64,000 nucleotides of DNA from Microcoleaceae cyanobacterium (GTDB lineage: Bacteria > Cyanobacteriota > Cyanobacteriia > Cyanobacteriales > Microcoleaceae), in assembly GCA_051652765.1 (NCBI GenBank), contig JBOFUV010000052.1, positions 1 through 64,000 of the forward strand, given 5' to 3'. The notes below the pieces were generated by a model. That model saw only the letters and a program-made list of their open reading frames with translations. It had not been told where the DNA came from and did not search any database. Every line of letters begins with the position of its first letter. The stretch's first letter is position 1. Positions 1 to 64,000 of the stretch are shown in pieces. The translations under genes were made by a program, and so were the position numbers.

Positions 1-2
1 AG

Positions 3-188
3 TTGCAACCTTCTGAGCAGCATATTCAAATTCATCAAGGAGTGGCAATCGTTTCAGTCCGAATGCAGTTGTCTGGTCGTTACAACGGCAGCCCTGCAAA
101 GGGTGATTTTCGTTTCACGCGAGTTTGGGCTGTCTCTTCAGATAGAACTTGGCAGATCGTCGCTGCTCATATCGGTATGGTGGCTTAA
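3..188 (+). CDS. NTF2-like / DUF4440 family protein, 5' part cut by window edge
   Basis: C-terminal pattern 'FRFTRVWA...WQIVAAH' is typical of DUF4440/SnoaL-like proteins; frame is open from the window start. Confidence 0.7.
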   Translation: MQPSEQHIQIHQGVAIVSVRMQLSGRYNGSPAKGDFRFTRVWAVSSDRTWQIVAAHIGMVA

Positions 189-217
189 TCGAGGGAAATT
201 CTAAGGGAAATTCTGAA

Positions 218-225
218 GCGATCGC
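218..225. repeat. HIP1 octamer GCGATCGC (first of many copies across the window)
   Basis: GCGATCGC recurs dozens of times in coding and non-coding DNA; hallmark of cyanobacterial genomes. Confidence 0.95.
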
Positions 226-230
226 AAAAT

Positions 231-271
231 TAATTTAATCCAGACTAATTTAATCCAGACTAATTTAATCC
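231..271 (+). repeat. 15-bp tandem repeat TAATTTAATCCAGAC x2.7 ending directly at the GNAT start codon
   Basis: Units at 231-245 and 246-260, partial unit at 261-271. Confidence 0.95.
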
Positions 272-769
272 ATGAAAGTTCGATCTGCCACTCCTAATGA
301 TGTATCTTTGATTCTCTCATTTATCCAAAAGAAATCAGAATTTGACCGAAACATTGGCGCATTCTCCGGCGTATTGCACGTCTCTGAAGACAAGATACAC
401 AAAACACTGTTTGGCATAATTCCCTTTTCTTACGTTTTATTTGCAGAGTTTTCAGGGCACGAGGTCGGCTTTGCACTTTATGGATTCAGGTACTCATCAT
501 TTGCAGGTCAGCCCAGTATTTGGCTCGATGATCTGTACGTGGACGACGAGAGGAGAAGTCAAGGGGCAGGAACATCACTCATGGCTCAACTGACTCAAAT
601 TGCCAAGGAAAATGACTGTACCCATCTTGCTTGGAATGCGGATGCTCGAAATACCCGTGGGCTGAGCTTTTATCGTCGGTTGGGTGCAGAAATTACTGAG
701 CAGCAGGGTAATCGATGTTTTTTGAGATGGGCTCCGTCAGGAAATGTACAATCAGTCCTCGCGATTTGA
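272..769 (+). CDS. GNAT family N-acetyltransferase (SSAT/diamine acetyltransferase-like)
   Basis: 'IWLDDLYV...RSQGAGTSLM' acetyl-CoA motif A and 'N..GLSFYRRLG' motif B. Confidence 0.9.
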   Translation: MKVRSATPNDVSLILSFIQKKSEFDRNIGAFSGVLHVSEDKIHKTLFGIIPFSYVLFAEFSGHEVGFALYGFRYSSFAGQPSIWLDDLYVDDERRSQGAGTSLMAQLTQIAKENDCTHLAWNADARNTRGLSFYRRLGAEITEQQGNRCFLRWAPSGNVQSVLAI

Positions 770-850
770 CCCTGAGAATTTCGGGATCTGAAATTCAGTC
801 CAACAATGTCAAAATGAGGATCAATAACCTTTGATGAAAAAGTTGGTATT

Positions 851-2167
851 GTGGCTTTCAAGATTGGTGTACTTGGACTTGGCACTGTTGGGACAGGAAC
901 CCTGCAAATTCTACTCAATCCGCAGGGAAGACAGCCCTTACTTCAAGAGATTACGTTGCATCGGGTGGGAGTCCGTTCCCTGGAAAAACCCCGTCAGGTT
1001 GAGTTGCCAGAGAACCTGTTGACAACTGACCTGGAAAGCATTGTTACCGATCCAGACGTTGATATTGTTGTCGAACTGATTGGAGGGTTGGAACCTGCCC
1101 GATCCCTAATTCTTAAGGCGATTGAAACCGGGAAACATGTTGTGACTGCCAACAAAGCCGTGATTTCTCGTTACAGCGATGAAATCTTCACCGCAGCAAA
1201 CGCTCAGGGCGTGTATGTCTTATTGGAGGCAGCAGTTGGCGGGGGAATCCCTGTCATTCAGCCGTTAAAGCAGTCCCTGGGAGCCAATCGAATTCATCAG
1301 GTGATGGGCATTGTCAATGGGACAACCAACTACATCCTCACCCGGATGCAACTGGAGGGAGCGGATTTTGCCGACGTGCTGGCCGAGGCTCAACAACTCG
1401 GCTATGCAGAAGCTGATCCCACAGCAGACATAGATGGGTTAGATGCGGCGGATAAAATTGCAATTTTATCCGCTCTGGCTTTCAATGGCCGGATCAAACT
1501 GGAAGATATTTACTGCGAAGGAATTCGAAATATCACGGCGACCGATATTGCTTATGCAACTCAATTGGGATTCGTGATTAAGTTACTGGCGATCGCCAAA
1601 CGGGACGACCAGGCCAACCTAGAAAATAGTTTGCTCTCAGTTCGAGTCCATCCCACCTTGGTTCCCAAGGATCACCCTCTCGCCAGCATCAACCATGTGT
1701 ACAATGCGATTTTGATTGAGGGAGAACCGATTGGACAGGTGATGTTTTTTGGGCCAGGAGCAGGAGCAGGCCCAACGGCGAGTGCGGTCGTTTCTGACAT
1801 TCTCAATATTGCGGCCATCCTTAAAGCTCAGACATCTAGTCTTGCAGGCAGTAAGGTAATGCATCCGTTAATGGGTTGTATGCATCAGGATTACTGCAAG
1901 ATGACCCCTCTGGAGGATCTGAGAACCCGGTTCTACGCCCGATTTATTACTCAGGATTGTCCAGGGGTAATTGGCAAGCTTGGGACTTGTTTTGGCAACC
2001 ATGACGTGAGCCTTGAATCCATTGTCCAAATTGATTCTCACGGCGAGTTGGCAGAAATTGTTGTTGTCACCCATAATGTGCGGGAAGGCAACTTCCACCA
2101 AGCCCTAGGGGAGATGAAACATTTGGCTGTTGTTGTAGGAATTCCCAGTTTTTTGAGAGTGTTATAA
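851..2167 (+). CDS. hom: homoserine dehydrogenase with C-terminal ACT domain
   Basis: GLGTVG Rossmann motif, VVTANK, EAAVGGGIP, NGTTNYIL, GYAEADP, GAGAGPTASAV; GTG start. Confidence 0.97.
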   Translation: MAFKIGVLGLGTVGTGTLQILLNPQGRQPLLQEITLHRVGVRSLEKPRQVELPENLLTTDLESIVTDPDVDIVVELIGGLEPARSLILKAIETGKHVVTANKAVISRYSDEIFTAANAQGVYVLLEAAVGGGIPVIQPLKQSLGANRIHQVMGIVNGTTNYILTRMQLEGADFADVLAEAQQLGYAEADPTADIDGLDAADKIAILSALAFNGRIKLEDIYCEGIRNITATDIAYATQLGFVIKLLAIAKRDDQANLENSLLSVRVHPTLVPKDHPLASINHVYNAILIEGEPIGQVMFFGPGAGAGPTASAVVSDILNIAAILKAQTSSLAGSKVMHPLMGCMHQDYCKMTPLEDLRTRFYARFITQDCPGVIGKLGTCFGNHDVSLESIVQIDSHGELAEIVVVTHNVREGNFHQALGEMKHLAVVVGIPSFLRVL

Positions 2168-2186
2168 AAATTGGGGTTGTGCCATC

Positions 2187-2247
2187 AAGTTTTGCAAGTA
2201 AGTTTTGCAAGTAAGTCTTGCAAGTAAGTCTTACAAGCAAGTTTTGC
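2187..2247 (+). repeat. 13-bp tandem repeat AAGT(T/C)TTGCAAGT x4.7 downstream of hom
   Basis: Units start at 2187, 2200, 2213, 2226 and 2239; further two-copy 15-mers near 2327-2357 and 2388-2418. Confidence 0.9.
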
Positions 2248-2530
2248 CATCAAAGTCAGGTGGGGCAAAATCCCCCTGGTAATCGGCAAACTAACAAAAC
2301 AAGTTGTGAGTCATCGCAGCCGACGTTTCATAACACCTCGGGTTATAACACCTCGGGATTTTGTAAGACAGTTTTTAATAATGAATGCATTGAAGGTGAA
2401 TACATTAAAGGTGAATACAAGTTTGAGAGAAACTTGCTAGACGATAGGATTTAGCGTACAACTTGCCACCTGGTTCTGATACCCTGGTAAGTTGTCGATC
2501 TTAGGCACAGACTCTTCACGGAGCGGGGTT

Positions 2531-4507
2531 ATGAATGGGTTTCTCAGACAGGTTCAATCACTTTTTTTGTTCCCAAAAAACTTCTCAAAATTAGTAATAG
2601 AGCGCTTTTCTCGTCGGGCAGCAGGTTTGGTGTGTTGGCTGCTATTGGGATTTGCCGTGGCTCAGGTTCACGCTGTTTCTGTCCCAACCCCTGAGCACCC
2701 TCCAATTCGCATTGACTCAGCGCCAACCTACCCTTCCCCCCAAGTTTCTCAAGCGGTTCAGGATTTTCTTAACCAAGCTCAACCGACCTTGGACAATGTC
2801 GCTCAGTCTGATACCCGAATCCAAAGTGAAGAAATTCTCAATCGGGTTCAGTTTGGTCTGGCCGAACTCTCCCAATCTGCTGCTGACAACCCCGATCTAC
2901 AGGTCTTGCTCAACCAAACTCAGTCCACCCTGGCAGAGCGCAAAACACTATTTTGGCAACGGCTGAATAGCCTGGGCGAGCGGTTGCAGGCGATTCGGAG
3001 TCAGGATGTTGACCTTGAGCAAAAACTGCAACATGTGAGTCAAGCGTTACAATCTCCTGCACCCATCGTTGAATCCCTGGAGCTAGCAAACTTATCGACC
3101 CTATCCCAAGCCAGCTTTGCCAATTCACATCCCATTACCCATCAACGGGAATTTCGGGGCGTTTGGGCAGCTTCTGTGGTGAATATTGATTGGCCCTCTA
3201 AAGCGGGTTTACCTGTCACCCAACAGAAGTTTGAACTTTTGGCCCTGTTGAATCGGATGACCGAGCTGAACTTGAACGCCCTGGTCTTGCAAATCAGACC
3301 AAATGGCGATGCCCTCTATGCCTCTACCATTGAACCCTGGAGCAGTTGGCTGACAGGAACCCAAGGCAAACCCCCTGAACCCTATTACGACCCGCTGCAA
3401 TTTGCGATTGAAGAGTGCCACAAGCGCAATATTGAACTTCATGCCTGGTTCAATCCTTATCGGGCTCGGCTGAAGCGTGAAACCTCTCCCTTTGCGGCCA
3501 ATCACATGGCGGTGCAATATCCGCAATATGCCTACCGTTATGGGGATCTCATCTGGATGGACCCAGGAGCCAGGGAAATTCAGGAGCGCACCTATCAGGT
3601 CATTCTAGATGTAGTCCAGCGCTACGACGTAGATGGGATTCACCTGGATGACTATTTTTATCCCTATCCGGTCGCTGGAGTTGATTTCCCTGATTCTCAA
3701 ACCTATGGGGCCTATCGAGCCGCTGGAGGAACGTTATCCTTGGCAGATTGGCGACGACAGAATGTTAACGTCATGATTCAGCAGATTGCCAATGGCATCA
3801 AGAGCATTAAGCCTTATGTCAAGTTTGGTATTAGCCCCTTTGGAATCTACCGTCCAGGTCAGGCTCCTGGGATTGAAGGAATGGATCAATACAGTGCAAT
3901 TTACGCTGACGTTAAGCTCTGGATGGAGCAAGGCTGGGTTGACTACCTTGCGCCTCAATTGTATTGGCCCATTGATCCTCCTCAGCAAAGCTACCCCGTG
4001 TTGCTGAACTGGTGGTTGGGTCACAATCCCGTCGGACGACATATCTATACCGGGAACTTTCTGAGCAAAATTAATACTGAATGGCCAATTTCAGAAATTG
4101 AGCGTCAGGTTGCGATTTCTCGCCAAGGCGCAGGCAAATTGTCCCTGGGGAATATATTCTTTAGCATGAAAGTTTTCCGGGATAATTCCAAAGGAGTCAA
4201 CGAAGTGTTTAAGACTTCGGTATATCCTTCTCCAGCTTTAGTTCCACCGATGCCCTGGCTGGATAACACTCCGCCAGATCCGCCCACTGGAGTCCAGGCT
4301 AGTGCAGGGATTCTGACTTGGAATCCGCCCAACTCTACAGAAACTCGCTCCTGGGCCTTGTATCAACTGATGGGGAATACATGGGCTTTGCGCCAAGTTT
4401 TCAACGTTGATACCACTGCTGTGCGAGTAGCGCCGGGAACCTATGCCATCCGAGCCGTAGATCGCATGGCCAATGAAAGTGCGGAACAGGTTGTGCTCGT
4501 TCAGTAA
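2531..4507 (+). CDS. glycoside hydrolase-like family 10 (GHL10/DUF187) protein with N-terminal helical extension
   Basis: 'REFRGVWAASVVNIDWPS', 'ELHAWFNPYR', 'YDVDGIHLDDYFYPYP', 'DYLAPQLYW'; hydrophobic signal-like segment; start uncertain (2492 TTG or 2531 ATG). Confidence 0.9.
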   Translation: MNGFLRQVQSLFLFPKNFSKLVIERFSRRAAGLVCWLLLGFAVAQVHAVSVPTPEHPPIRIDSAPTYPSPQVSQAVQDFLNQAQPTLDNVAQSDTRIQSEEILNRVQFGLAELSQSAADNPDLQVLLNQTQSTLAERKTLFWQRLNSLGERLQAIRSQDVDLEQKLQHVSQALQSPAPIVESLELANLSTLSQASFANSHPITHQREFRGVWAASVVNIDWPSKAGLPVTQQKFELLALLNRMTELNLNALVLQIRPNGDALYASTIEPWSSWLTGTQGKPPEPYYDPLQFAIEECHKRNIELHAWFNPYRARLKRETSPFAANHMAVQYPQYAYRYGDLIWMDPGAREIQERTYQVILDVVQRYDVDGIHLDDYFYPYPVAGVDFPDSQTYGAYRAAGGTLSLADWRRQNVNVMIQQIANGIKSIKPYVKFGISPFGIYRPGQAPGIEGMDQYSAIYADVKLWMEQGWVDYLAPQLYWPIDPPQQSYPVLLNWWLGHNPVGRHIYTGNFLSKINTEWPISEIERQVAISRQGAGKLSLGNIFFSMKVFRDNSKGVNEVFKTSVYPSPALVPPMPWLDNTPPDPPTGVQASAGILTWNPPNSTETRSWALYQLMGNTWALRQVFNVDTTAVRVAPGTYAIRAVDRMANESAEQVVLVQ

Positions 4508-4545
4508 TTGCTGGTTCAGTGAGTTATTCAGTAAGTTATAAAGAT

Positions 4546-4564
4546 GGGCGAGGTGACCTCGCCC
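4546..4564. terminator. GC-rich hairpin between convergent genes (terminator or REP-like)
   Basis: GGGCGAGG-TGA-CCTCGCCC perfect 8-bp stem abutting the hemW stop codon. Confidence 0.6.
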
Positions 4565-5935
4565 TTACATCAAAAGGGGTTCGGAGGAGTTGACCTGAAC
4601 ACTCCCATCCTCAAAATTGCTGAATTGATGAAATAAACTGGCTAGAACTGTGTTTGAAAATAGAAACCCTTCTGGATCAGTGAGCCGAATCTTGCCTGAA
4701 TAGGTCATAGGTTTGTCCCCCGTTAACTCTGGTTCTCTCCCTGAAATATCTACTAAGGAACTTCTTGCGAAAGGTTTGCCTTCTACCTCCAGGCACTCAA
4801 CCCACCCTTTCTGGTGATAAGGGTCTAGGCAAGTTAAAATCTGCTCGACTGTTTTCTCGCCAAAGTCTTGAGCAAGCGCAAATAGATTCAACCCTTCTGA
4901 TAGTCGTAATCCCAACATTAACGTTTCTAGCAACCGATCCTGAGGTGACCCCACCCACTCTGCCCCAGCTAGCCGATCCCCTGCCTCTACCCAGTCAAAA
5001 TAGAGTTGGGTTTGGCGTGGTCGGATTAGGCGATCGCCTTGGAGGTGACTAGCGGCTCCCATCCCAAAGCCGTAATATTGAAAGTTATGCCAATAGACCA
5101 AGTTATGACGACAGTGATACCCAGGTTTGGCGTAGTTAGACACTTCATAGTGGTGATATCCTGCTTGGGTTAAGGTCTGTTGAGCCAAACAATACATTTG
5201 GGCTGTCATTTGATCGCTGGGGAGGGGGGATTCTCCCGGTTGATAAGACCGTCCGAAGGCAGTCACAGGCTCTACAATCAAGTCATAGTGAGACAGGTGC
5301 GGGGGGGCGATCACCAGAGCTTTCTCCAGGGATGCTTGCCAATGTTCTAGAGTTTGGGTGGGGAGACCTGAAATTAAATCCAAGCTGAAATTAGATATCC
5401 CAACCTGATGAATCAGATCAAGCGCGGTATAAATTTCAGCAACCGTGTGGGAACGCCCACACAGTTGAAGCAACTCATCCTGAAACGCTTGCACTCCTAG
5501 GCTCACTCGGTTAATTCCGGCTTGGATGAATCCCTGTAGTTTTTCCTGATCAAATGTTCCTGGGTCGATTTCAATTGAGATTTCTGCATCCCGTGCAATC
5601 CCAAACCGTTGGTTAAGTGTGGTCAGAATCTGGTTCAACTGCCCAACAGACAGCAAAGACGGGGTTCCTCCGCCGAAAAAAATGGTCTGTAACCCTGTTA
5701 TATGGTTCAGTTCTTGAGGAATGTCTTGACTCCCTTCCTGACGAATCTCCTGACATAAAACATCCACATACCGTTGAATCGGACTGAAATTCTCGCCGTG
5801 CCTGCGATCGCCCACCACAGACACTGCAAAGTCACAGTAGTAGCAGCGACGACGACAGAAGGGAATGTGTATATAAGCAGATGTTGACACTGGGTTTGGC
5901 AGCGGTTTTGGCAGGGAAGGCTCGTTGAAATTCAC
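4565..5935 (-). CDS. hemW: radical SAM heme chaperone HemW (HemN-like)
   Basis: 'SAYIHIPFCRRRCYYCDF' CxxxCxxC motif, GGGTPS, 'YEVSNYA...HNLVYW'. Confidence 0.92.
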   Translation of the reverse strand: MNFNEPSLPKPLPNPVSTSAYIHIPFCRRRCYYCDFAVSVVGDRRHGENFSPIQRYVDVLCQEIRQEGSQDIPQELNHITGLQTIFFGGGTPSLLSVGQLNQILTTLNQRFGIARDAEISIEIDPGTFDQEKLQGFIQAGINRVSLGVQAFQDELLQLCGRSHTVAEIYTALDLIHQVGISNFSLDLISGLPTQTLEHWQASLEKALVIAPPHLSHYDLIVEPVTAFGRSYQPGESPLPSDQMTAQMYCLAQQTLTQAGYHHYEVSNYAKPGYHCRHNLVYWHNFQYYGFGMGAASHLQGDRLIRPRQTQLYFDWVEAGDRLAGAEWVGSPQDRLLETLMLGLRLSEGLNLFALAQDFGEKTVEQILTCLDPYHQKGWVECLEVEGKPFARSSLVDISGREPELTGDKPMTYSGKIRLTDPEGFLFSNTVLASLFHQFSNFEDGSVQVNSSEPLLM

Positions 5936-6003
5936 AGGCTGAAATCAGAAAAAATTCTGTAGGATAGATTCAGAGATAAGTTTAGGGTAACGTATACAGT
6001 AAG

Positions 6004-6279
6004 CTAATCGTCTGAAATCAATTTTGGTAAAGTCAACTCATCTGAAATTTCAATAATCGCTTGAATCACAGGTCTGACCACCAGATTTTCATCGCTCTCA
6101 AAGAGTTCTGCTTTGATCCGTTGAGCCCGACGAGCAACCTGTACAGAGACTTGATAGCGATTGGGTGAAGATTGAATTAACTTTTCGGCTCGACTATGTA
6201 GTTCATAGGTGCTCATTTTTCTAGCTGTTTTAGACGTAAATTGAGAGTGGTTATTTGAGTAGTCATTTGAGTTGAGCAT
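6004..6279 (-). CDS. rpoZ: RNA polymerase omega subunit homolog (divergent)
   Basis: 'RAEKLI...NRY.VSVQVARRA...RPVIQAIIEISDEL..P' resembles cyanobacterial omega; GGAGG RBS before ATG at 6279 (alternative start 6216). Confidence 0.8.
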   Translation of the reverse strand: MLNSNDYSNNHSQFTSKTARKMSTYELHSRAEKLIQSSPNRYQVSVQVARRAQRIKAELFESDENLVVRPVIQAIIEISDELTLPKLISDD

Positions 6280-6463
6280 AGTGAACTTCCCTCCAGAGTT
6301 TCTGTCCTTGAACAGATTAGATTTGAACAAGACCTAGAATAATTGACTACTCGATTTAGAACTTCACCAAAGTAGGTGAATTTAATCTCCCCCAATTGCC
6401 TGAACTAAGACTGTCAAATCCTGAATTTGTACCGATTAAAACTCTATAGATTAACCCTTAAAC

Positions 6464-8242
6464 GTGTCTAAAGTTATTTCGTCTAAGTCCCCGCTTGCTC
6501 GATTAATTCAATATTCTCACCGCCATCGTCCTCGAATTTGGCTGGCTTCGGCCTGTTCAGTGCTGAATAAAATTTTTGATTTAGCCCCGCCGGTTTTAAT
6601 TGGTGCCGCTGTAGATGTTGTTGTCAACCAACAAGATTCTTTTATTGCCAGTTGGGGAGTGAAAAATGTCGTGGTTCAACTGTGGATATTATCGTTTTTA
6701 AGCTTAATTATCTGGGGATTGGAATCTGCCTTTGAATATGCTTACAAGTTATTGTGGCGTAATCTAGCCCAAACCATTCAACATGAGTTGCGGTTGGATA
6801 CTTACAGTCATCTACAAGACCTAGAATTAGCCTACTTTGAAGACAGTAGTACAGGCAGTTTGATGTCAATTTTGAATGATGATGTCAATCAGCTCGAACG
6901 ATTTTTAGATGTTGGAGCCAATGAAATTTTACAGGTGATTACTACTGTTTTAGTGGTGGGAGGTGGTTTTTTTATTGTGGCTCCCCGTGTGGCTTGGTTA
7001 GCCATGTTACCCATGCCATTTATTGTTGTGGGATCTTTACTGTTTCAGAATCGGCTAGCTCCTCGCTATGCAGATGTCCGGGAAAAAGTTGGTTTACTGA
7101 ATGGTCAGTTGTCCAATAATTTAACCGGAATTACAACAATAAAAAGTTTCACGGCTGAAGCCCATGAAATTCAACGCATTCAACAGCATAGTGAAGCTTA
7201 TCGACAAAGTAACCGACGGGCGATCGCTTTGTCTTCCGCATTTGTTCCCCTGATTCGGATTATTATTCTATTTGGCTTTATCGCCACCTTACTGTTAGGA
7301 GGATTGGAGGCGATCGCAGGGCGCTTAGCTGTTGGAACCTATAGCGTTTTAGTCTTTATTACCCAGCGTTTACTCTGGCCTCTGACACGACTTGGAGAGA
7401 CCTTTGATCAGTATCAAAGGGCAATGGCTTCGATTCACCGGGTGATGAATCTACTAGATACGCCGATTGAAATTCATTCGGGGAATATTGCCTTGCCTGT
7501 TGCCTCTATTCAAGGAGAAATTGCAATTCAAAATATTACTTTTGCCTATCGAAATCGGGTTCCTGTGATTCAAAATTTATCCCTAGAAATTCCGGCTGGG
7601 AAAACGATTGCAATTGTAGGGTCTACAGGTTCAGGCAAGAGTACGTTAGTGAAGTTGTTGCTGCGCCTCTATGAAGTTCAATCAGGTGTGATCACGTTAG
7701 AAGGTATAGAAATTAATCAATTACAACTTCATGATTTAAGGGGAGCGATTGGACTGGTGAGTCAAGACGTATTTCTATTCCATGGAACTGTGGCTGAAAA
7801 TATCAGTTACGGGACTTTTGATGCAACTTTAACAGAAATTATTGAAGCAGCAAAAGTTGCAGAGGCTGATGATTTTATCCATGAATTACCTCAAGGTTAT
7901 GACACTATTGTCGGGGAAAGAGGGCAAAAGCTATCTGGAGGACAACGCCAACGGATTGCGATCGCGAGAGCCGTTTTGAAAGATCCACCAATCTTAATTC
8001 TGGATGAAGCGACTTCATCGGTTGATAATGAAACTGAAGCGGCCATTCAACGATCTTTAGAAAAGATTACGCAAAACCGCACAACTATTGCGATCGCTCA
8101 TCGCTTATCCACGGTTCGCTATGCTGACTGTATTTATGTGATGGAAAAAGGGAGCCTGGTTGAACAGGGAAAACATGAAGAATTGCTCAAATATCAGGGC
8201 GTTTATGCAGGCTTGTGGCGGGTTCAATCTGGATTGCGTTGA
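6464..8242 (+). CDS. ABC exporter, fused TMD + NBD (MsbA/MdlB-like)
   Basis: N-terminal TM helices, Walker [18 protein letters not shown] signature, ILDEATS. Confidence 0.95.
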
Positions 8243-9672
8243 GTGCAGAAATCTTGGTGTGCCGTGCCATTAATCCCACTAAGAAGTAACCATCCTAAGG
8301 TATTCACTCTCAAATCAAACAGAGTCACGTCAAATAAATTAAACAGGGTTAATGCGGTAAATGCCGTTAAATAACTCAATATAACCAGACGATTTTCAGA
8401 GTTCCCCAACCCAGTGATCCAAGCCTTGATTGCTCTGACCAAAATCCATCCAACCAGACTAGAAAATAACACTGTAATCGGAATGCCAACCTCAGCTATC
8501 ATCATCACAAACAAATTGTGGGGATGCCCCAGCCAAACCTTCATTTGTGCTTCGTAAAGGGGAGTAAAATTTCTCAAACCCCATCCTGTCCAAGGGCGAT
8601 CCTGAGATAAATTCCAGGCAAATTTCCATTGGGTTATCCGCAGGATTTCGACAGGGCGATCAAAGTTTTGATCCGTTAGTCGCTGCCAAAAATAAGCTGG
8701 AATAATTGTGCGTAAAGGTTGATGAATCGGAGCAGGGGCAAAGGCAGCACCAAAGGTTAAAATAACGATTGCAATGACCAATTGAAGTAACCAATTCCAA
8801 CCCAGATAGACTGCATAGGTGAGTCCAATAAAAACAGCCAATCCCCAGGCATTTCGGGAGTGGGTTAAAATCAATCCGATGCCAGTAATAATCACAGCAA
8901 CTCCCCAAAAAAGAGTTGGCAGATACTTGAGTTTTGACCTGAGAATTGCACTTGACTTTTTCTGATCTTGAGATAAGGTTTTGGGTAAATTTTGAGATCG
9001 TGATTGTTGCAGTAAAGCTTGTTCCAGTAAGGGTTGGTTTGATAAGGGTTGTTTGAGTAAATATTGGTTTGATAAAGTTTGGTTTGATAAAGTTTGTTCT
9101 AGTAATAATCCTAAGCTCAAGCTGAATACAACCACCAAATAAGCGGCTAATATATTCGCATACATGAACACTGTAGACATGCGACCGGAAGGATTGCCAC
9201 CGGGTTCTAGAACCCAACCCAAAATTTCGTGAAGCAGTTCTACACCCGACCAATTCAAAAACAGTTGACCCAGTCCTAATAGAATAATTAAAACTGCAGG
9301 AATAATGATTAATCTAGCCAAGTGTCGCAGTTGATTGGGCGTTTGAATTAAAACACTTAAACCAGCAAAGACCAGGAAATAAGGAATAAAATTCAACAAT
9401 CCCACAAAGGCTGTTGCAGGACTAACTGACCCACAACTGACTAGGGCCAATAACAAACTTAAACTAGCTAATCCCTGATTAACAGGTTGGCGAATAATAC
9501 TTCTAAACCGTTGCTTCAAGGTCATCAAAACCCCTAGAACAATTAAAACTCCTCCCCAAGTTGGCAATAGGAAAAAGATAAAAACTCCAACTTGAATACA
9601 GTTCCAAGCTGCTTGAAGCGAATGCTCAGGATGGGGAGTCAGGAGGAATCGTCTCAGGGAAATCTTTCCCAC
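8224..9672 (-). CDS. O-antigen ligase (Wzy_C) family membrane protein
   Basis: Multi-TM; 'LTHSRNAW', '[11 protein letters not shown]', 'HPHNLF' motifs; 3' end overlaps the ABC gene by 19 bp. Confidence 0.88.
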
Positions 9673-9676
9673 GGGT

Positions 9677-10540
9677 TTAAACCATCTCCCATTCCAACTC
9701 GGCGCGGGTTAGGCGAATCTGAGCCAGAGCAAAAATCATCGGAATAATTCGGCTATAGCTCGTTGAAATCGTTCGCCAGCTTACATCTGCCAAAAACCAT
9801 GTCCACAGGACTGGGCCAAGAAATGCAAAAACGCTGCGGGTTGCGCCATAGCGGGCCGCACTAATCGCCATCCCTCGCTGGGCCATTTGTGCCGTGACAT
9901 GGTTTTGCATCTGAGTTGCGGCGATCGCCCCACCTTGAACCATGGCCTGCTTGGCAACCTGATACTTGGCAAACTGCAAGGCAAACTGACGGGCAAGCTG
10001 TTGTAAGATAATCGGGCGCAAAATCGAACCTACAGCAAGTGCGCCCCCTGCCTTGAACAGAAAGCCCAAGGGATCTTTCTCAAGGGAGATCGGCAGGGGT
10101 TTGGTTGCGCCAAATTTTGCTAACGCATTCTGCACACCTTGAACCAAAGCTGCTTGTTCAGAACTGGGTAGCCGTTTCCAGGCTCGACCCAACAAGAAGA
10201 GAAAAATTTCTGCCTCTAAATCAGTGGTTGACAAGGTTTTGGAGTAGGAAATCTTCAGGTGACGGCAGACCTGACTCAGCGCCTGACGGTAGGTGACTTG
10301 ATGGGTACAGCCTCGTAGAACCGTTAAACCATCCGCTGCGAGATACCGAAACCGATCCTCTAAAGCATCTAGCCATGCTTCTTGATCTAGGCCCTGGATA
10401 TCCATGGGATCAGGGGTATTGATGTAGTCCAAGGGGTTGAACCGACGGCTGAACAGCAGCTCTGTCAATTGCTGCAGTTCGTCTTCTGTGGCCAATTCCA
10501 GCGCAGTTCTCAGTTCATCCAATGTTGATAGCCTCCTCAC
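9677..10540 (-). CDS. YaaW family protein
   Basis: 'ALELATEDEL', 'RFRYLAADG.TVLRG', 'RIIP.IFALAQIRL' are typical of cyanobacterial YaaW. Confidence 0.8.
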   Translation of the reverse strand: MRRLSTLDELRTALELATEDELQQLTELLFSRRFNPLDYINTPDPMDIQGLDQEAWLDALEDRFRYLAADGLTVLRGCTHQVTYRQALSQVCRHLKISYSKTLSTTDLEAEIFLFLLGRAWKRLPSSEQAALVQGVQNALAKFGATKPLPISLEKDPLGFLFKAGGALAVGSILRPIILQQLARQFALQFAKYQVAKQAMVQGGAIAATQMQNHVTAQMAQRGMAISAARYGATRSVFAFLGPVLWTWFLADVSWRTISTSYSRIIPMIFALAQIRLTRAELEWEMV

Positions 10541-10638
10541 CCGTTCACTCTGTATTTACTTTCCATTCTATAGCTTTGAATTTATAACTTTGAATAACCG
10601 CGAATTTGGATGGGGATGTTCTATTGCCCATCATAAGG

Positions 10639-13470
10639 CTATCCGTCTTCATTCACCGGGAAACGGTCGAGGAGATGTTTGGCAATGGCGGCATTGCGCT
10701 TGAAGCGATGACTCAGGCGAGGCACATGGGGAATTTGAGAGAGGAAGTCCAGGGTACGGCGCAGCATTCGGACAATATCTCCTTCATCCAGGCTAGTTTT
10801 TGCCACCATGTCCCGCCACTCAATCCCCAAGGCCCACTGTTCTACCAACGCACTCATCCGTCGATCTTCCCACCGTTCCGGCAAAATCAAGCACTCAACC
10901 CCGAAGCGCCGTTGAACTTTGAGCAAGGTTTTTCGGGGTGTCCACAACCGATTGAGGGCATTCTGGGCAGGTTCAGACAGCCGATAATAGACGGAAGCGT
11001 CAGCCCGAGAAATTTCTGTGACTAAGGCCGCACAAGCTGCTGCCAGATGGGCAGGTTCCAGTTGATTAAACTCTCCTGACATTAGGGCCAATCCTAGCCA
11101 GAGTTCGTTATCTCCCCGCAGGGCTGCAGTTGCCTGTCCCAAAGGCAGAACAGTGTAGTGAGTAATTTCGTAAGACAAACTCAGTTCGATCAGGGCATAG
11201 GTGATCTCAAAACATAGAGGATGTTCCAGGTTAGAACATTGGCAATTGAGCCTCAGCCACCAACTCACCGGATCTTCCAAGCATCCGAACTGCTTCAACA
11301 CAGCGATTACATTCAGAAATTCACTCCAATAACGCTGTCGATTTTTGTTGAGTTCGGCTTCAGTCCGTCGAATCTGCTCCTGAAGTTCCTGCCAACGCTC
11401 CCAACGTTTCATCAGTTTGCGGGGATCTCCCCAGGTATTAATTGGGTGATTATCCAGTTGGGTTTCTAGGGTGTCAATGACCTGTTGTTGAGTCAGAACT
11501 TCCGGGGCGATCGCAGGCATTCCCACCTCAGGAAGCTGTTGAGCAATGGATTCTGACAGGGCATCTCCTCGACGACGTTGCCCCAGCCTTGCGGGAATCT
11601 CGGGAACTTCCAAATAATCTACAGCCGTCAACCGGGGTAAGGAACCGTGTAATTCCACCACATCAGACGCGGCCAATACATACCAACGGTTATCTTTTGC
11701 TAAACAGAGAAAATAGGGAGCTTGTCCAGGGCTGGGCATTTGAGCCACTAAAACCCCAGCTAGCGGCGGGGCAGTTTTGGGGGAAACATGCTTCCCTTGC
11801 AAACTCACAATCGTTCCTTCAGGAACTGAGGAAAGGGCTGCTACCATCTGATGGGCTCGGGTATCTTCAGATTGTTGCTGGAGAATTCGCAGGAGATTTT
11901 TTTCTTGACGGAGCCGTTCTTGGAGCTTGGTATACTGGTTTAATGTTTCATTCAGCGCTTCCAGAGTCTGGGTTTCAGACCGATTGAAGGTTTGCTCTAG
12001 GTCTGTGACTTCTGCCTGCAACAGTTGGATTTCCTGGAGTTTGGGCTTTAGATCCAAGGTCGATAAATACTGGCCAAAACTGCGCTCCACCAGCTCCTTG
12101 GCTTCTTCAATCGTGTGTTTTTGCAGGAGGTTTAGCACCATGCCGTAACTTGGCGTGAAGCGACTTTCCAACGGTTCGGCCCCAGCGGTGGCAATCCGTT
12201 CCAGGTAGGCCATGTAATTTTTGGTGCGCTTCTGGTCTAGGGGCACATTGACAACAATACTGTGACCAATCACATCCATTCCCCGACGACCCCCTCGACC
12301 TGCCATCTGCAAAAACTCTGAAGCTTTCAACAGCCGAAACCCTTCGTCAGTCCGCTTGTACAGACTGGAAATCACCGTGGTACGGGCAGGCATATTAATC
12401 CCCGTCGCCAGGGTTTCTGTGGCAAAAACAACTTTGATTAAAGCTTGCTGGAATAGTTCTTCAACTAGGGCTTTCCAAGCCGGAAGAATACCCGCATGAT
12501 GGGAAGCAATCCCCCGGTGCAGGGAATTCAAGAGTTCAGGACGGGAACTTTCGAGATTGGGATTGTTTTCTAAAAATTGACCAATGTACTGTTTTAACCG
12601 AGCTGCTTCTGTCTCATTCACCAGAGGCAAATCCGCTTGCATCAAATCATCAACGGCGCGATCGCACCCTCGCCGACTAAAAATAAAGTAAATTGCGGGT
12701 AGCAAGTCATCATCTTTGAGTTGACTGACCACTTCGGTTACATTCAGCGGATAACTGATGGGACGACGACGAATCAGTCGGGAGTTAATTCGAGTGCCTT
12801 CATTTTGCAACAGGGGCAATAAGGTCTCCTCTTTCCCGGTGCGAGTACAAAAATGAAAATCCAAGGGAACAGGACGATAATCCGAGTAAATCAACTCCGT
12901 CGGGCCATGAACGTCGCCAATCCAGTCCGTTAATTGGTCGCTATTGGAAATCGTGGCAGAGAGCGCCACCAGTTGAATTTCTCGCGGACAGTAGATGATC
13001 GATTCCTCCCACACCGTTCCTCGTTGACGATCATTCATGTAGTGGCACTCGTCAAGGACAACGGTTTCCAAGCCTTCCAAGGAGGTTCCCACCTCGCCGA
13101 TCGGAGTTCCATAGAGCATGTTGCGGAAAATCTCGGTGGTCATCACCACAATCGGAGCTTCCCGGTTCATGGACATATCTCCCGTGAGCAACCCCACGTT
13201 CTCATGGCCAAACTGTTTGCGAAAATCTCGCAATTTCTGATTGGACAACGCTTTCAACGGTGTGGTGTAAAAGACTCGCCGTCCTTGCTCCAAGGCCCGG
13301 TAAATGGCATATTCTCCAATCAAGGTTTTCCCGGAACCTGTGGGGGCACAGACAACCACAGATTTTCCAGCATTTAGTGCGGCGATCGCCTCAAGTTGAA
13401 ATGGATCGAGTTGAAATGGAAAAAGCTTTGAAAGATTTTGTTCTGACTGGCTCTGGGTAGAGTATGACAC
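10639..13470 (-). CDS. Ski2/HelY-like DEAD/DEAH-box RNA helicase with DSHCT C-terminal domain
   Basis: APTGSGKT, PLKALSNQK, DECH, SAT, 'QMAGRGGRRG', C-terminal 'DEGDIVRMLRRTLDFLSQ'. Confidence 0.93.
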   Translation of the reverse strand: MSYSTQSQSEQNLSKLFPFQLDPFQLEAIAALNAGKSVVVCAPTGSGKTLIGEYAIYRALEQGRRVFYTTPLKALSNQKLRDFRKQFGHENVGLLTGDMSMNREAPIVVMTTEIFRNMLYGTPIGEVGTSLEGLETVVLDECHYMNDRQRGTVWEESIIYCPREIQLVALSATISNSDQLTDWIGDVHGPTELIYSDYRPVPLDFHFCTRTGKEETLLPLLQNEGTRINSRLIRRRPISYPLNVTEVVSQLKDDDLLPAIYFIFSRRGCDRAVDDLMQADLPLVNETEAARLKQYIGQFLENNPNLESSRPELLNSLHRGIASHHAGILPAWKALVEELFQQALIKVVFATETLATGINMPARTTVISSLYKRTDEGFRLLKASEFLQMAGRGGRRGMDVIGHSIVVNVPLDQKRTKNYMAYLERIATAGAEPLESRFTPSYGMVLNLLQKHTIEEAKELVERSFGQYLSTLDLKPKLQEIQLLQAEVTDLEQTFNRSETQTLEALNETLNQYTKLQERLRQEKNLLRILQQQSEDTRAHQMVAALSSVPEGTIVSLQGKHVSPKTAPPLAGVLVAQMPSPGQAPYFLCLAKDNRWYVLAASDVVELHGSLPRLTAVDYLEVPEIPARLGQRRRGDALSESIAQQLPEVGMPAIAPEVLTQQQVIDTLETQLDNHPINTWGDPRKLMKRWERWQELQEQIRRTEAELNKNRQRYWSEFLNVIAVLKQFGCLEDPVSWWLRLNCQCSNLEHPLCFEITYALIELSLSYEITHYTVLPLGQATAALRGDNELWLGLALMSGEFNQLEPAHLAAACAALVTEISRADASVYYRLSEPAQNALNRLWTPRKTLLKVQRRFGVECLILPERWEDRRMSALVEQWALGIEWRDMVAKTSLDEGDIVRMLRRTLDFLSQIPHVPRLSHRFKRNAAIAKHLLDRFPVNEDG

Positions 13471-13822
13471 AGGTAGATTCGTACAAATGAAAATGATATC
13501 ACTACTGAATCTAACTTCAATTTGAGTGATTCAATATTCTTAATTGTAAGCGTTTCTGAAAATAGGATACGGTTTTCACAGGAACTCACCTCTAAAACGG
13601 ATTATCAATCACTGAGAAATAAATCCCCTGTTCTTGCTAGGTAGGTGCTTCACGGGTTTCTAGATCATTGCTCAAGTTCTGGTCTGCCGGGAGAATTGCG
13701 CCAGCGTTGACATCCGGCGTGAATGTATCGTTTCGTCACAGCAGTTTCTGCTGGCAACCTGAATTCCTGGAATCCAACAGATTCTTTCCGTAGAAGGAAT
13801 TGCTGAGGGGATGCACAACCAT

Positions 13823-13851
13823 TTGACAGTTTCTCTGTGGAAACCTAGAAT
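13823..13851 (+). promoter_or_regulatory. sigma70-type promoter upstream of ssb
   Basis: TTGACA - 17 bp - TAGAAT. Confidence 0.65.
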
Positions 13852-14086
13852 TGAAGGTCAACCTGTCTAAAGCAAGCTGCGAGCTAGACTGCCTGCGGCA
13901 ATCAGTCGTGATCTATGAGATACCTGCGTCCCGTTCACACTTCAAATCAGACCGCTATCAATGATTAAGCTCAGGAGTTAAACGGAGTGACAAATTTTCA
14001 GTTTGGATGCCATTAGTCGTTTTCAAGCGTTATCAATCTTTAGCTGTCAACCTTTAGCTGTCAATCTTTATAGAGTAGTTACACTT

Positions 14087-14626
14087 ATGAATAGCTGCAT
14101 TTTAATGGTAGAGATTCTTCAAGAGCCTCAACTCCGTTATACCGCTGACAATCAGACTCCAATTGCCGAAATGATGGTGCAGTTTTCCGGGCTGCGGGCC
14201 ACCGATCCTCCGGGCACCCTCAAAGTTGTGGGTTGGGGAAGTCTGGCTCAAGAGATTAGTGCAACCTATCATCAGGGCGATCAAGTTGTCATTGAAGGTC
14301 GGTTAGGCATGAATATGGTTGAACGTCCGGAAGGATTTAAAGAAAAACGAGCCGAACTAACGGTGCAAAAAATTTATCCGTTAGGAACGGTTACTCCAAG
14401 CTCAACCATGACGGGCTCAACCATGACAGCAGTCCCTTCAGAATCGATGGAGTCAAGTTATTCCACCCCAGATTATTCATCCCCAAGCAATGTCGTTCCA
14501 CTCAGTAGTCGCAGTCGAGGCCCTGCTGAACCCACACCATTGGCTCAACCGACTCCAGCCGCCCAGCCTTTGAACCCGAACTTTGACGAACCGGAAGATC
14601 CCGATTACGATCCGATTCCGTTCTAA
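14087..14626 (+). CDS. ssb: single-stranded DNA-binding protein (cyanobacterial type)
   Basis: 'MNSCILM...PQLRYT.DNQT', OB fold, acidic C-terminal tail 'DYDPIPF'; start taken at ATG 14087. Confidence 0.9.
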   Translation: MNSCILMVEILQEPQLRYTADNQTPIAEMMVQFSGLRATDPPGTLKVVGWGSLAQEISATYHQGDQVVIEGRLGMNMVERPEGFKEKRAELTVQKIYPLGTVTPSSTMTGSTMTAVPSESMESSYSTPDYSSPSNVVPLSSRSRGPAEPTPLAQPTPAAQPLNPNFDEPEDPDYDPIPF

Positions 14627-14639
14627 GGCTATACTTGTA

Positions 14640-14978
14640 TCACTCCTCCTCACTAACCTTGGGAATTGGGGGATGCCAGCGGTATTGATCCAGATCGATT
14701 TTGTTCTCGGTATTGAACTTGATGCCTTCTTGCTCTAGGAGCGATCGCTGTAGATAATCAGAACCTTGGCGCACGGTAGAGTGAGAGACCTCTCCCTTAG
14801 CATTCACAACTCGTTGCCAGGGAGTATCTAGGTCTTCAGGGGCAACCTGATATAAGGCATAGCCCACTAGACGAGCCTTGCCATACAAATTAGCTAAGTC
14901 AGCAACCTGCCCGTAGGTTGCCACTTTTCCTGCTGGAATTTGCCGCACAATCTCGTAAATCTTGTCATAAGTAGACAT
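14640..14978 (-). CDS. alkyltransferase-like (ATL/MGMT family) DNA-binding protein
   Basis: 'IPAGKVATYGQVA...ARLVG', PWQRV (Trp replaces the catalytic Cys, so ATL type). Confidence 0.9.
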   Translation of the reverse strand: MSTYDKIYEIVRQIPAGKVATYGQVADLANLYGKARLVGYALYQVAPEDLDTPWQRVVNAKGEVSHSTVRQGSDYLQRSLLEQEGIKFNTENKIDLDQYRWHPPIPKVSEEE

Positions 14979-15293
14979 TCTCTGGGGGTTTGCTTGGGTG
15001 AGTTTGTGCTGTTGAGTTCGGGTCACCTCTAGTTTAACTTTAACTAGACTGAGTATCACTTGTGAGAACTAAAGTGGCCCAGAGAGCCAGCTGATTGATT
15101 TTAGTTTGACTTCAGTAAATTTACGGGTGATCATCACATACTGTATAACAAGTTTAGGTAAATTTTCTATTGCCGTACTGATGTCTCCTTGGATACAGTA
15201 TTACTACAAGGAAAAGTTGACAGAAGCAGGCCAATAGGAAGCTTTCTCCCTAGACCTCTTTTACTTGATGCTTTTGAACTCATCTCTAGAAGT

Positions 15294-15383
15294 TTGACCG
15301 GAGGCCAAGGCAACGACTTGTTGTTCGGAGATGATGGCAATGACACCCTCCACGGCGGCAAGGACAACGACTTCGTTCAAGGG
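15294..15383 (+). pseudogene. fragment of an RTX-type Ca-binding nonapeptide repeat gene
   Basis: LTGGQGNDL-LFGDDGNDT-LHGGKDNDF-VQG inside an otherwise nonsensical 70-aa ORF. Confidence 0.7.
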
Positions 15384-15394
15384 TGTGCCGAGGA

Positions 15395-15515
15395 ACCTTA
15401 ATATCTTCAAACGTTCAGCCAAGCCGCAACAATGGCTTGGGTTTGAGTCACGGTCTCCTCAGCCAATGAGATCCGGGAACCCAGAATCCCCCGATTTTAC
15501 TGGGGGGATTGTTAA
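15395..15515 (+). mobile_element. degenerate IS200/IS605-family (tnpB) 3' end / right-end relic
   Basis: Reads 'LNIFKR...LG...P.R...ESP' like a TnpB C-terminus, followed by the GAATCCCCC...GGGGGATT hairpin and GTTAA (canonical ...GTCAA). Confidence 0.5.
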
Positions 15516-15898
15516 TGCTGATAAATTTCTAGGGGCAAGCCGTCCGGATCTTTGAAAAAAGTAAACTGTTTTCCGGTTAGTTCATCTACTCGAATAGGTT
15601 CCACCTCAATCCCTTGATCAATCAACTGAGAGACTGATTCCCCTAGATTTTCGACCTCAAATGCGAGGTGGCGTAAACCGCAAGCTTCTGGTCGATTGGG
15701 ACGTTGGGGTGGATTGGGAAATGAAAACAGTTCAATCTGATCGTGATCGCCGACCCTTAGATCTAACTTATAGGAATTTCGAGCCGCTCGAAAGGTTTCT
15801 TGAATCACTGAAAACCCTAAAACTTCTGTATAAAACCGCTTCGAGATTTTATAGTCTGAACAAATAATTGCAACATGGTGAATCTTGCTAGTTTTCAT
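15512..15898 (-). CDS. VOC/glyoxalase family protein (YaeR-like)
   Basis: 'IHHVAIICSDY', 'IELFSFP.PP.RP.RPEACGLRHLAF', 'FFKDPDGLPLE'. Confidence 0.92.
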   Translation of the reverse strand: MKTSKIHHVAIICSDYKISKRFYTEVLGFSVIQETFRAARNSYKLDLRVGDHDQIELFSFPNPPQRPNRPEACGLRHLAFEVENLGESVSQLIDQGIEVEPIRVDELTGKQFTFFKDPDGLPLEIYQH

Positions 15899-16054
15899 CG
15901 GAATTGGCCAATATAGTATCCTAAATCAATCATGAAAAAACTACAGAACCTATTTGGTATGTTGGTTAGAGAAGCAAGACTGAAAAAATGAAGGATGCAA
16001 GCAGCCTGACAGACAAAGAGTGGAACATGCTCGAAGGTTACCTGCTCGTCTAGT

Positions 16055-16110
16055 TTAGAGATTCTAACTTAGAGGTTCTAATCTAGAGATTCTAATTTAG
16101 AGATTCTAAA
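16055..16110 (+). repeat. 14-bp tandem repeat (T/C)TAGAG(A/G)TTCTAAN x4 spanning the DUF4335 stop codon
   Basis: Units at 16055, 16069, 16083 and 16097. Confidence 0.9.
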
Positions 16111-17792
16111 AATGTCCGAACCCGGCCACTAGGTTCTAGGACAACTCGAATTTTGGGGGTTGTACTGTTTTGGGTAGGAGAGACAAACGGCTCTCCAGCA
16201 GAAGGGAGAGTGAGTTGAGGCAGTCGATTCAGGGAAGCTTGACCAACAGGAGTAATACTCTGAATCGAACCGTCAGCATTGAGCTTTAGGGTGTACTGCA
16301 ACGCTCGGCTGATGTGCTTCGGGGGATACCAAGCTTGTTGAAAATAACTTCTGACCTCTTCTACCTGAGGAATCTGATCAAGGAGGGCAGTATTCTCCTG
16401 TCGTTGAGCCGCTACTGTCTGGGGACGTTTCTCCAGTTGCTCTAGAGACCCTTGAGACTCAGCCTCAGGGGTTTCTGTTGGATCACCCTGAACACCCTGA
16501 ACACTTTCATCAGAGTCTTTCAAGGCATTAACTCCTGCCCGCTCTTGAGCTGCGGCGATCGCCTGGGTCTCCGAGGTAGGAATTTGCAGAATTGCGGGGG
16601 GATCAGTACTTTCCAGCGTTGGTAATTGGATGATGCGGGGAGAAAGTGTGCCTGGGTTTGGTGTACCTGGATTTAGCGTACCTGGGACAGGAGTTGGCGC
16701 GATCGCCTGGGAAGGCAGAATAGGTTCAGGAGGCGGAGCAGAAACCGCAGCCAGAGGAGTTGGGTTAGTGGAAATCACCATGGTTCCATCAGTTCCTAGC
16801 GCAACGTTAGGAATTGAATTCGCGGGGGGGAGGGTTGGGGGTACGGAAAACAGCGGGGGAGGAACCGCCAAAGGAGCCGTATTCACCGGGGGCAAATTTG
16901 GCGCAACGTTCACTGGAGGAGCTGCTGGGGGCGCTGGAAGTGGGGTTTGCCAGGAGGGGATGGCAGGTTCAGCAACCAGATTAGGCGGAGATAAGGCAGG
17001 GGATTCCAGCTTTTGAGTTGCAGTTAAGTCTCCAGACTGTTGATGATGAGCAACCAACTTAATCAAACCAGTTGAAGCCCCAATCCCCATTAGAATCGTT
17101 AAGGCCGTTCGGAGTCCCGACAAGAACAACTGCTTTCCTGAGATACTTGCAGTCTCTCGCAGGGGCACTAGGGCCAAATCGTGGGTAAATTCTTCTAACG
17201 CCGTGACCAAATCGAACAGTTGTACGGCGCTCAGTTGAACATAGGGGCCAGACTGTTCATCCGCCAGCGACCCTAAAAATAAGTTGTGATATAGCAATCC
17301 GTCTGGCTTGAGATAAATATCAGAAGTGGGTTGGGAGGATCTGAGGTTGGGATTCAGGTCTTTCCAGGAGGCTGCTAGAGAATCTTTGGGTGAGTCACAG
17401 AGACCTTCTGAAGAATCATGGAATAAACCGTTGGACAATTGTTTCGGAAACTGTCTTAAAGACTGTTCTGAAGACTCTTGGAATACTGTTTGTTCAGGAA
17501 CTGTAACCAACACCCCTGAAGATTCTGGGGACGGCTCTAAAACAGATTGCAGTTGGGGGGGAAACCGCAGCAGGGTCTTCACACAGGAAATTACGGCTTG
17601 ATAGAGTTGGTCAAGCTGAGGGCGATCGCCCTTAACCGTCACATAGTTCTCCTCCGTCAAGCGCGGATCATCAAAACGCAGTTTGAACCCAAAATTTTCC
17701 AGTACCGGGCGCTTTAGCAACCGGGGGATCAGAGGAGACCGGGCAGTGACTTCCAAAGTGCAAGTGGGAGGAGTGTACTGGCGCGTAATCAT
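16092..17792 (-). CDS. DUF4335 domain protein (TM, Pro-rich linker, TonB-C-like tail)
   Basis: 'RQYTPPTCTLEV', 'LSAVQLFDLVTALEE', C-terminal 'QVEEVRSYFQQAW.PP...LQY.L'. Confidence 0.8.
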   Translation of the reverse strand: MITRQYTPPTCTLEVTARSPLIPRLLKRPVLENFGFKLRFDDPRLTEENYVTVKGDRPQLDQLYQAVISCVKTLLRFPPQLQSVLEPSPESSGVLVTVPEQTVFQESSEQSLRQFPKQLSNGLFHDSSEGLCDSPKDSLAASWKDLNPNLRSSQPTSDIYLKPDGLLYHNLFLGSLADEQSGPYVQLSAVQLFDLVTALEEFTHDLALVPLRETASISGKQLFLSGLRTALTILMGIGASTGLIKLVAHHQQSGDLTATQKLESPALSPPNLVAEPAIPSWQTPLPAPPAAPPVNVAPNLPPVNTAPLAVPPPLFSVPPTLPPANSIPNVALGTDGTMVISTNPTPLAAVSAPPPEPILPSQAIAPTPVPGTLNPGTPNPGTLSPRIIQLPTLESTDPPAILQIPTSETQAIAAAQERAGVNALKDSDESVQGVQGDPTETPEAESQGSLEQLEKRPQTVAAQRQENTALLDQIPQVEEVRSYFQQAWYPPKHISRALQYTLKLNADGSIQSITPVGQASLNRLPQLTLPSAGEPFVSPTQNSTTPKIRVVLEPSGRVRTFLESLN

Positions 17793-17805
17793 GATGCCTC
17801 GTGCT

Positions 17806-18336
17806 TTATGCTTGGAGTTGACGTTCGACTAGGGCTGACCAAAACCATGGTGGACTTTCTAAGCTGCTACAAAATAATAGGTCAATGAGAAGCTTGAGTG
17901 CTAAAGGTTCTAACAGGTCTATAGAACTGAGAGGAGACTGATGCTTCCAGCTCTGCTGAAACCTTACTAGATAGTTTTGCAGCAAAGCAGATTGGCTGAG
18001 GTCATTTCCTTGTTGGGTATGTTGTTCCAGCAAGGTCACTGCCTGACGAATCTGAGGCTGGCGCTGATTGGCAACATGACAAATCAATAACGCCAGCGAT
18101 CGCGCTTCATCTACAGTTAAGACTGTTTCCATCTTACCGTCCGGTTCTAGCCTATCTTTCAGGGTCAGGTTCCCTTGGGTGGCAATTGCTTGCAACTCCT
18201 CTAGGGTGATTTCGATAATGGCCAAAAGGGCAACCAGGGTCAACTCTAATTGACGAGTGATCTGGGTTAACTGTTGCAATTCCGGTTCAGCCGTGAGCTG
18301 CAACTTTTGCCAGTTAAGCAAGGGGTCATGAGTCAT
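17806..18336 (-). CDS. DUF3038 domain protein
   Basis: 'LTVDEARSLALLIC', 'LALKLLIDLLF.S'; adjacent to DUF4335 as usual in cyanobacteria. Confidence 0.75.
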   Translation of the reverse strand: MTHDPLLNWQKLQLTAEPELQQLTQITRQLELTLVALLAIIEITLEELQAIATQGNLTLKDRLEPDGKMETVLTVDEARSLALLICHVANQRQPQIRQAVTLLEQHTQQGNDLSQSALLQNYLVRFQQSWKHQSPLSSIDLLEPLALKLLIDLLFCSSLESPPWFWSALVERQLQA

Positions 18337-18417
18337 GAGTTAGCAAGAATAGCAATCCAGTGGAACAAGCATCTGGCCTGAAACTAAAAACCGAGTCTCT
18401 GCTGCGGATGCAAATGT

Positions 18418-20913
18418 CTATTTTAAGTAAGCAATTGTCACCCCTGAACCCCCATCAGCTTGAGTTGCCAGCTCAAAGCGTTCGATCTGAGGATGTTGTC
18501 CGAGGAACTCCTGAATCCCTCGTCGCAATTGTCCGGTTCCTTTCCCATGGATGATCCATAATGCTCCAAAGTCTATCACCTGACCGAGTGCCCGATCTAA
18601 CTCGATTTCTGCATCCGAGATCCGTTTCCCCCTCAGATCAACCGTGTTCTGGGAGGTTCGAACTAGAGGTCGGCTCGGGACTGGAACAGTATTCCTGTCT
18701 GAATGCCTGTCTGAATTCCTGTCTGAATTTCCTCCTTTAACCTCGCCCTTGCGACTAGAGGGTGGCAACTCGGCTTTTTGGCCATCCAAAGACTCAATCT
18801 CTGCCAACCCCACGTTCATTTTCATGATGCCAAACCGGACAGTCAGTTGACCCGTCTCATCAGGTTCCGTCAACACTTCTGCGGTCTGACCGAGGCTCGG
18901 AATCCGAATGCGATCGCCCACCTTCGGCAGAAATCCTGGCTTGGGCTTTGCAGCCTTTTTCTGGGAAGGCAGATATTTCTCCGCAATTTGGTTAATGGCT
19001 CCTGTAGCAGCTTGGGCATCTTGGGCTGTGGGTTCACCCTGTTGGAGGCGACGAATCACCTGGGCAATCTCGGTTTTAGCCTGCAAGAGAGCTTCTTGAA
19101 CTGCCTGTTCCTGGGCATGTTTCAAGTCCTGTTCCCGCTGTTGCAACGAGGCCGCTTTTCGAGTCAGCTCTTGATGGAGCCGTTCTGTTTCCTGGAGTAA
19201 CTTTCCGGCTGCCGTGGCCCGAGTTTCCTGCTGTTGTCGTTGGGCCTCTAACCCAGCAATGACCTGATTCACATCCTGGGAAGCGCCTCCCACATAGGAT
19301 ACCGCCTGATCTAGGACAACGGTGCTTAACCCCAGACGTTTGGCAATGGTTAAGGCATTGGAGCGCCCTGGAATTCCCCACAACAGCCGATAGGTCGGTT
19401 GCAAGGAGGCTTCATCAAACTCAACGGAGGCATTTTCAAAGCGTTCATCCTGGTACTTTAGGGCTTTAAGTTCTCCAAAGTGAGTGGTGGCAATGGTTAG
19501 CCGCGTCAGGCTGGCTAGGTGTTGGAGCAGGGCGATCGCTAGGGCACTGCCCTCTGAGGGATCAGTTCCGGCCCCAACTTCATCTAGCAGGACTAGGGCT
19601 TCGTTAAAATTTGGTGTGTCATCGGCGGGAATTGCTGCTAGAATTCGGCTGATCCGACGAATATGACCTGAAAAGGTGGACAGATTTTGTTCGATGGATT
19701 GTTCATCCCCGATATCCGCTAAAACCTGGTCGAACCAGGGCAATTCCACAGGTTCCCTGGCGGGGATAAACAGCCCTACTTTGGCCATCAAAGCCACTAA
19801 ACCCAGCGTTTTCAGGGTGACTGTTTTGCCGCCTGTATTGGGCCCAGTAATTGCAACGACTCGAATCTGAGGCCGAACGGTCACATCAATCGGAACGACT
19901 GCGATGTCCTGTTCATGCTGATACTGCCAAACCAATAGGGGATGACGCAGTTGCCGCAGGGTAATATGACCATCCGTTGTAGGGGTCTGGACGGGAGGAA
20001 TGCCATTCCCCAGTTCTGGGGTTGCTTTCAAATTGGTAAAGCTGGGGGGATTGGCTTCTAGCCACAGGCTGTAACGGGCTTTGGCAACCGCCAGATCGAT
20101 TTTGGTGCAGATCACCAGCAACTCTTCTAGATCTGGCTTCACCACTGCAACCTGTTCACTCAGGACTCGTCGGACAGCTTCCTCCTCCCGTTGCTCTTGG
20201 CGCTGGAGTTGGCGCAGTTGGTTGTTGAGTTCGATGATCGCCTTAGGTTCGATGTAGAGGGTTGACCCCGTTGAAGAAGTATCATGAACAATACCCGGAA
20301 TGGCATCTTTTTGAGGGGCTTTAACCGGAATCACAAAGCGATCGCCCCGCTGAGTGATCAAGGGCTGTTGAATGGCATTGGCTTGCTGTTGCAAGATCCG
20401 CTGTAACACTTGATAGATGCGATCCCGAAATTGCCGGAGCTTGTTGCGAATGTCCGTGAGTTTGGGATTGGCCCGATCCGTGACATCTCCCCGATCATCG
20501 ATGCAGCGGTGAATTTCTTGCTCGAGTTCAGGGTAAGTTCTGAGCTCTTCCACTAAGGCATCCAGGACAGGCACGTCTTCCTGGGCATCAATTGTTCGGC
20601 GCAATTGTCTTGCTCCTGCCAAGGTGGTTGCTAGGGCTAGCAATTCTTCCCCTGACAAAATGCCTTGATGTTCAGTGCGGTCTAGGGCCGCCCCAATGTC
20701 CTGAATCCCCTCGAATGTCAGCCCCTTGACCAACCGCAATTCCAACTGATAAGCTTCCCTTGTTTGGGCCAATAGCTCTAAGGTTTCTGAGGCCACTGTC
20801 GGAATCTGGAGTTGACGGGCGACGATTGCCCCTAACTTAGTTGAGGTAAAGGTTGACAAGTGTTGACATAAACGTTGCCATTCGAGGAGGTCTAGGGTTT
20901 CTGCCTGAATCAA
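18418..20913 (-). CDS. mutS2: endonuclease MutS2
   Basis: 'ITGPNTGGKTV', 'DIGDEQSIEQNLSTFSGH', 'LLDEVGAGTDP', C-terminal Smr 'IIHGKGTG'. Confidence 0.97.
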   Translation of the reverse strand: MIQAETLDLLEWQRLCQHLSTFTSTKLGAIVARQLQIPTVASETLELLAQTREAYQLELRLVKGLTFEGIQDIGAALDRTEHQGILSGEELLALATTLAGARQLRRTIDAQEDVPVLDALVEELRTYPELEQEIHRCIDDRGDVTDRANPKLTDIRNKLRQFRDRIYQVLQRILQQQANAIQQPLITQRGDRFVIPVKAPQKDAIPGIVHDTSSTGSTLYIEPKAIIELNNQLRQLQRQEQREEEAVRRVLSEQVAVVKPDLEELLVICTKIDLAVAKARYSLWLEANPPSFTNLKATPELGNGIPPVQTPTTDGHITLRQLRHPLLVWQYQHEQDIAVVPIDVTVRPQIRVVAITGPNTGGKTVTLKTLGLVALMAKVGLFIPAREPVELPWFDQVLADIGDEQSIEQNLSTFSGHIRRISRILAAIPADDTPNFNEALVLLDEVGAGTDPSEGSALAIALLQHLASLTRLTIATTHFGELKALKYQDERFENASVEFDEASLQPTYRLLWGIPGRSNALTIAKRLGLSTVVLDQAVSYVGGASQDVNQVIAGLEAQRQQQETRATAAGKLLQETERLHQELTRKAASLQQREQDLKHAQEQAVQEALLQAKTEIAQVIRRLQQGEPTAQDAQAATGAINQIAEKYLPSQKKAAKPKPGFLPKVGDRIRIPSLGQTAEVLTEPDETGQLTVRFGIMKMNVGLAEIESLDGQKAELPPSSRKGEVKGGNSDRNSDRHSDRNTVPVPSRPLVRTSQNTVDLRGKRISDAEIELDRALGQVIDFGALWIIHGKGTGQLRRGIQEFLGQHPQIERFELATQADGGSGVTIAYLK

Positions 20914-21192
20914 GGTCTTCGCATATTGATCTGTAATGTTTGTATTATATTGTATGTCTTCTCCAAGGGAGTAGCAGTAAGAATCAATGGAGATTTGCTT
21001 TTACATGTTCCATCAGGAAGGCTATGCTCGTGCAAGTAAAATACTTGGATGAGCACATACGTTATAGTTACAGACAGCGATTGCCTGAAGTTTTCTTCAA
21101 ACAATGGGCTCAGTTTCTAACCTGAGAAGTTGACTGAGAGCAAGGTAGAGCCGAGTGCAAGACTAGATGTGCAACCCGGTGATTAGTTGATC

Positions 21193-21206
21193 GTAAAACT
21201 GTTTAC
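21193..21206 (+). promoter_or_regulatory. putative NtcA site upstream of cphA
   Basis: GTA-AAACTGTT-TAC (GTA-N8-TAC), about 100 bp before the cphA ATG. Confidence 0.55.
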
Positions 21207-21309
21207 AGCGAACAGTTTTATTGGATTTCAAGGTTGACATTGAATAGAGTAGCCCGGTGTCCCAGCCAGCTACCCCCAAACTTATTCAGCAATACTCACC
21301 CAGTGCAGC

Positions 21310-24024
21310 ATGAAAATCCTTCGAGTTCAGACTTTACGTGGCCCAAACTACTGGAGCATTAGACGACGCAAACTGATTGTAATGCGACTTGATTTGGAAA
21401 ATTTGACGGAGCGCTACACGTCAGATATCCCCGGTTTCTATGAAGGGTTGATTCAAGTATTACCCAGCTTGGTTGAACACCAATGTTCTCTAGGGGTTCG
21501 GGGAGGATTTTTAACTCGGGTGCAGCGGGGAACCCTCATGGGTCATGTGATTGAACATGTGGCCTTAGAGATCCAAACCCTGGCTGGGATGCCTGTAAAC
21601 TTTGGCCGAACTCGGGAAACATCAACGCCTGGAGTCTTCCAAGTTGTTTACCAGTACGAGAGTGAACGGGCAGGTCAGTATGCGGGTCGCTATGCGGTGC
21701 GGCTCTGTCAGAACCTTGTGGAAGTTGGGGGTTACTCCCAGCAGGATCTGACCCAAGACCTAGAGGATTTGAAAGAGTTGAAAGCTCAGGCAGCACAGGG
21801 CCCCAGTACGGAAGCAATTGTCAGAGAAGCGGAGGCTAGGGGCATTCCTTACCTGGAATTAGACACACGGTATATGTTGCAGTTTGGCTATGGCATCTAT
21901 CAAAAGCGGATTCAGGCAACCCTGACGGGTCAGACTGGAGTGCTAGGGGTGGAGTTGGCCTGTGATAAGGAAGGAACCAAGAAAATTCTCCGTAAAGCTG
22001 GGATTCCAGTTCCCGTCGGCACGGTAATTCATTATCACGAAGAGTTGCAAGAAGCCATTGATTATGTCGGAGGATATCCCGTTGCGATTAAACCGTTAGA
22101 TGGCAATCATGGTCGCGGGATCACGTTAGATGTGACGCTCTGGGAAACGGCAGAGTCTGCCTATGATCAAGCTAGTGTTGCGTCCAAAACCCGCAGCGTG
22201 ATCGTTGAGCGCTTTTATCAAGGGAATGACTACCGAGTTCTGGTGGTGAACGGTACAGTCGTCGCCGTTGCAGAACGAACCCCAGCCCATGTTGTCGGCG
22301 ATGGCCGCTCCACAATTGGAGAATTGATTGAAATCACCAATCGCGATCCCCGCCGAGGAGATGGCCATGACAATGTGTTAACTCGAATTGAGGTGGATAA
22401 AACAGTCCTTTCCCTGATGGCAGAGCAAGGCTATGGCCTAGACTCAGTTCTCCCCATTGGAGAACGGTGTTTTCTGCGGGCAACGGCCAATTTGAGCACG
22501 GGGGGCAGTGCGATTGATCGAACCGATCTTGTTCATCCTGAGAATCTCTGGCTATTCAGCCGGGTTGCCAAAATTATTGGCTTGGATATTGCTGGAATTG
22601 ATGTGATTACCCCGGACATTACCCAACCCCTGCGGGAAGTTGATGGGGTGATTGTCGAGGTTAACGCCGCCCCGGGCTTCCGAATGCATGTGGCTCCCAG
22701 TGAAGGACTGCCTCGGAATGTGGCGGGAGCTGTGATGGATATGCTGTTCTCCAATGGTCAACCCGTTCGTATCCCGATTTTGGCCATTACCGGCACCAAT
22801 GGCAAAACTACAACCACTCGATTGCTGGCTCACATCATCAAGCAAACGGGTAAAGTTGTCGGCTACACCACCACGGATGGAACTTACATTGGGGATTATT
22901 TAGCAGAACCAGGGGATAACACAGGCCCCCAGAGTGCCCATCTGATTTTGTCTGATCCCACCGTGGAAATCGCGGTGTTAGAGGCGGCGCGGGGTGGGAT
23001 TCTACGCTCTGGCCTGGGATTCGATACCTGTGATATCGGGGTGGTCTTGAACGTTGCGGCGGATCATTTGGGTCTGGGTGATATTGACACCATTGAACAG
23101 ATGGCCAAAGTTAAAAGTGTTGTGGCAGAAACAGTGATGCCCAAGGGCTATGCTGTCCTGAATGCGGACGATCCCCTAGTGGCTCCCATGGCGGAACGAG
23201 TCAAAGCTCAGGTGGCCTATTTTTCGATGAATCCAGAGAATGAAATTATTCTCCGGCATACTGCTGCGGGGGGACTGGCGGCGGTTTATGAGAATGGCTA
23301 TCTCTCGATTTTGAAAGGGGACTGGACACTCCGCATCGAACAAGCTGTCAATGTTCCAATTACGATGGCGGGTAAAGCTCCCTTTATGATTGCGAACGCT
23401 CTAGCCGCTTGCCTAACGGCCTTTGCCCAAGGCGTGAAAATTGAACACATTCAACAGGGTTTGGCGACGTTTGTGGCTTCTACAGCTCAAACCCCCGGTC
23501 GCATGAACTTGTTCAACATGGGTGACTACCATGCTCTGATTGACTACGCCCACAACCCCGCAAGCTATGAAGCCCTGGGAGGATTCGTCAAAAATTGGCC
23601 GGGACATCGGATCGGCGTGATTGGGGGGCCGGGCGATCGCCGAGACGAAGATTTTGTCACCCTGGGACAGTTGTCAGCCGAAATATTTGATGAAATCCTA
23701 GTTAAGGAAGACGATGATAATCGAGGCAGGGTTCGGGGGACAGGGGCAAGCTTGATTTGTGAAGGAATTCAGCAGGTACTAAATCAAGTTCCAGAGCCAA
23801 GGGTGAGCTATGAGATTATTCTGAATGAAATTGAAGCGATCAATACGGGGCTGGATCGAGCCCAAACTGGCGGACTAGTCGTGATTTTGCCTGAAAGTGT
23901 GAGTCGGGCTATTCGGTTGATTGAGGATCGCAATCCTGTTTCAGAGAGTCTTTCGTCTCCCAAGATGATGGCTGCTGCAGTTCAATCTGAGGGATTAAGG
24001 CATTCACAGGTGTCAAGCTCCTAA
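21310..24024 (+). CDS. cphA: cyanophycin synthetase CphA1
   Basis: 'MKILRVQTLRGPNYWS', Cx19HxxEH N-domain motif, ATP-grasp 'KPLDGNHGRG', 'EVNAAPGFRMH', Mur-ligase 'GTNGKTTT'. Confidence 0.98.
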   Translation: MKILRVQTLRGPNYWSIRRRKLIVMRLDLENLTERYTSDIPGFYEGLIQVLPSLVEHQCSLGVRGGFLTRVQRGTLMGHVIEHVALEIQTLAGMPVNFGRTRETSTPGVFQVVYQYESERAGQYAGRYAVRLCQNLVEVGGYSQQDLTQDLEDLKELKAQAAQGPSTEAIVREAEARGIPYLELDTRYMLQFGYGIYQKRIQATLTGQTGVLGVELACDKEGTKKILRKAGIPVPVGTVIHYHEELQEAIDYVGGYPVAIKPLDGNHGRGITLDVTLWETAESAYDQASVASKTRSVIVERFYQGNDYRVLVVNGTVVAVAERTPAHVVGDGRSTIGELIEITNRDPRRGDGHDNVLTRIEVDKTVLSLMAEQGYGLDSVLPIGERCFLRATANLSTGGSAIDRTDLVHPENLWLFSRVAKIIGLDIAGIDVITPDITQPLREVDGVIVEVNAAPGFRMHVAPSEGLPRNVAGAVMDMLFSNGQPVRIPILAITGTNGKTTTTRLLAHIIKQTGKVVGYTTTDGTYIGDYLAEPGDNTGPQSAHLILSDPTVEIAVLEAARGGILRSGLGFDTCDIGVVLNVAADHLGLGDIDTIEQMAKVKSVVAETVMPKGYAVLNADDPLVAPMAERVKAQVAYFSMNPENEIILRHTAAGGLAAVYENGYLSILKGDWTLRIEQAVNVPITMAGKAPFMIANALAACLTAFAQGVKIEHIQQGLATFVASTAQTPGRMNLFNMGDYHALIDYAHNPASYEALGGFVKNWPGHRIGVIGGPGDRRDEDFVTLGQLSAEIFDEILVKEDDDNRGRVRGTGASLICEGIQQVLNQVPEPRVSYEIILNEIEAINTGLDRAQTGGLVVILPESVSRAIRLIEDRNPVSESLSSPKMMAAAVQSEGLRHSQVSSS

Positions 24025-24042
24025 GGATTTTGTTGGGCTGTC

Positions 24043-25095
24043 TCAGCAAATTTCTCTAGCCAATTGCTCTAGCAAGCACTGGTTCTGATCCTCGGTTCCC
24101 ACGGTAATTCGGAGCTTGTCTGCCAATCCTGGTTGCTGGAAGTAACGCACTAAAATCCCCCGTGCTTTCAAGGCTTGATGCAGGAACTCTGCATTGCCTC
24201 TGGGAGGGGTCGCCAACACAAAGTTACCCTGGGATTCAAGGACAGTAAATCCAAGCTTCCTGAGGCTCTGGGTTAAGGCTCTTCTGGATTGTTTGACCTG
24301 CTCCACACAGGCATTTTTATAGGCTTGATCTCGCATTGCAGCGGTTCCAACGGCGATCGCGATCGCATCAATGTTGTAGCTGTCCTTGACTTTGAATAGC
24401 CCGGTCAGTAACTGCGGATTGGCAATCCCAAACCCCATTCGCAGACCGGCCAACGAATAGCCTTTAGACAGGGTTCTGAGCACTATCACATTTTCTGATT
24501 CCTGAACCAAAGACAGGGCAGAGGTTTCAGCAAAATCAACATAGGCTTCATCCACTACAACTATGCCTGAAACGTTCTGAGCCAGTTCCCGCAAGTCTTC
24601 CAGGGGTACAACATGACCGGAAGGACTATTGGGAGAAGCAATAAACGTCACGGCTCCTTGTGCGGCAATTAATTCTGGGATTGGGAGTTGAAAGTTAGCA
24701 GGATAGGGAATTTCAACCACCGTTGCGGGCTGGATTGCAGCCAGAGTCCGATACAACACATAGGTGGGCATCGGATAAACTACCTTGCGATTCTGCCCTT
24801 CAGCACAGGCGCGGATCAGTACATTCAATAGTTCATCACTGCCGTTGCCCACAATCACCCAATCGGCTGGAATATCTAGCACATCGCTAATGGCCTGACA
24901 AAACGCTTCGGCAAAGGGATCGGGGTACCGTCTCAACCCTTCACTATCTAGGCTCCGCAGCACCTCCATCGCCTTTGGAGACGGAGGATAGGGATTTTCA
25001 TTGGTGTTCAGCTTAATGACGGTTGTTCCAGGTTTGGGTTGCTCCCCTGGAATATAGCCCTTCATGGCTTCAATGGCAGGACGAAAATAGGTCAT
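24043..25095 (-). CDS. hisC: histidinol-phosphate aminotransferase
   Basis: 'Y.PGEQP...KLNTNENPY', GNGSDE, DEAYVDF, 'RTLSKGYSLAGLR.G'. Confidence 0.95.
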   Translation of the reverse strand: MTYFRPAIEAMKGYIPGEQPKPGTTVIKLNTNENPYPPSPKAMEVLRSLDSEGLRRYPDPFAEAFCQAISDVLDIPADWVIVGNGSDELLNVLIRACAEGQNRKVVYPMPTYVLYRTLAAIQPATVVEIPYPANFQLPIPELIAAQGAVTFIASPNSPSGHVVPLEDLRELAQNVSGIVVVDEAYVDFAETSALSLVQESENVIVLRTLSKGYSLAGLRMGFGIANPQLLTGLFKVKDSYNIDAIAIAVGTAAMRDQAYKNACVEQVKQSRRALTQSLRKLGFTVLESQGNFVLATPPRGNAEFLHQALKARGILVRYFQQPGLADKLRITVGTEDQNQCLLEQLAREIC

Positions 25096-25331
25096 GGTGA
25101 AATTACAGACTGAGAAATTACAAACTGAATTGTGAGGATTGAATCATACCAAATCCTGTCGCTAAAGCAAGATTACACCCTGCTACTGCGGTGTATACCG
25201 AGCTGGAAGGGTTCCTACCAACTGACATAACCCTTCGATTTTATGACGGTTAGGTACTGACCTCAGTAAAAACTGATTGACTGCCTGAAAAACTTGATTT
25301 AATCTTTAACAGAGATCAAAACACTAAAGAC

Positions 25332-25988
25332 ATGATTGTTTCATTCATTAATCTAAAGGGAGGATGTGCAAAATCCACGAGTGCAGTGCATTTAAGTCGA
25401 TGGTTGCTGAGTGCTGAACAGGGGTCTGAACGTGCGGTAGCCTTGATTGACACTGATCCCCTGGTGACTAGCTCTAGCTGGATTGAACATCTAGAGGAAG
25501 ATATTGCTCAGCCCAAAGTATTTCAGATGACTGATCCACAGGTTTTGTTGCAGGAGTTGCCCAGGCTAGTGGGAGAATTCAACACCATTGTGATTGACAG
25601 TGTGAGCGGGTCAATCGAGATTCAGCAGGCCATTTTACAAGCAGTAGATTTAGGATTAATTCCTTTGCAACCCAGTATTTTGGATATTTCAGCAACTCAC
25701 CAAACCCTGCAAGCTGTTCGTCATGCTCGGCAAGTCCGCAGAAATCCCCTTAAAGCCTTCACTTTTTTAGTTCGAGTCACTCCCAAGAGCATACTTTTGG
25801 AAGAAGCTCAAGAAATTTTACAGTCCTATCAGGACATTCCCTTGCTGTCTACAACAATTCCCCAACGTCAGGTGGTTGCTGATGCTATGGGGCAGAATAA
25901 AACTCTGTTTGACTACAAGGGCGATCGCAATGCAACTGCAATGAGTCGTTGCTATGAAAAATTATTTAAGGAGGCTGGACTAAGATGA
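25332..25988 (+). CDS. parA: ParA-family Walker ATPase (short, type Ib/ParF-like)
   Basis: Deviant Walker A 'NLKGGCAKST', 'LIDTDP', 'LIPLQPSILD'; no N-terminal HTH. Confidence 0.85.
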   Translation: MIVSFINLKGGCAKSTSAVHLSRWLLSAEQGSERAVALIDTDPLVTSSSWIEHLEEDIAQPKVFQMTDPQVLLQELPRLVGEFNTIVIDSVSGSIEIQQAILQAVDLGLIPLQPSILDISATHQTLQAVRHARQVRRNPLKAFTFLVRVTPKSILLEEAQEILQSYQDIPLLSTTIPQRQVVADAMGQNKTLFDYKGDRNATAMSRCYEKLFKEAGLR

Positions 25989-26299
25989 CTAGCGATCGCA
26001 AAAAAATGAGCCAGGTTGCCCCACAGTTTATGGGTTCAAATCTTATGGGTTCAAATCTGTCTGATGTCAATCCAACCGTCGTTGCATCTGAAGCAGTTCA
26101 GCCAGAATCCTCGGAAGAGTCTCTCCGCACTGAACTGCTTGGCAATCTGACAGCAGAAGAGCCAACCATCCGATTAACCGTTGATCTTCCCCGAGCCTTG
26201 CATCGTCGATTGAATCAACTCTCTTTAGATTCTGGCAAACCAAAATCAGAACTTGCCCGGATTATGATTCGGCGATCGCTAGAGAGTGTTGATTACTAG
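25985..26299 (+). CDS. ribbon-helix-helix (CopG/ParG-like) protein, translationally coupled to parA
   Basis: ATGA overlap; disordered N-terminus plus 'IRLTVDLPRALHRRL...GKPKSELAR' RHH pattern. Confidence 0.75.
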   Translation: MTSDRKKMSQVAPQFMGSNLMGSNLSDVNPTVVASEAVQPESSEESLRTELLGNLTAEEPTIRLTVDLPRALHRRLNQLSLDSGKPKSELARIMIRRSLESVDY

Positions 26300-26312
26300 A
26301 AGTTCAAATCAA

Positions 26313-26795
26313 TCAAACCAAATGATAAAGGATTGTACCCGTTTCCTGGTCATTCCCCATATCCAGGAGCCCGTCTTTATAGAGCCGACTTAAAAGCTGC
26401 TTGACTTCCTGAATCGGCTTTTCTGTGGCCAAAACACACTCGGCTACAGAGACTCCTTGAGGATGATCTTTCGCAAGCTTGAGAATTTTATACGTGTCTG
26501 ATTTTTGAACGTTGGGAGGGATTTTTTGCTTTAGATCTTCGACCTGATCTAGAACCAATTCATGGGTTAAATAGCTCTGACCCACTTGTGTTTGAGCCAG
26601 TTGATATTTTAGATTTTCCTTGTCTACCATCCCTGGAATGAAAAACAAATCCAGAAATTGGCCAATGCCCAAGAACCCCCCAGTTACCAGCCAGATTATG
26701 CCTGAAATATATTTTTTTGAATAAAACCGATGCAGACCACAAACTCCAAAGAAGCAGCTACACCAAAGCAAATAAGCCAATCCAGTATTTCTCAT
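26313..26795 (-). CDS. TM2/NINE domain membrane protein
   Basis: 'AYLLW...GLHRFY..K..SGIIWL.TGG.LGIGQ..DLFFIP.MV'. Confidence 0.85.
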   Translation of the reverse strand: MRNTGLAYLLWCSCFFGVCGLHRFYSKKYISGIIWLVTGGFLGIGQFLDLFFIPGMVDKENLKYQLAQTQVGQSYLTHELVLDQVEDLKQKIPPNVQKSDTYKILKLAKDHPQGVSVAECVLATEKPIQEVKQLLSRLYKDGLLDMGNDQETGTILYHLV

Positions 26796-27450
26796 TATTC
26801 CTTCTCCTACCTTAGACAAAGCTTGTACTTTGACTCAATCATGCAAGATCTACTCGGCATTTGATATCCTTCAACGGAGTCATCCAAGTCGGTGATACCA
26901 AATAACCCTTGTCTACCATTTTACCAATGTGCAAGTTTCAACCTAGAGTTATGAGCCTTGAATTAAGTACAGTTTAAACAGTTCTACATCTCGATTTCTA
27001 GGAAATCCGGAAAGAAAACCAGTCGATTTATTGCTGTTTATAATTATTGCTTTTGATAAAAGGGATGTCAGTAGGCATAATTAATTAGAAGACCCTCGGC
27101 GATCGCCTGGGATTAGGCAAAGGCTAGGCAAAGGCTTTGTGTTTAAATTGATTAATTCCCCCTACTGATCAACAATTGTGATGACACTGAGGAACTTCTA
27201 AATCTATCCGGACGGCAAGAGACGTGAAACGAATGAACTTAAAAACTCTTGCGGCAGCAAGCTTGGTTGTAAGCGGTCTCAATTCTTTTGGGACAATTCT
27301 TTTGGGAAACCCTATTCAAGGCAGTGAGTGGATAGATGATTGTCAAAATTGACTTCTGGCCGCTACTCTTCTATGTTGAGTAAATCCAGATCGGGGTGAA
27401 TTCTGCAATCTCTACTACTGACATTACTAAATCTCCCCCTAGGGCATCTC

Positions 27451-28473
27451 ATGAAAAATATCCTCTCCCATCTTGCCGCCTTTCAAGCCCATGATATTGA
27501 CTGGATGATCACAACGGGCCAAATTGTAAATTTATATGAGGGCCAGACTTTAGTTGAAGCTAGCACTCAATTTGAGGCATTGTACATCCTGCTGGATGGC
27601 AGTTTAGTGATTCAAGTCCCATCCACTTCTATTCATACTCAAGGCCAAGAGTTTACGCAACTCTCTCCTGGAGAATTGATTGGAGATCTATGCTTCATTG
27701 ACCGCAAGCCAGCAGCAATTACAGTCAAAGCCCTGAGCACCTCTCAGATTCTCGCCTTGCCTCAGTTAGAACTTTCAAACAAGCTGAGGGTTGACATCAC
27801 CTTTGCGACCGCATTTTATCAAACCCTGGCGAGCCATCTCTCGAGCAAGTTACGAGCGTTGTCAGATTTATTAGCTCGGAATCGAATCGCGTCTAGTCCT
27901 TCTCTGCAAAAAGTGTTGTTTGTATTTGCGATTCTCAACGATAGCGACTTAGATTGGATGATTACCTATGGAACTCGAGAAGCTGTAGGAACAGGAACCC
28001 CAATTATTGAGGCAGGTCAGGTAGTCGAATCGATTTCGATTTTGTTGGAAGGCAGCCTGGGAATTTTTATTCCAACAACGGTTGATGAAAAGCGCTTAGA
28101 TCTTGCGATCGCCAAGTCTGTTCCTGGAGAAATTCTGGGAGAAATGTCCTTTGTCGAAACCAAGAAAGCTTCGGCAACGGTTAAAGCGTTGGAAGACTCG
28201 CTCTTACTCACCTTGCCGCAAGAACTGCTGATGGAAAAAATGCAGCAGGATCAGGGGTTTTGTATGCGGTTTTATCTGGCGATCGCCACAATCCTGGCAG
28301 ACCGACTCCGCACCCAGCTCTGTAGCTATAAGCTGGGACAAATTTCCCCGAACGGGACTGCCCTTGTACTCAACTCCTCAGAGAATCATCAGGAACTGGA
28401 CTTTGCCGTGCTGGAAACAATGGCGATCGCTGGAACTCGGTTTGATTGGATGTTTAAGCGACTCATGAGTTAA
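27451..28473 (+). CDS. tandem cyclic-nucleotide-binding domain protein (bacteriocin-transport-associated type)
   Basis: Two cNMP domains ('DIDWM...GELIGDLCFID' and 'DLDWM...GEILGEMSFVE'), C-terminal 'AG.RFDW'. Confidence 0.8.
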   Translation: MKNILSHLAAFQAHDIDWMITTGQIVNLYEGQTLVEASTQFEALYILLDGSLVIQVPSTSIHTQGQEFTQLSPGELIGDLCFIDRKPAAITVKALSTSQILALPQLELSNKLRVDITFATAFYQTLASHLSSKLRALSDLLARNRIASSPSLQKVLFVFAILNDSDLDWMITYGTREAVGTGTPIIEAGQVVESISILLEGSLGIFIPTTVDEKRLDLAIAKSVPGEILGEMSFVETKKASATVKALEDSLLLTLPQELLMEKMQQDQGFCMRFYLAIATILADRLRTQLCSYKLGQISPNGTALVLNSSENHQELDFAVLETMAIAGTRFDWMFKRLMS

Positions 28474-29451
28474 TTAAAGCGTCGATCCACGTTGAATCGT
28501 TGCAAAAATTTCGCTGAGGATTTCCTGGGCTCCCTGCTGCTTTAGATGATGGGCCAGATCTTTACCCAATTGTTCTGCATTCGTTGCACTGCCGGTAACA
28601 GAATCTTTGATCAGTCGCTGACCATCCAAGCTAGCAACCATCCCAACCATAGTGAGCTGATCAGCCTCCAGGGTAGTATTCACCCCAATCGGAACTTGAC
28701 AGCCTCCCTCCAACTCTCGCAAGAACGACCGTTCTGCGTGGCACCGTTGAGCTGTTGGCGTATGCTCTAGGGCTTTAACAACCTCTAAAATTCGCTCATC
28801 TCCTGACCGACACTCAATTCCCAAGGCTCCCTGACCAACGGCATGGAGAGAAATTTCGGAGGAAATGACTTGATCAATGCGATCATCCATGCCCAAGCGT
28901 TTCAAGCCAGCTACGGCCAAAACCAGAGCATCGTAACCTCCTTCATCGAGTTTCTGCAAGCGTGTGTTGAGATTGCCGCGAATATCTTTGAACTCTAGGT
29001 GAGGAAAGTGATGACGCAATTGGGCTAATCGTCGCAGGGAAGATGTTCCAATGACTGCACCCGGCGGTAGAGTATGCAGTTGTTTGTCTTTGTGATTGCT
29101 ATGCATTACGAGGGCATCTGCTGGATCTTCCCGTTCTGTGACGCACCCTAGCATCAGCCCTTCAGGTAGGTTTGTGGGTAAATCTTTGAGGGAATGAACT
29201 GCCATATCGGTCTCATGGCTGAGCATTCCGACTTCCAGTTCTTTAGTGAACAAGCCCTTGTCCCCAATTTTGGCTAAGGCAACATCCAGGATTTTATCGC
29301 CCTGGGTTGCCATAGTATGAATTTCAAACGTGATTTCTGGGAAATGTTTTTGAAGTTCTTCTTGCACCCAGTAGGTTTGAACCAAGGCCAATTGACTTTT
29401 GCGGGAACCGATCCGAACAGTATGAGTTGGAGCAGATACAGTTGCTGTCAT
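28474..29451 (-). CDS. hemC: hydroxymethylbilane synthase (porphobilinogen deaminase)
   Basis: '[13 protein letters not shown]', 'KGLFTKELE', 'VHSLKD', 'GTSSLRR', '[10 protein letters not shown]'. Confidence 0.98.
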
Positions 29452-29706
29452 TGTTGTCGATGCGATCGCGTAGAATCTCGAACAGGATTAAATCAATGGT
29501 TCTAGACTATCGCACAGAGGGAACAAGGAATAAGGCCAAGGTCGGAACGTAATTATCCTTAACACTACGCATTAAAAAGCATTAAAAGTACATATTAATT
29601 TTTAGTGTACTAAGAGTGTACTAAGAATGCATTAAATTAAGCGTTAAAATCCTCAAGCAGGGCTGGGGGACTTTGTCTCACTTCACCTCGTAGGAACGCT
29701 GAACAC

Positions 29707-30708
29707 TTAACCAATGGCTAGAACGATTTTTCCGACCCTACCACCCATTTCTAAGGCTGCATGAGCGGCGGCGGCTTCTGCTAGGGGAAAAATCTGACTG
29801 ACATGAATTCTGAGTTTTCCCTCATCAATCAGGCGAGCACATTGCTTGAGAATCTTCGCTTGATCGGTTTGTTCCTCCACTAACTTTTGTAACATCGGGG
29901 TTAGCATCAGCTCTAACCCAATCCTGAGATTGCGGGTGCGGGCTTGTTTGAGATCTCCCAGACGAATATCTGGTTCTAGCACTGTGACGAGATCTCCGTA
30001 AATCTTAACTGCATCCACAGTTTTAAAGAAAATCTCCTTGCCAACCGTATCGAAGGCCAAATCTACCCCTTCTCCCTCTGTCCATTCTAGAACTGCCTCA
30101 ACGAAATCAGTTTGTCTGTAGTTAATCACCAAGTCCGCCCCCAGTGAGCGAACGAATTCCTGATTTTCCGGCGACCCAACCGTTGTTGCGACTTCTGCTC
30201 CCTGCAATTTAGCCAACTGAATTGCAATATGACCCACACCTCCGGCCCCGCCATGAATTAACACTCGCTGTCCCGGCTGGAGCTTCCCCCGATCATACAA
30301 GGATTCCCATGCTGTGATCAAGACCAAAGGAGCAGCAGCAGCTTCCGTGAAACTGAGGGACTTGGGTTTTGGGCTGATGAATCTTTCATCGACCACCGTG
30401 AACTCGGCATAGTTCCCCACTTCATCCCCCAAACCGCCATCACAAAAATAAACTTCATCTCCAACCCGAAACTTTTCAACGGATGAGCCGACTGCTGTAA
30501 TCATTCCGGCACCGTCGCAACCCAAAATAGCGGGCATTTTTTCGGGATAGAACGTTCCTCGACTCCGCAGCTTAGTATCAATGGGATTAACTCCTGCTGC
30601 CCTCAGTCTCACGAGGACTTCAGTCGCTGTTCTGATTTGAGGCTGGGGAACGTCCTGCAGCTCTAGCACCTCAGGCTTTCCCGATTTAATCATGACAACA
30701 GCTTTCAT
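29707..30708 (-). CDS. NADPH:quinone oxidoreductase / zinc-independent MDR family
   Basis: 'AAGVNPID', 'ILGCDGAG', 'HGGAGGVG', 'GKIVL'. Confidence 0.9.
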   Translation of the reverse strand: MKAVVMIKSGKPEVLELQDVPQPQIRTATEVLVRLRAAGVNPIDTKLRSRGTFYPEKMPAILGCDGAGMITAVGSSVEKFRVGDEVYFCDGGLGDEVGNYAEFTVVDERFISPKPKSLSFTEAAAAPLVLITAWESLYDRGKLQPGQRVLIHGGAGGVGHIAIQLAKLQGAEVATTVGSPENQEFVRSLGADLVINYRQTDFVEAVLEWTEGEGVDLAFDTVGKEIFFKTVDAVKIYGDLVTVLEPDIRLGDLKQARTRNLRIGLELMLTPMLQKLVEEQTDQAKILKQCARLIDEGKLRIHVSQIFPLAEAAAAHAALEMGGRVGKIVLAIG

Positions 30709-30796
30709 CTCAGCCCAGTGCCTCGCAAAGAATTTTTTGTTAGACTATTTTTCAGACTATTTTAATGTTACATGGGCAGTAGTTCTCTTTTGAACA

Positions 30797-31726
30797 TCAC
30801 CGTAAGGTTGATCCTGGGAACATGCCTGAGGCCAGGGTTTGACTTTCTTCGAGGAGATATTGATAGAAAGTTTGGGCAACCACAGAGAGTTGCTTGCCAA
30901 CATGATGCACCACATACCATTGCTGTTGAATCGGGAAGTGCTGCACATCAAGAACGACTAGCTCACCGTTATTGCCTTCAGAGATCAACGTGTGTTGAGA
31001 CAAGATAGAAATCCCTAGACCTCCGGCGATCGCCTGTTTAATGGCTTCATTACTGCCAAGCTCTAAGCGAACTTGAACGGTGACCTTGTATTTTTCAAAC
31101 AGCGCCCGGATGCATCGTCGCGTTCCCGAACCCGCTTCCCGCATGATGAAAAATTCTCCCTTCAAGGCTTTGATCGGAATCTGAGTCTGACCCGCCAAGG
31201 GATGATCTCGCCGAGCGACAACAACTAACGGGTTATCGAGGAAAGGTTTACTGCACAGTTCAAAATCCTCAGGGGGTTGGCTAAGAATATACAGATCATC
31301 AAGATTTGACTGGATTCGCTGGGTCAAGTCTTGGTGGTTGGTCACTTGCAGAGCAATATCAATTTCTGGATAGTGCTGGCAAAAAGACCCGAGCAATCGA
31401 GGCACGAAGTATTTTGCGGTGGTGACGACTGCCAACTTTAATCGTCCTCGTTTTACCCCTTTCAAGTTTGCAACCTTCATCTCGAAGAAGTCGAGCTGTT
31501 CAAAGATTTCTTGACAGGTTGTGAGTAATTCCTGACCCACTTCTGTGAGATAGAGTTGTTTACCAATTTGTTCGAACAGGGGTAAATCAATGGCTTGGCT
31601 GAGGTGCTTGACTTGAGCAGAAACAGTGGGTTGAGTGATCATTAGTTCCTCTGCCGCCCGAGTAAAGCTCCCATGACGGGCAACGGCCTCGAACACTTTC
31701 AGTTGGTGTAAGGTTGCCTGAATCAC
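30797..31726 (-). CDS. ndhR: LysR/CbbR-family regulator, NdhR (CcmR)-like
   Basis: 'QATLHQLKVFE..ARHGSFTRAAEEL.ITQPTVS', 'TTAKYF.PRLLG', 'ELGSNEAIKQA', 'SQHTL.SEG'; from memory closer to NdhR than to CmpR. Confidence 0.75.
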   Translation of the reverse strand: MIQATLHQLKVFEAVARHGSFTRAAEELMITQPTVSAQVKHLSQAIDLPLFEQIGKQLYLTEVGQELLTTCQEIFEQLDFFEMKVANLKGVKRGRLKLAVVTTAKYFVPRLLGSFCQHYPEIDIALQVTNHQDLTQRIQSNLDDLYILSQPPEDFELCSKPFLDNPLVVVARRDHPLAGQTQIPIKALKGEFFIMREAGSGTRRCIRALFEKYKVTVQVRLELGSNEAIKQAIAGGLGISILSQHTLISEGNNGELVVLDVQHFPIQQQWYVVHHVGKQLSVVAQTFYQYLLEESQTLASGMFPGSTLR

Positions 31727-31883
31727 GAAATCTCCTTTAACTAAGTCTAGTCATTAAGTCTAGGTTTGCCATTCCTAGTTCAACTTACAGCGGTCTTCAA
31801 ATCAGCCAAACGAAACCTGCGGTACATCAGTGCTGTAAATCAATAAAATCTATTTTTCTGCTCAGTTTAATCCTACGCTTTCC

Positions 31884-31899
31884 ATAGACTTAAATCAAT
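31884..31899. promoter_or_regulatory. putative NdhR/CbbR-type autoregulatory site
   Basis: ATAG-N8-CAAT (one mismatch to ATAG-N8-CTAT) upstream of the LysR gene. Confidence 0.4.
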
Positions 31900-32265
31900 G
31901 GTTGTAAAGCTTGAAATAGTTTTAGGTCAACCAAAAAAGTTTAGAGATGGGTGATGTGGGATCATTTGTTGTTGCCGCATCCTTTAAGAAAACTTACAGA
32001 ATCTTCTGGTCTGAGGTTACCCAGAGTACAATTCTTAGTAAGGGAAAAAAGAATGCTCAGACCAAAAAGTTAAGTCTGGCATTAAGGGAATCGATCCCCA
32101 CTAAAAAGCTTTTAATTCTAGATTGTTTTAGCTGATCGAAACCCGTGACTTGAGTTCTCTAGGGTTAGGAACTGTAGGCTTAAGAACTGTAGGTTTGAAT
32201 GTGAGGCAGTCTACCCTTCTAAGCTGTTTTGCTGTTCCTTGAAGTCAGTTTCAGGAGTTATTACA

Positions 32266-32817
32266 ATGTTTAAGAAAATTTTAGTGGCGCTAGATTTATC
32301 AAGCATTAGTCAAGAGGTCTTCAAGCAAGCTCTTTCTATTGCAAAAGCAATGGATGCGAGGCTCATGCTCTTGCATATTCTATCGGGTGAGGAACAGGGA
32401 GTGCCTTCCTTGGAGGGAATGGCTAGTGTCGGTTACTACTATGGATCACTGAGGTTAGAAACCTTAAAATATTATCAGGAACGCTGGCAAACCTATATCG
32501 ACTACAGCTTAGAACAGCTTAAATCTTTTGTTGAAGCGGCTTCAGAGGTAGGGGTAATTGCAGAATTCACTCAAACTCCCGGCAGACCAAGCCGAGCGAT
32601 TTGTGACCAAGCTCAAAACTGGAATGCCGATTTAATCCTAGTGGGAAGACGGGGATATTCAGGCTTGAGTGAGCTGTTGTTGGGCAGTGTCAGTAGCTAT
32701 GTCACTCACCATGCTGCTTGTTCTGTCTTAGTTGTTCAACTGACCTCACACCAAGATCAGAAGATTCAAGCTGAAAAAGTAGAAGCCTTAGCAAGCTCTC
32801 CATCAAGTTCTACCTAG
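32266..32817 (+). CDS. universal stress protein (UspA family)
   Basis: 'MFKKILVALD.S', 'ADLILVGRRGYSGLSELLLGSVS.YV.HHA.CSVLVV'; AGGAG RBS. Confidence 0.93.
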   Translation: MFKKILVALDLSSISQEVFKQALSIAKAMDARLMLLHILSGEEQGVPSLEGMASVGYYYGSLRLETLKYYQERWQTYIDYSLEQLKSFVEAASEVGVIAEFTQTPGRPSRAICDQAQNWNADLILVGRRGYSGLSELLLGSVSSYVTHHAACSVLVVQLTSHQDQKIQAEKVEALASSPSSST

Positions 32818-32877
32818 GTCAAGGAATCAATCCTCAAACGTTGCCAGGAATACTGAACATAAGCCAAATATAAAATA

Positions 32878-32957
32878 TCCACTACTCTGAAGTTGGAGGC
32901 TGCTAGCCAGAAAAGTGATACATTTTCTGCTAAGGCAGTTTCCTTAAGAGTAGTGGA
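32878..32957. terminator. long imperfect inverted repeat between convergent genes
   Basis: TCCACTACTCT...AGAGTAGTGGA outer stem with inner GGAGGCTGC/GCAGTTTCC and CAGAAAA/TTTTCTG pairs. Confidence 0.55.
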
Positions 32958-33013
32958 AGTTTTGTAGACAAGGACAGTTATTTAGAGCAGAAATTCAACC
33001 ACAAAACAATATC

Positions 33014-36000
33014 CTAGGAATTAGGATACAGTCGAGCGACTGAAAGCGTAATCTCCCCCAAGTTGTCCTCCTTGTAAGTATCAATAAAGAAGGCATAAAG
33101 GGTCGTGGTTTCCAACACCTTCAAAGTCAATGCTTCACTGTATCCATTTAAGCTTGACCAAGTTCCAGGGACAGGCATATTAGTTTTCTGGTTCATCACT
33201 CTTCCCCCATTAATCCAGAGTAAAACCACGGGCTCCCCAGAATAACGTTGACTCGAACCGTAACTAAATTTACCTGCCTTGATCCGTAATAAGTAAATGC
33301 CGGGTTCCAAGGTTTTAGCAACTGCAGTTTCCTGGAGTTCTCGGACTTGCTCTGGGCTCAAGACGTAGCAATTGTTCTGGCTATTGACCGTGAGATGCTC
33401 GATCTTACATCCTTCCCGTTGGGTTGCTTGCTCAATGGGATAAGAACGAGCCGTAGTAGCCTGCTCTGCTGGACGAGACCAAACACTTCCAGGGATTGTT
33501 GCCCCTGTCGCTGCCCCTGTTGCCGCTCCTGCCAAGCCCATTCTATCCAGTTGAGTAGTCCCCGAAACACCAGGTTCTGAGAGACTAGACTCTGAGAGAT
33601 TAAGCCCTAAGAGATTAGGGTCTGAGAGGTCACCTGTAGGAGGCAGTCGCATAGACTTAGAATAAGCAAGCTGCACCCACTGGCTGTCTGGAGAGAGGTA
33701 ACCAATTTCTGCAATGTAGTCGCGATCGCTCACCGGGACTGGCACCGTGATTTCTTGCACCACCTCATCACAGTCATAGTAATAAATACTGTGGGCAGGT
33801 TGGGTTTCAGGGTCAATGCCCGTAATATCATGAACCCGCAGTTGAAACTGTTGTTCGGCTTGTGTTTTGGCCTGCTCCCGTTCACTGGCAGGCACCATCC
33901 AGGAAACTGACATCAGATCCGGATCTGCTGCAGAAGACTGTGAGTCAATAATTCTCACTTGGCTTTGGGTTGACAGAGAAGCAGAACCCAGAGGGGCGAT
34001 CGCCGCCATCACTGCTGCGTTCGTATTCAGAGGAACTGTTGCGGGAGGAAAATCAGGGCTCCATGAGACTGCTGGAGACAACTCTGGAACCCGAACCGAA
34101 TTGGAGCGAGCTAGAGGCATCCACTCATGTTCAATCGTGGTGTAGCCAATTTCTGAAATGTAATAGTGATCCAGATGGGGAACCGGAACTTGCCATTCTT
34201 GATCCACATCATCATTGAATTCATCACAGTCATAGACCTGAACACTGTTGGGGGCCTGGATATCAACATCAACATGGTCGATATCATAAACCCGCAACTG
34301 CAACTGCTGGCCGCCCTGCTGTTTGGCTGCATCTCGCTGAGATTGAGGGAGATGCCAACGGGCGCAAACACTCTGCTCATCCTGGGTTTGCAAAGTCATC
34401 CGACAATCAGACTCGATCAATTCATGCTTGAGCAAGAAAGCGTCTGTGGTCGCCCCAACGAGCCCCGTATCGATAGCCGCTCCAACTAAAGTGCCTGGTT
34501 CAGTTCCAGTTATTGTTCCTGAACCAGTTATTGTTCCTGAAGTTGTTCCTGAAGTTGCTCCTGAAGCTGCTGAACCAATGATGCCTGAACCCACAATACC
34601 TGCACCCACAATACCTGCACCAATTGCAGCTCCGCCCAAGGCTCCCCCTGGAATACCTGGGCCTGATTCTACAGATGAAATCTGTGGATCTACAGCCTCC
34701 GTTGGGCCGGTGATACCTGAAAGAACTCGCATTGAATTAGAACGAGCCAAAGGTAACCAAGTTCCATCTTCCGCTAAGTAACCAATTTCGGCTAGATAGT
34801 CTCGCTCTGGATTTGCAACTGTAATTTGCCCTTCTCGATCCAAGACATCGCAATCATAGGACTCCATATAGTGGGCGGGCTGGGTGTCAAAGTCAATTTC
34901 AGTGACATCATAAACTCGCAATTGGAAATCACGGCCACCATAGTCTCTAGCTGCCAATTTATCTGCGTCTGCCGCCGTCCAATAAGCATTGACTGTTTGG
35001 CCCTTACCAGGAGAAAGGTTCAGACGGCTATTGCGATCGCGCAAGGCCCAAGTGGCCAACCCAGCCGCTCCCGCTATCCCGGCCAAACCAGCCGTTCCTA
35101 CCAGTCCAGAATTGATCGTAGGAATGCCAGAATTGACTCCGGACGTTGAGGAGAAACCACCATCTGAAATCCCGGCAGAGGTCTCAATGGGTAATTCCCC
35201 AGTAGGTAAGTCCTCAAGGGGCAAGTCCGCAACAGGTAATTCCTCAACCGTTGGAGTAACAGCAAACTCGGGAGGAAGGGCAGTTTCCGCCTGAGTCGTG
35301 ACAGTGGCATTATCTGTTGGGGCCACTCTTGGTGCTGGTGGAATGATTTGATCTGTTGTTCGGGGTTCAGGGCGAGCCGGAGGAACAGGTCTAGCCTCGA
35401 CGGGTTCTTCATCCTGGCCCCGCAGCAACCACCACAGTCCTGCTCCTAACACAGGCAGTCCCAACAACCACAGTAGCCACCAGGGAAAATTACTCCTAGC
35501 ACTATTGACTTCACGAGTTTGGGTAGTGGTTGCCTGGGAGGTCTCCGCTGTTCCTGTTGAATCTGGCACGGCTTCAGGGGGAGTTACAACCTCTGGAGAA
35601 GCAGCAGGGGTAGTCACAGCCTGTGGAGGAGATGATTCTGCCTTCGGAGAAGGAGAGGAAGTTGGTTGGGGGGCTGGCTTTGGAGCAGTGGCCGCAGCAG
35701 CAACACTAGCTGCAGTTGCGGTTTTAATCGCTGTTTTTCCAGCATCCGAGGTCATCACCCCCAGAAAAGCCAGGGTTTCTGGAGTTGCTTTGTCCTTGTG
35801 GTAGACATAGCCGCGATATTGAGAATAGGGATAGCGCGGATCATCCGGTAGGGTCTTGTGCATGGCGATAATCCGGACGTTATTTTGATCCAGGACTTGA
35901 TCGGCGATCGCATAGCCAATGCCATCCTTCCCCAAGGCTTTAATCACAGCATCGGTTTCATCTTCATTCACCCGAGTTGTGGTAGAGCCCGACCTGAAGG

Positions 36001-36628
36001 GAGTTCCTTCAAAGACTTTGTAGCCACCCAGGGCCCGTCGAGTATCGCTGGATTCAGGACGATCGACAAAGTTAACCTTGGCAGACTCTCCGCCAACTTC
36101 TGACCAGTTGGTGATCTCACCTCGAAACATTTTGGCAAATTGTTCGAAGGAAACATTGCCCTTGAAGGGATTTTCAGGACTCACAATCACGGCGATTTTT
36201 CCCCGGTCAATCGGAACTTCAACGAGTCCTTGAGCTTTTTGGGCATCAGTCAGGGGACGACCAACGGCAGCAATATCAATATCTCCTTTGAGCAGAGCAT
36301 TGATGGCTTTTTGGCTATCTTGGGTTGTGGCTTCCACCTGAGCGCTGGGAAACTTTTCGGTAAACTGCTGTCTGAGGGCCTGATTCAATACAATCATGCT
36401 GCTGGTGCCATCAATTTTGACGATGGCATTGTCAGGCAACGTGTTAGGCAGAGGAAATTTTGCAGGAGCTTCAGCTAAAGCAGGCTCAAGCCAGGAAAAT
36501 GCTTGACCTTCCATCACTTCGCCGGAGTTGAGGGGCAGCGTTATGGGGGCCGTTAGGAACTTTGGAGCGGTTGCCATCGCCAGGGCAATGGCTGCGAGGT
36601 GAAGAAAGGTTCTACTTGAACGAGACAT
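33014..36628 (-). CDS. multidomain membrane protein: signal peptide, PstS-like substrate-binding domain, TM, 3x DUF4912, C-terminal beta-rich domain
   Basis: PBP_like 'KIDGTSSM...DIAAVGRPL...W..VGG...RPESSDTR'; TM 'FPWWLLWLLGLPVLGAGLWWLL'; three 'QLRV(Y/H)D...EIGY...LA.S' units; tail homologous to 36726-37121. Confidence 0.8.
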   Translation of the reverse strand: MSRSSRTFLHLAAIALAMATAPKFLTAPITLPLNSGEVMEGQAFSWLEPALAEAPAKFPLPNTLPDNAIVKIDGTSSMIVLNQALRQQFTEKFPSAQVEATTQDSQKAINALLKGDIDIAAVGRPLTDAQKAQGLVEVPIDRGKIAVIVSPENPFKGNVSFEQFAKMFRGEITNWSEVGGESAKVNFVDRPESSDTRRALGGYKVFEGTPFRSGSTTTRVNEDETDAVIKALGKDGIGYAIADQVLDQNNVRIIAMHKTLPDDPRYPYSQYRGYVYHKDKATPETLAFLGVMTSDAGKTAIKTATAASVAAAATAPKPAPQPTSSPSPKAESSPPQAVTTPAASPEVVTPPEAVPDSTGTAETSQATTTQTREVNSARSNFPWWLLWLLGLPVLGAGLWWLLRGQDEEPVEARPVPPARPEPRTTDQIIPPAPRVAPTDNATVTTQAETALPPEFAVTPTVEELPVADLPLEDLPTGELPIETSAGISDGGFSSTSGVNSGIPTINSGLVGTAGLAGIAGAAGLATWALRDRNSRLNLSPGKGQTVNAYWTAADADKLAARDYGGRDFQLRVYDVTEIDFDTQPAHYMESYDCDVLDREGQITVANPERDYLAEIGYLAEDGTWLPLARSNSMRVLSGITGPTEAVDPQISSVESGPGIPGGALGGAAIGAGIVGAGIVGSGIIGSAASGATSGTTSGTITGSGTITGTEPGTLVGAAIDTGLVGATTDAFLLKHELIESDCRMTLQTQDEQSVCARWHLPQSQRDAAKQQGGQQLQLRVYDIDHVDVDIQAPNSVQVYDCDEFNDDVDQEWQVPVPHLDHYYISEIGYTTIEHEWMPLARSNSVRVPELSPAVSWSPDFPPATVPLNTNAAVMAAIAPLGSASLSTQSQVRIIDSQSSAADPDLMSVSWMVPASEREQAKTQAEQQFQLRVHDITGIDPETQPAHSIYYYDCDEVVQEITVPVPVSDRDYIAEIGYLSPDSQWVQLAYSKSMRLPPTGDLSDPNLLGLNLSESSLSEPGVSGTTQLDRMGLAGAATGAATGATIPGSVWSRPAEQATTARSYPIEQATQREGCKIEHLTVNSQNNCYVLSPEQVRELQETAVAKTLEPGIYLLRIKAGKFSYGSSQRYSGEPVVLLWINGGRVMNQKTNMPVPGTWSSLNGYSEALTLKVLETTTLYAFFIDTYKEDNLGEITLSVARLYPNS

Positions 36629-36725
36629 TGTTTTAAGATTTCTAGGGTGGACAAAAATCTGGATGCAAGCGAACTGAGGAGGAGGTGGCAAAGGTTTGTG
36701 ATCGGGGTTGTTCGGAGGATGCTTG

Positions 36726-37121
36726 TTAAATTTTCACTACAGAAATCGTGACTTCACCCTCGTTGTCTTCGAGATAGGTATCAAAGAAAAATGCACAGAG
36801 GTAAGCCGTTTCCAAAACCTCTAAGGTTAGGGTGTCATCTTCCCCATTTAAAGTTGACCAGGTTGCTTCAACTTCAATATTGGTTTTTTTATTAATAAAT
36901 TTTCCGCCATAAATCCACAACATTACCAGCGGTTCACCCCAACGTTCTACGCCGTTACGATAGTTAAAAGAACCGTCACGAATTTTAACAACGTAGGTTC
37001 CGGGTTCTAAGGTACTTGAAACCGCTGTTTCATTTTGAATTTTTTGCATTGCATCAGAACCCAACACGTAGCAGTTCTGCTTGCTGTCAACTTTGAGATC
37101 AGTAATGGTGCAACCTTCCAT
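36726..37121 (-). CDS. standalone 131-aa beta-rich protein paralogous to the C-terminal domain of the downstream gene
   Basis: AAGGAAGG RBS; about 69/130 identities to the tail of 33014-36628 by manual alignment. Confidence 0.85.
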   Translation of the reverse strand: MEGCTITDLKVDSKQNCYVLGSDAMQKIQNETAVSSTLEPGTYVVKIRDGSFNYRNGVERWGEPLVMLWIYGGKFINKKTNIEVEATWSTLNGEDDTLTLEVLETAYLCAFFFDTYLEDNEGEVTISVVKI

Positions 37122-37285
37122 ACTCGCCTTCCTTACAGGTGTACTCTATCAAGCATTTAATATACCGGACTGCATCGACCTTAGCGTATATCCGCCTCCA
37201 CTATACAAAACAATCTGCTTTGTTACACCCTAGGGTAGCTCAAAATCACGGTGAACTCTAGGGCTTTACCCAGCCATGACCAGCT

Positions 37286-39043
37286 CTAGATTTGTAAGGT
37301 GTGTAGGGTTGCAAACAGTCCCCGATTGTCGAGGAGTTGCCGGTGGGTTCCGACTTCAACAATTTGTCCTTTCTCAAGCACAATAATCCGGTCAGCCTGA
37401 CGAATGGTTGACAGCCGATGGGCCACCACAAAGGTGGTGCGATTTGTCATCAGGTGCTCTAGGGCAGCTTGAATCAAGGCTTCTGAAACGGTATCGAGGG
37501 CAGAAGTGGCTTCGTCGAGAATTAACACCCGTGGATCGCGAATCAGGGCACGGGCGATCGCGATTCGCTGTCGTTGGCCTCCGGAAAGCCGCACCCCGTT
37601 CTCGCCAATTTCCGTGTCCAGGGTATGGGGCAATTGGCAAATGAATTCCGCCGCATTGGCCTCTTGAATGGCTTGCTGAAGGCGGGCTTCACTGACGTTC
37701 TCTGACCCATATAGGATATTGTCCCGCACGGTGCCCTCAAACAAAATCGTTTCCTGGGAAACAACGGATAGAAATTGGCGATAGGTGCGTAAATCTAGGG
37801 TGTTCATATCAATGCCATCTAGGCGCATTACCCCAGCCGTTGGACGGAGAAAGCCAATGATTAAATTCAGCAAGGTTGATTTGCCTGACCCGGAAGGCCC
37901 AACGATCGCAATGGTTTCTCCAGGTTCAACCTGAAAGGAAAACTTCTGGACGGCCCACTGTTCAATCTCTGGATAGGAAAAACTGACAGATTCAAATTCA
38001 AAAGCTCCCTGCACTTCCTCAACCCGGCGTTTGCCTTCGTTGTGTTCCATATCGGGACTCTCCAACACTTCTCCAATGCTCCGCAGGGCTTCAAACCCTT
38101 TGCCAATCTGAGGCAACACAGTGAGAATTTGCACAACGGAACCGGTGAGGGAATCAAAGTATCCGGTCAATAGCACCACATCTCCGGGGGTAATGTTCCA
38201 TCTTCCGGTGTAGGCCAAAGTGGCGGAGGTGATCAAACACATCAGGTTAAAGGAGCGCAAGCTCATCCAGGCAGAGGCGTTGGCGATCGCGTTAATCGTA
38301 TCTAGCCGCACGCCCGACCGTTGTAGGGTTTTTAGTTTGGCTTCCGTGCGAATAATTTCCGTTTCTTCGGCTCCATGGGCACGGGTGACGGGAACCAACT
38401 TCAACATATCAATTAGGTAAGCCGAGGTAAGCTCCATGTGTTGGCGATAGTCCTGGTTTCTCACCCGAATTGGCCCCCGTAGCCGTCGAGTGAGGTACGC
38501 GCTCACAGGTACCGTTCCCACAAAAAACAGCAAAAACCAAGGAGCCCGCATTGCCGTTATAGTCACGGCAATGATGATCGTTAAAACCGTGGACGGCAGG
38601 AACTGAAACACATAGTTCGTCAGCATTGAGACGGATTCCACATCTCGCAATAGCTTATTTTGCAAAGCTCCAGAATTTTGCTGCTGGTGAAAGCCAATCG
38701 AGAGATATTGTAACTGGCGGGTGAGGGCAGATCGGAGGTTAAATTCCATTTGGTGAGTGGCTTCACTCAACAACCGAATGTGCAGGTAATGGGTTGGCAC
38801 ATTCTGTAAAATTGACACCGCCAAAATCGCTCCATTCCACCACAATTCTGACAGCGTGTGTTGCTCCGGACGGGCAATGATATCAATGATATTGGCAATC
38901 ACTAAGGGTCGAATCCACTCAGGACTGTGCTTGATAATGTAAAACACCACAGATAGCGCAATCCGAGGAACATCGTGGCGATAAAGTTGAATTAAAGTCC
39001 GAAACGGGCGATCGCTGCGGTAGTTCTGAACAAATTCATTCAT
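37286..39043 (-). CDS. ABC exporter, fused TMD + NBD
   Basis: [28 protein letters not shown]-terminal TM helices. Confidence 0.95.
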   Translation of the reverse strand: MNEFVQNYRSDRPFRTLIQLYRHDVPRIALSVVFYIIKHSPEWIRPLVIANIIDIIARPEQHTLSELWWNGAILAVSILQNVPTHYLHIRLLSEATHQMEFNLRSALTRQLQYLSIGFHQQQNSGALQNKLLRDVESVSMLTNYVFQFLPSTVLTIIIAVTITAMRAPWFLLFFVGTVPVSAYLTRRLRGPIRVRNQDYRQHMELTSAYLIDMLKLVPVTRAHGAEETEIIRTEAKLKTLQRSGVRLDTINAIANASAWMSLRSFNLMCLITSATLAYTGRWNITPGDVVLLTGYFDSLTGSVVQILTVLPQIGKGFEALRSIGEVLESPDMEHNEGKRRVEEVQGAFEFESVSFSYPEIEQWAVQKFSFQVEPGETIAIVGPSGSGKSTLLNLIIGFLRPTAGVMRLDGIDMNTLDLRTYRQFLSVVSQETILFEGTVRDNILYGSENVSEARLQQAIQEANAAEFICQLPHTLDTEIGENGVRLSGGQRQRIAIARALIRDPRVLILDEATSALDTVSEALIQAALEHLMTNRTTFVVAHRLSTIRQADRIIVLEKGQIVEVGTHRQLLDNRGLFATLHTLQI

Positions 39044-39241
39044 TGAGTTCGGGGGATTGAGTGGAGGACTGCACCGTTAACTCCAGAACCATAATTCTTG
39101 ATTCCTGAAACATATCGTGATCCAATTTAAGTCCAACTTTACGAGTGGGCTTGAACAATGTTCAGATATCTGCATAGGCTAAGATCTTTACTACAAGCGT
39201 TCAATCGGTCTTCATCGATTCAATGGGTTAGATGGATTAGG

Positions 39242-41326
39242 TTAAAATGGCACGTCATCATTACTACTTTTAGTCATCTTCTGCGACGGAGTAGACGGTT
39301 TGAAATTCAAGTGGGTAGTGGGGGAGTCTGAAGTGTGAACGTCACCCGATGCATCCACAATTTGCCCATCAAACATGGCAACCAGTCGTTGGGCTGCTTG
39401 AGCAACAACGTCAGCATCCGCTTGCAGTTGTGATTGTGAGTATTGTTCTGATGGGGGATCAACTTCAGGGTCTAATACCATAGACAGACTCTTCCCCTCG
39501 GGCTGTAGATTGGGGTGTAGATTGAGCTCGGGATTTTGTTCCGGCAAGGGATGCGTGTGAGAAGGTTCAACAGACTGACTGAACTGTTCTGGGGATATTG
39601 TTGGAGAAGGTTCTACCCGTTCTGAAGACTGTTCTGGAGGAGTGACAAAGCTTGGAGGACAACTTTCCCGAACCCGCTGCGTCGTGGACTTCGAGGTCAA
39701 CTTCGGGTCAGGAACATCTAGCAAAACTTTGACGGAACAGTTCAAGGCCCGTTGAAAGGCTTCTTCAACTTTGGTCGCTCGAACCATCCGAATTTTTTGC
39801 AGGTCATCAATTTCAATGTTAGCTACTTGGCCATTAAATCTCGCCAATCGACCATGCAATCGCAAAACGGTTTGAAGTGAACTAGACGCTTGAGCCAGAA
39901 CCTGTTGCCAAATAGATTCCAGGTCGTATTCCATCTCAGAGGTTAAGGTCGGGTCTAACGCTTGAACAAACTTTGATTCTGGTGTTGGCCATGGCGCAGT
40001 CACCGCAGGGTGTGAAGTCTTCACTTCAGGGGGTGAAGGAACCGTCGGCTGAAGCTGAACCTGAGGCTGAGCTTGAGGTTGAACCTTAGACTCAAGACTA
40101 GATTCAACTCCAGATTGGGACTCAAACGGTTCAGACTCTGGCTTCCCTGTCACCTGAGACCCTTGAACCCGAGAAGGTAAGGGCCGAACTGGCAACGCTT
40201 GAGGTTGAGCTGTCACTGATGAATGAACCGGAACCAGACTTGAAGGCAATAATCCCAACAACGTGACCTCTAGCCACAATCGGGGTTGAGTTGTATTTTT
40301 GATCTGTACTTCACTGCTGCGTAAATGTTGCTGACCCTTGAGCATAATTTGAGTCTCCCAAACCTGGGAAAAGTCACACAATTCCTTCCAAGTGGGTGGA
40401 GTCAGTCTGACTAAATCTCCTCGACTGGGAGCCGTTTTTGCAATCAGTAAATCCCGATAAAACTCTGCTAAGTTTTGCAGCAGAACAATCGGTTCTCGAC
40501 CGCGATCCAAGAGTTGACGAGTACAGTCCAAAACCGCCGTAGGGTTTTCGCTGGCGATCACTCTCAATAATTCCATCAAGTCTCGTTCTGGAATGATTCC
40601 CACCAAATCCCAAACTTTTTCTACGGTAACTTCTTCCTCAAACAGACTCAATTGATCTAATAAACTTTCGGCATCTCGCAATCCTCCCTGGGCAATTTGA
40701 GCGACCATTTGAATGGCTTCAGGGGTAATTCTAATCGTTTCTTTCTGAGCAATATCCTGTAAATGATTGATCATTGGATTCAGGGGAATTCGACAGAAAT
40801 CAAACTTTTGACAGCGAGAAATAATAGTCGGTAAAACCCGTTGTAAATCAGTGGTTGCCAGGACAAAAACAATCCGATCAGGGGGCTCCTCCAAGGTTTT
40901 TAAGAGAGCATTAAAAGCTGCCGTACTCAGCATGTGACATTCGTCAATCACATACACTTTATATCGACATTGAACAGGGGCAAATTGAGCGCGTTCAATC
41001 AGATCTCGAATGTTGTCTACCCCTGTATTGCTCGCAGCATCAATTTCAATCACATCCAGGGCCGAACCGTTGACAATCCCTCGGCAGACTTCGCACTCGC
41101 CGCAGGGGTATTCCGTGGGGCGATCGCTCTTGAGGCAGTTTAGAGACTTTGCCAAGATCCGGGCACTGGAGGTTTTTCCCGTTCCCCGTGGCCCAGTGAA
41201 CAAATAGGCTGGGGCAATCCGATTGGTGTTCAAAGCGCTGATCAATGTTGCGGCGATCGCGTCTTGACCGACAAGTTGTGCAAAGGTTTGGGGGCGATAC
41301 TTGTGATGGAGAGGTTCGTAGGCCAC
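39242..41326 (-). CDS. dnaX: DNA polymerase III subunit gamma/tau
   Basis: 'KYRPQTF', GPRGTGKTS, CGECEVC, 'EIDAASN', 'IDECHMLS..AFNALLKTLEEPP', SRC. Confidence 0.97.
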   Translation of the reverse strand: MAYEPLHHKYRPQTFAQLVGQDAIAATLISALNTNRIAPAYLFTGPRGTGKTSSARILAKSLNCLKSDRPTEYPCGECEVCRGIVNGSALDVIEIDAASNTGVDNIRDLIERAQFAPVQCRYKVYVIDECHMLSTAAFNALLKTLEEPPDRIVFVLATTDLQRVLPTIISRCQKFDFCRIPLNPMINHLQDIAQKETIRITPEAIQMVAQIAQGGLRDAESLLDQLSLFEEEVTVEKVWDLVGIIPERDLMELLRVIASENPTAVLDCTRQLLDRGREPIVLLQNLAEFYRDLLIAKTAPSRGDLVRLTPPTWKELCDFSQVWETQIMLKGQQHLRSSEVQIKNTTQPRLWLEVTLLGLLPSSLVPVHSSVTAQPQALPVRPLPSRVQGSQVTGKPESEPFESQSGVESSLESKVQPQAQPQVQLQPTVPSPPEVKTSHPAVTAPWPTPESKFVQALDPTLTSEMEYDLESIWQQVLAQASSSLQTVLRLHGRLARFNGQVANIEIDDLQKIRMVRATKVEEAFQRALNCSVKVLLDVPDPKLTSKSTTQRVRESCPPSFVTPPEQSSERVEPSPTISPEQFSQSVEPSHTHPLPEQNPELNLHPNLQPEGKSLSMVLDPEVDPPSEQYSQSQLQADADVVAQAAQRLVAMFDGQIVDASGDVHTSDSPTTHLNFKPSTPSQKMTKSSNDDVPF

Positions 41327-41634
41327 AGTTCAGATCGGCTTTGGACAACGAATCTATGATAGCGTAGTTAGAAGTCTGTTCTGACCTTGGCTAAGGGCTT
41401 GAGCCCCCTGTGAATCTTGAAACCAAGACTGAAATTGGGAAAATCAAGTCAAATCTCTGGAAAGGTCAGATTACAATAAACTTGAGACAAAGCTAGAATT
41501 CATCTAGGTCGATAGATTGATTTGATAGATTGAGTTAGGTTACTTGGCTTGGGCCAGGATAGAAATAGTTCACTCCCCTTGAGTTTGATCTCCAGAACCC
41601 GGTACGATCTGCCGTTTTTTTTCAGTGAAGGCTT

Positions 41635-42474
41635 ATGGCTGTCCCCATATTCTTGACAGAACCCCAACTTGCCCAAACCCCTACCAGTCCAAGCTTGGGG
41701 CTACCGAAGTCTCTCCCTCCTGAGACCATTTGGATGGGCGCGTCAGGGCTGTTATTGCTGTTGCTCCTTCTATCTTCCCTGCTCTTTAATGCTAAGAGTC
41801 AGAAAATGACTAAAGAGCTAAAGAAAGAAGTCTTTAGAAACAAAGAGTTAGAAAAAAAATATAAACTTGCCCTCTCCACGATTTCAAAAATGGAGAAGAA
41901 TCCTGATTTAATTCACTCTCGGGATTTCAACTTAGATTATCTCAGAATGCGAATGGCAGAGGATGTTTTCCATTACGCAATTCTGGTGCAGATCAAAATG
42001 AAAGTAAAACAACAAATTGCTCTAGCCCTTCGACCCAAGCAAGTTGCCGTTGGAGAGGAACCTACTGCTGGAACGGCTCGCCAAGTTGACTCGACGTTTG
42101 ATGTAGAGTATGAAACTGGGGAAGGATCAATCACAAAGAAGCGAGTTTTATTTCGCATCCAGATTCGGTTGATGAGGTTGCCAACGCAATCAACCTCGAA
42201 GACAATTGATCAGATTATTGACTGTCTCGAAACCTATCTCAGCCCTTCAGAAGATCATGACACCTGGCAACCCACCATTCAGGGAAGATTAGCCAGTATT
42301 AAGTGGGATCAAAAAGCCAAACCAACGCCCATGTTAGTTCTAGAGCAATCCAATGAGGGGATGAATGTGACGTTAAAAGTCACTCGTCAAACGCCGGGTA
42401 CTGATCTGATTGATCCAAAAGACATACCGTCTGGACAAGCTAAACCCCACAACCCAGGCAAGACTCACGGCTGA
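41635..42474 (+). CDS. hypothetical membrane-anchored protein (TM + coiled coil + globular domain)
   Basis: 279-aa ORF, Leu-rich TM, Lys/Glu coiled-coil segment. Confidence 0.7.
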
Positions 42475-42704
42475 TCCTCTTGTTCTCCCAACCTTGTGGG
42501 AACCGGATCATAACCTCCTGGGTGAAAGGGATGACATCTCAAGATCCGCTCAACGCCTAGCCGCCCACCCCGTAGAGCCCCAAATCGATCAATCGCTTCT
42601 ATCATATATTCCGAGCAAGTCGGGTGAAAGCGACAAGCACGAGGCAACAGCGGAGAAATAAACAGCTTATAGCCTCGAATCGGCAGAATAAACACCTGTT
42701 TCAT
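42465..42704 (-). CDS. yidD: membrane protein insertion efficiency factor YidD
   Basis: 'ISPLLP.ACRF.PTCS.Y', '[17 protein letters not shown]'. Confidence 0.95.
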
Positions 42705-42712
42705 CGTAGAAC

Positions 42713-43924
42713 TCAGGATAAAAACTTCTCCACACAGCGAACAAACAGCTCTACCCCCATCGCTAGGGCAGTTTCATCAAAGTCAAAACAGGGATGATGA
42801 TGGGGATAGGCCAGATTTTTCTCAACATTGGCTGAACCCAGGAAGAAGTAACAACCAGGAACTTGTTGAAGGAAAAAAGCCATATCCTCTCCTCCCATGG
42901 TTTGACAGTCTGGAACAATTCCCGCAGGAGTTTCAACGACTGTTTCAGCCACACTCTGCACTAAATTTGCCATCTGAGCATTGTTGACTAACGGCGGATA
43001 CAAGGAACGGTAATTGAGGTCATAAGTTGCCCCATAGGTCTGACAAATTCCAGCAATTATCTGCTCAATCCGTTGATGGAAAAAGCCTTCATAACTTGGA
43101 TCAAAATAGCGAACCGTTCCTTCCATGGTCGCTTTTCCTGGAATCACATTATGAGCATGTCCAGCATGGAGCGAACCTACGGTCACAACCGCAGACTGAA
43201 TCGGGTTGACATTACGACTCACAATACTTTGGAGCGCAGTGATAATTTGAGCTGCAACAACAATCGGATCAACCGTTTGATGAGGCATCGCACCATGACC
43301 ACCCTTACCCAAAATCGTGCATTCAAACTGTTCCACCGCAGCCATCAGGGCCCCAGTTCGAACACCTACGGTTCCCAAGGGCAAGTTATTCCATAGATGC
43401 AGACCAATAATGGCATCGACATCAGGATTTCTCAAGACTCCCGCTGCAATCATCGGCTTAGCTCCCCCCGGCCCTTCTTCCGCAGGCTGAAAGATGAACT
43501 TCACCGTGCCTTTGAAGTGCTGTCGATGGTTCGCTAAATAATGGGCAGTTCCGAGGGCGATCGCCGTATGACCATCATGGCCACAGGCGTGCATCACCCC
43601 ATCGTGCAGCGACTTGTAAGGAACTTCGTTCTCTTCCTGAATCGGCAAGGCATCCATATCAGCCCGAATTGCCAGCACAGGCCCTGGTTGAACCCCTTCA
43701 ATCGTAGCAACAATGCCCGTTTGAGCAACGCCCGCTTGAAAATCAATCCCCCATTGACTGAGGTGATGAGCCACAAACTCAGCCGTCAACTTTTCCTGAA
43801 AGGCGAGTTCAGGACGTTGGTGCAACTGACGTCGCCAATACACCAGCCGAGGGTGCAAATCGCGAATGCCTAAACGAATTTGACTCAGATTAACTGAACT
43901 GTTCAGGGGAAGAGTAGAAGTCAT
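42713..43924 (-). CDS. M20 amidohydrolase (N-acyl-L-amino acid amidohydrolase/hippuricase-like)
   Basis: '[10 protein letters not shown]', 'RADMDALP', 'MHACGHDGH', 'FQPAEEG', GGHGA, 'GEDMAF'. Confidence 0.93.
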
Positions 43925-44022
43925 CGTAACGCATTTAGTCCCTAGCAACAAAAGGCTAAGTGTGACTCAGCCTTTTATATTATGAGCATTATTTCTCATC
44001 CCAGCCAACAGCTTGATATCAC

Positions 44023-44697
44023 TCAATCATAGGGCAAGGGATCTTGAAGGCCCAGTTCTGCAAACGCAGCCAGTCGCAGCCGACAGGAGTCACAAATCCC
44101 ACAGGCTTTTTCTGATCCAGCATAACAAGACCAAGTTAGTTCCCAGGGAACATTCAATTGATTGCCAAGCTGAATAATTTCTGTCTTCTTGAGCTGAATT
44201 AAAGGTGCGTGAATCTCAATCGCGTCTCCCTCCCGCCCCTGTTTTGTCCCCAGGCAAAAGACTTCCTGCATAGCTTGAATGTAGTCAGGACGACAATCTG
44301 GATAGCCAGAGTAATCCAATGCATTCACCCCAATGTAAACTCGGCTGGCGGCCAACGCTTCTGCATAGGCGAGGGCAAAGCTTAGAAAGATCGTGTTGCG
44401 GGCGGGAACGTAAGTCAGTGGAATAGTTTGAGCCATTTCATCTAAAGAGCGATCGCTAGGCAACTCAATCTGGTTGTCTGTGAGCGCAGATCCACCCCAG
44501 AGCCTTAGGTCAAAGTTGATCATCTGATGTTCTGCAACTTCGGCCCTCTGAGCCAGCTTTGTTGCAGAGTCCAGTTCTCGCTGATGGCGCTGTTGGTAGT
44601 CAAACGAGAGAGCGTAACAGATGCAACCCTCGGCTTTTGCTTGGAACAAGACCGTGGAGGAATCCAGACCCCCTGACAACAAGATAACCGCTTTCAC
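44023..44697 (-). CDS. queC: 7-cyano-7-deazaguanine synthase
   Basis: SGGLDS, 'TYVPARNTIFL', 'SGYPDCR', 'TWSCY...CGICDSC'. Confidence 0.97.
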   Translation of the reverse strand: MKAVILLSGGLDSSTVLFQAKAEGCICYALSFDYQQRHQRELDSATKLAQRAEVAEHQMINFDLRLWGGSALTDNQIELPSDRSLDEMAQTIPLTYVPARNTIFLSFALAYAEALAASRVYIGVNALDYSGYPDCRPDYIQAMQEVFCLGTKQGREGDAIEIHAPLIQLKKTEIIQLGNQLNVPWELTWSCYAGSEKACGICDSCRLRLAAFAELGLQDPLPYD

Positions 44698-44769
44698 AAT
44701 CGAGATTTTGCAGAAACTTTACAGAGAAAATTGATGTTCGCTATTCTATTCGTATTGATTGTAATATTT

Positions 44770-44815
44770 TTCTTAAAAAAACAGTTCTTAAAAAGCAGTT
44801 CTTAAAAAGCAGTTC
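44770..44815 (+). repeat. 14-15 bp tandem repeat TTCTTAAAAAGCAG x3 upstream of queC
   Basis: Directly visible tandem units. Confidence 0.85.
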
Positions 44816-45147
44816 CCGAGAAGACACTTTCTGAAAAGATTTGTAAAGAACCAAGACCTAACGTTACAGTTCAAGACTTTTAAGTAAAAATACCGAGAAA
44901 AAATCCATTTGTTTTTGTCCTGAAAAAAATCAATAATCTGGGGAGAGTTTTCGTCTCAGCAAGACTTTCAGGGTTTGGATTTCGTCAAGGTTGATTCGTC
45001 TCTCCCTCAACTTTAAGGTTTCCTAAACCTAATTAATTAATGTCAAGTTTGCAAACATAACTTTATGTTTAACCTCAACAAATTTCGTTAAACTAGAGAT
45101 AAGACACGCAAACGTGTTGAGGCATTATTATTTGGCATTACTATTTT

Positions 45148-45678
45148 ATGATTTCATCCTCTGAAGCTAGATCTCATTCTGAATTTCAGACCAGTCGCTG
45201 GCTGGTCATTATTTTGGGAACTCTAGCATTTTGGATTGGCGGTAGCTTGATTTTGGATTTCGTTGTGATGCCTAGTATGTACGTTACAGGTATGATGACC
45301 CAATCTGATTTTGTCTCTGCAGGCTCCTTTATGTTCTCTTGGTTTAACCGAGTTGAAGTTCTCTGTGCGGCAATAGGGTTAACCGGTGCGCTGGCATTAG
45401 GCACGATATTACCCGAGGGCTTTAGCAATCGGGTTCGGACAATTCTAATCCTGTCTCTGTTTTTATTCGCAGTGACCTTGATTTATACCTACAGTTTGAC
45501 CCCTCAAATGGCAAGTTTAGGTCTGTCACTTGATCTGTTTGAAAACAGTGCCGTCCTTCCTGAAGGCATGAACCAACTGCATTTCCAATACTGGAGCTTA
45601 GAAATGCTAAAGCTTTTGTCGGCTGGAGCCATTGCAGCTTGGTGTTTGAGAAACTTTAAGCTGGCTACAACCTGGTAG
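45148..45678 (+). CDS. DUF4149 domain membrane protein
   Basis: Four hydrophobic helices, 'LD.VVMP..Y..GMM', 'FNRVE', 'LTPQM', 'MN.LH..YW.LE..KL'. Confidence 0.75.
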   Translation: MISSSEARSHSEFQTSRWLVIILGTLAFWIGGSLILDFVVMPSMYVTGMMTQSDFVSAGSFMFSWFNRVEVLCAAIGLTGALALGTILPEGFSNRVRTILILSLFLFAVTLIYTYSLTPQMASLGLSLDLFENSAVLPEGMNQLHFQYWSLEMLKLLSAGAIAAWCLRNFKLATTW

Positions 45679-45786
45679 TTTATTTGCTGCTTTGCCTGCT
45701 CTGCTATCGGGGGTGTTGGAGAACTGCACCCACACCCTCTTAAAGCCCACGGGCTTGGGCTTTAAGAGGGGCAGGACAATAAATTT

Positions 45787-45837
45787 GCTCTCCCAGTCTG
45801 TTGAGGTCTTTGCCTGAGGACATGGGAGAGCGTTTTT
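45787..45837 (+). terminator. intrinsic terminator-like hairpin
   Basis: GCTCTCCCA...TGGGAGAGC followed by GTTTTT. Confidence 0.55.
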
Positions 45838-45918
45838 ATCTCTAATCTTTTATCTCTAGTATCTACTTTCTTGTCAGATTGATCTGGAATCAACTCAACT
45901 GAAAAAGATGTTGACCCA

Positions 45919-46107
45919 CTAGATTCCTTGCCGAGATGCTAGCTTTTCCAAGTGAGCTTGGGTTTGCTGGAGAAGTTGATCACGACTATCCTTAATTTGA
46001 ATCAGAGAGGGAACTAAGTTACGAGCTTGTAGTGTCATGTGAAGCTGAAGATCAGCGACGTACTCGCTAACTCCGTGAGAGAAGGAATGAGTTAAATTCT
46101 GGTTCAT
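45919..46107 (-). CDS. small helical hypothetical protein (62 aa)
   Basis: ATG-started ORF filling the gap between oppositely oriented genes; 'SEYVADLQLHMTLQARNLVP' looks like a conserved cyanobacterial motif (from recall). Confidence 0.65.
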   Translation of the reverse strand: MNQNLTHSFSHGVSEYVADLQLHMTLQARNLVPSLIQIKDSRDQLLQQTQAHLEKLASRQGI

Positions 46108-46232
46108 TTCTGAAGGTAAAGCTCTACGCTTTATGTAAAGTTGCAGTACTTACGGTTCCCTGTAACAGGCTATCACACCCGCCCTATGCCTTCGCCGCCT
46201 CGTAATGAACTTTAACCCGGACTCAAACTTTG

Positions 46233-46250
46233 TTTACATTCTGTTACAGG
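46233..46250 (+). promoter_or_regulatory. HLR1-like (RpaB) direct repeat
   Basis: TTTACATT-CT-GTTACAGG versus consensus (G/T)TTACA(T/A)(T/A)-N2-(G/T)TTACA(T/A)(T/A). Confidence 0.5.
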
Positions 46251-46426
46251 CGGCAGTGAACCGTTTAGGAACGTCTTGAGTTTGCTGCATTGACCCTGAA
46301 GTAATGCTACTGGTTCGATGGAGTTTGGGTAATCCGAACTTCAACCCAATCTCTGGCAACTGTTAGACACGCTATCCTAAAACTTATACTGTAGAACAAT
46401 AGTATTTATCATCCTAAACCCGACCT

Positions 46427-47029
46427 ATGGCTGCGCTGGGCAATCAATTTAATCAGTTTCTCGGCAAGACTCGACTGATGGTCTGTCGGATTTTTCTGCA
46501 CTTGGGAGGGGCTGAGGTTGCTCCCTTGTTGGGCATCCTCAATCAAGTTGCTCGAAGTTCAATCGAGTCCGAGGGAGATCTGAAAGTTTTAGGGGAAGGA
46601 TTGGTTGAAATCAGCCAAAACTTGCTGCAATATAACCTCTATTGGCGCTCGGCAGCAAATGAGGGAGATGTCCTGTGGAACGAAGATGAGGCGGCTGACT
46701 ATGTAGATGAACTGTTTACTGACTCTGCCCAGCGTTATCTCAGTCAACCGAGTTTCACCCCTGAAGAGGACGAAGATGAACTGCTTTCTCTCCCCGCTAC
46801 ACAAAATTTAGTTGTCATGCTTACAATAGCTTGTGAGGGAGAGGCTCCCAGCTTGGAAGCTGATTTGACCGGCTTAGAAGCGATGGAAGCAGCTTTACAA
46901 GCGTTGATTACATTACACTATCAGGAACGGCTGAGAGCCATTCAGATTCACTTCTCTCCAGCTCAGTTCGGGGATGAATTGACGGAAGATCAACTTTTGC
47001 TCAATTTTCCTGAACTGGTTCCACTTTAG
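46427..47029 (+). CDS. DUF1517 domain protein
   Basis: 'GL.EI...LL....YW..AANEG', 'Y..EL....', 'W/F.P...GD.LT.D.LL..FP.L..L' pattern. Confidence 0.75.
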   Translation: MAALGNQFNQFLGKTRLMVCRIFLHLGGAEVAPLLGILNQVARSSIESEGDLKVLGEGLVEISQNLLQYNLYWRSAANEGDVLWNEDEAADYVDELFTDSAQRYLSQPSFTPEEDEDELLSLPATQNLVVMLTIACEGEAPSLEADLTGLEAMEAALQALITLHYQERLRAIQIHFSPAQFGDELTEDQLLLNFPELVPL

Positions 47030-47088
47030 TCAGCCAACCTAGAAAACCAAATTACCCAGCACTGATAGTTAATTCCTAATAAGGCAAT

Positions 47089-47964
47089 ATGCTTCGAAAA
47101 TTCACTATTCTTGTTCTGTCTCTGGCCTTGTGCTGGACAAGCTTTTCTTGTAGTTCCCCAAGTGGAATGACAGCCAATCAAACTCAGACCAAAACCCCTG
47201 ATCAACTTACCAATCCCATTGCCAATTCCAACTCGGTCAGCCCAGGAGAGTATTCTCTGCAACAAGCCGAATACGATGATGCAACAGGAGAATATACACT
47301 GATGTTGTTAGGCAGCACGCCACCGATTTATCGGACTGTAGATCTCCAAATGGCTCGACTGACCGATGAGGAGCTTCAGGCTGGAAAACAGAGTTATGTA
47401 ACGATCAACGGAGATCAGGCCGTTCTACACCTGGCAGAAGATTTTAAGATTGGCTACGTCCATAACGTCACTGAAAACCAGGTTGATCCCCAAACTGGAC
47501 AAACTGAGACCGTCGTTGTGCGGCGAGAGTCCAACTTCTGGAGTCCCTTTGCTGGGTCTCTTGCTGGAACAGTGATCGCCAACTCTTTGTTCGCACCCCG
47601 TTATTATATTCCTCCAGTCTATCAATCTGGTGGACGCTTAGTGGGCTATGGCGGCTATGGCAACTCCTACGGCGGCGCAGTTGATAATTACCGCTCTCGC
47701 AACAACGCTCCTCCGGCTGCAGTGAAGAACCGTCAAGTGCTGCGGACAACCGGTGCAGTTCGTTCTCCATCGACTTCAACTTCGCCTCAGCGCAAGACAA
47801 CAAATCGTTCAACCGGTTCAGGCGTGGGTTCCAGTGATCTGCGAAAGCCTAGTCAGACCACGCGCCCAACTCAAACGGCCAAGCCACGATCACCCAGCTT
47901 TGGTAGCAGTGGGACGACTCGTCGGCGACCCTCCTATAGTGGCGGCGGCAGACGGCGGCGTTAA
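47089..47964 (+). CDS. putative lipoprotein with Gly/Ser/Arg-rich low-complexity tail
   Basis: Signal peptide ending in a lipobox-like 'SFSC'; 'FWSPFAG', 'GYGGYG'; basic tail 'SFGSSG...GGGRRRR'. Confidence 0.75.
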   Translation: MLRKFTILVLSLALCWTSFSCSSPSGMTANQTQTKTPDQLTNPIANSNSVSPGEYSLQQAEYDDATGEYTLMLLGSTPPIYRTVDLQMARLTDEELQAGKQSYVTINGDQAVLHLAEDFKIGYVHNVTENQVDPQTGQTETVVVRRESNFWSPFAGSLAGTVIANSLFAPRYYIPPVYQSGGRLVGYGGYGNSYGGAVDNYRSRNNAPPAAVKNRQVLRTTGAVRSPSTSTSPQRKTTNRSTGSGVGSSDLRKPSQTTRPTQTAKPRSPSFGSSGTTRRRPSYSGGGRRRR

Positions 47965-47969
47965 GTTTC

Positions 47970-47997
47970 ATTCCCTTCTCCCGAAGAAGAAGGGAAT
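47970..47997 (+). terminator. hairpin after the lipoprotein gene
   Basis: ATTCCCTTCT...AGAAGGGAAT 10-bp stem. Confidence 0.55.
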
Positions 47998-48018
47998 CAA
48001 GAAACTATGGTTTGCCTA

Positions 48019-48048
48019 TTGAAAATATCTCAATTGTTTTGCTACAAT
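48019..48048 (+). promoter_or_regulatory. sigma70-type promoter for tRNA-Cys
   Basis: TTGAAA - 18 bp - TACAAT, ending 16 bp before the tRNA. Confidence 0.6.
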
Positions 48049-48064
48049 AAATGTTTGTAGGTGC

Positions 48065-48135
<71 letters not shown>

Positions 48136-48215
48136 TGAATTGTGAAGGTCTCATCTAAAACATCGTAGCTCAAGTGATATCGTCAGCCTAGTCAGACTCT
48201 AGGCTGATTTTTTAG

Positions 48216-48605
48216 TTACGGCAGGGCAGCAGAAATCAGGTTAACGAGTTCATCCTCTGACCAAGGCTTGTAAATGCAACTGTAGAGATTTGCCTGCTGT
48301 TGAGCGCGTTTGACCGCAGCCTCATCCGCTTGACCTGTTAACATCACGGTCACAACTTTTGGATATTTTTGATGTACCTCAACCAAAAATTCATCTCCTT
48401 TGATATTCGGCATCAACCAGTCCGAAATAATCAGTAAGATCTCAATTTGATGATTTTGTAAGTCCTCAATAATTTCCCAGGCTTCTTCAACACTTTCTGC
48501 GATTTCATAGAGATACTGATTCCCAAATCTTCGTTTCAGTTGTTCCTTTAGACTTTCTAGAATAATTGACTCATCATCAACACACAAAATTGCTTGGTCT
48601 ACCAT
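48216..48605 (-). CDS. single-domain response regulator (REC only)
   Basis: 'ILCVDDE', 'ISDWLMP', 'MLTG', 'KPW'. Confidence 0.92.
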   Translation of the reverse strand: MVDQAILCVDDESIILESLKEQLKRRFGNQYLYEIAESVEEAWEIIEDLQNHQIEILLIISDWLMPNIKGDEFLVEVHQKYPKVVTVMLTGQADEAAVKRAQQQANLYSCIYKPWSEDELVNLISAALP

Positions 48606-48880
48606 AACGATCGAGGGTTTAATTCTAAAGATACATTGCTGACCTTCAGCTTTCTATAACAATCTCATTTGAACTGTGAACGTGGATTGGACTCTTGCCC
48701 ACCCAGGCTAGAAAAGGCTAGAAACCTGCACCACAGATATCTCATAAATCATTACTGATTCATTACTGATTGCTATAGTATATCGCCCTTTATGTTGATG
48801 TTGAGTGAATGTAGGTAGGAGCACACCAAACTGGATTTGAAACCGATGAAGTCTCTACAATCTCGGGCCAGAACTGACTT

Positions 48881-50344
48881 TTAGATCGAAAGTTTTGATT
48901 CTAAACTAGGGGCTTGTGTAACGGTTATCGGCAGCCAAACCTTAAAGGTTGTCTGACCTGAGACACTTTCAAAATTAATTTTACCTTGATGTTTTTCGAC
49001 AATTTTACGCACAATATCTAGACCTAGACCACTGCCCTCCCCTACCGATTTGGTGGTGAAGAAAGGTTCAAAAATTTTGTCCTGAATACTGACTGGAATC
49101 CCACACCCGGAATCTGTGATGGATACCACCTGATAACGATTTTGTTCAGATACATTGATTTCTAAAATTCCTTTCCCTTCCATAGCTTGAATCGCGTTAT
49201 GAATTAAATTAATCCACACCTGATCTAATTCATTGGGATGACATAGAATTGGGCCGACAGAATCGTAGGTTCGCACAACTTCAACACCTTGTTGAAGTTG
49301 ACTCCGATACAGTTGTAAAACAGTTTCAATGCTCTCAGACAGTTGAGCAAGCTGTTTTTCATTATTTTGGTTGTATCGGGAGTAACTCTTGAGGGCAAAA
49401 ACTGTTTTTGCAGCCCGTTCTACGGCCATGAGAGTATTTTGGCTATTACTCTGCAAGCGCGTGAGATTGTAGACAACTTGAAAGATCCAGTCTCGATTGG
49501 GCGATCGCAACCAGGGCAACAATGGTTCAAGATTATTGTAGATTTGGAGATCTGCTAACATCTCAGCCACATTTCGAACAGAGTCAATTTGATACAGGAC
49601 AAGTTGTTCAGTTAACTGTCGCTTTAACTGTCGCTGTTCTTTAGTTGAGAGTTGCAGATTGTGTTGAGTTGCTTGCCCCAATAGTGTGAATAAATGAATC
49701 TGTTGATCTTCACTTAGATTAAGTAATTGGGGTAGATCTTGCAGAAATTCTTGCAGTGCCAACTTAGTATTTTCACTAGAAGCTCGAATCGCACCCAAAG
49801 GAGTATTGATTTCGTGGGCAATACTCGCAATTAACTGACCCAAAGCTGCCATTTTCTCAGACTGAATCAGTTGATTTTGGGTGGATTGTAGTTCGGCCAA
49901 GGCTCGAGCCAGATCATCATTTTTCTGTTGTAAACTACGATGGAGCATCCGATTTTCCAAGTGAGTCTCAACTCGTGCAAGTACCTCCTCAACTTGAAAA
50001 GGCTTGGTAACGTAGTCAATGCCTCCTATTGTAAATGCTTTGACTTTGTCTATGACATCATTAATTGCACTAATAAAAATCACGGGAATGTCACGGGTTG
50101 TTTCATCTGCTTTCAATTGTTCGCAGACTTCATAGCCATCCATTTCCGGCATCATAATATCGAGCAAAACTAGGTCAGGGGGAGAGTTCTTGATGGCTGC
50201 CAAGGCCAGCTTTCCATTGGGTAATGCTCTAACATTGTAACCTTTGTTTTTGAGGAGGTTAACTAGGAGTCGAAGATTGGCTGGAGTGTCGTCAATGACC
50301 AGAATATGCCCTTTATAAAGCAGGTAATCTTGAGTAGAATCCAT
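48881..50344 (-). CDS. hybrid REC + histidine kinase (NtrB-like HisKA/HATPase)
   Basis: N-terminal REC 'IDDTPANL...LLDIMMP...KPF', 'IAHEINTPL', N box, 'DSG.GI', 'FFTTK..GEGSGLGL'. Confidence 0.93.
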   Translation of the reverse strand: MDSTQDYLLYKGHILVIDDTPANLRLLVNLLKNKGYNVRALPNGKLALAAIKNSPPDLVLLDIMMPEMDGYEVCEQLKADETTRDIPVIFISAINDVIDKVKAFTIGGIDYVTKPFQVEEVLARVETHLENRMLHRSLQQKNDDLARALAELQSTQNQLIQSEKMAALGQLIASIAHEINTPLGAIRASSENTKLALQEFLQDLPQLLNLSEDQQIHLFTLLGQATQHNLQLSTKEQRQLKRQLTEQLVLYQIDSVRNVAEMLADLQIYNNLEPLLPWLRSPNRDWIFQVVYNLTRLQSNSQNTLMAVERAAKTVFALKSYSRYNQNNEKQLAQLSESIETVLQLYRSQLQQGVEVVRTYDSVGPILCHPNELDQVWINLIHNAIQAMEGKGILEINVSEQNRYQVVSITDSGCGIPVSIQDKIFEPFFTTKSVGEGSGLGLDIVRKIVEKHQGKINFESVSGQTTFKVWLPITVTQAPSLESKLSI

Positions 50345-50362
50345 GGTGTAACGGGTTTAATT

Positions 50363-53152
50363 TCAGAGTGAAGCGATAAAGCTAAGAATTTTGTCAAACT
50401 CAAATTGATCAGTATAATCTTTTAAAATCTTCGCCAAGGAGGGATTCCGGGTCTGAATCTGTTCAATCGTAGTTGTGATTAAATCCAAGTCTCCAATTTG
50501 AAAGCCTTGATTTAAATGTTCAATCCATTCTCGGGGTAATTGTTTGAAGTCATTAGCATTGAGGGTATAAGAAAGCGAAGTAGCTGAGTCATAAGAGGCA
50601 ATATTTTCATAGACAAACTTTACGCCCAGATGTTTGTTCAGGGCTATAAAGATATCTTCATTTCGAAACGGTTTTCGCATAAAGTCATCACATCCAGCCG
50701 ATAAGATAACTGCTCGCTCTTCTTCCAAAACACTGGCTGTGAGGGCAATAATTGCGGTGGCTTGCCCTCGAGTCGTTGCCTTAATTTTCTGGGTTGCTGC
50801 ATAACCATCCATAATCGGCATTCGCATGTCCATCCAGATCAGATGGGGTTCCCATTGATGCCAAAGATCTACCGCTTCTTGACCATTAGCAGCTTCTTTC
50901 ATTTCAAATCCCAGAGGGGCTAAGAGTTTAACTAAAAGCTGGCGGTTAATGGCTTTATCATCTACCACCAATAAACGATAACGAGGTTGACCCGGCTCTA
51001 GGGCAACAACACGATGGGTAGAATGAGTTTGTTCCACATCACTCCCGTCAGCAATGGTAGCTTGAATATCAAACATAAATACTGCTCTCTGGCCAACAGT
51101 AGAGGCAACTTGAATATTACCCCCCATCAACTGCACAAATCTGCGACTAATCGGCAAGCCTAACCCTGTGCCTTCATGAGAGAGCCGACCTGATTCCGTT
51201 TGGACAAAGGCTTCAAACAGATGATCGAGTTCTTCAGCGGCAATGCCAACTCCCGTGTCTTCAACCTCAAAGTGAATTGTGATTGGCGTATTCGGAGATG
51301 GCATGGTCTGATTCTCAAGTTCCTGTTCCCAATTCTCTGGATTGATTGGGTTTGTTGAGTTTGTTAGACTTGTCCTAACGGCCACTCCCCCGGTGTGAGT
51401 AAACTTCAATGCATTGTTGAGCAAGTTAATTAACACTTGACGGAGTTTGACCTGATCGGCCTGGATGTAGCGAGGAACTGCCTCAGACCGCTCAAAGATC
51501 AGTTGCAACTGCTTTTCTTCTGCCTTGAGATGAAACATATCTTCTAGATCATCCAGCAACTGATAGAGGTCAAATCTGGTTTCATTTAACACTAACCGTC
51601 CAGCTTCAATCTTGGATAGGTCTAAAACTTGATTGATCAGGGTGAGTAAATGTTCTCCACTGCGGGAAATAATACTGAGGTTTTCCTGTTGCTCCGAAGA
51701 TAAGGTGCGACTGCGAGTGATCAGTTGAGCAAATCCCAGAATGGCATTGAGGGGCGATCGCAATTCATGGCTCATATTCGCAAGAAAGGCACTTTTCGCT
51801 TCATTGGCCACTTCTGCTCTTTGCTTAGCCTCTGCCAGTTCAGCCGTTCGTTGGGCAACCCGGTGTTCTAGGGTTTCAAAGGAATCCTGCAGTTGATCGG
51901 CCATGCTATTGAAGGAATTGGCTAACTGACCCAGTTCATCTTGGCGATCTAGAACAACGGTTTTATCCCAGTTGCCTTTGGCGATATCCTTTGCGGCTTC
52001 ATTCAGTTGGAGAATGGGCTGTACCACCCATCGAGCCGTCATCATCCCTAGGGCGATCGCCGTAGTTAGAGCCGCCAAACATAGCAACAGCGTTATTTTA
52101 GTATTTTTGTGAATTTGCTCCATGAAGTCCGCTTCAGGAACCACAACAGCAATCAGCCAGTTCAGTCCTAACTCATCTTGATAAGGCAAAACCTGAACAA
52201 ACTGTCGTTGTCCATCTGGAGTTGTGAAGTCTAGTTTTGTCAGGGTTTGAATTTGATCCAGTCCCCCAAAGTGTTCTGTTAAGTATTGAGCTGTGGCCCG
52301 AATCAGGGGGTCACCAAACTCTGTTGCCTTAACCCGCTCATTGTTCGGAGTAAACGGAAGTTCAGTAGAGGAGCTAGCCACCAACAAACCAGAAGGCTCT
52401 ACAATAAAAGTCTTTCCAGTCTTCCCAATGTTGAGGGTGCTGAGAAAGTTACTGATTGCTTCCAAGGTTACATCCAAACCCAGGACTCCGACTAACTGAT
52501 TGTTTGAGTCAAACACAGGTTGGGAAGGAGTGATCATCAAAGCTTTGGTACTCGCCGCATCGGTGTAGACCTCACTCCAAGTGGGCTTCCCGATAGCAAC
52601 AGCAGCTTTGTACCAGGGTCGAGCACGAGGATCGTAGCCTTCAACGGCATCGATCATTCGGCCAGTGAATTGGCCTTGAGCATCCGTGGCATAAAAATTT
52701 AGATTCCCCTCCGTCCACTGACTGCGTAGACTAATTTGGTAGGGGCTTTCTGGAAACAGGCGGGCCACTCCATAAAATTCTCCTTGCTCAGTCCCAAAAT
52801 AGGCATGGACAATATTTGGGAAAGTCTGGATCAACCCGAGAAAGCTCTTTTCCCGAGAGGCAGCATCCTGCAAATTGAGTTGGCCATCTCGAATTTGATG
52901 AGCCATCATCTGATTCACCAATTGGGCCTGTTGCACATAATTGTCTAAGCGATCTTCAATCCGGGCCGTTACTTCACCCCGCAATTGTGTCGCCAGATCA
53001 TTAACCGCTTTTTGACCATTGCGAAAAGAAATATAACCTACTAGCCCAACGGCAGTTACCAATTGCAATACAAAAGGCACAATCAAGATGGGACGGAGGG
53101 GTAAATGCCGAATCCCTCTAGTGAGTTTATGACTGAGTGGTTGAATTAACAT
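50363..53152 (-). CDS. membrane hybrid histidine kinase (dCache, HAMP, HisKA, HATPase, REC)
   Basis: TM, 'YDPRARPWY' dCache motif, HAMP 'DELGQLA', 'MSHELRSPLNAI', 'GTGLGLPI', C-terminal REC 'MDMRMP'. Confidence 0.95.
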   Translation of the reverse strand: MLIQPLSHKLTRGIRHLPLRPILIVPFVLQLVTAVGLVGYISFRNGQKAVNDLATQLRGEVTARIEDRLDNYVQQAQLVNQMMAHQIRDGQLNLQDAASREKSFLGLIQTFPNIVHAYFGTEQGEFYGVARLFPESPYQISLRSQWTEGNLNFYATDAQGQFTGRMIDAVEGYDPRARPWYKAAVAIGKPTWSEVYTDAASTKALMITPSQPVFDSNNQLVGVLGLDVTLEAISNFLSTLNIGKTGKTFIVEPSGLLVASSSTELPFTPNNERVKATEFGDPLIRATAQYLTEHFGGLDQIQTLTKLDFTTPDGQRQFVQVLPYQDELGLNWLIAVVVPEADFMEQIHKNTKITLLLCLAALTTAIALGMMTARWVVQPILQLNEAAKDIAKGNWDKTVVLDRQDELGQLANSFNSMADQLQDSFETLEHRVAQRTAELAEAKQRAEVANEAKSAFLANMSHELRSPLNAILGFAQLITRSRTLSSEQQENLSIISRSGEHLLTLINQVLDLSKIEAGRLVLNETRFDLYQLLDDLEDMFHLKAEEKQLQLIFERSEAVPRYIQADQVKLRQVLINLLNNALKFTHTGGVAVRTSLTNSTNPINPENWEQELENQTMPSPNTPITIHFEVEDTGVGIAAEELDHLFEAFVQTESGRLSHEGTGLGLPISRRFVQLMGGNIQVASTVGQRAVFMFDIQATIADGSDVEQTHSTHRVVALEPGQPRYRLLVVDDKAINRQLLVKLLAPLGFEMKEAANGQEAVDLWHQWEPHLIWMDMRMPIMDGYAATQKIKATTRGQATAIIALTASVLEEERAVILSAGCDDFMRKPFRNEDIFIALNKHLGVKFVYENIASYDSATSLSYTLNANDFKQLPREWIEHLNQGFQIGDLDLITTTIEQIQTRNPSLAKILKDYTDQFEFDKILSFIASL

Positions 53153-53570
53153 AACGTTTCTCTGAAATTACGACTAGACATAAATTGCTGAAGCCGCAAA
53201 TCAGTCCTGATTTCTAAATGGTCTGTATAGAACCTTAACCCGACCGTGCAACCTCATTCGTCCATTGTATGCCAAGTCAAAATCTAACACTTAGTATAAA
53301 AAATACATCTGTTATCGCTAGCTGTATTAAACTAGCTGTGTTAGAAAGAATGACCTTCAAGCCATGCCGTTCATTTCATCATTGCTCTAATTGAAAGTTG
53401 CTGTAAACTACAGCAAGAAGTAATCATTTGTGAGTAGGGGGTAGAGGGATGTTGACCCTTCTCAGAGACAAAGTCCCCAAACCCCTTTTTAGGGTTCTCA
53501 TGCTTGATCTCTGATTGCCGTAGCACGATGACTGATTGATGAGGTTCTTGATGGGATTCTTAATAGATTG

Positions 53571-54764
53571 TTAAATATCCGATTCCTCTTCGCCAACGGC
53601 TGAATCTTCAGGCTCCACCGAGGGACGATACAGGTGATCTGGCAGTTCATAGACTCTGGGTAGCACTCGTTCCTGTTGTAGCAGGGTGGGTTCAGCGTCG
53701 TAGCCAAGGTCTGAATCAACTTCTGGTTCTTGGCTCAGCGCTTGAGCCTCACCGATGACTGAACTAATGGATTCTGGCCTGTCAACACCTAGAGTAACCC
53801 CTGGTTCCTGGGTAATCCATTCAGTCTCCTGGCTTGCTGAAAGTTCAGGGTCTAAGTCAGCCGGGTCAGACGAGAAGAACGGTTGCACTGCCGACGGGGC
53901 ATCCGGAGTTTGTTCAGTGGATTGTCGGGATTGATAGACCCTAGGTTGACTCAGATTCGGGACAAAAGTTGACGAACTCGTCTCAACCTGGGTTGGATCT
54001 TGCATAAACTGAACCAACTCTGTTGTCCCTTCCCGAATCCGCTGATAGTATTCTTGCTCTAGGTTGAGGATCGCTCCCTGAATTTGGGCTTCAGACTTCT
54101 CCGTCAAATCCTGCCGAATGTCTTGAATCTGAGCGTCATGCCGCTGTTCTAAAACATCTAAGCGGTTCTGTAGCTCAGTTTGACTGGCTGCTGTTGTGGT
54201 TGCCAGGTCTTGAAGTTGGAACTCATATCGACCCAATTCTTGATTCAGTTGCTCCACTTGAGATTTGCTGACCTCAACGTCTTGCCGCACCTCTCCCAGA
54301 TTAACGTCGTACTGGGCCAAAGATTCGGTCATGTTCTGAACCCGCGCCTCACTGGTTGCAAGTCGTTGGGTCACTGCCATCAGGCGATTTTCATAAATCC
54401 CTAGGGTGCGATGGGCTTGATCTAATTCAAGCTCGCGGGTAGTCAGTTGAGTCGCTAATTCTTCCCGCTCTTGGCCAAACTCTTGTTTGAGAGCACGATG
54501 GGTCGCGTCAAGTCGATCCTCATAAAAGCGCTTGGTTGCTTCTGTCTGCTGCCCGAGTTGCAGTTGATGCTCCTGTCGTAAAGACTGAACCATCTCCTGA
54601 ATTCGTGACTGGTGACTTTTTTCCAGTTCCTCAGCCTGATTCCGAATTTTGGTTTCGTAGGCCCGTCGTTGCTGAAGTGATCGCCGTTCCCACAGCCAAT
54701 AGCCACAACCAAACCCCGCAGCCAAAGCTGCAACTATCATCAGCAATAGATTCATCACTTCCAT
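53571..54764 (-). CDS. membrane-anchored coiled-coil protein with acidic disordered tail
   Basis: N-terminal TM, about 220 aa Q/E/L-rich heptad region, acidic Pro/Ser-rich C-terminus. Confidence 0.75.
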   Translation of the reverse strand: MEVMNLLLMIVAALAAGFGCGYWLWERRSLQQRRAYETKIRNQAEELEKSHQSRIQEMVQSLRQEHQLQLGQQTEATKRFYEDRLDATHRALKQEFGQEREELATQLTTRELELDQAHRTLGIYENRLMAVTQRLATSEARVQNMTESLAQYDVNLGEVRQDVEVSKSQVEQLNQELGRYEFQLQDLATTTAASQTELQNRLDVLEQRHDAQIQDIRQDLTEKSEAQIQGAILNLEQEYYQRIREGTTELVQFMQDPTQVETSSSTFVPNLSQPRVYQSRQSTEQTPDAPSAVQPFFSSDPADLDPELSASQETEWITQEPGVTLGVDRPESISSVIGEAQALSQEPEVDSDLGYDAEPTLLQQERVLPRVYELPDHLYRPSVEPEDSAVGEEESDI

Positions 54765-54865
54765 GACCTTCTCCAGTCGTAACAGCTCGTCATCCGTGAG
54801 TGCTCCGGAATCTGGATCGAGTGGAACAGAGACCAGGGCGCTTTGAATCTTAGAGTATAGATCTT

Positions 54866-54912
54866 TTGGATCTCAAGTTGGATCTCAAGTTGGATCTCAA
54901 GTTGGATCTCAG
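54866..54912 (+). repeat. 12-bp tandem repeat TTGGATCTCAAG x4
   Basis: Units at 54866, 54878 and 54890, plus a near-complete unit at 54902; lies in a divergent promoter region. Confidence 0.95.
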
Positions 54913-54952
54913 TATAATTTTCAACAATAGCTCTTGCCCTTGACCATCATCA

Positions 54953-55261
54953 ATGACAAAGTCCACAGAAAGTTCCCTCCTTCGTGCCCATATTTTTATC
55001 TCTGGACAAGTACAGGGAGTTGGCTTTCGGATTGCAACCCAGGCAATAGCAATACAACACAATCTTCAAGGTTGGGTGAGAAATCTCTCCGATGGTCGGG
55101 TGGAAGCAGTATGTGAGGGCAATCGCCTCCAAATTGAAGCGATGATTCAGTGGTGTCGCCAAGGGCCACCTGGGGCAATTCCTCAGACTGTGATCGTTGA
55201 ATATGAAGAACCTGAGGGAATTCAGGGATTCAAAATCACACGCCGAGAATCAGAATCTTAA
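54953..55261 (+). CDS. acyP: acylphosphatase
   Basis: 'G.VQGVGFR', 'GWVRNL.DGRVE', 'WC..GPP.A'. Confidence 0.93.
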   Translation: MTKSTESSLLRAHIFISGQVQGVGFRIATQAIAIQHNLQGWVRNLSDGRVEAVCEGNRLQIEAMIQWCRQGPPGAIPQTVIVEYEEPEGIQGFKITRRESES

Positions 55262-55274
55262 ACCAAGATCTGAC

Positions 55275-56441
55275 TTAAAGCCGAGACTTCACAAACGCCT
55301 CTAGCCGTTCCATCCCAGTATCAATGGTGGCTAGATCCGTGGCATAGGATAACCGAATATGATCGTCATCACCAAAGGCAATTCCAGGAATTGCCGCCAT
55401 CTGCTGTTCTTCTAGCAAGGCATCACAAAACGCCATTGAATTCAGACCCGTCTGACTAATATTAAGGTACATATAAAATGCCCCGTCTGGCTTCAGACAA
55501 TGAATTCCAGGAATGGCGTTTAACTTTTCATACATCACTTCCCGCCGCTTGGCAAACGCTAGCCGCATTGTTTCAACACAATCTTGGGGATATTCTAAGG
55601 CAGCGATCGCTCCATACTGAGCAAAAGTGCAAACATTGGAGGTGCTGTGACCTTGAAGTCGAATCAGTCCCTTGATCACGTCAGCATCTCCCGCAAGATA
55701 CCCCAGTCGCCAACCCGTCATCGCATAGGCTTTGGCGAAACCACTGCTAATAAATGTAAATTTTGCACTCTCTGGATGGGCAGCCGCAATGCTGAGATGA
55801 GTGATCTGATCGTAGACAATCTTTGCATAAATCTCATCTGAAACAACATAAATTCCAGTCTCGACCACAACTTCTGCTAGGGCTTTAACTTCCGCTGGTG
55901 TATAAACCATCCCCGTAGGATTGGAAGGAGAATTGAGCACAAATAACTTTGTTTTTGGAGTGATAGATTGGCGCAGCAGTTCGGGTGTGATTTTGTATCC
56001 GGTACTGGCATCGGTTGGAACAATTACTGGCGTTCCTGTGGCCAACTTCACCATTTCCGGATAGCTGACCCAGTATGGTGCAGGGATAATCACCTCATCT
56101 CCTGGATCAATCACCACCATGATCAGATTGTAGAGTGAATGCTTGCCCCCGTTGGTCACGATCACGTTTTCAACCCCATACTCAATGCCAATCTCTTGAG
56201 TTAAGCTGCGGGCGATCGCTTGTCTGAGTTGTGGTTCTCCTGCGGCAGGGCCATAGCGGGTTTTGCCCTGATCCAATGCCTGTTTTACGGCAGCCACAAT
56301 ATGTTTTGGCGTATCGAAATCTGGTTCCCCCACGCTGAAATCCAAAACATCAATTCCCTGACTCTTCAGGGTCTTGGCTTTTGCCGAGATCGCAAGGGTG
56401 AGAGAGGGCGGAACCTGTTCGATTCGTGCGGCTAGCTTCAT
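55275..56441 (-). CDS. aspC: aspartate aminotransferase (class I/II PLP)
   Basis: 'GEPDFDTP', 'NSPSNPTG', 'SDEIY', 'K.YAMTGWR.GY'; start taken at ATG 56441. Confidence 0.9.
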
Positions 56442-56652
56442 GGTGACATCCCTTGAAGTTAAGGTCATAAGTCCTAAGATTCTAAAGGGAGTTTCTCCAG
56501 GTTGCAACTTATGTCTGGAAATCCCAACAGTTCTCAGTCTAGAATTTCTCACTCTAGAATTTCAATTGCAAAATAACTGCTAATAGCCTTGAGGTCTCTC
56601 TCTCTTCTCCAAAAGCTGAAAGAGGTCATTCCTGTTGTGGCAGAATGGTTAG

Positions 56653-58389
<1,737 letters not shown>

Positions 58390-58615
58390 ATTTCCACTTC
58401 AGATTCTGCTTAAATAATGATGCTTTAGATTATAAATTATGGGGTTAAAAACACTTTGTGTATGCTCGCTCATTAGGGTTAAGAGGATAGTTGAAAAGTC
58501 GGATTTATTCCCCGATGGGTTAGGCTGCGTCATCCAAACCCCCTGGGTTTGCATTCAGAGTCTAGTTCACTGGCATCGATTGATACCCTTTTCAAACATC
58601 CTCTGAGGAACTTTT

Positions 58616-59035
58616 GTGGCTTACTGGGTTAAAATCACTGATGATCAAAAGCAGTACTTTGTTAACCTAGAGCAGGTAGGTGCATTTTGTACTGAATTCA
58701 ATAAACGGATTAAATTTTGGCTCCCTGATATTGGTCAACCTATTATTGTCAATAATCAAAGTAACCCGGAGGAATATCAGAAACTCTGGCATTATCTTGC
58801 TCTCATCACAGACCAAACTTCTCCAACATATTGGCTGAAAATTCACTACGAACGCCGAGACTACATTATTAATCTGGATCGAGTTTATGCTTTTTCCTAT
58901 GACCAAGGCAAACGCATTACGTTCTGGCTGCCCGATGGAGTAGAACCCATTATTTTAAATTCCCAAAGCTATGCAGAAGCCTATCAAAAAGTCCAGGATT
59001 ATGTTGAACGTACGACGGGATATACGCTTTCGTAA
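58616..59035 (+). CDS. hypothetical protein made of two tandem ~65-aa repeats
   Basis: 'YW(V/L)KI......Y..NL..V.AF.....KRI.FWLPD...PII.N.QS..E.YQK' occurs twice; GAGGA RBS, GTG start. Confidence 0.75.
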   Translation: MAYWVKITDDQKQYFVNLEQVGAFCTEFNKRIKFWLPDIGQPIIVNNQSNPEEYQKLWHYLALITDQTSPTYWLKIHYERRDYIINLDRVYAFSYDQGKRITFWLPDGVEPIILNSQSYAEAYQKVQDYVERTTGYTLS

Positions 59036-59169
59036 GTCCTAATCCATCAGTCCTTAATATAAGGTCGGTTTTAGTTACTACTGTAAATTAATTACAAAAA
59101 AACCAGGAGCATCCTGGAGACAAAGTTTCCTTGAGAATTCTTGCCATCGCTCTCCAACTAACTCCTGGA

Positions 59170-59225
59170 TCAATTAAGCATTAGTCAATTAAGTATTGGT
59201 CAATTAAGCATTAGTTAATTAAGCA
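59170..59225 (+). repeat. 15-bp tandem repeat TCAATTAAGCATTAG x3.7 overlapping a stop codon
   Basis: Units at 59170, 59185, 59200 and 59215. Confidence 0.9.
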
Positions 59226-59422
59226 AATTGTTCAACCTCAATCACTTGGCTGAGTTCGATTTGTTCCCATTGACCTTCTGGAGTATCTTCGGCAGCAATA
59301 ATAATCATTTCTTCCTCTTCCGAAAACCCCATGGGACTAGCATAGCGAATCGCGCCATCATGATCTTGAAACTTGATCCGTTTGGCAGCAACAACATCAG
59401 CAATGGTTAACTCTGTGTCCAT
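59219..59422 (-). CDS. small acidic hypothetical protein (67 aa)
   Basis: AGGAGA RBS before ATG; co-oriented downstream of the Hsp70-like gene. Confidence 0.65.
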   Translation of the reverse strand: MDTELTIADVVAAKRIKFQDHDGAIRYASPMGFSEEEEMIIIAAEDTPEGQWEQIELSQVIEVEQFA

Positions 59423-59500
59423 GGATTGCTCTCCTAAAGTTCAACTTGAAAACTAACTTGAAACTTAACTAAAAGCTAAACAGTCTGAATACACATTGAT

Positions 59501-61090
59501 TCAATTTAGTTGTACCACAGGTTGCTCCTGAAATAACGTTTCATGGGTTAACAAATCTTCGACAGTAATTTTGAGAAATCGCTGCTGATCTACAGTGAAT
59601 AGAACCTTCACGCGATCGCGCCCTGGACTTCCGGGTGGCGTTAATTGAGCAATGCTGCGTCCTGCATCAGTATCGTTCAAGGTCTGAACAACGGTTTGAC
59701 CTTGGGCCAGATTGCGAGTAATCAGGCGATCACCCTCAAAATAGACCTCTGTGCCTCCCACCTCCGCCCCTAATTCCCCAATAATCAGTTCAATGCTGGG
59801 CTGATTTTCCCGCGATGCACCCAACACAATTTCAGTTGGGTCAGTCATTGGATAGGGTTGACCTGATTTAACAATCGGATGCCAACTGTGACAATTGTCC
59901 CGCCGATTCCAGTAACGAATACCATAACTGTGGTACAGAAAATCTTGAATTTGTGTCCCCAAACTCAGTTGAAGTGCGCCATGGGAAATCGCCTCAAAGG
60001 GTTTTTCACACCGAATTTTACTCGCATCAAAATATTGGTTGATCCAGGTTTGAACGGCTGGAATTTGTACGGTTCCGCCAACGAGTAAGACTGCGTTAAT
60101 ATCAGCGACTTCAATGCCTTGACGACGGGCTTGCTGCAGCACTTGATCCATAGCAGTATCCAACCGCTCAAAAAATTGATGTTGGTTGAGAATGGCTTCA
60201 AATTGAGGTCGAGTTAACTCCAATTCATAACTCTCTAAAGTTTCATCATTAAAATAAACTTCTGTGGCTTTAGGGTAACGGGATAATTGAATTTTGAGTC
60301 GTTCCGCCAGACGAGTCGTTAAAACAGTCTTGGGTAATCCCTGGGTTTCAACAAAGTAATCTACTAGCCAATGATCCAGATCTGAACCTCCTAAATTTTG
60401 TCCTGCTTTTGCCAGAACCCGTGCTGTTTTTGGCTGTTGTCCAGAAGACTCAGCAAAGGATTTTTGTCCCCATTGCAAAATAAATCCAACCGGGGCGGTT
60501 TTCCCCGCATCTAGTCGAACCAAGGATAAGTCGAGGGTTCCTCCCCCAAAATCAATTACCAACAACAGTTCCTGATCTGCCAATCCATAGCCCAATGCTG
60601 CCGCTGTGGGTTCATCCAGTATCCGCACTTGGTCTACCTCTAAAAATTGACAGACCGATCCAAGCCAATTGCGATAGGTTTCAAAACTATCGACTGGAAC
60701 CGTAAAAATTAAGGAATCTACAGGCAAAGGTACTGTCCGAACTGCGTTGACTACCTGGGTCAGAAACCACTGCCCAACTTGTTCAAAGCTGACTATTTGA
60801 CCATCTAGTTCTGGCAAAAACCCTTGGATGTTTGTCCCAATTCCCCGTTTGAAGTTGCGAAAAAATCGTGGATCACCACTCGCATCGTAGCCTTTGTCTC
60901 TGACCTGCTGACCTGAAATGATCTGGTTTTCAACAGCACTTTCAACGTAGACCAGACTTGGAATCAAGGCAGGATTCTGGGCTGAACTCAGGGATAATCC
61001 TGGAAGTTTCAGGGTTTCAGCTTGTTGGGTTGCAGGATTCCACCGGGCAATAACAGTGTTACTCGTGCCAAAATCAATTGCGATCGCCAT
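59501..61090 (-). CDS. Hsp70/DnaK-like protein (atypical, no C-terminal lid)
   Basis: 'AIDFGTSNT', 'EPTAAALGYG', 'IDFGGGTLD', 'LGGSDLD', 'LLVGG'. Confidence 0.9.
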   Translation of the reverse strand: MAIAIDFGTSNTVIARWNPATQQAETLKLPGLSLSSAQNPALIPSLVYVESAVENQIISGQQVRDKGYDASGDPRFFRNFKRGIGTNIQGFLPELDGQIVSFEQVGQWFLTQVVNAVRTVPLPVDSLIFTVPVDSFETYRNWLGSVCQFLEVDQVRILDEPTAAALGYGLADQELLLVIDFGGGTLDLSLVRLDAGKTAPVGFILQWGQKSFAESSGQQPKTARVLAKAGQNLGGSDLDHWLVDYFVETQGLPKTVLTTRLAERLKIQLSRYPKATEVYFNDETLESYELELTRPQFEAILNQHQFFERLDTAMDQVLQQARRQGIEVADINAVLLVGGTVQIPAVQTWINQYFDASKIRCEKPFEAISHGALQLSLGTQIQDFLYHSYGIRYWNRRDNCHSWHPIVKSGQPYPMTDPTEIVLGASRENQPSIELIIGELGAEVGGTEVYFEGDRLITRNLAQGQTVVQTLNDTDAGRSIAQLTPPGSPGRDRVKVLFTVDQQRFLKITVEDLLTHETLFQEQPVVQLN

Positions 61091-61312
61091 TCAATCTATT
61101 CTCAGGATTAAGGTTAAAGGGTTCAATCAGAGTCTATGGGTTGGACGAATTGCCAAATCTTTAAACATTAGTGTACCGTAGGATTCGATACAGGGTGAGT
61201 TCGCAAAAGGCGGTTTCCCACGCTCTCAGGAAGTCACCTTCACGTTAATGTAGAAGTAAGTGATGTTAACACTCCGCTTATCACATTCTGTCAACAATAC
61301 TCCATCACCTTC

Positions 61313-62551
61313 ATGAACGTTAGTCTCCTGCCCCTGCTGAACGATCCCAACCTAGATGCGACTCAAAGCAATAGCCAACGGCAACTTTCTATTTCAGTAT
61401 CCGCTGTTGCTAATCCTTTGGAACGCAATGTTCCCTTGAATCTATGTTTGATTCTTGATCATAGTGGCTCGATGAATGGCAAACCTTTAGAAACGGTGAA
61501 ACAGGCAGCGGGGGAATTGGTTGATCGACTCAGTTCTGGCGATCGCCTTTCAATCGTCACATTTGATCACCGGGCAAAGGTGTTGATTTCCAATCAAGAA
61601 ATCGATGATCCAGAGCGAATTAAGCAGCAGATTAATAAACTTAGAACTTCTGGCGGTACTGCTATTGATGAAGGCTTAAAGCTGGGAATTGAGGAACTGA
61701 ATAAGGGCAAGCAAGAACGAATTTCCCAGGCATTTCTGCTCACCGATGGTGAGAATGAACATGGGGACAACAATCGTTGCCTAAAGTTAGCTCAACTTGC
61801 CGCAGAGTACAACTTAACGGTCAGCACTTTAGGGTTTGGGGATGACTGGAATCAGGATGTCCTCGAAAAAATTGCCGATCAAGCAGGCGGTTCCCTTGCA
61901 TATATCGAATATCCTGAGCAGGCAATTGATGAGTTTAATCGGTTGTTTAATCGGATGCAATCTGTGGGATTAACCAATGCTTACTTACAGTTTTCTTTAA
62001 TGCCAAAAATCAGATTGGCAGAACTCAAACCCATTGCCCAAGTTTCCCCAGATACCATTGAATTACCTGTGCAACCTGAAGGAGAGCAATTTGTAGTTCG
62101 GTTGGGAGATCTAATGCGAGACATGGAACGGGTGGTGCTGGCAAACCTCTACATTGGACAGCTCTCTCCGGGTCAGCAAGCGATCGCCAAATTGCAAGTC
62201 CGTTACGACGATCCCGCCCTCGGATTACAGGGAGTCCTGTCTGATCCGGTATTAGTCGAAGCAAAGGTGATTCAGGACTATCGACCCAGTCAAAATCCTC
62301 AAGTTCAGCCCCATATTCTAGCCCTGGCAAAATATCGGCAAACTCAAATTGCAGAAACAAAGCTCCAACAAGGCGATCGCGCTGGTGCGGCCACAATGCT
62401 GCAAACGGCGGCAAAAACAGCACTACAAATGGGCGATCAAGGCGCTGCAACCGTACTACAAACAAGCGCTACTCGTCTGCAATCAGGGGAAGAATTATCC
62501 GAGAGCGATCGCAAAAAAACCCGCATTGTTTCTAAGACTATTCTGAAGTAG
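61313..62551 (+). CDS. von Willebrand factor A domain protein (YfbK-like)
   Basis: MIDAS 'LDHSGSM', 'GGT', 'LLTDGE'. Confidence 0.9.
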   Translation: MNVSLLPLLNDPNLDATQSNSQRQLSISVSAVANPLERNVPLNLCLILDHSGSMNGKPLETVKQAAGELVDRLSSGDRLSIVTFDHRAKVLISNQEIDDPERIKQQINKLRTSGGTAIDEGLKLGIEELNKGKQERISQAFLLTDGENEHGDNNRCLKLAQLAAEYNLTVSTLGFGDDWNQDVLEKIADQAGGSLAYIEYPEQAIDEFNRLFNRMQSVGLTNAYLQFSLMPKIRLAELKPIAQVSPDTIELPVQPEGEQFVVRLGDLMRDMERVVLANLYIGQLSPGQQAIAKLQVRYDDPALGLQGVLSDPVLVEAKVIQDYRPSQNPQVQPHILALAKYRQTQIAETKLQQGDRAGAATMLQTAAKTALQMGDQGAATVLQTSATRLQSGEELSESDRKKTRIVSKTILK

Positions 62552-63073
62552 TTCAAAGTTAGGGATTGAGAATTAGGGGCTGTTATGATCATCCGATCAA
62601 GGCTTTGCAAGACTTTTGTAGAAGAAGGGATTCAGGGATGAGGGGTAAAGATGTATGCGTCAATTGGCTTTCTGATTCTCTACTCCCTATCTTTTTGGCA
62701 GTCTACTCATCTAAGAATTGCTAATTTTCACAGATCAAAGGTTAATGATAGGTTAACAATGAGTTAATTTTATAACGAGGTTAAATACTGAATTTTTGAG
62801 TTGGCAACTTAAGTTCAAATACTCAGCTTATTTTTAAAGCAATTAAGGTAATAGTTAAATTTATTAGTTCTGTCTCTTGAACAAGATTTCTCCGCTAAAA
62901 TTGAGATGCATCGGTTCATATAATAGTGTTGGCTTGTCAAAGAGTGCTGATACTTACAGCAATTCTTTTGAAGAGCTATCAGGGTGGAATCTACTTTCTC
63001 AAAGTACTTGGAGTTATCCAAGCAATTGCTTTGCGTGAATGTTGATGTAAGTTACCCTTGATCTACCCATTTT

Positions 63074-64000
63074 ATGCTGAATCTCGATCAGTTCCCTAAC
63101 ACTTCGAACTTACCAAATTCCCGACCTACGCCCCAGAATTTACATCTTGAATCAGCCTTACAGGATTTATCTCTCTATGATTATCAAGTGGATGCCGAGC
63201 AACCTGGCTTGGTTTTAGCGCAGCTTTTTGAGTTGAGTCCCTCCGCCCCAGGAGCAGTCCTGATGAACCAAGGGGAGTTTCTGGGAATGATCTCTCAACG
63301 TCGCTTTTTAGAACGATTAAGTCGCCCCTATGGACGAGAAGTTTTTTTAAAGCGATCGCTGCATATTCTCTATCAGTTTGCCCAGGCAGATTTACTGATT
63401 TTACCGGGAACAATCTTAGTTGTTACCGCAGCCGAGCGAGTCATTCAGCGACCCATTTCAGCTTTGTCTGAACCTATTGTTGTTCAACTTTCAGATCACG
63501 ATTATCGACTGATTGACGCACAGCAAGTGCTCATTGCCCAGTCCTGTATTCACCAACTGGCGACTGAACTTCTGCGTCAACATACTCAAGCTCAACTGAT
63601 TCAATCTGAGAAATTAGCAACATTAGGTCAGCTCTTAGCAGGAGTTGCCCATGATATTAGAAACCCGGTGTCTTGTATTGCAGGAAATGCAACTTGCTTA
63701 ACCAATTATTGCAAAGACTTAGTCGGTCTAACCCAAGTTTATGAAACCGCACACTCTGAAATTAACGACCAGGTATTAGAATACAAGGAAGAGATCGAGT
63801 TTGACTTACTCAAGCAGGACTTGCCCGAGGTCTTAAAGAGTATTAATGTCTCAGTTTCTCGGCTCAATCATTTGGTTGAAAGCTTACGGGTTTTCTCTCG
63901 GCCAGATACCCTCAAACGAGAGCGTACCGATATTCATGAATGTTTAGACAATACGCTGCTGATTTTACAGAATCGTCTCAAAGACAGAGTCAAGATCAAT
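63074..64000 (+). CDS. sensor histidine kinase with CBS-like N-terminus, 3' truncated by window edge
   Basis: Manual translation from ATG 63074: 'GMISQRRFLERLSRPYGREVFL' then 'QLIQSEKLATLGQLLAGVAHDIRNPV'; missing from the ORF track because it runs off the end. Confidence 0.88.
   Translation, partial: MLNLDQFPNTSNLPNSRPTPQNLHLESALQDLSLYDYQVDAEQPGLVLAQLFELSPSAPGAVLMNQGEFLGMISQRRFLERLSRPYGREVFLKRSLHILYQFAQADLLILPGTILVVTAAERVIQRPISALSEPIVVQLSDHDYRLIDAQQVLIAQSCIHQLATELLRQHTQAQLIQSEKLATLGQLLAGVAHDIRNPVSCIAGNATCLTNYCKDLVGLTQVYETAHSEINDQVLEYKEEIEFDLLKQDLPEVLKSINVSVSRLNHLVESLRVFSRPDTLKRERTDIHECLDNTLLILQNRLKDRVKIN

Follow-up and report, generated by a model that had tools for sequence, protein, structure and literature searches.

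Gene pair and domain architecture

Two genes lie 97 bp apart on the minus strand of a 64,000-nucleotide stretch of a Microcoleaceae cyanobacterium genome (contig JBOFUV010000052.1), referred to here as the window. The upstream gene (36726-37121) encodes a protein of 131 residues without a signal peptide, designated free domain X, for which a jelly-roll fold is predicted. The downstream gene (33014-36628), counted from an ATG, encodes 1204 residues; an ORF-finding program selects instead a TTG at 36691, which gives 1225. Free X matches residues 1072-1200 of the large protein, the fused domain X (33029-33415), with 69 of 130 positions identical (53%, E 3e-46). The orientation, spacing and tail identity proposed from a sequence-only reading of this DNA are thereby borne out. 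The spacer (36629-36725) showed no terminator-like site, in a scan that is uninformative since it found fewer sites than in shuffled sequences. A universal stress protein gene and an MsbA-like exporter gene flank the pair, the exporter adjoining it in only one of 72 related loci. As that reading had it, no kinase, cyclase or permease gene adjoins the pair where the flanks in the window were inspected.

The large protein, encoded throughout on the minus strand, begins with a likely Sec-type signal peptide (residues 1-52, 36473-36628), assigned by eye from a weakly hydrophobic stretch at residues 7-31 (Kyte-Doolittle maximum 1.54) together with an A-L-A motif at 50-52. There follow a periplasmic-binding-protein (PBP) domain (residues 61-305, 35714-36448), a linker of Pro, Thr, Ser and Ala (306-380, 35489-35713), and a single Trp/Leu-rich transmembrane helix located by hydropathy (383-402, 35423-35482). 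An acidic Pro-rich linker that becomes Gly/Ala-rich at its end (405-532, 35033-35416) leads to the first DUF4912 repeat (533-641, 34706-35032). A Gly-rich low-complexity linker (655-730, 34439-34666) separates this from repeat 2 (741-855, 34064-34408), predicted to be a fibronectin-III-like beta-sandwich, and repeat 3 (895-1002, 33623-33946) precedes fused X. Pfam models PBP_like_2 (PF12849; residues 68-295, E 4e-30) and DUF4912 (PF16258; three stretches, E 2e-64, 215.5 bits against a cut-off of 29.4) both match, and the linkers, membrane helix and three repeats described earlier are all present. No Pfam family is matched by either the free or the fused X of the window.

The PBP domain is placed outside because the protein has a signal peptide and one clear transmembrane segment, which is followed by Arg. 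Among 81 family members, Lys and Arg number 160 after the segment against 73 before it; 54 members have more after it, and eight have fewer. By the positive-inside rule the C-terminal tail is thus very probably cytoplasmic, as the earlier reading had supposed. Between the membrane and the folded domains lie some 75 residues of Pro/Thr linker on the outer side and some 130 disordered residues on the inner.

Nearest among solved structures to the PBP domain is Synechocystis Sll0540 (PDB 9L8J, E 3.5e-48), which PMC13614923 describes as a weak phosphate binder of unassigned function, an orphan outside any pst operon. The family members, here called receptors, form a sister group to Sll0540, neither being linked to a pst operon; they differ from it by their transmembrane helix and long C-terminal arm. 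Both curated PstS-family models score under their cut-offs (TIGR02136, 78.3 against 206.6; TIGR00975, 28.2 against 205). Compared with the phosphate ligands of SphX (Ser15-Ser16-Thr17, Thr45, Ser63, Ser146-Gly147-Thr148), most hydroxyl positions of an S-type PstS are retained in the alignment, and Gly123 and Asp195 stand where the phosphate site has Ser and Gly. The Ser63 position is Gly in 74 of 81 receptor domains, and the Gly147 position is Asp, Glu or Asn in all 81. Thus Sll0540-like proteins carry Ser-Arg and Ser-Gly-Thr, whereas the receptor family carries Gly-Arg (74/81) and Ser-Asp/Glu-Thr. Cleft residues are strongly conserved, including Tyr203 and the family-specific Asp195 (47 of 47 receptors with X). 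The domain therefore belongs to the PstS-like fold family but is not an ordinary PstS, so that it may serve as a sensor or only as an anchor.

Conservation and predicted dimerization of domain X

The pair is kept side by side in many filamentous cyanobacteria. At 72 loci from GTDB genomes, a co-oriented PBP gene comes directly after 60 of 67 free-X ORFs; of the other seven, four are no more than 370 bp from the end of a contig, one is an additional free X preceding a pair, and two are true exceptions. Viewed from the receptor side, free X stands directly upstream of 21 of 27 long ORFs with a single terminal X (hand count), the rest having free X elsewhere in the genome (three) or being broken by contig ends (three); a second sample gave 6 of 7. 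Across 45 complete pairs, free copies share 65.5% identity with one another, 54.6% with the fused copy at the same locus and 53.5% with fused copies at other loci. The best match of free X is another free X in 45 of 45 pairs. In a quick tree one branch (SH-aLRT 83) separates the free copies from the fused ones, with one change against 30.4 in shuffles. Free X, which is also better conserved than fused X, is by these comparisons an old separate lineage and not a fresh duplicate of its neighbor. Free and fused forms are therefore co-conserved, as the earlier proposal required.

Receptors are constant in the PBP domain and terminal X, and variable between them, with 0 to 13 copies of DUF4912. Free X is kept beside receptors that have no DUF4912 (L083, L093), and X also terminates receptors with tetratricopeptide (TPR) tails. 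Large soluble proteins that contain propeller or other domains can carry tandem X-X, and fusions of X to a lipase or to DUF1508 occur; X is therefore not specific to glycogen. In the 75 representatives scanned for partner domains, the sole enzyme-like partners were lipase or ThuA-like, in single soluble proteins. A receptor whose tail ends in X-X was checked in one genome (G644, 100% complete), where free X is absent.

Models of free X with fused X scored 0.91, 0.90 and 0.91, while the best of three controls scored 0.01; the mark used for this score is reached by 116 of 157 solved pairs but by just 2 of 215 mismatched ones, figures that apply only roughly here. The models contain 241-248 contacts, of which runs share at least 97%, and partner pLDDT is at least 89. 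Residues 1-21 lack secondary structure in the monomer model. In the complex, the N-terminal arm of free X (residues about 4-22) swaps into the partner, residues 8-11 pairing with the last strand of the other chain and residues 16-18 with the strand preceding Asp114. This is a single complex prediction that does not distinguish a heterodimer from a homodimer. Tandem X-X junctions matched by pattern leave 11 residues (6 of 15) or 14 residues (9 of 15) between the paired positions, consistent with a swapped dimer, as a hairpin needs such a length. Free and fused X thus probably form an intertwined, strand-swapped complex. The interaction expected from sequence is predicted, but nucleated assembly by the tethered X, the other role suggested for it, gives way in the model to a closed X:X dimer. 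With about 240 contacts, such a dimer would be unlikely to exchange rapidly.

Fold comparison of the X model returned the lectins EclA-N (Z 6.3), PllA (Z 5.8) and PA-IL (Z 5.8) at about 3 A rmsd, tied with the Clp1 N-domain and virus capsids; none reached Z 8, and the model compared lacks the swapped arm. The lectin match spans residues 28/31-131, and the N-terminus left unaligned in the lectins corresponds to the part that X would borrow from its partner. Asp114 and Asn120 are present in 90 of 90 paired X domains, and residue 119 is Asp in 87 of them and Asn in the other three, recalling Asp114, Asp121 and Asn122 of EclA (PMC11875179). Differences from LecA-type lectins are a candidate Ca2+-ligand loop two residues shorter than in EclA, an inserted helix and the predicted swapped dimer. 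Language-model neighbors of X include PA-IL clusters (0.91, 17% of members). Profile-level homology to LecA/PA-IL was not found: PF07828 matches 0 of 109 X members, hhalign against 12 cyanobacterial PA-IL-like domains gives 16.2, below the shuffled maximum of 16.8, and the best hmmsearch E among 210 domains is 0.004. The predicted likeness of X to LecA lectins is weak.

DUF4912, a sibling dead phosphorylase and a possible glucan link

The association of DUF4912 genes with GH57 branching enzymes mentioned in the earlier reading was found in other classes of the phylum, where a DUF4912 gene lies directly upstream of the GH57 gene in 23 of 27 genomes (hand count), but not in the window's own class (0 of 30 genomes). 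The modeled DUF4912 fold is a sandwich of FnIII/Ig-like type (Z up to 9.3); the best matches in the fold search were generic FnIII domains, with no known carbohydrate-binding module. In cyanobacteria a conserved protein combines DUF4912 with a Rho_N domain, and the window genome encodes a paralog in which PBP and transmembrane regions precede DUF4912 and the C-terminal part of the Rho_N protein. DUF4912 is called Rho-like, without verification, in PMC13613805. The repeats of the window protein, which score above the Pfam cut-off, are the same domain as in the Rho_N protein and the proteins encoded before GH57; the receptors differ in having 0 to 13 copies arrayed on a membrane protein and capped by X.

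A sibling architecture, in which PBP and transmembrane regions are fused to a phosphorylase in ORFs of at least 1200 residues, was counted by hand in 17 of the 57 genomes from a single order (the genomes are kin and so not independent). All 17 are among the order's 33 X-positive genomes, and X lies directly downstream in 14 of them. With residue roles taken from PMC11465516, the PLP-binding Lys of the EASGTGNMK motif and the tower segment are missing in 15 of 15 PBP-fused phosphorylases and a catalytic-site Arg in 13 of 15, whereas six of six free copies keep the PLP-binding Lys. Unlike active glycogen phosphorylase, the fused form is, judged by these residues, catalytically dead. The glycogen-storage-site stretch of the dead forms is no more conserved than several other stretches. 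The fusion was found only in this order and in a few metagenome contigs; the window genome has two intact phosphorylases and no PBP-phosphorylase fusion.

Some clusters (L080, L146-L149, L203) variously go on with active glgP, pgi, gpmA, pyk, xfp, a D-lactate-dehydrogenase-like gene or a debranching-enzyme-like gene. Phosphorylase-family genes occur near the pair at 5 of 72 loci, where 0.38 would be expected. When genes for glycogen, glycolysis and fermentation are pooled there is no significant enrichment (6 of 72 loci, for a background averaging 3.6, a level reached in 151 of 1000 draws). Two independent though indirect links to glucan, DUF4912-GH57 adjacency and the dead-phosphorylase tail on a PBP domain of this family, converge on these receptors, and we put a glucan-related function of the pair at slightly better than an even chance.

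A candidate membrane anchor and its alternatives

The reading we favor, with somewhat less than even confidence, is that the pair anchors glycogen or its enzymes at a membrane, with free X completing the anchor. The PBP domain would lie in the periplasm or thylakoid lumen, with the DUF4912 arm and X in the cytoplasm. The DUF4912 repeats would be non-catalytic modules that bind the glucan surface or glycogen enzymes and keep them at the membrane, their number setting reach and avidity. X would be unable to fold alone, so each receptor tail would need a second X; free X would supply it as a strand-swapped dimer and, by capping the tail, would keep two receptors from being cross-linked, and a receptor ending in X-X would have no need of it. 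The X dimer may contribute a Ca2+-dependent sugar site of LecA type, and the outside domain may either act as a conserved anchor or sense a ligand that is not phosphate or is bound differently. In a fuller version, which is doubtful, the family is a bacterial counterpart of plant MFP1-PTST2 that uses DUF4912 arrays and a dead glycogen phosphorylase to anchor glycogen granules and breakdown enzymes at the thylakoid or cell membrane; the free subunit of an obligate lectin-like X dimer decides between capped and cross-linked anchors, and an outside ligand and perhaps also Ca2+ exert control.

The pair might instead be a true one-component receptor, in which an outside ligand alters receptor pairing through the X tails, free X is a competing cap or released messenger, and the varied tails, whether DUF4912, TPR or dead phosphorylase, dock downstream proteins. 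The constant ends, the conserved cleft with most phosphate-binding hydroxyls in place, and the higher conservation of free X would fit, but no kinase, cyclase, phosphodiesterase or DNA-binding output was found in the window protein (P0001) or in the 75 of 148 representatives scanned. Long linkers around the membrane helix suit a tether better than a piston, and slow exchange of an intertwined dimer also argues against signaling; we consider it unlikely. Equally unlikely is a general spacer or scaffold with no tie to glycogen, with length determined by the FnIII-like repeats, X serving as a clip and the proximity of glycogen genes in one order being coincidental. The DUF4912-GH57 adjacency and the dead-phosphorylase tail next to free X speak against it; repeat number, a generic fold, X in many unrelated soluble proteins and a neighborhood without significant overall enrichment speak for it, as does the Rho_N domain, a hint of nucleic-acid partners more than of glucan (PMC13613805).

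Under an inverted topology the outward-facing arm and X would act at the cell surface as a lectin or adhesin, and free X would be exported despite lacking a signal peptide. Adhesins are a typical setting for FnIII-like arrays and LecA-like domains, the Asp/Asp/Asn motif resembles a LecA-type Ca2+ site, and one relative (P0259) has H-type lectin domains in its tail. The signal peptide with one membrane segment, the positive-inside bias, sibling tails derived from glycogen phosphorylase, a cytoplasmic enzyme, and the absence of any outer-membrane secretion gene among the 30 largest neighbor clusters make this very improbable. Least credible is an orphan phosphate-binding protein serving a Pst transporter with an incidental tail: PBP_like_2 and PstS-family matches, weak phosphate binding by Sll0540 (PMC13614923) and the database name of relatives, 'phosphate transport system substrate-binding protein', suggest it, but the TIGR02136 score falls far short, the loop Gly is replaced in 81 of 81 while the genome's own separate Sll0540-like protein keeps it, and pstCAB linkage is absent (stress protein and exporter at the flanks; no such permease, by eye, in the 30 largest neighbor clusters of 72 loci). 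The accompanying idea that recurrent local duplication left free X behind is largely refuted by the separate free-X lineage (45/45).

For the favored anchor, the animal protein STBD1 is a comparable membrane anchor of glucan. Plant MFP1 and PTST2 position starch granules at thylakoids through a single-pass anchor whose long soluble-side arm recruits non-catalytic proteins that handle glucan (PMC10801857). MFP1 has a Tat signal and coiled coils and requires PTST2 for glucan binding. The likeness lies in mode of action alone (a predicted single-pass anchor, a long soluble-side arm and putative non-catalytic glucan handling at the membrane), with no sequence relation expected; in the receptor, unlike MFP1, one chain includes the putative binding modules, and across the membrane from them sits a folded binding-protein domain. 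One-component sensor kinases and diguanylate cyclases share the outside ligand-binding fold, one membrane helix and a cytoplasmic tail; the receptors differ in having no catalytic or DNA-binding output among the representatives scanned and in their long disordered linkers on either side of the membrane. The literature searched holds no described bacterial protein tying glycogen or its enzymes to a membrane, no counterpart of the receptor-plus-free-tail design and no description of the architecture.

The placement of glycogen in bacterial cells poses a question whose plant form is answered by MFP1 and PTST2, and the family supplies specific candidates that can be tested. These are a membrane anchor, what would be the first role assigned to DUF4912, which is conserved across cyanobacteria, a pseudoenzyme form of phosphorylase joined to a periplasmic binding domain, and a new domain predicted to form obligate dimers in which one partner is a free subunit. 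The orphan Sll0540 clade gains context, and many genes of filamentous cyanobacteria annotated as phosphate transport substrate-binding proteins are probably not transport components. Should the glycogen reading fail, the conserved receptor-plus-free-tail design would still lack a described counterpart in the literature searched.

The gene pair and its conservation

The window is of cyanobacterial origin, and the closest named relatives of its small protein, at 82-85% identity, come from Microcoleaceae and Oscillatoriales. Both genes of the pair lie on the minus strand. The ORF for free X, the 131-residue protein consisting of domain X, occupies 36726-37121. The 1204-aa ORF of the receptor, at 33014-36628, begins 97 bp beyond it, which bears out the sequence-only reading of two co-oriented genes about 97 bp apart. 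The last 130 residues of the receptor, its fused X, match free X at 53% identity, as that reading had also claimed. The architecture it proposed is likewise recovered: Pfam finds a periplasmic-binding-protein (PBP) domain, PBP_like_2, at residues 68-295 together with three DUF4912 stretches, and the single transmembrane (TM) segment spans residues 383-402. The signal peptide was assigned by eye. No Pfam family matches domain X, and a promoter and terminator scan at the pair returned sites below chance level. The upstream ABC exporter and the downstream USP were each considered as parts of the system and rejected. Two other genes of the window show no link to the pair, one (27451-28473, plus strand) encoding two cyclic-nucleotide-binding domains only, the other (26313-26819, minus strand) a protein that has a TM2 domain and a tail resembling a winged helix.

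A scan of GTDB genomes gave 330 X-encoding stretches; the best 80 of these yielded 72 loci, a set biased to close kin of free X. In this set, a co-oriented gene starting with a PBP domain directly follows 60 of the 67 free-X ORFs. The remaining seven comprise four at contig ends, one additional free X preceding a pair, and two exceptions. Carriers of the pair include Lyngbya, Okeania, Limnoraphis, Scytonema, Iningainema, Elainella, Leptolyngbya, Nodosilinea, Acaryochloridaceae and Spirulina records. The number of DUF4912 repeats ranges from 0 to 13 among the 40 receptors complete as single ORFs. The reverse test took long ORFs defined by one terminal X, with the PBP domain checked in part of them. 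Free X lies directly upstream in 21 of 27 by hand count (elsewhere in three; contig end in three) and in 6 of 7 from a further sample. In unbiased samples domain X itself is patchily distributed: across the phylum 24 of 401 genomes have it, in the window's order 37 of 301, and in a second order 33 of 57. Only the top candidates in each genome were scored for these counts.

Across 45 complete pairs, identity is 65.5% between free copies, vs 54.6% between free and fused copies of the same locus and 53.5% between free and fused copies across loci. The best match of free X is another free X in all 45, and the free copies form one side of a branch in a quick tree (SH-aLRT 83). A broader FastTree places 26 paired free X together at low support (0.22), with subclades at 0.91 and 0.92. 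Because free X resembles other free X more than its own neighbor, sequence comparison identifies it as an old paralog kept next to the receptor, rather than a recent spill-over.

Several further arrangements were seen. At L126:791-1703 and L088:8001-8913, free X is parted from its receptor and adjoins a transposase gene. At L003:7135-7623 (C57 of the window's own genome), an isolated, degenerate X without the Asp/Asp/Asn motif is convergent with a phosphoketolase-like gene. A DUF937 gene recurs beside the receptor family (L002:8578-9096, L131:8389-8916, L085, L086, L094, L097, L099, L138). The largest cluster of neighbors, L061:2965-4395 and 12 more loci, is a heterogeneous set whose members share either RTX calcium-binding repeats or a trypsin domain, its linkage to the pair being at most putative.

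Domain X: fold, pairing and lectin likeness

A profile of X, run against 1.84 billion representatives, picked up 183 proteins. Among the 75 of 148 new X proteins covered by a Pfam scan, X sits at the end of PBP-TM proteins, and their central part contains DUF4912 repeats, TPR repeats or no recognizable feature; X also occurs as a tandem X-X in soluble proteins. By hand count, roughly 23 of 301 genomes in the window's order carry tandem X-X. One soluble type, of 850-1500 aa (L139:5149-8532, L140:3725-7321, L141:5117-9103), has tandem X-X together with a propeller-like region and a helical tail, at times with a vWA-like start by eye. A charged, beta-strand-like motif of 45 residues, without a Pfam match, ends soluble X-X proteins and also forms repeated short ORFs upstream of their genes (L137:5262-6278, L138:2359-3206, L132:1128-2569, and L004:6534-7817, C70 of the window's own genome).

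Searches with the X sequence gave nothing significant in PDB; the YegP matches obtained were rejected, as they derive from fused DUF1508. AlphaFold2 predicts the monomer (pLDDT 92) as a beta-sandwich with one helix, residues 1-21 being free of secondary structure. Foldseek gave no match at E < 0.001, and a fold search was middling: ranks 2, 5 and 6 went to EclA-N, PllA and PA-IL, at Z values (6.3-5.8) that unrelated jelly-rolls share.

Fused X and free X were modeled together, with two Ca ions, in one job. The complex scored 0.91, 0.90 and 0.91, with 0.01 for the best control. Homologous chains, like those of a homodimer, can also pass this test. For this score, 116 of 157 solved pairs reach the mark, as do 2 of 215 mismatched ones, counts that apply only roughly here. 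Contacts number 241-248, runs agree to at least 97%, and partner pLDDT is at least 89. PDB searches with X returned no like complex, which makes a structure already known to the model a less likely cause of the passing score. The predicted interface is a swap, in which residues 8-11 of one chain pair with its partner's final strand and residues 16-18 with the strand preceding Asp114. In all 15 pattern-matched junctions of tandem X-X, exactly 11 or 14 residues separate the two positions paired in the model. These lengths are those of a hairpin register and give the swap model independent support. In one complete genome (G644), the receptor tail is X-X and free X is absent. Taken together, the model, the junction register and this genome suggest that X would be an obligate dimer and that free X would complete the receptor tail; X:X pairing is, as a prediction, well supported. 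The notion that tandem X-X combines a free-type with a fused-type copy was not borne out by the broader FastTree. There, the first and second X of receptor X-X tails cluster together, and so arose by a duplication of their own.

Asp114, Asp/Asn119 and Asn120 are kept in 90 of 90 paired X domains and recall the Ca ligands described for EclA in a passage of PMC11875179. Profile tests for LecA homology of X were not significant. In three PBP-TM receptors (P0259, P0273, P0274), the tail combines a degenerate X with H-type lectin-like domains and two X-related domains that lack the helix. The latter two in P0259 match X (hhalign 27.4 vs a shuffled maximum of 20.5) and do not bridge X to the PA-IL set (12.6 vs 17.7). 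PA-IL/LecA-family domains do occur in cyanobacteria (L108, L111-L121; 10 of 301 genomes of the order above the Pfam cut-off), the L108 frame having no start codon that covers the whole domain. Searches with a cyanobacterial PA-IL domain gave one near-identical protein, no plasmid match and two weak viral matches. A lectin reading of X is a lead, with roughly even chances.

DUF4912 repeats and a phosphorylase sibling

DUF4912 is predicted to be an FnIII/Ig-like sandwich (pLDDT 91; fold matches with Z up to 9.3), and searches of PDB sequences and plasmids with it gave nothing. The sequence-only reading had placed DUF4912 genes beside GH57 branching enzymes in other bacteria. This holds outside the window's class, where the DUF4912 gene is directly upstream in 23 of 27 genomes from other classes of the phylum (three others are cut by contig ends, one is non-adjacent), and fails inside it, with 0 of 30 (hand count). 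In the window's own genome, L005:1-2138 (C65) encodes a Rho_N-DUF4912 protein whose very long Ser/Gly/Ile/Thr repeat is cut off by the contig end; its relatives have 410-500 aa.

At several loci, the gene directly upstream of free X encodes the same PBP family, one TM segment and a whole glycogen phosphorylase domain. Such fusions of 1200-1700 aa occur at L064:3084-7739, L080:4082-7912, L146:10262-14737, L147:2675-7630 and 11 more loci. In one order they are present in 17 of 57 genomes, all among the 33 that are X-positive, with X directly downstream in 14 of the 17 (hand count), and three metagenome contigs show the same gene order. Fusions at L153-L155 are without X. The PLP-binding Lys and tower segment are absent from 15 of 15 aligned fusions and the catalytic-site Arg from 13 of 15, while 6 of 6 free phosphorylases keep all three (residue roles from a passage of PMC11465516). 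Catalysis has been lost, and the fusions are, to judge by these residues, pseudoenzymes. Conservation does not set their storage-site stretch apart. No such fusion was found in the window's genome. A second phosphorylase family, far more decayed (35-44% to active ones), has lost all catalytic motifs (L138:4453-7482, L158:4158-6788, L159:3413-6511, L160:4369-6780); three of the four have an N-terminal hydrophobic segment and none a PBP domain, and the L138 gene is convergent with a tandem X-X gene.

An intact phosphorylase appears later in the clusters at L080, L147, L148 and L149, accompanied by pgi, gpmA, or a gene for pyruvate kinase, phosphoketolase or a D-lactate-dehydrogenase-like protein. 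A debranching-enzyme-like gene is found at L146, and an EF-hand protein is encoded at L080. Over the 72 loci, phosphorylase-family genes near the pair number 5 vs 0.38 expected, cases that are kin. Glycogen and glycolysis genes taken together are not enriched over these loci (6 vs 3.6 for stretches drawn at random from the window's genome, where 151 of 1000 draws reach the observed number), and X also occurs in proteins without sign of glucan metabolism. That the pair is a scaffold unrelated to glycogen is a reading with a modest chance.

The outside domain and a possible anchor

The closest solved relative of the receptor PBP domain is Synechocystis Sll0540, an orphan and weak phosphate binder of unknown function according to a passage of PMC13614923. 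In a set of 81 receptor PBP domains, compiled after removal of truncated PBP-only rows and of one duplicate, all group with the Sll0540-like protein of the window's genome to the exclusion of other PBPs (FastTree 0.98). Relative to that protein, Gly replaces Ser at phosphate-site position 123 in 74 of 81, and position 195 has Asp (75), Glu (5) or Asn (1) in place of Gly. Most of the remaining hydroxyl ligands persist, and the bound compound may thus still be phosphate or a phosphate ester. The pair acting as a signaling receptor has about the same modest chance as the unrelated scaffold. The PBP-TM-DUF4912 architecture without X has a wider distribution than the X pair; the window's own genome has two such paralogs (L001:1961-5563, C15; L002:6395-8446, C22).

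In the 81 receptors, Lys and Arg are twice as common after the TM segment as before it (160 vs 73). This excess puts the tail inside, we infer, and the far side would be the periplasm or thylakoid lumen. An outward-facing adhesin is quite unlikely, and an orphan PstS the most improbable reading of all; the pair belongs neither to PstS, nor to PF07828, nor to the catalytic one-component receptors.

The system is real and conserved, and apparently undescribed. Relatives are named in databases only as DUF4912-, TPR- or substrate-binding-domain proteins. The literature searched, in main texts with few subscription journals, does not describe it under DUF4912, sll0540, Rho_N, cyanobacterial granule-associated proteins, inactive membrane-bound phosphorylase, granule position, or substrate-binding domain with glycogen. 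Passages of PMC13613805, PMC3610870, PMC12454622 and PMC8147232 mention only a Rho_N-type protein, the label 'Rho termination factor' or sll0540 homologs, and a passage of 10.1101/2021.05.05.442711 is silent on glycogen position.

The simplest account using all the evidence, held with slightly less than even confidence, is a membrane-protein pair whose repeats bind glycogen or its enzymes and whose tail is completed by free X. A family of single-pass proteins headed by a binding protein would carry interchangeable, non-catalytic cytoplasmic modules. DUF4912 repeats would likely bind glycogen or glycogen enzymes, their number setting the reach. The terminal X would require a second X; since the upstream gene would supply it, free X would cap the tail instead of receptors cross-linking. 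The outside domain would anchor or sense, and Ca or a ligand may exert control. Cyanobacterial glycogen is positioned between thylakoids. STBD1 is a comparison to set beside the plant MFP1-PTST2 anchor, and SAGA1/2 is reportedly another. A glycogen role for the pair is plausible but unproven. By analogy with a passage of PMC10801857, the pair would work most like MFP1-PTST2, while not being a member of that system.
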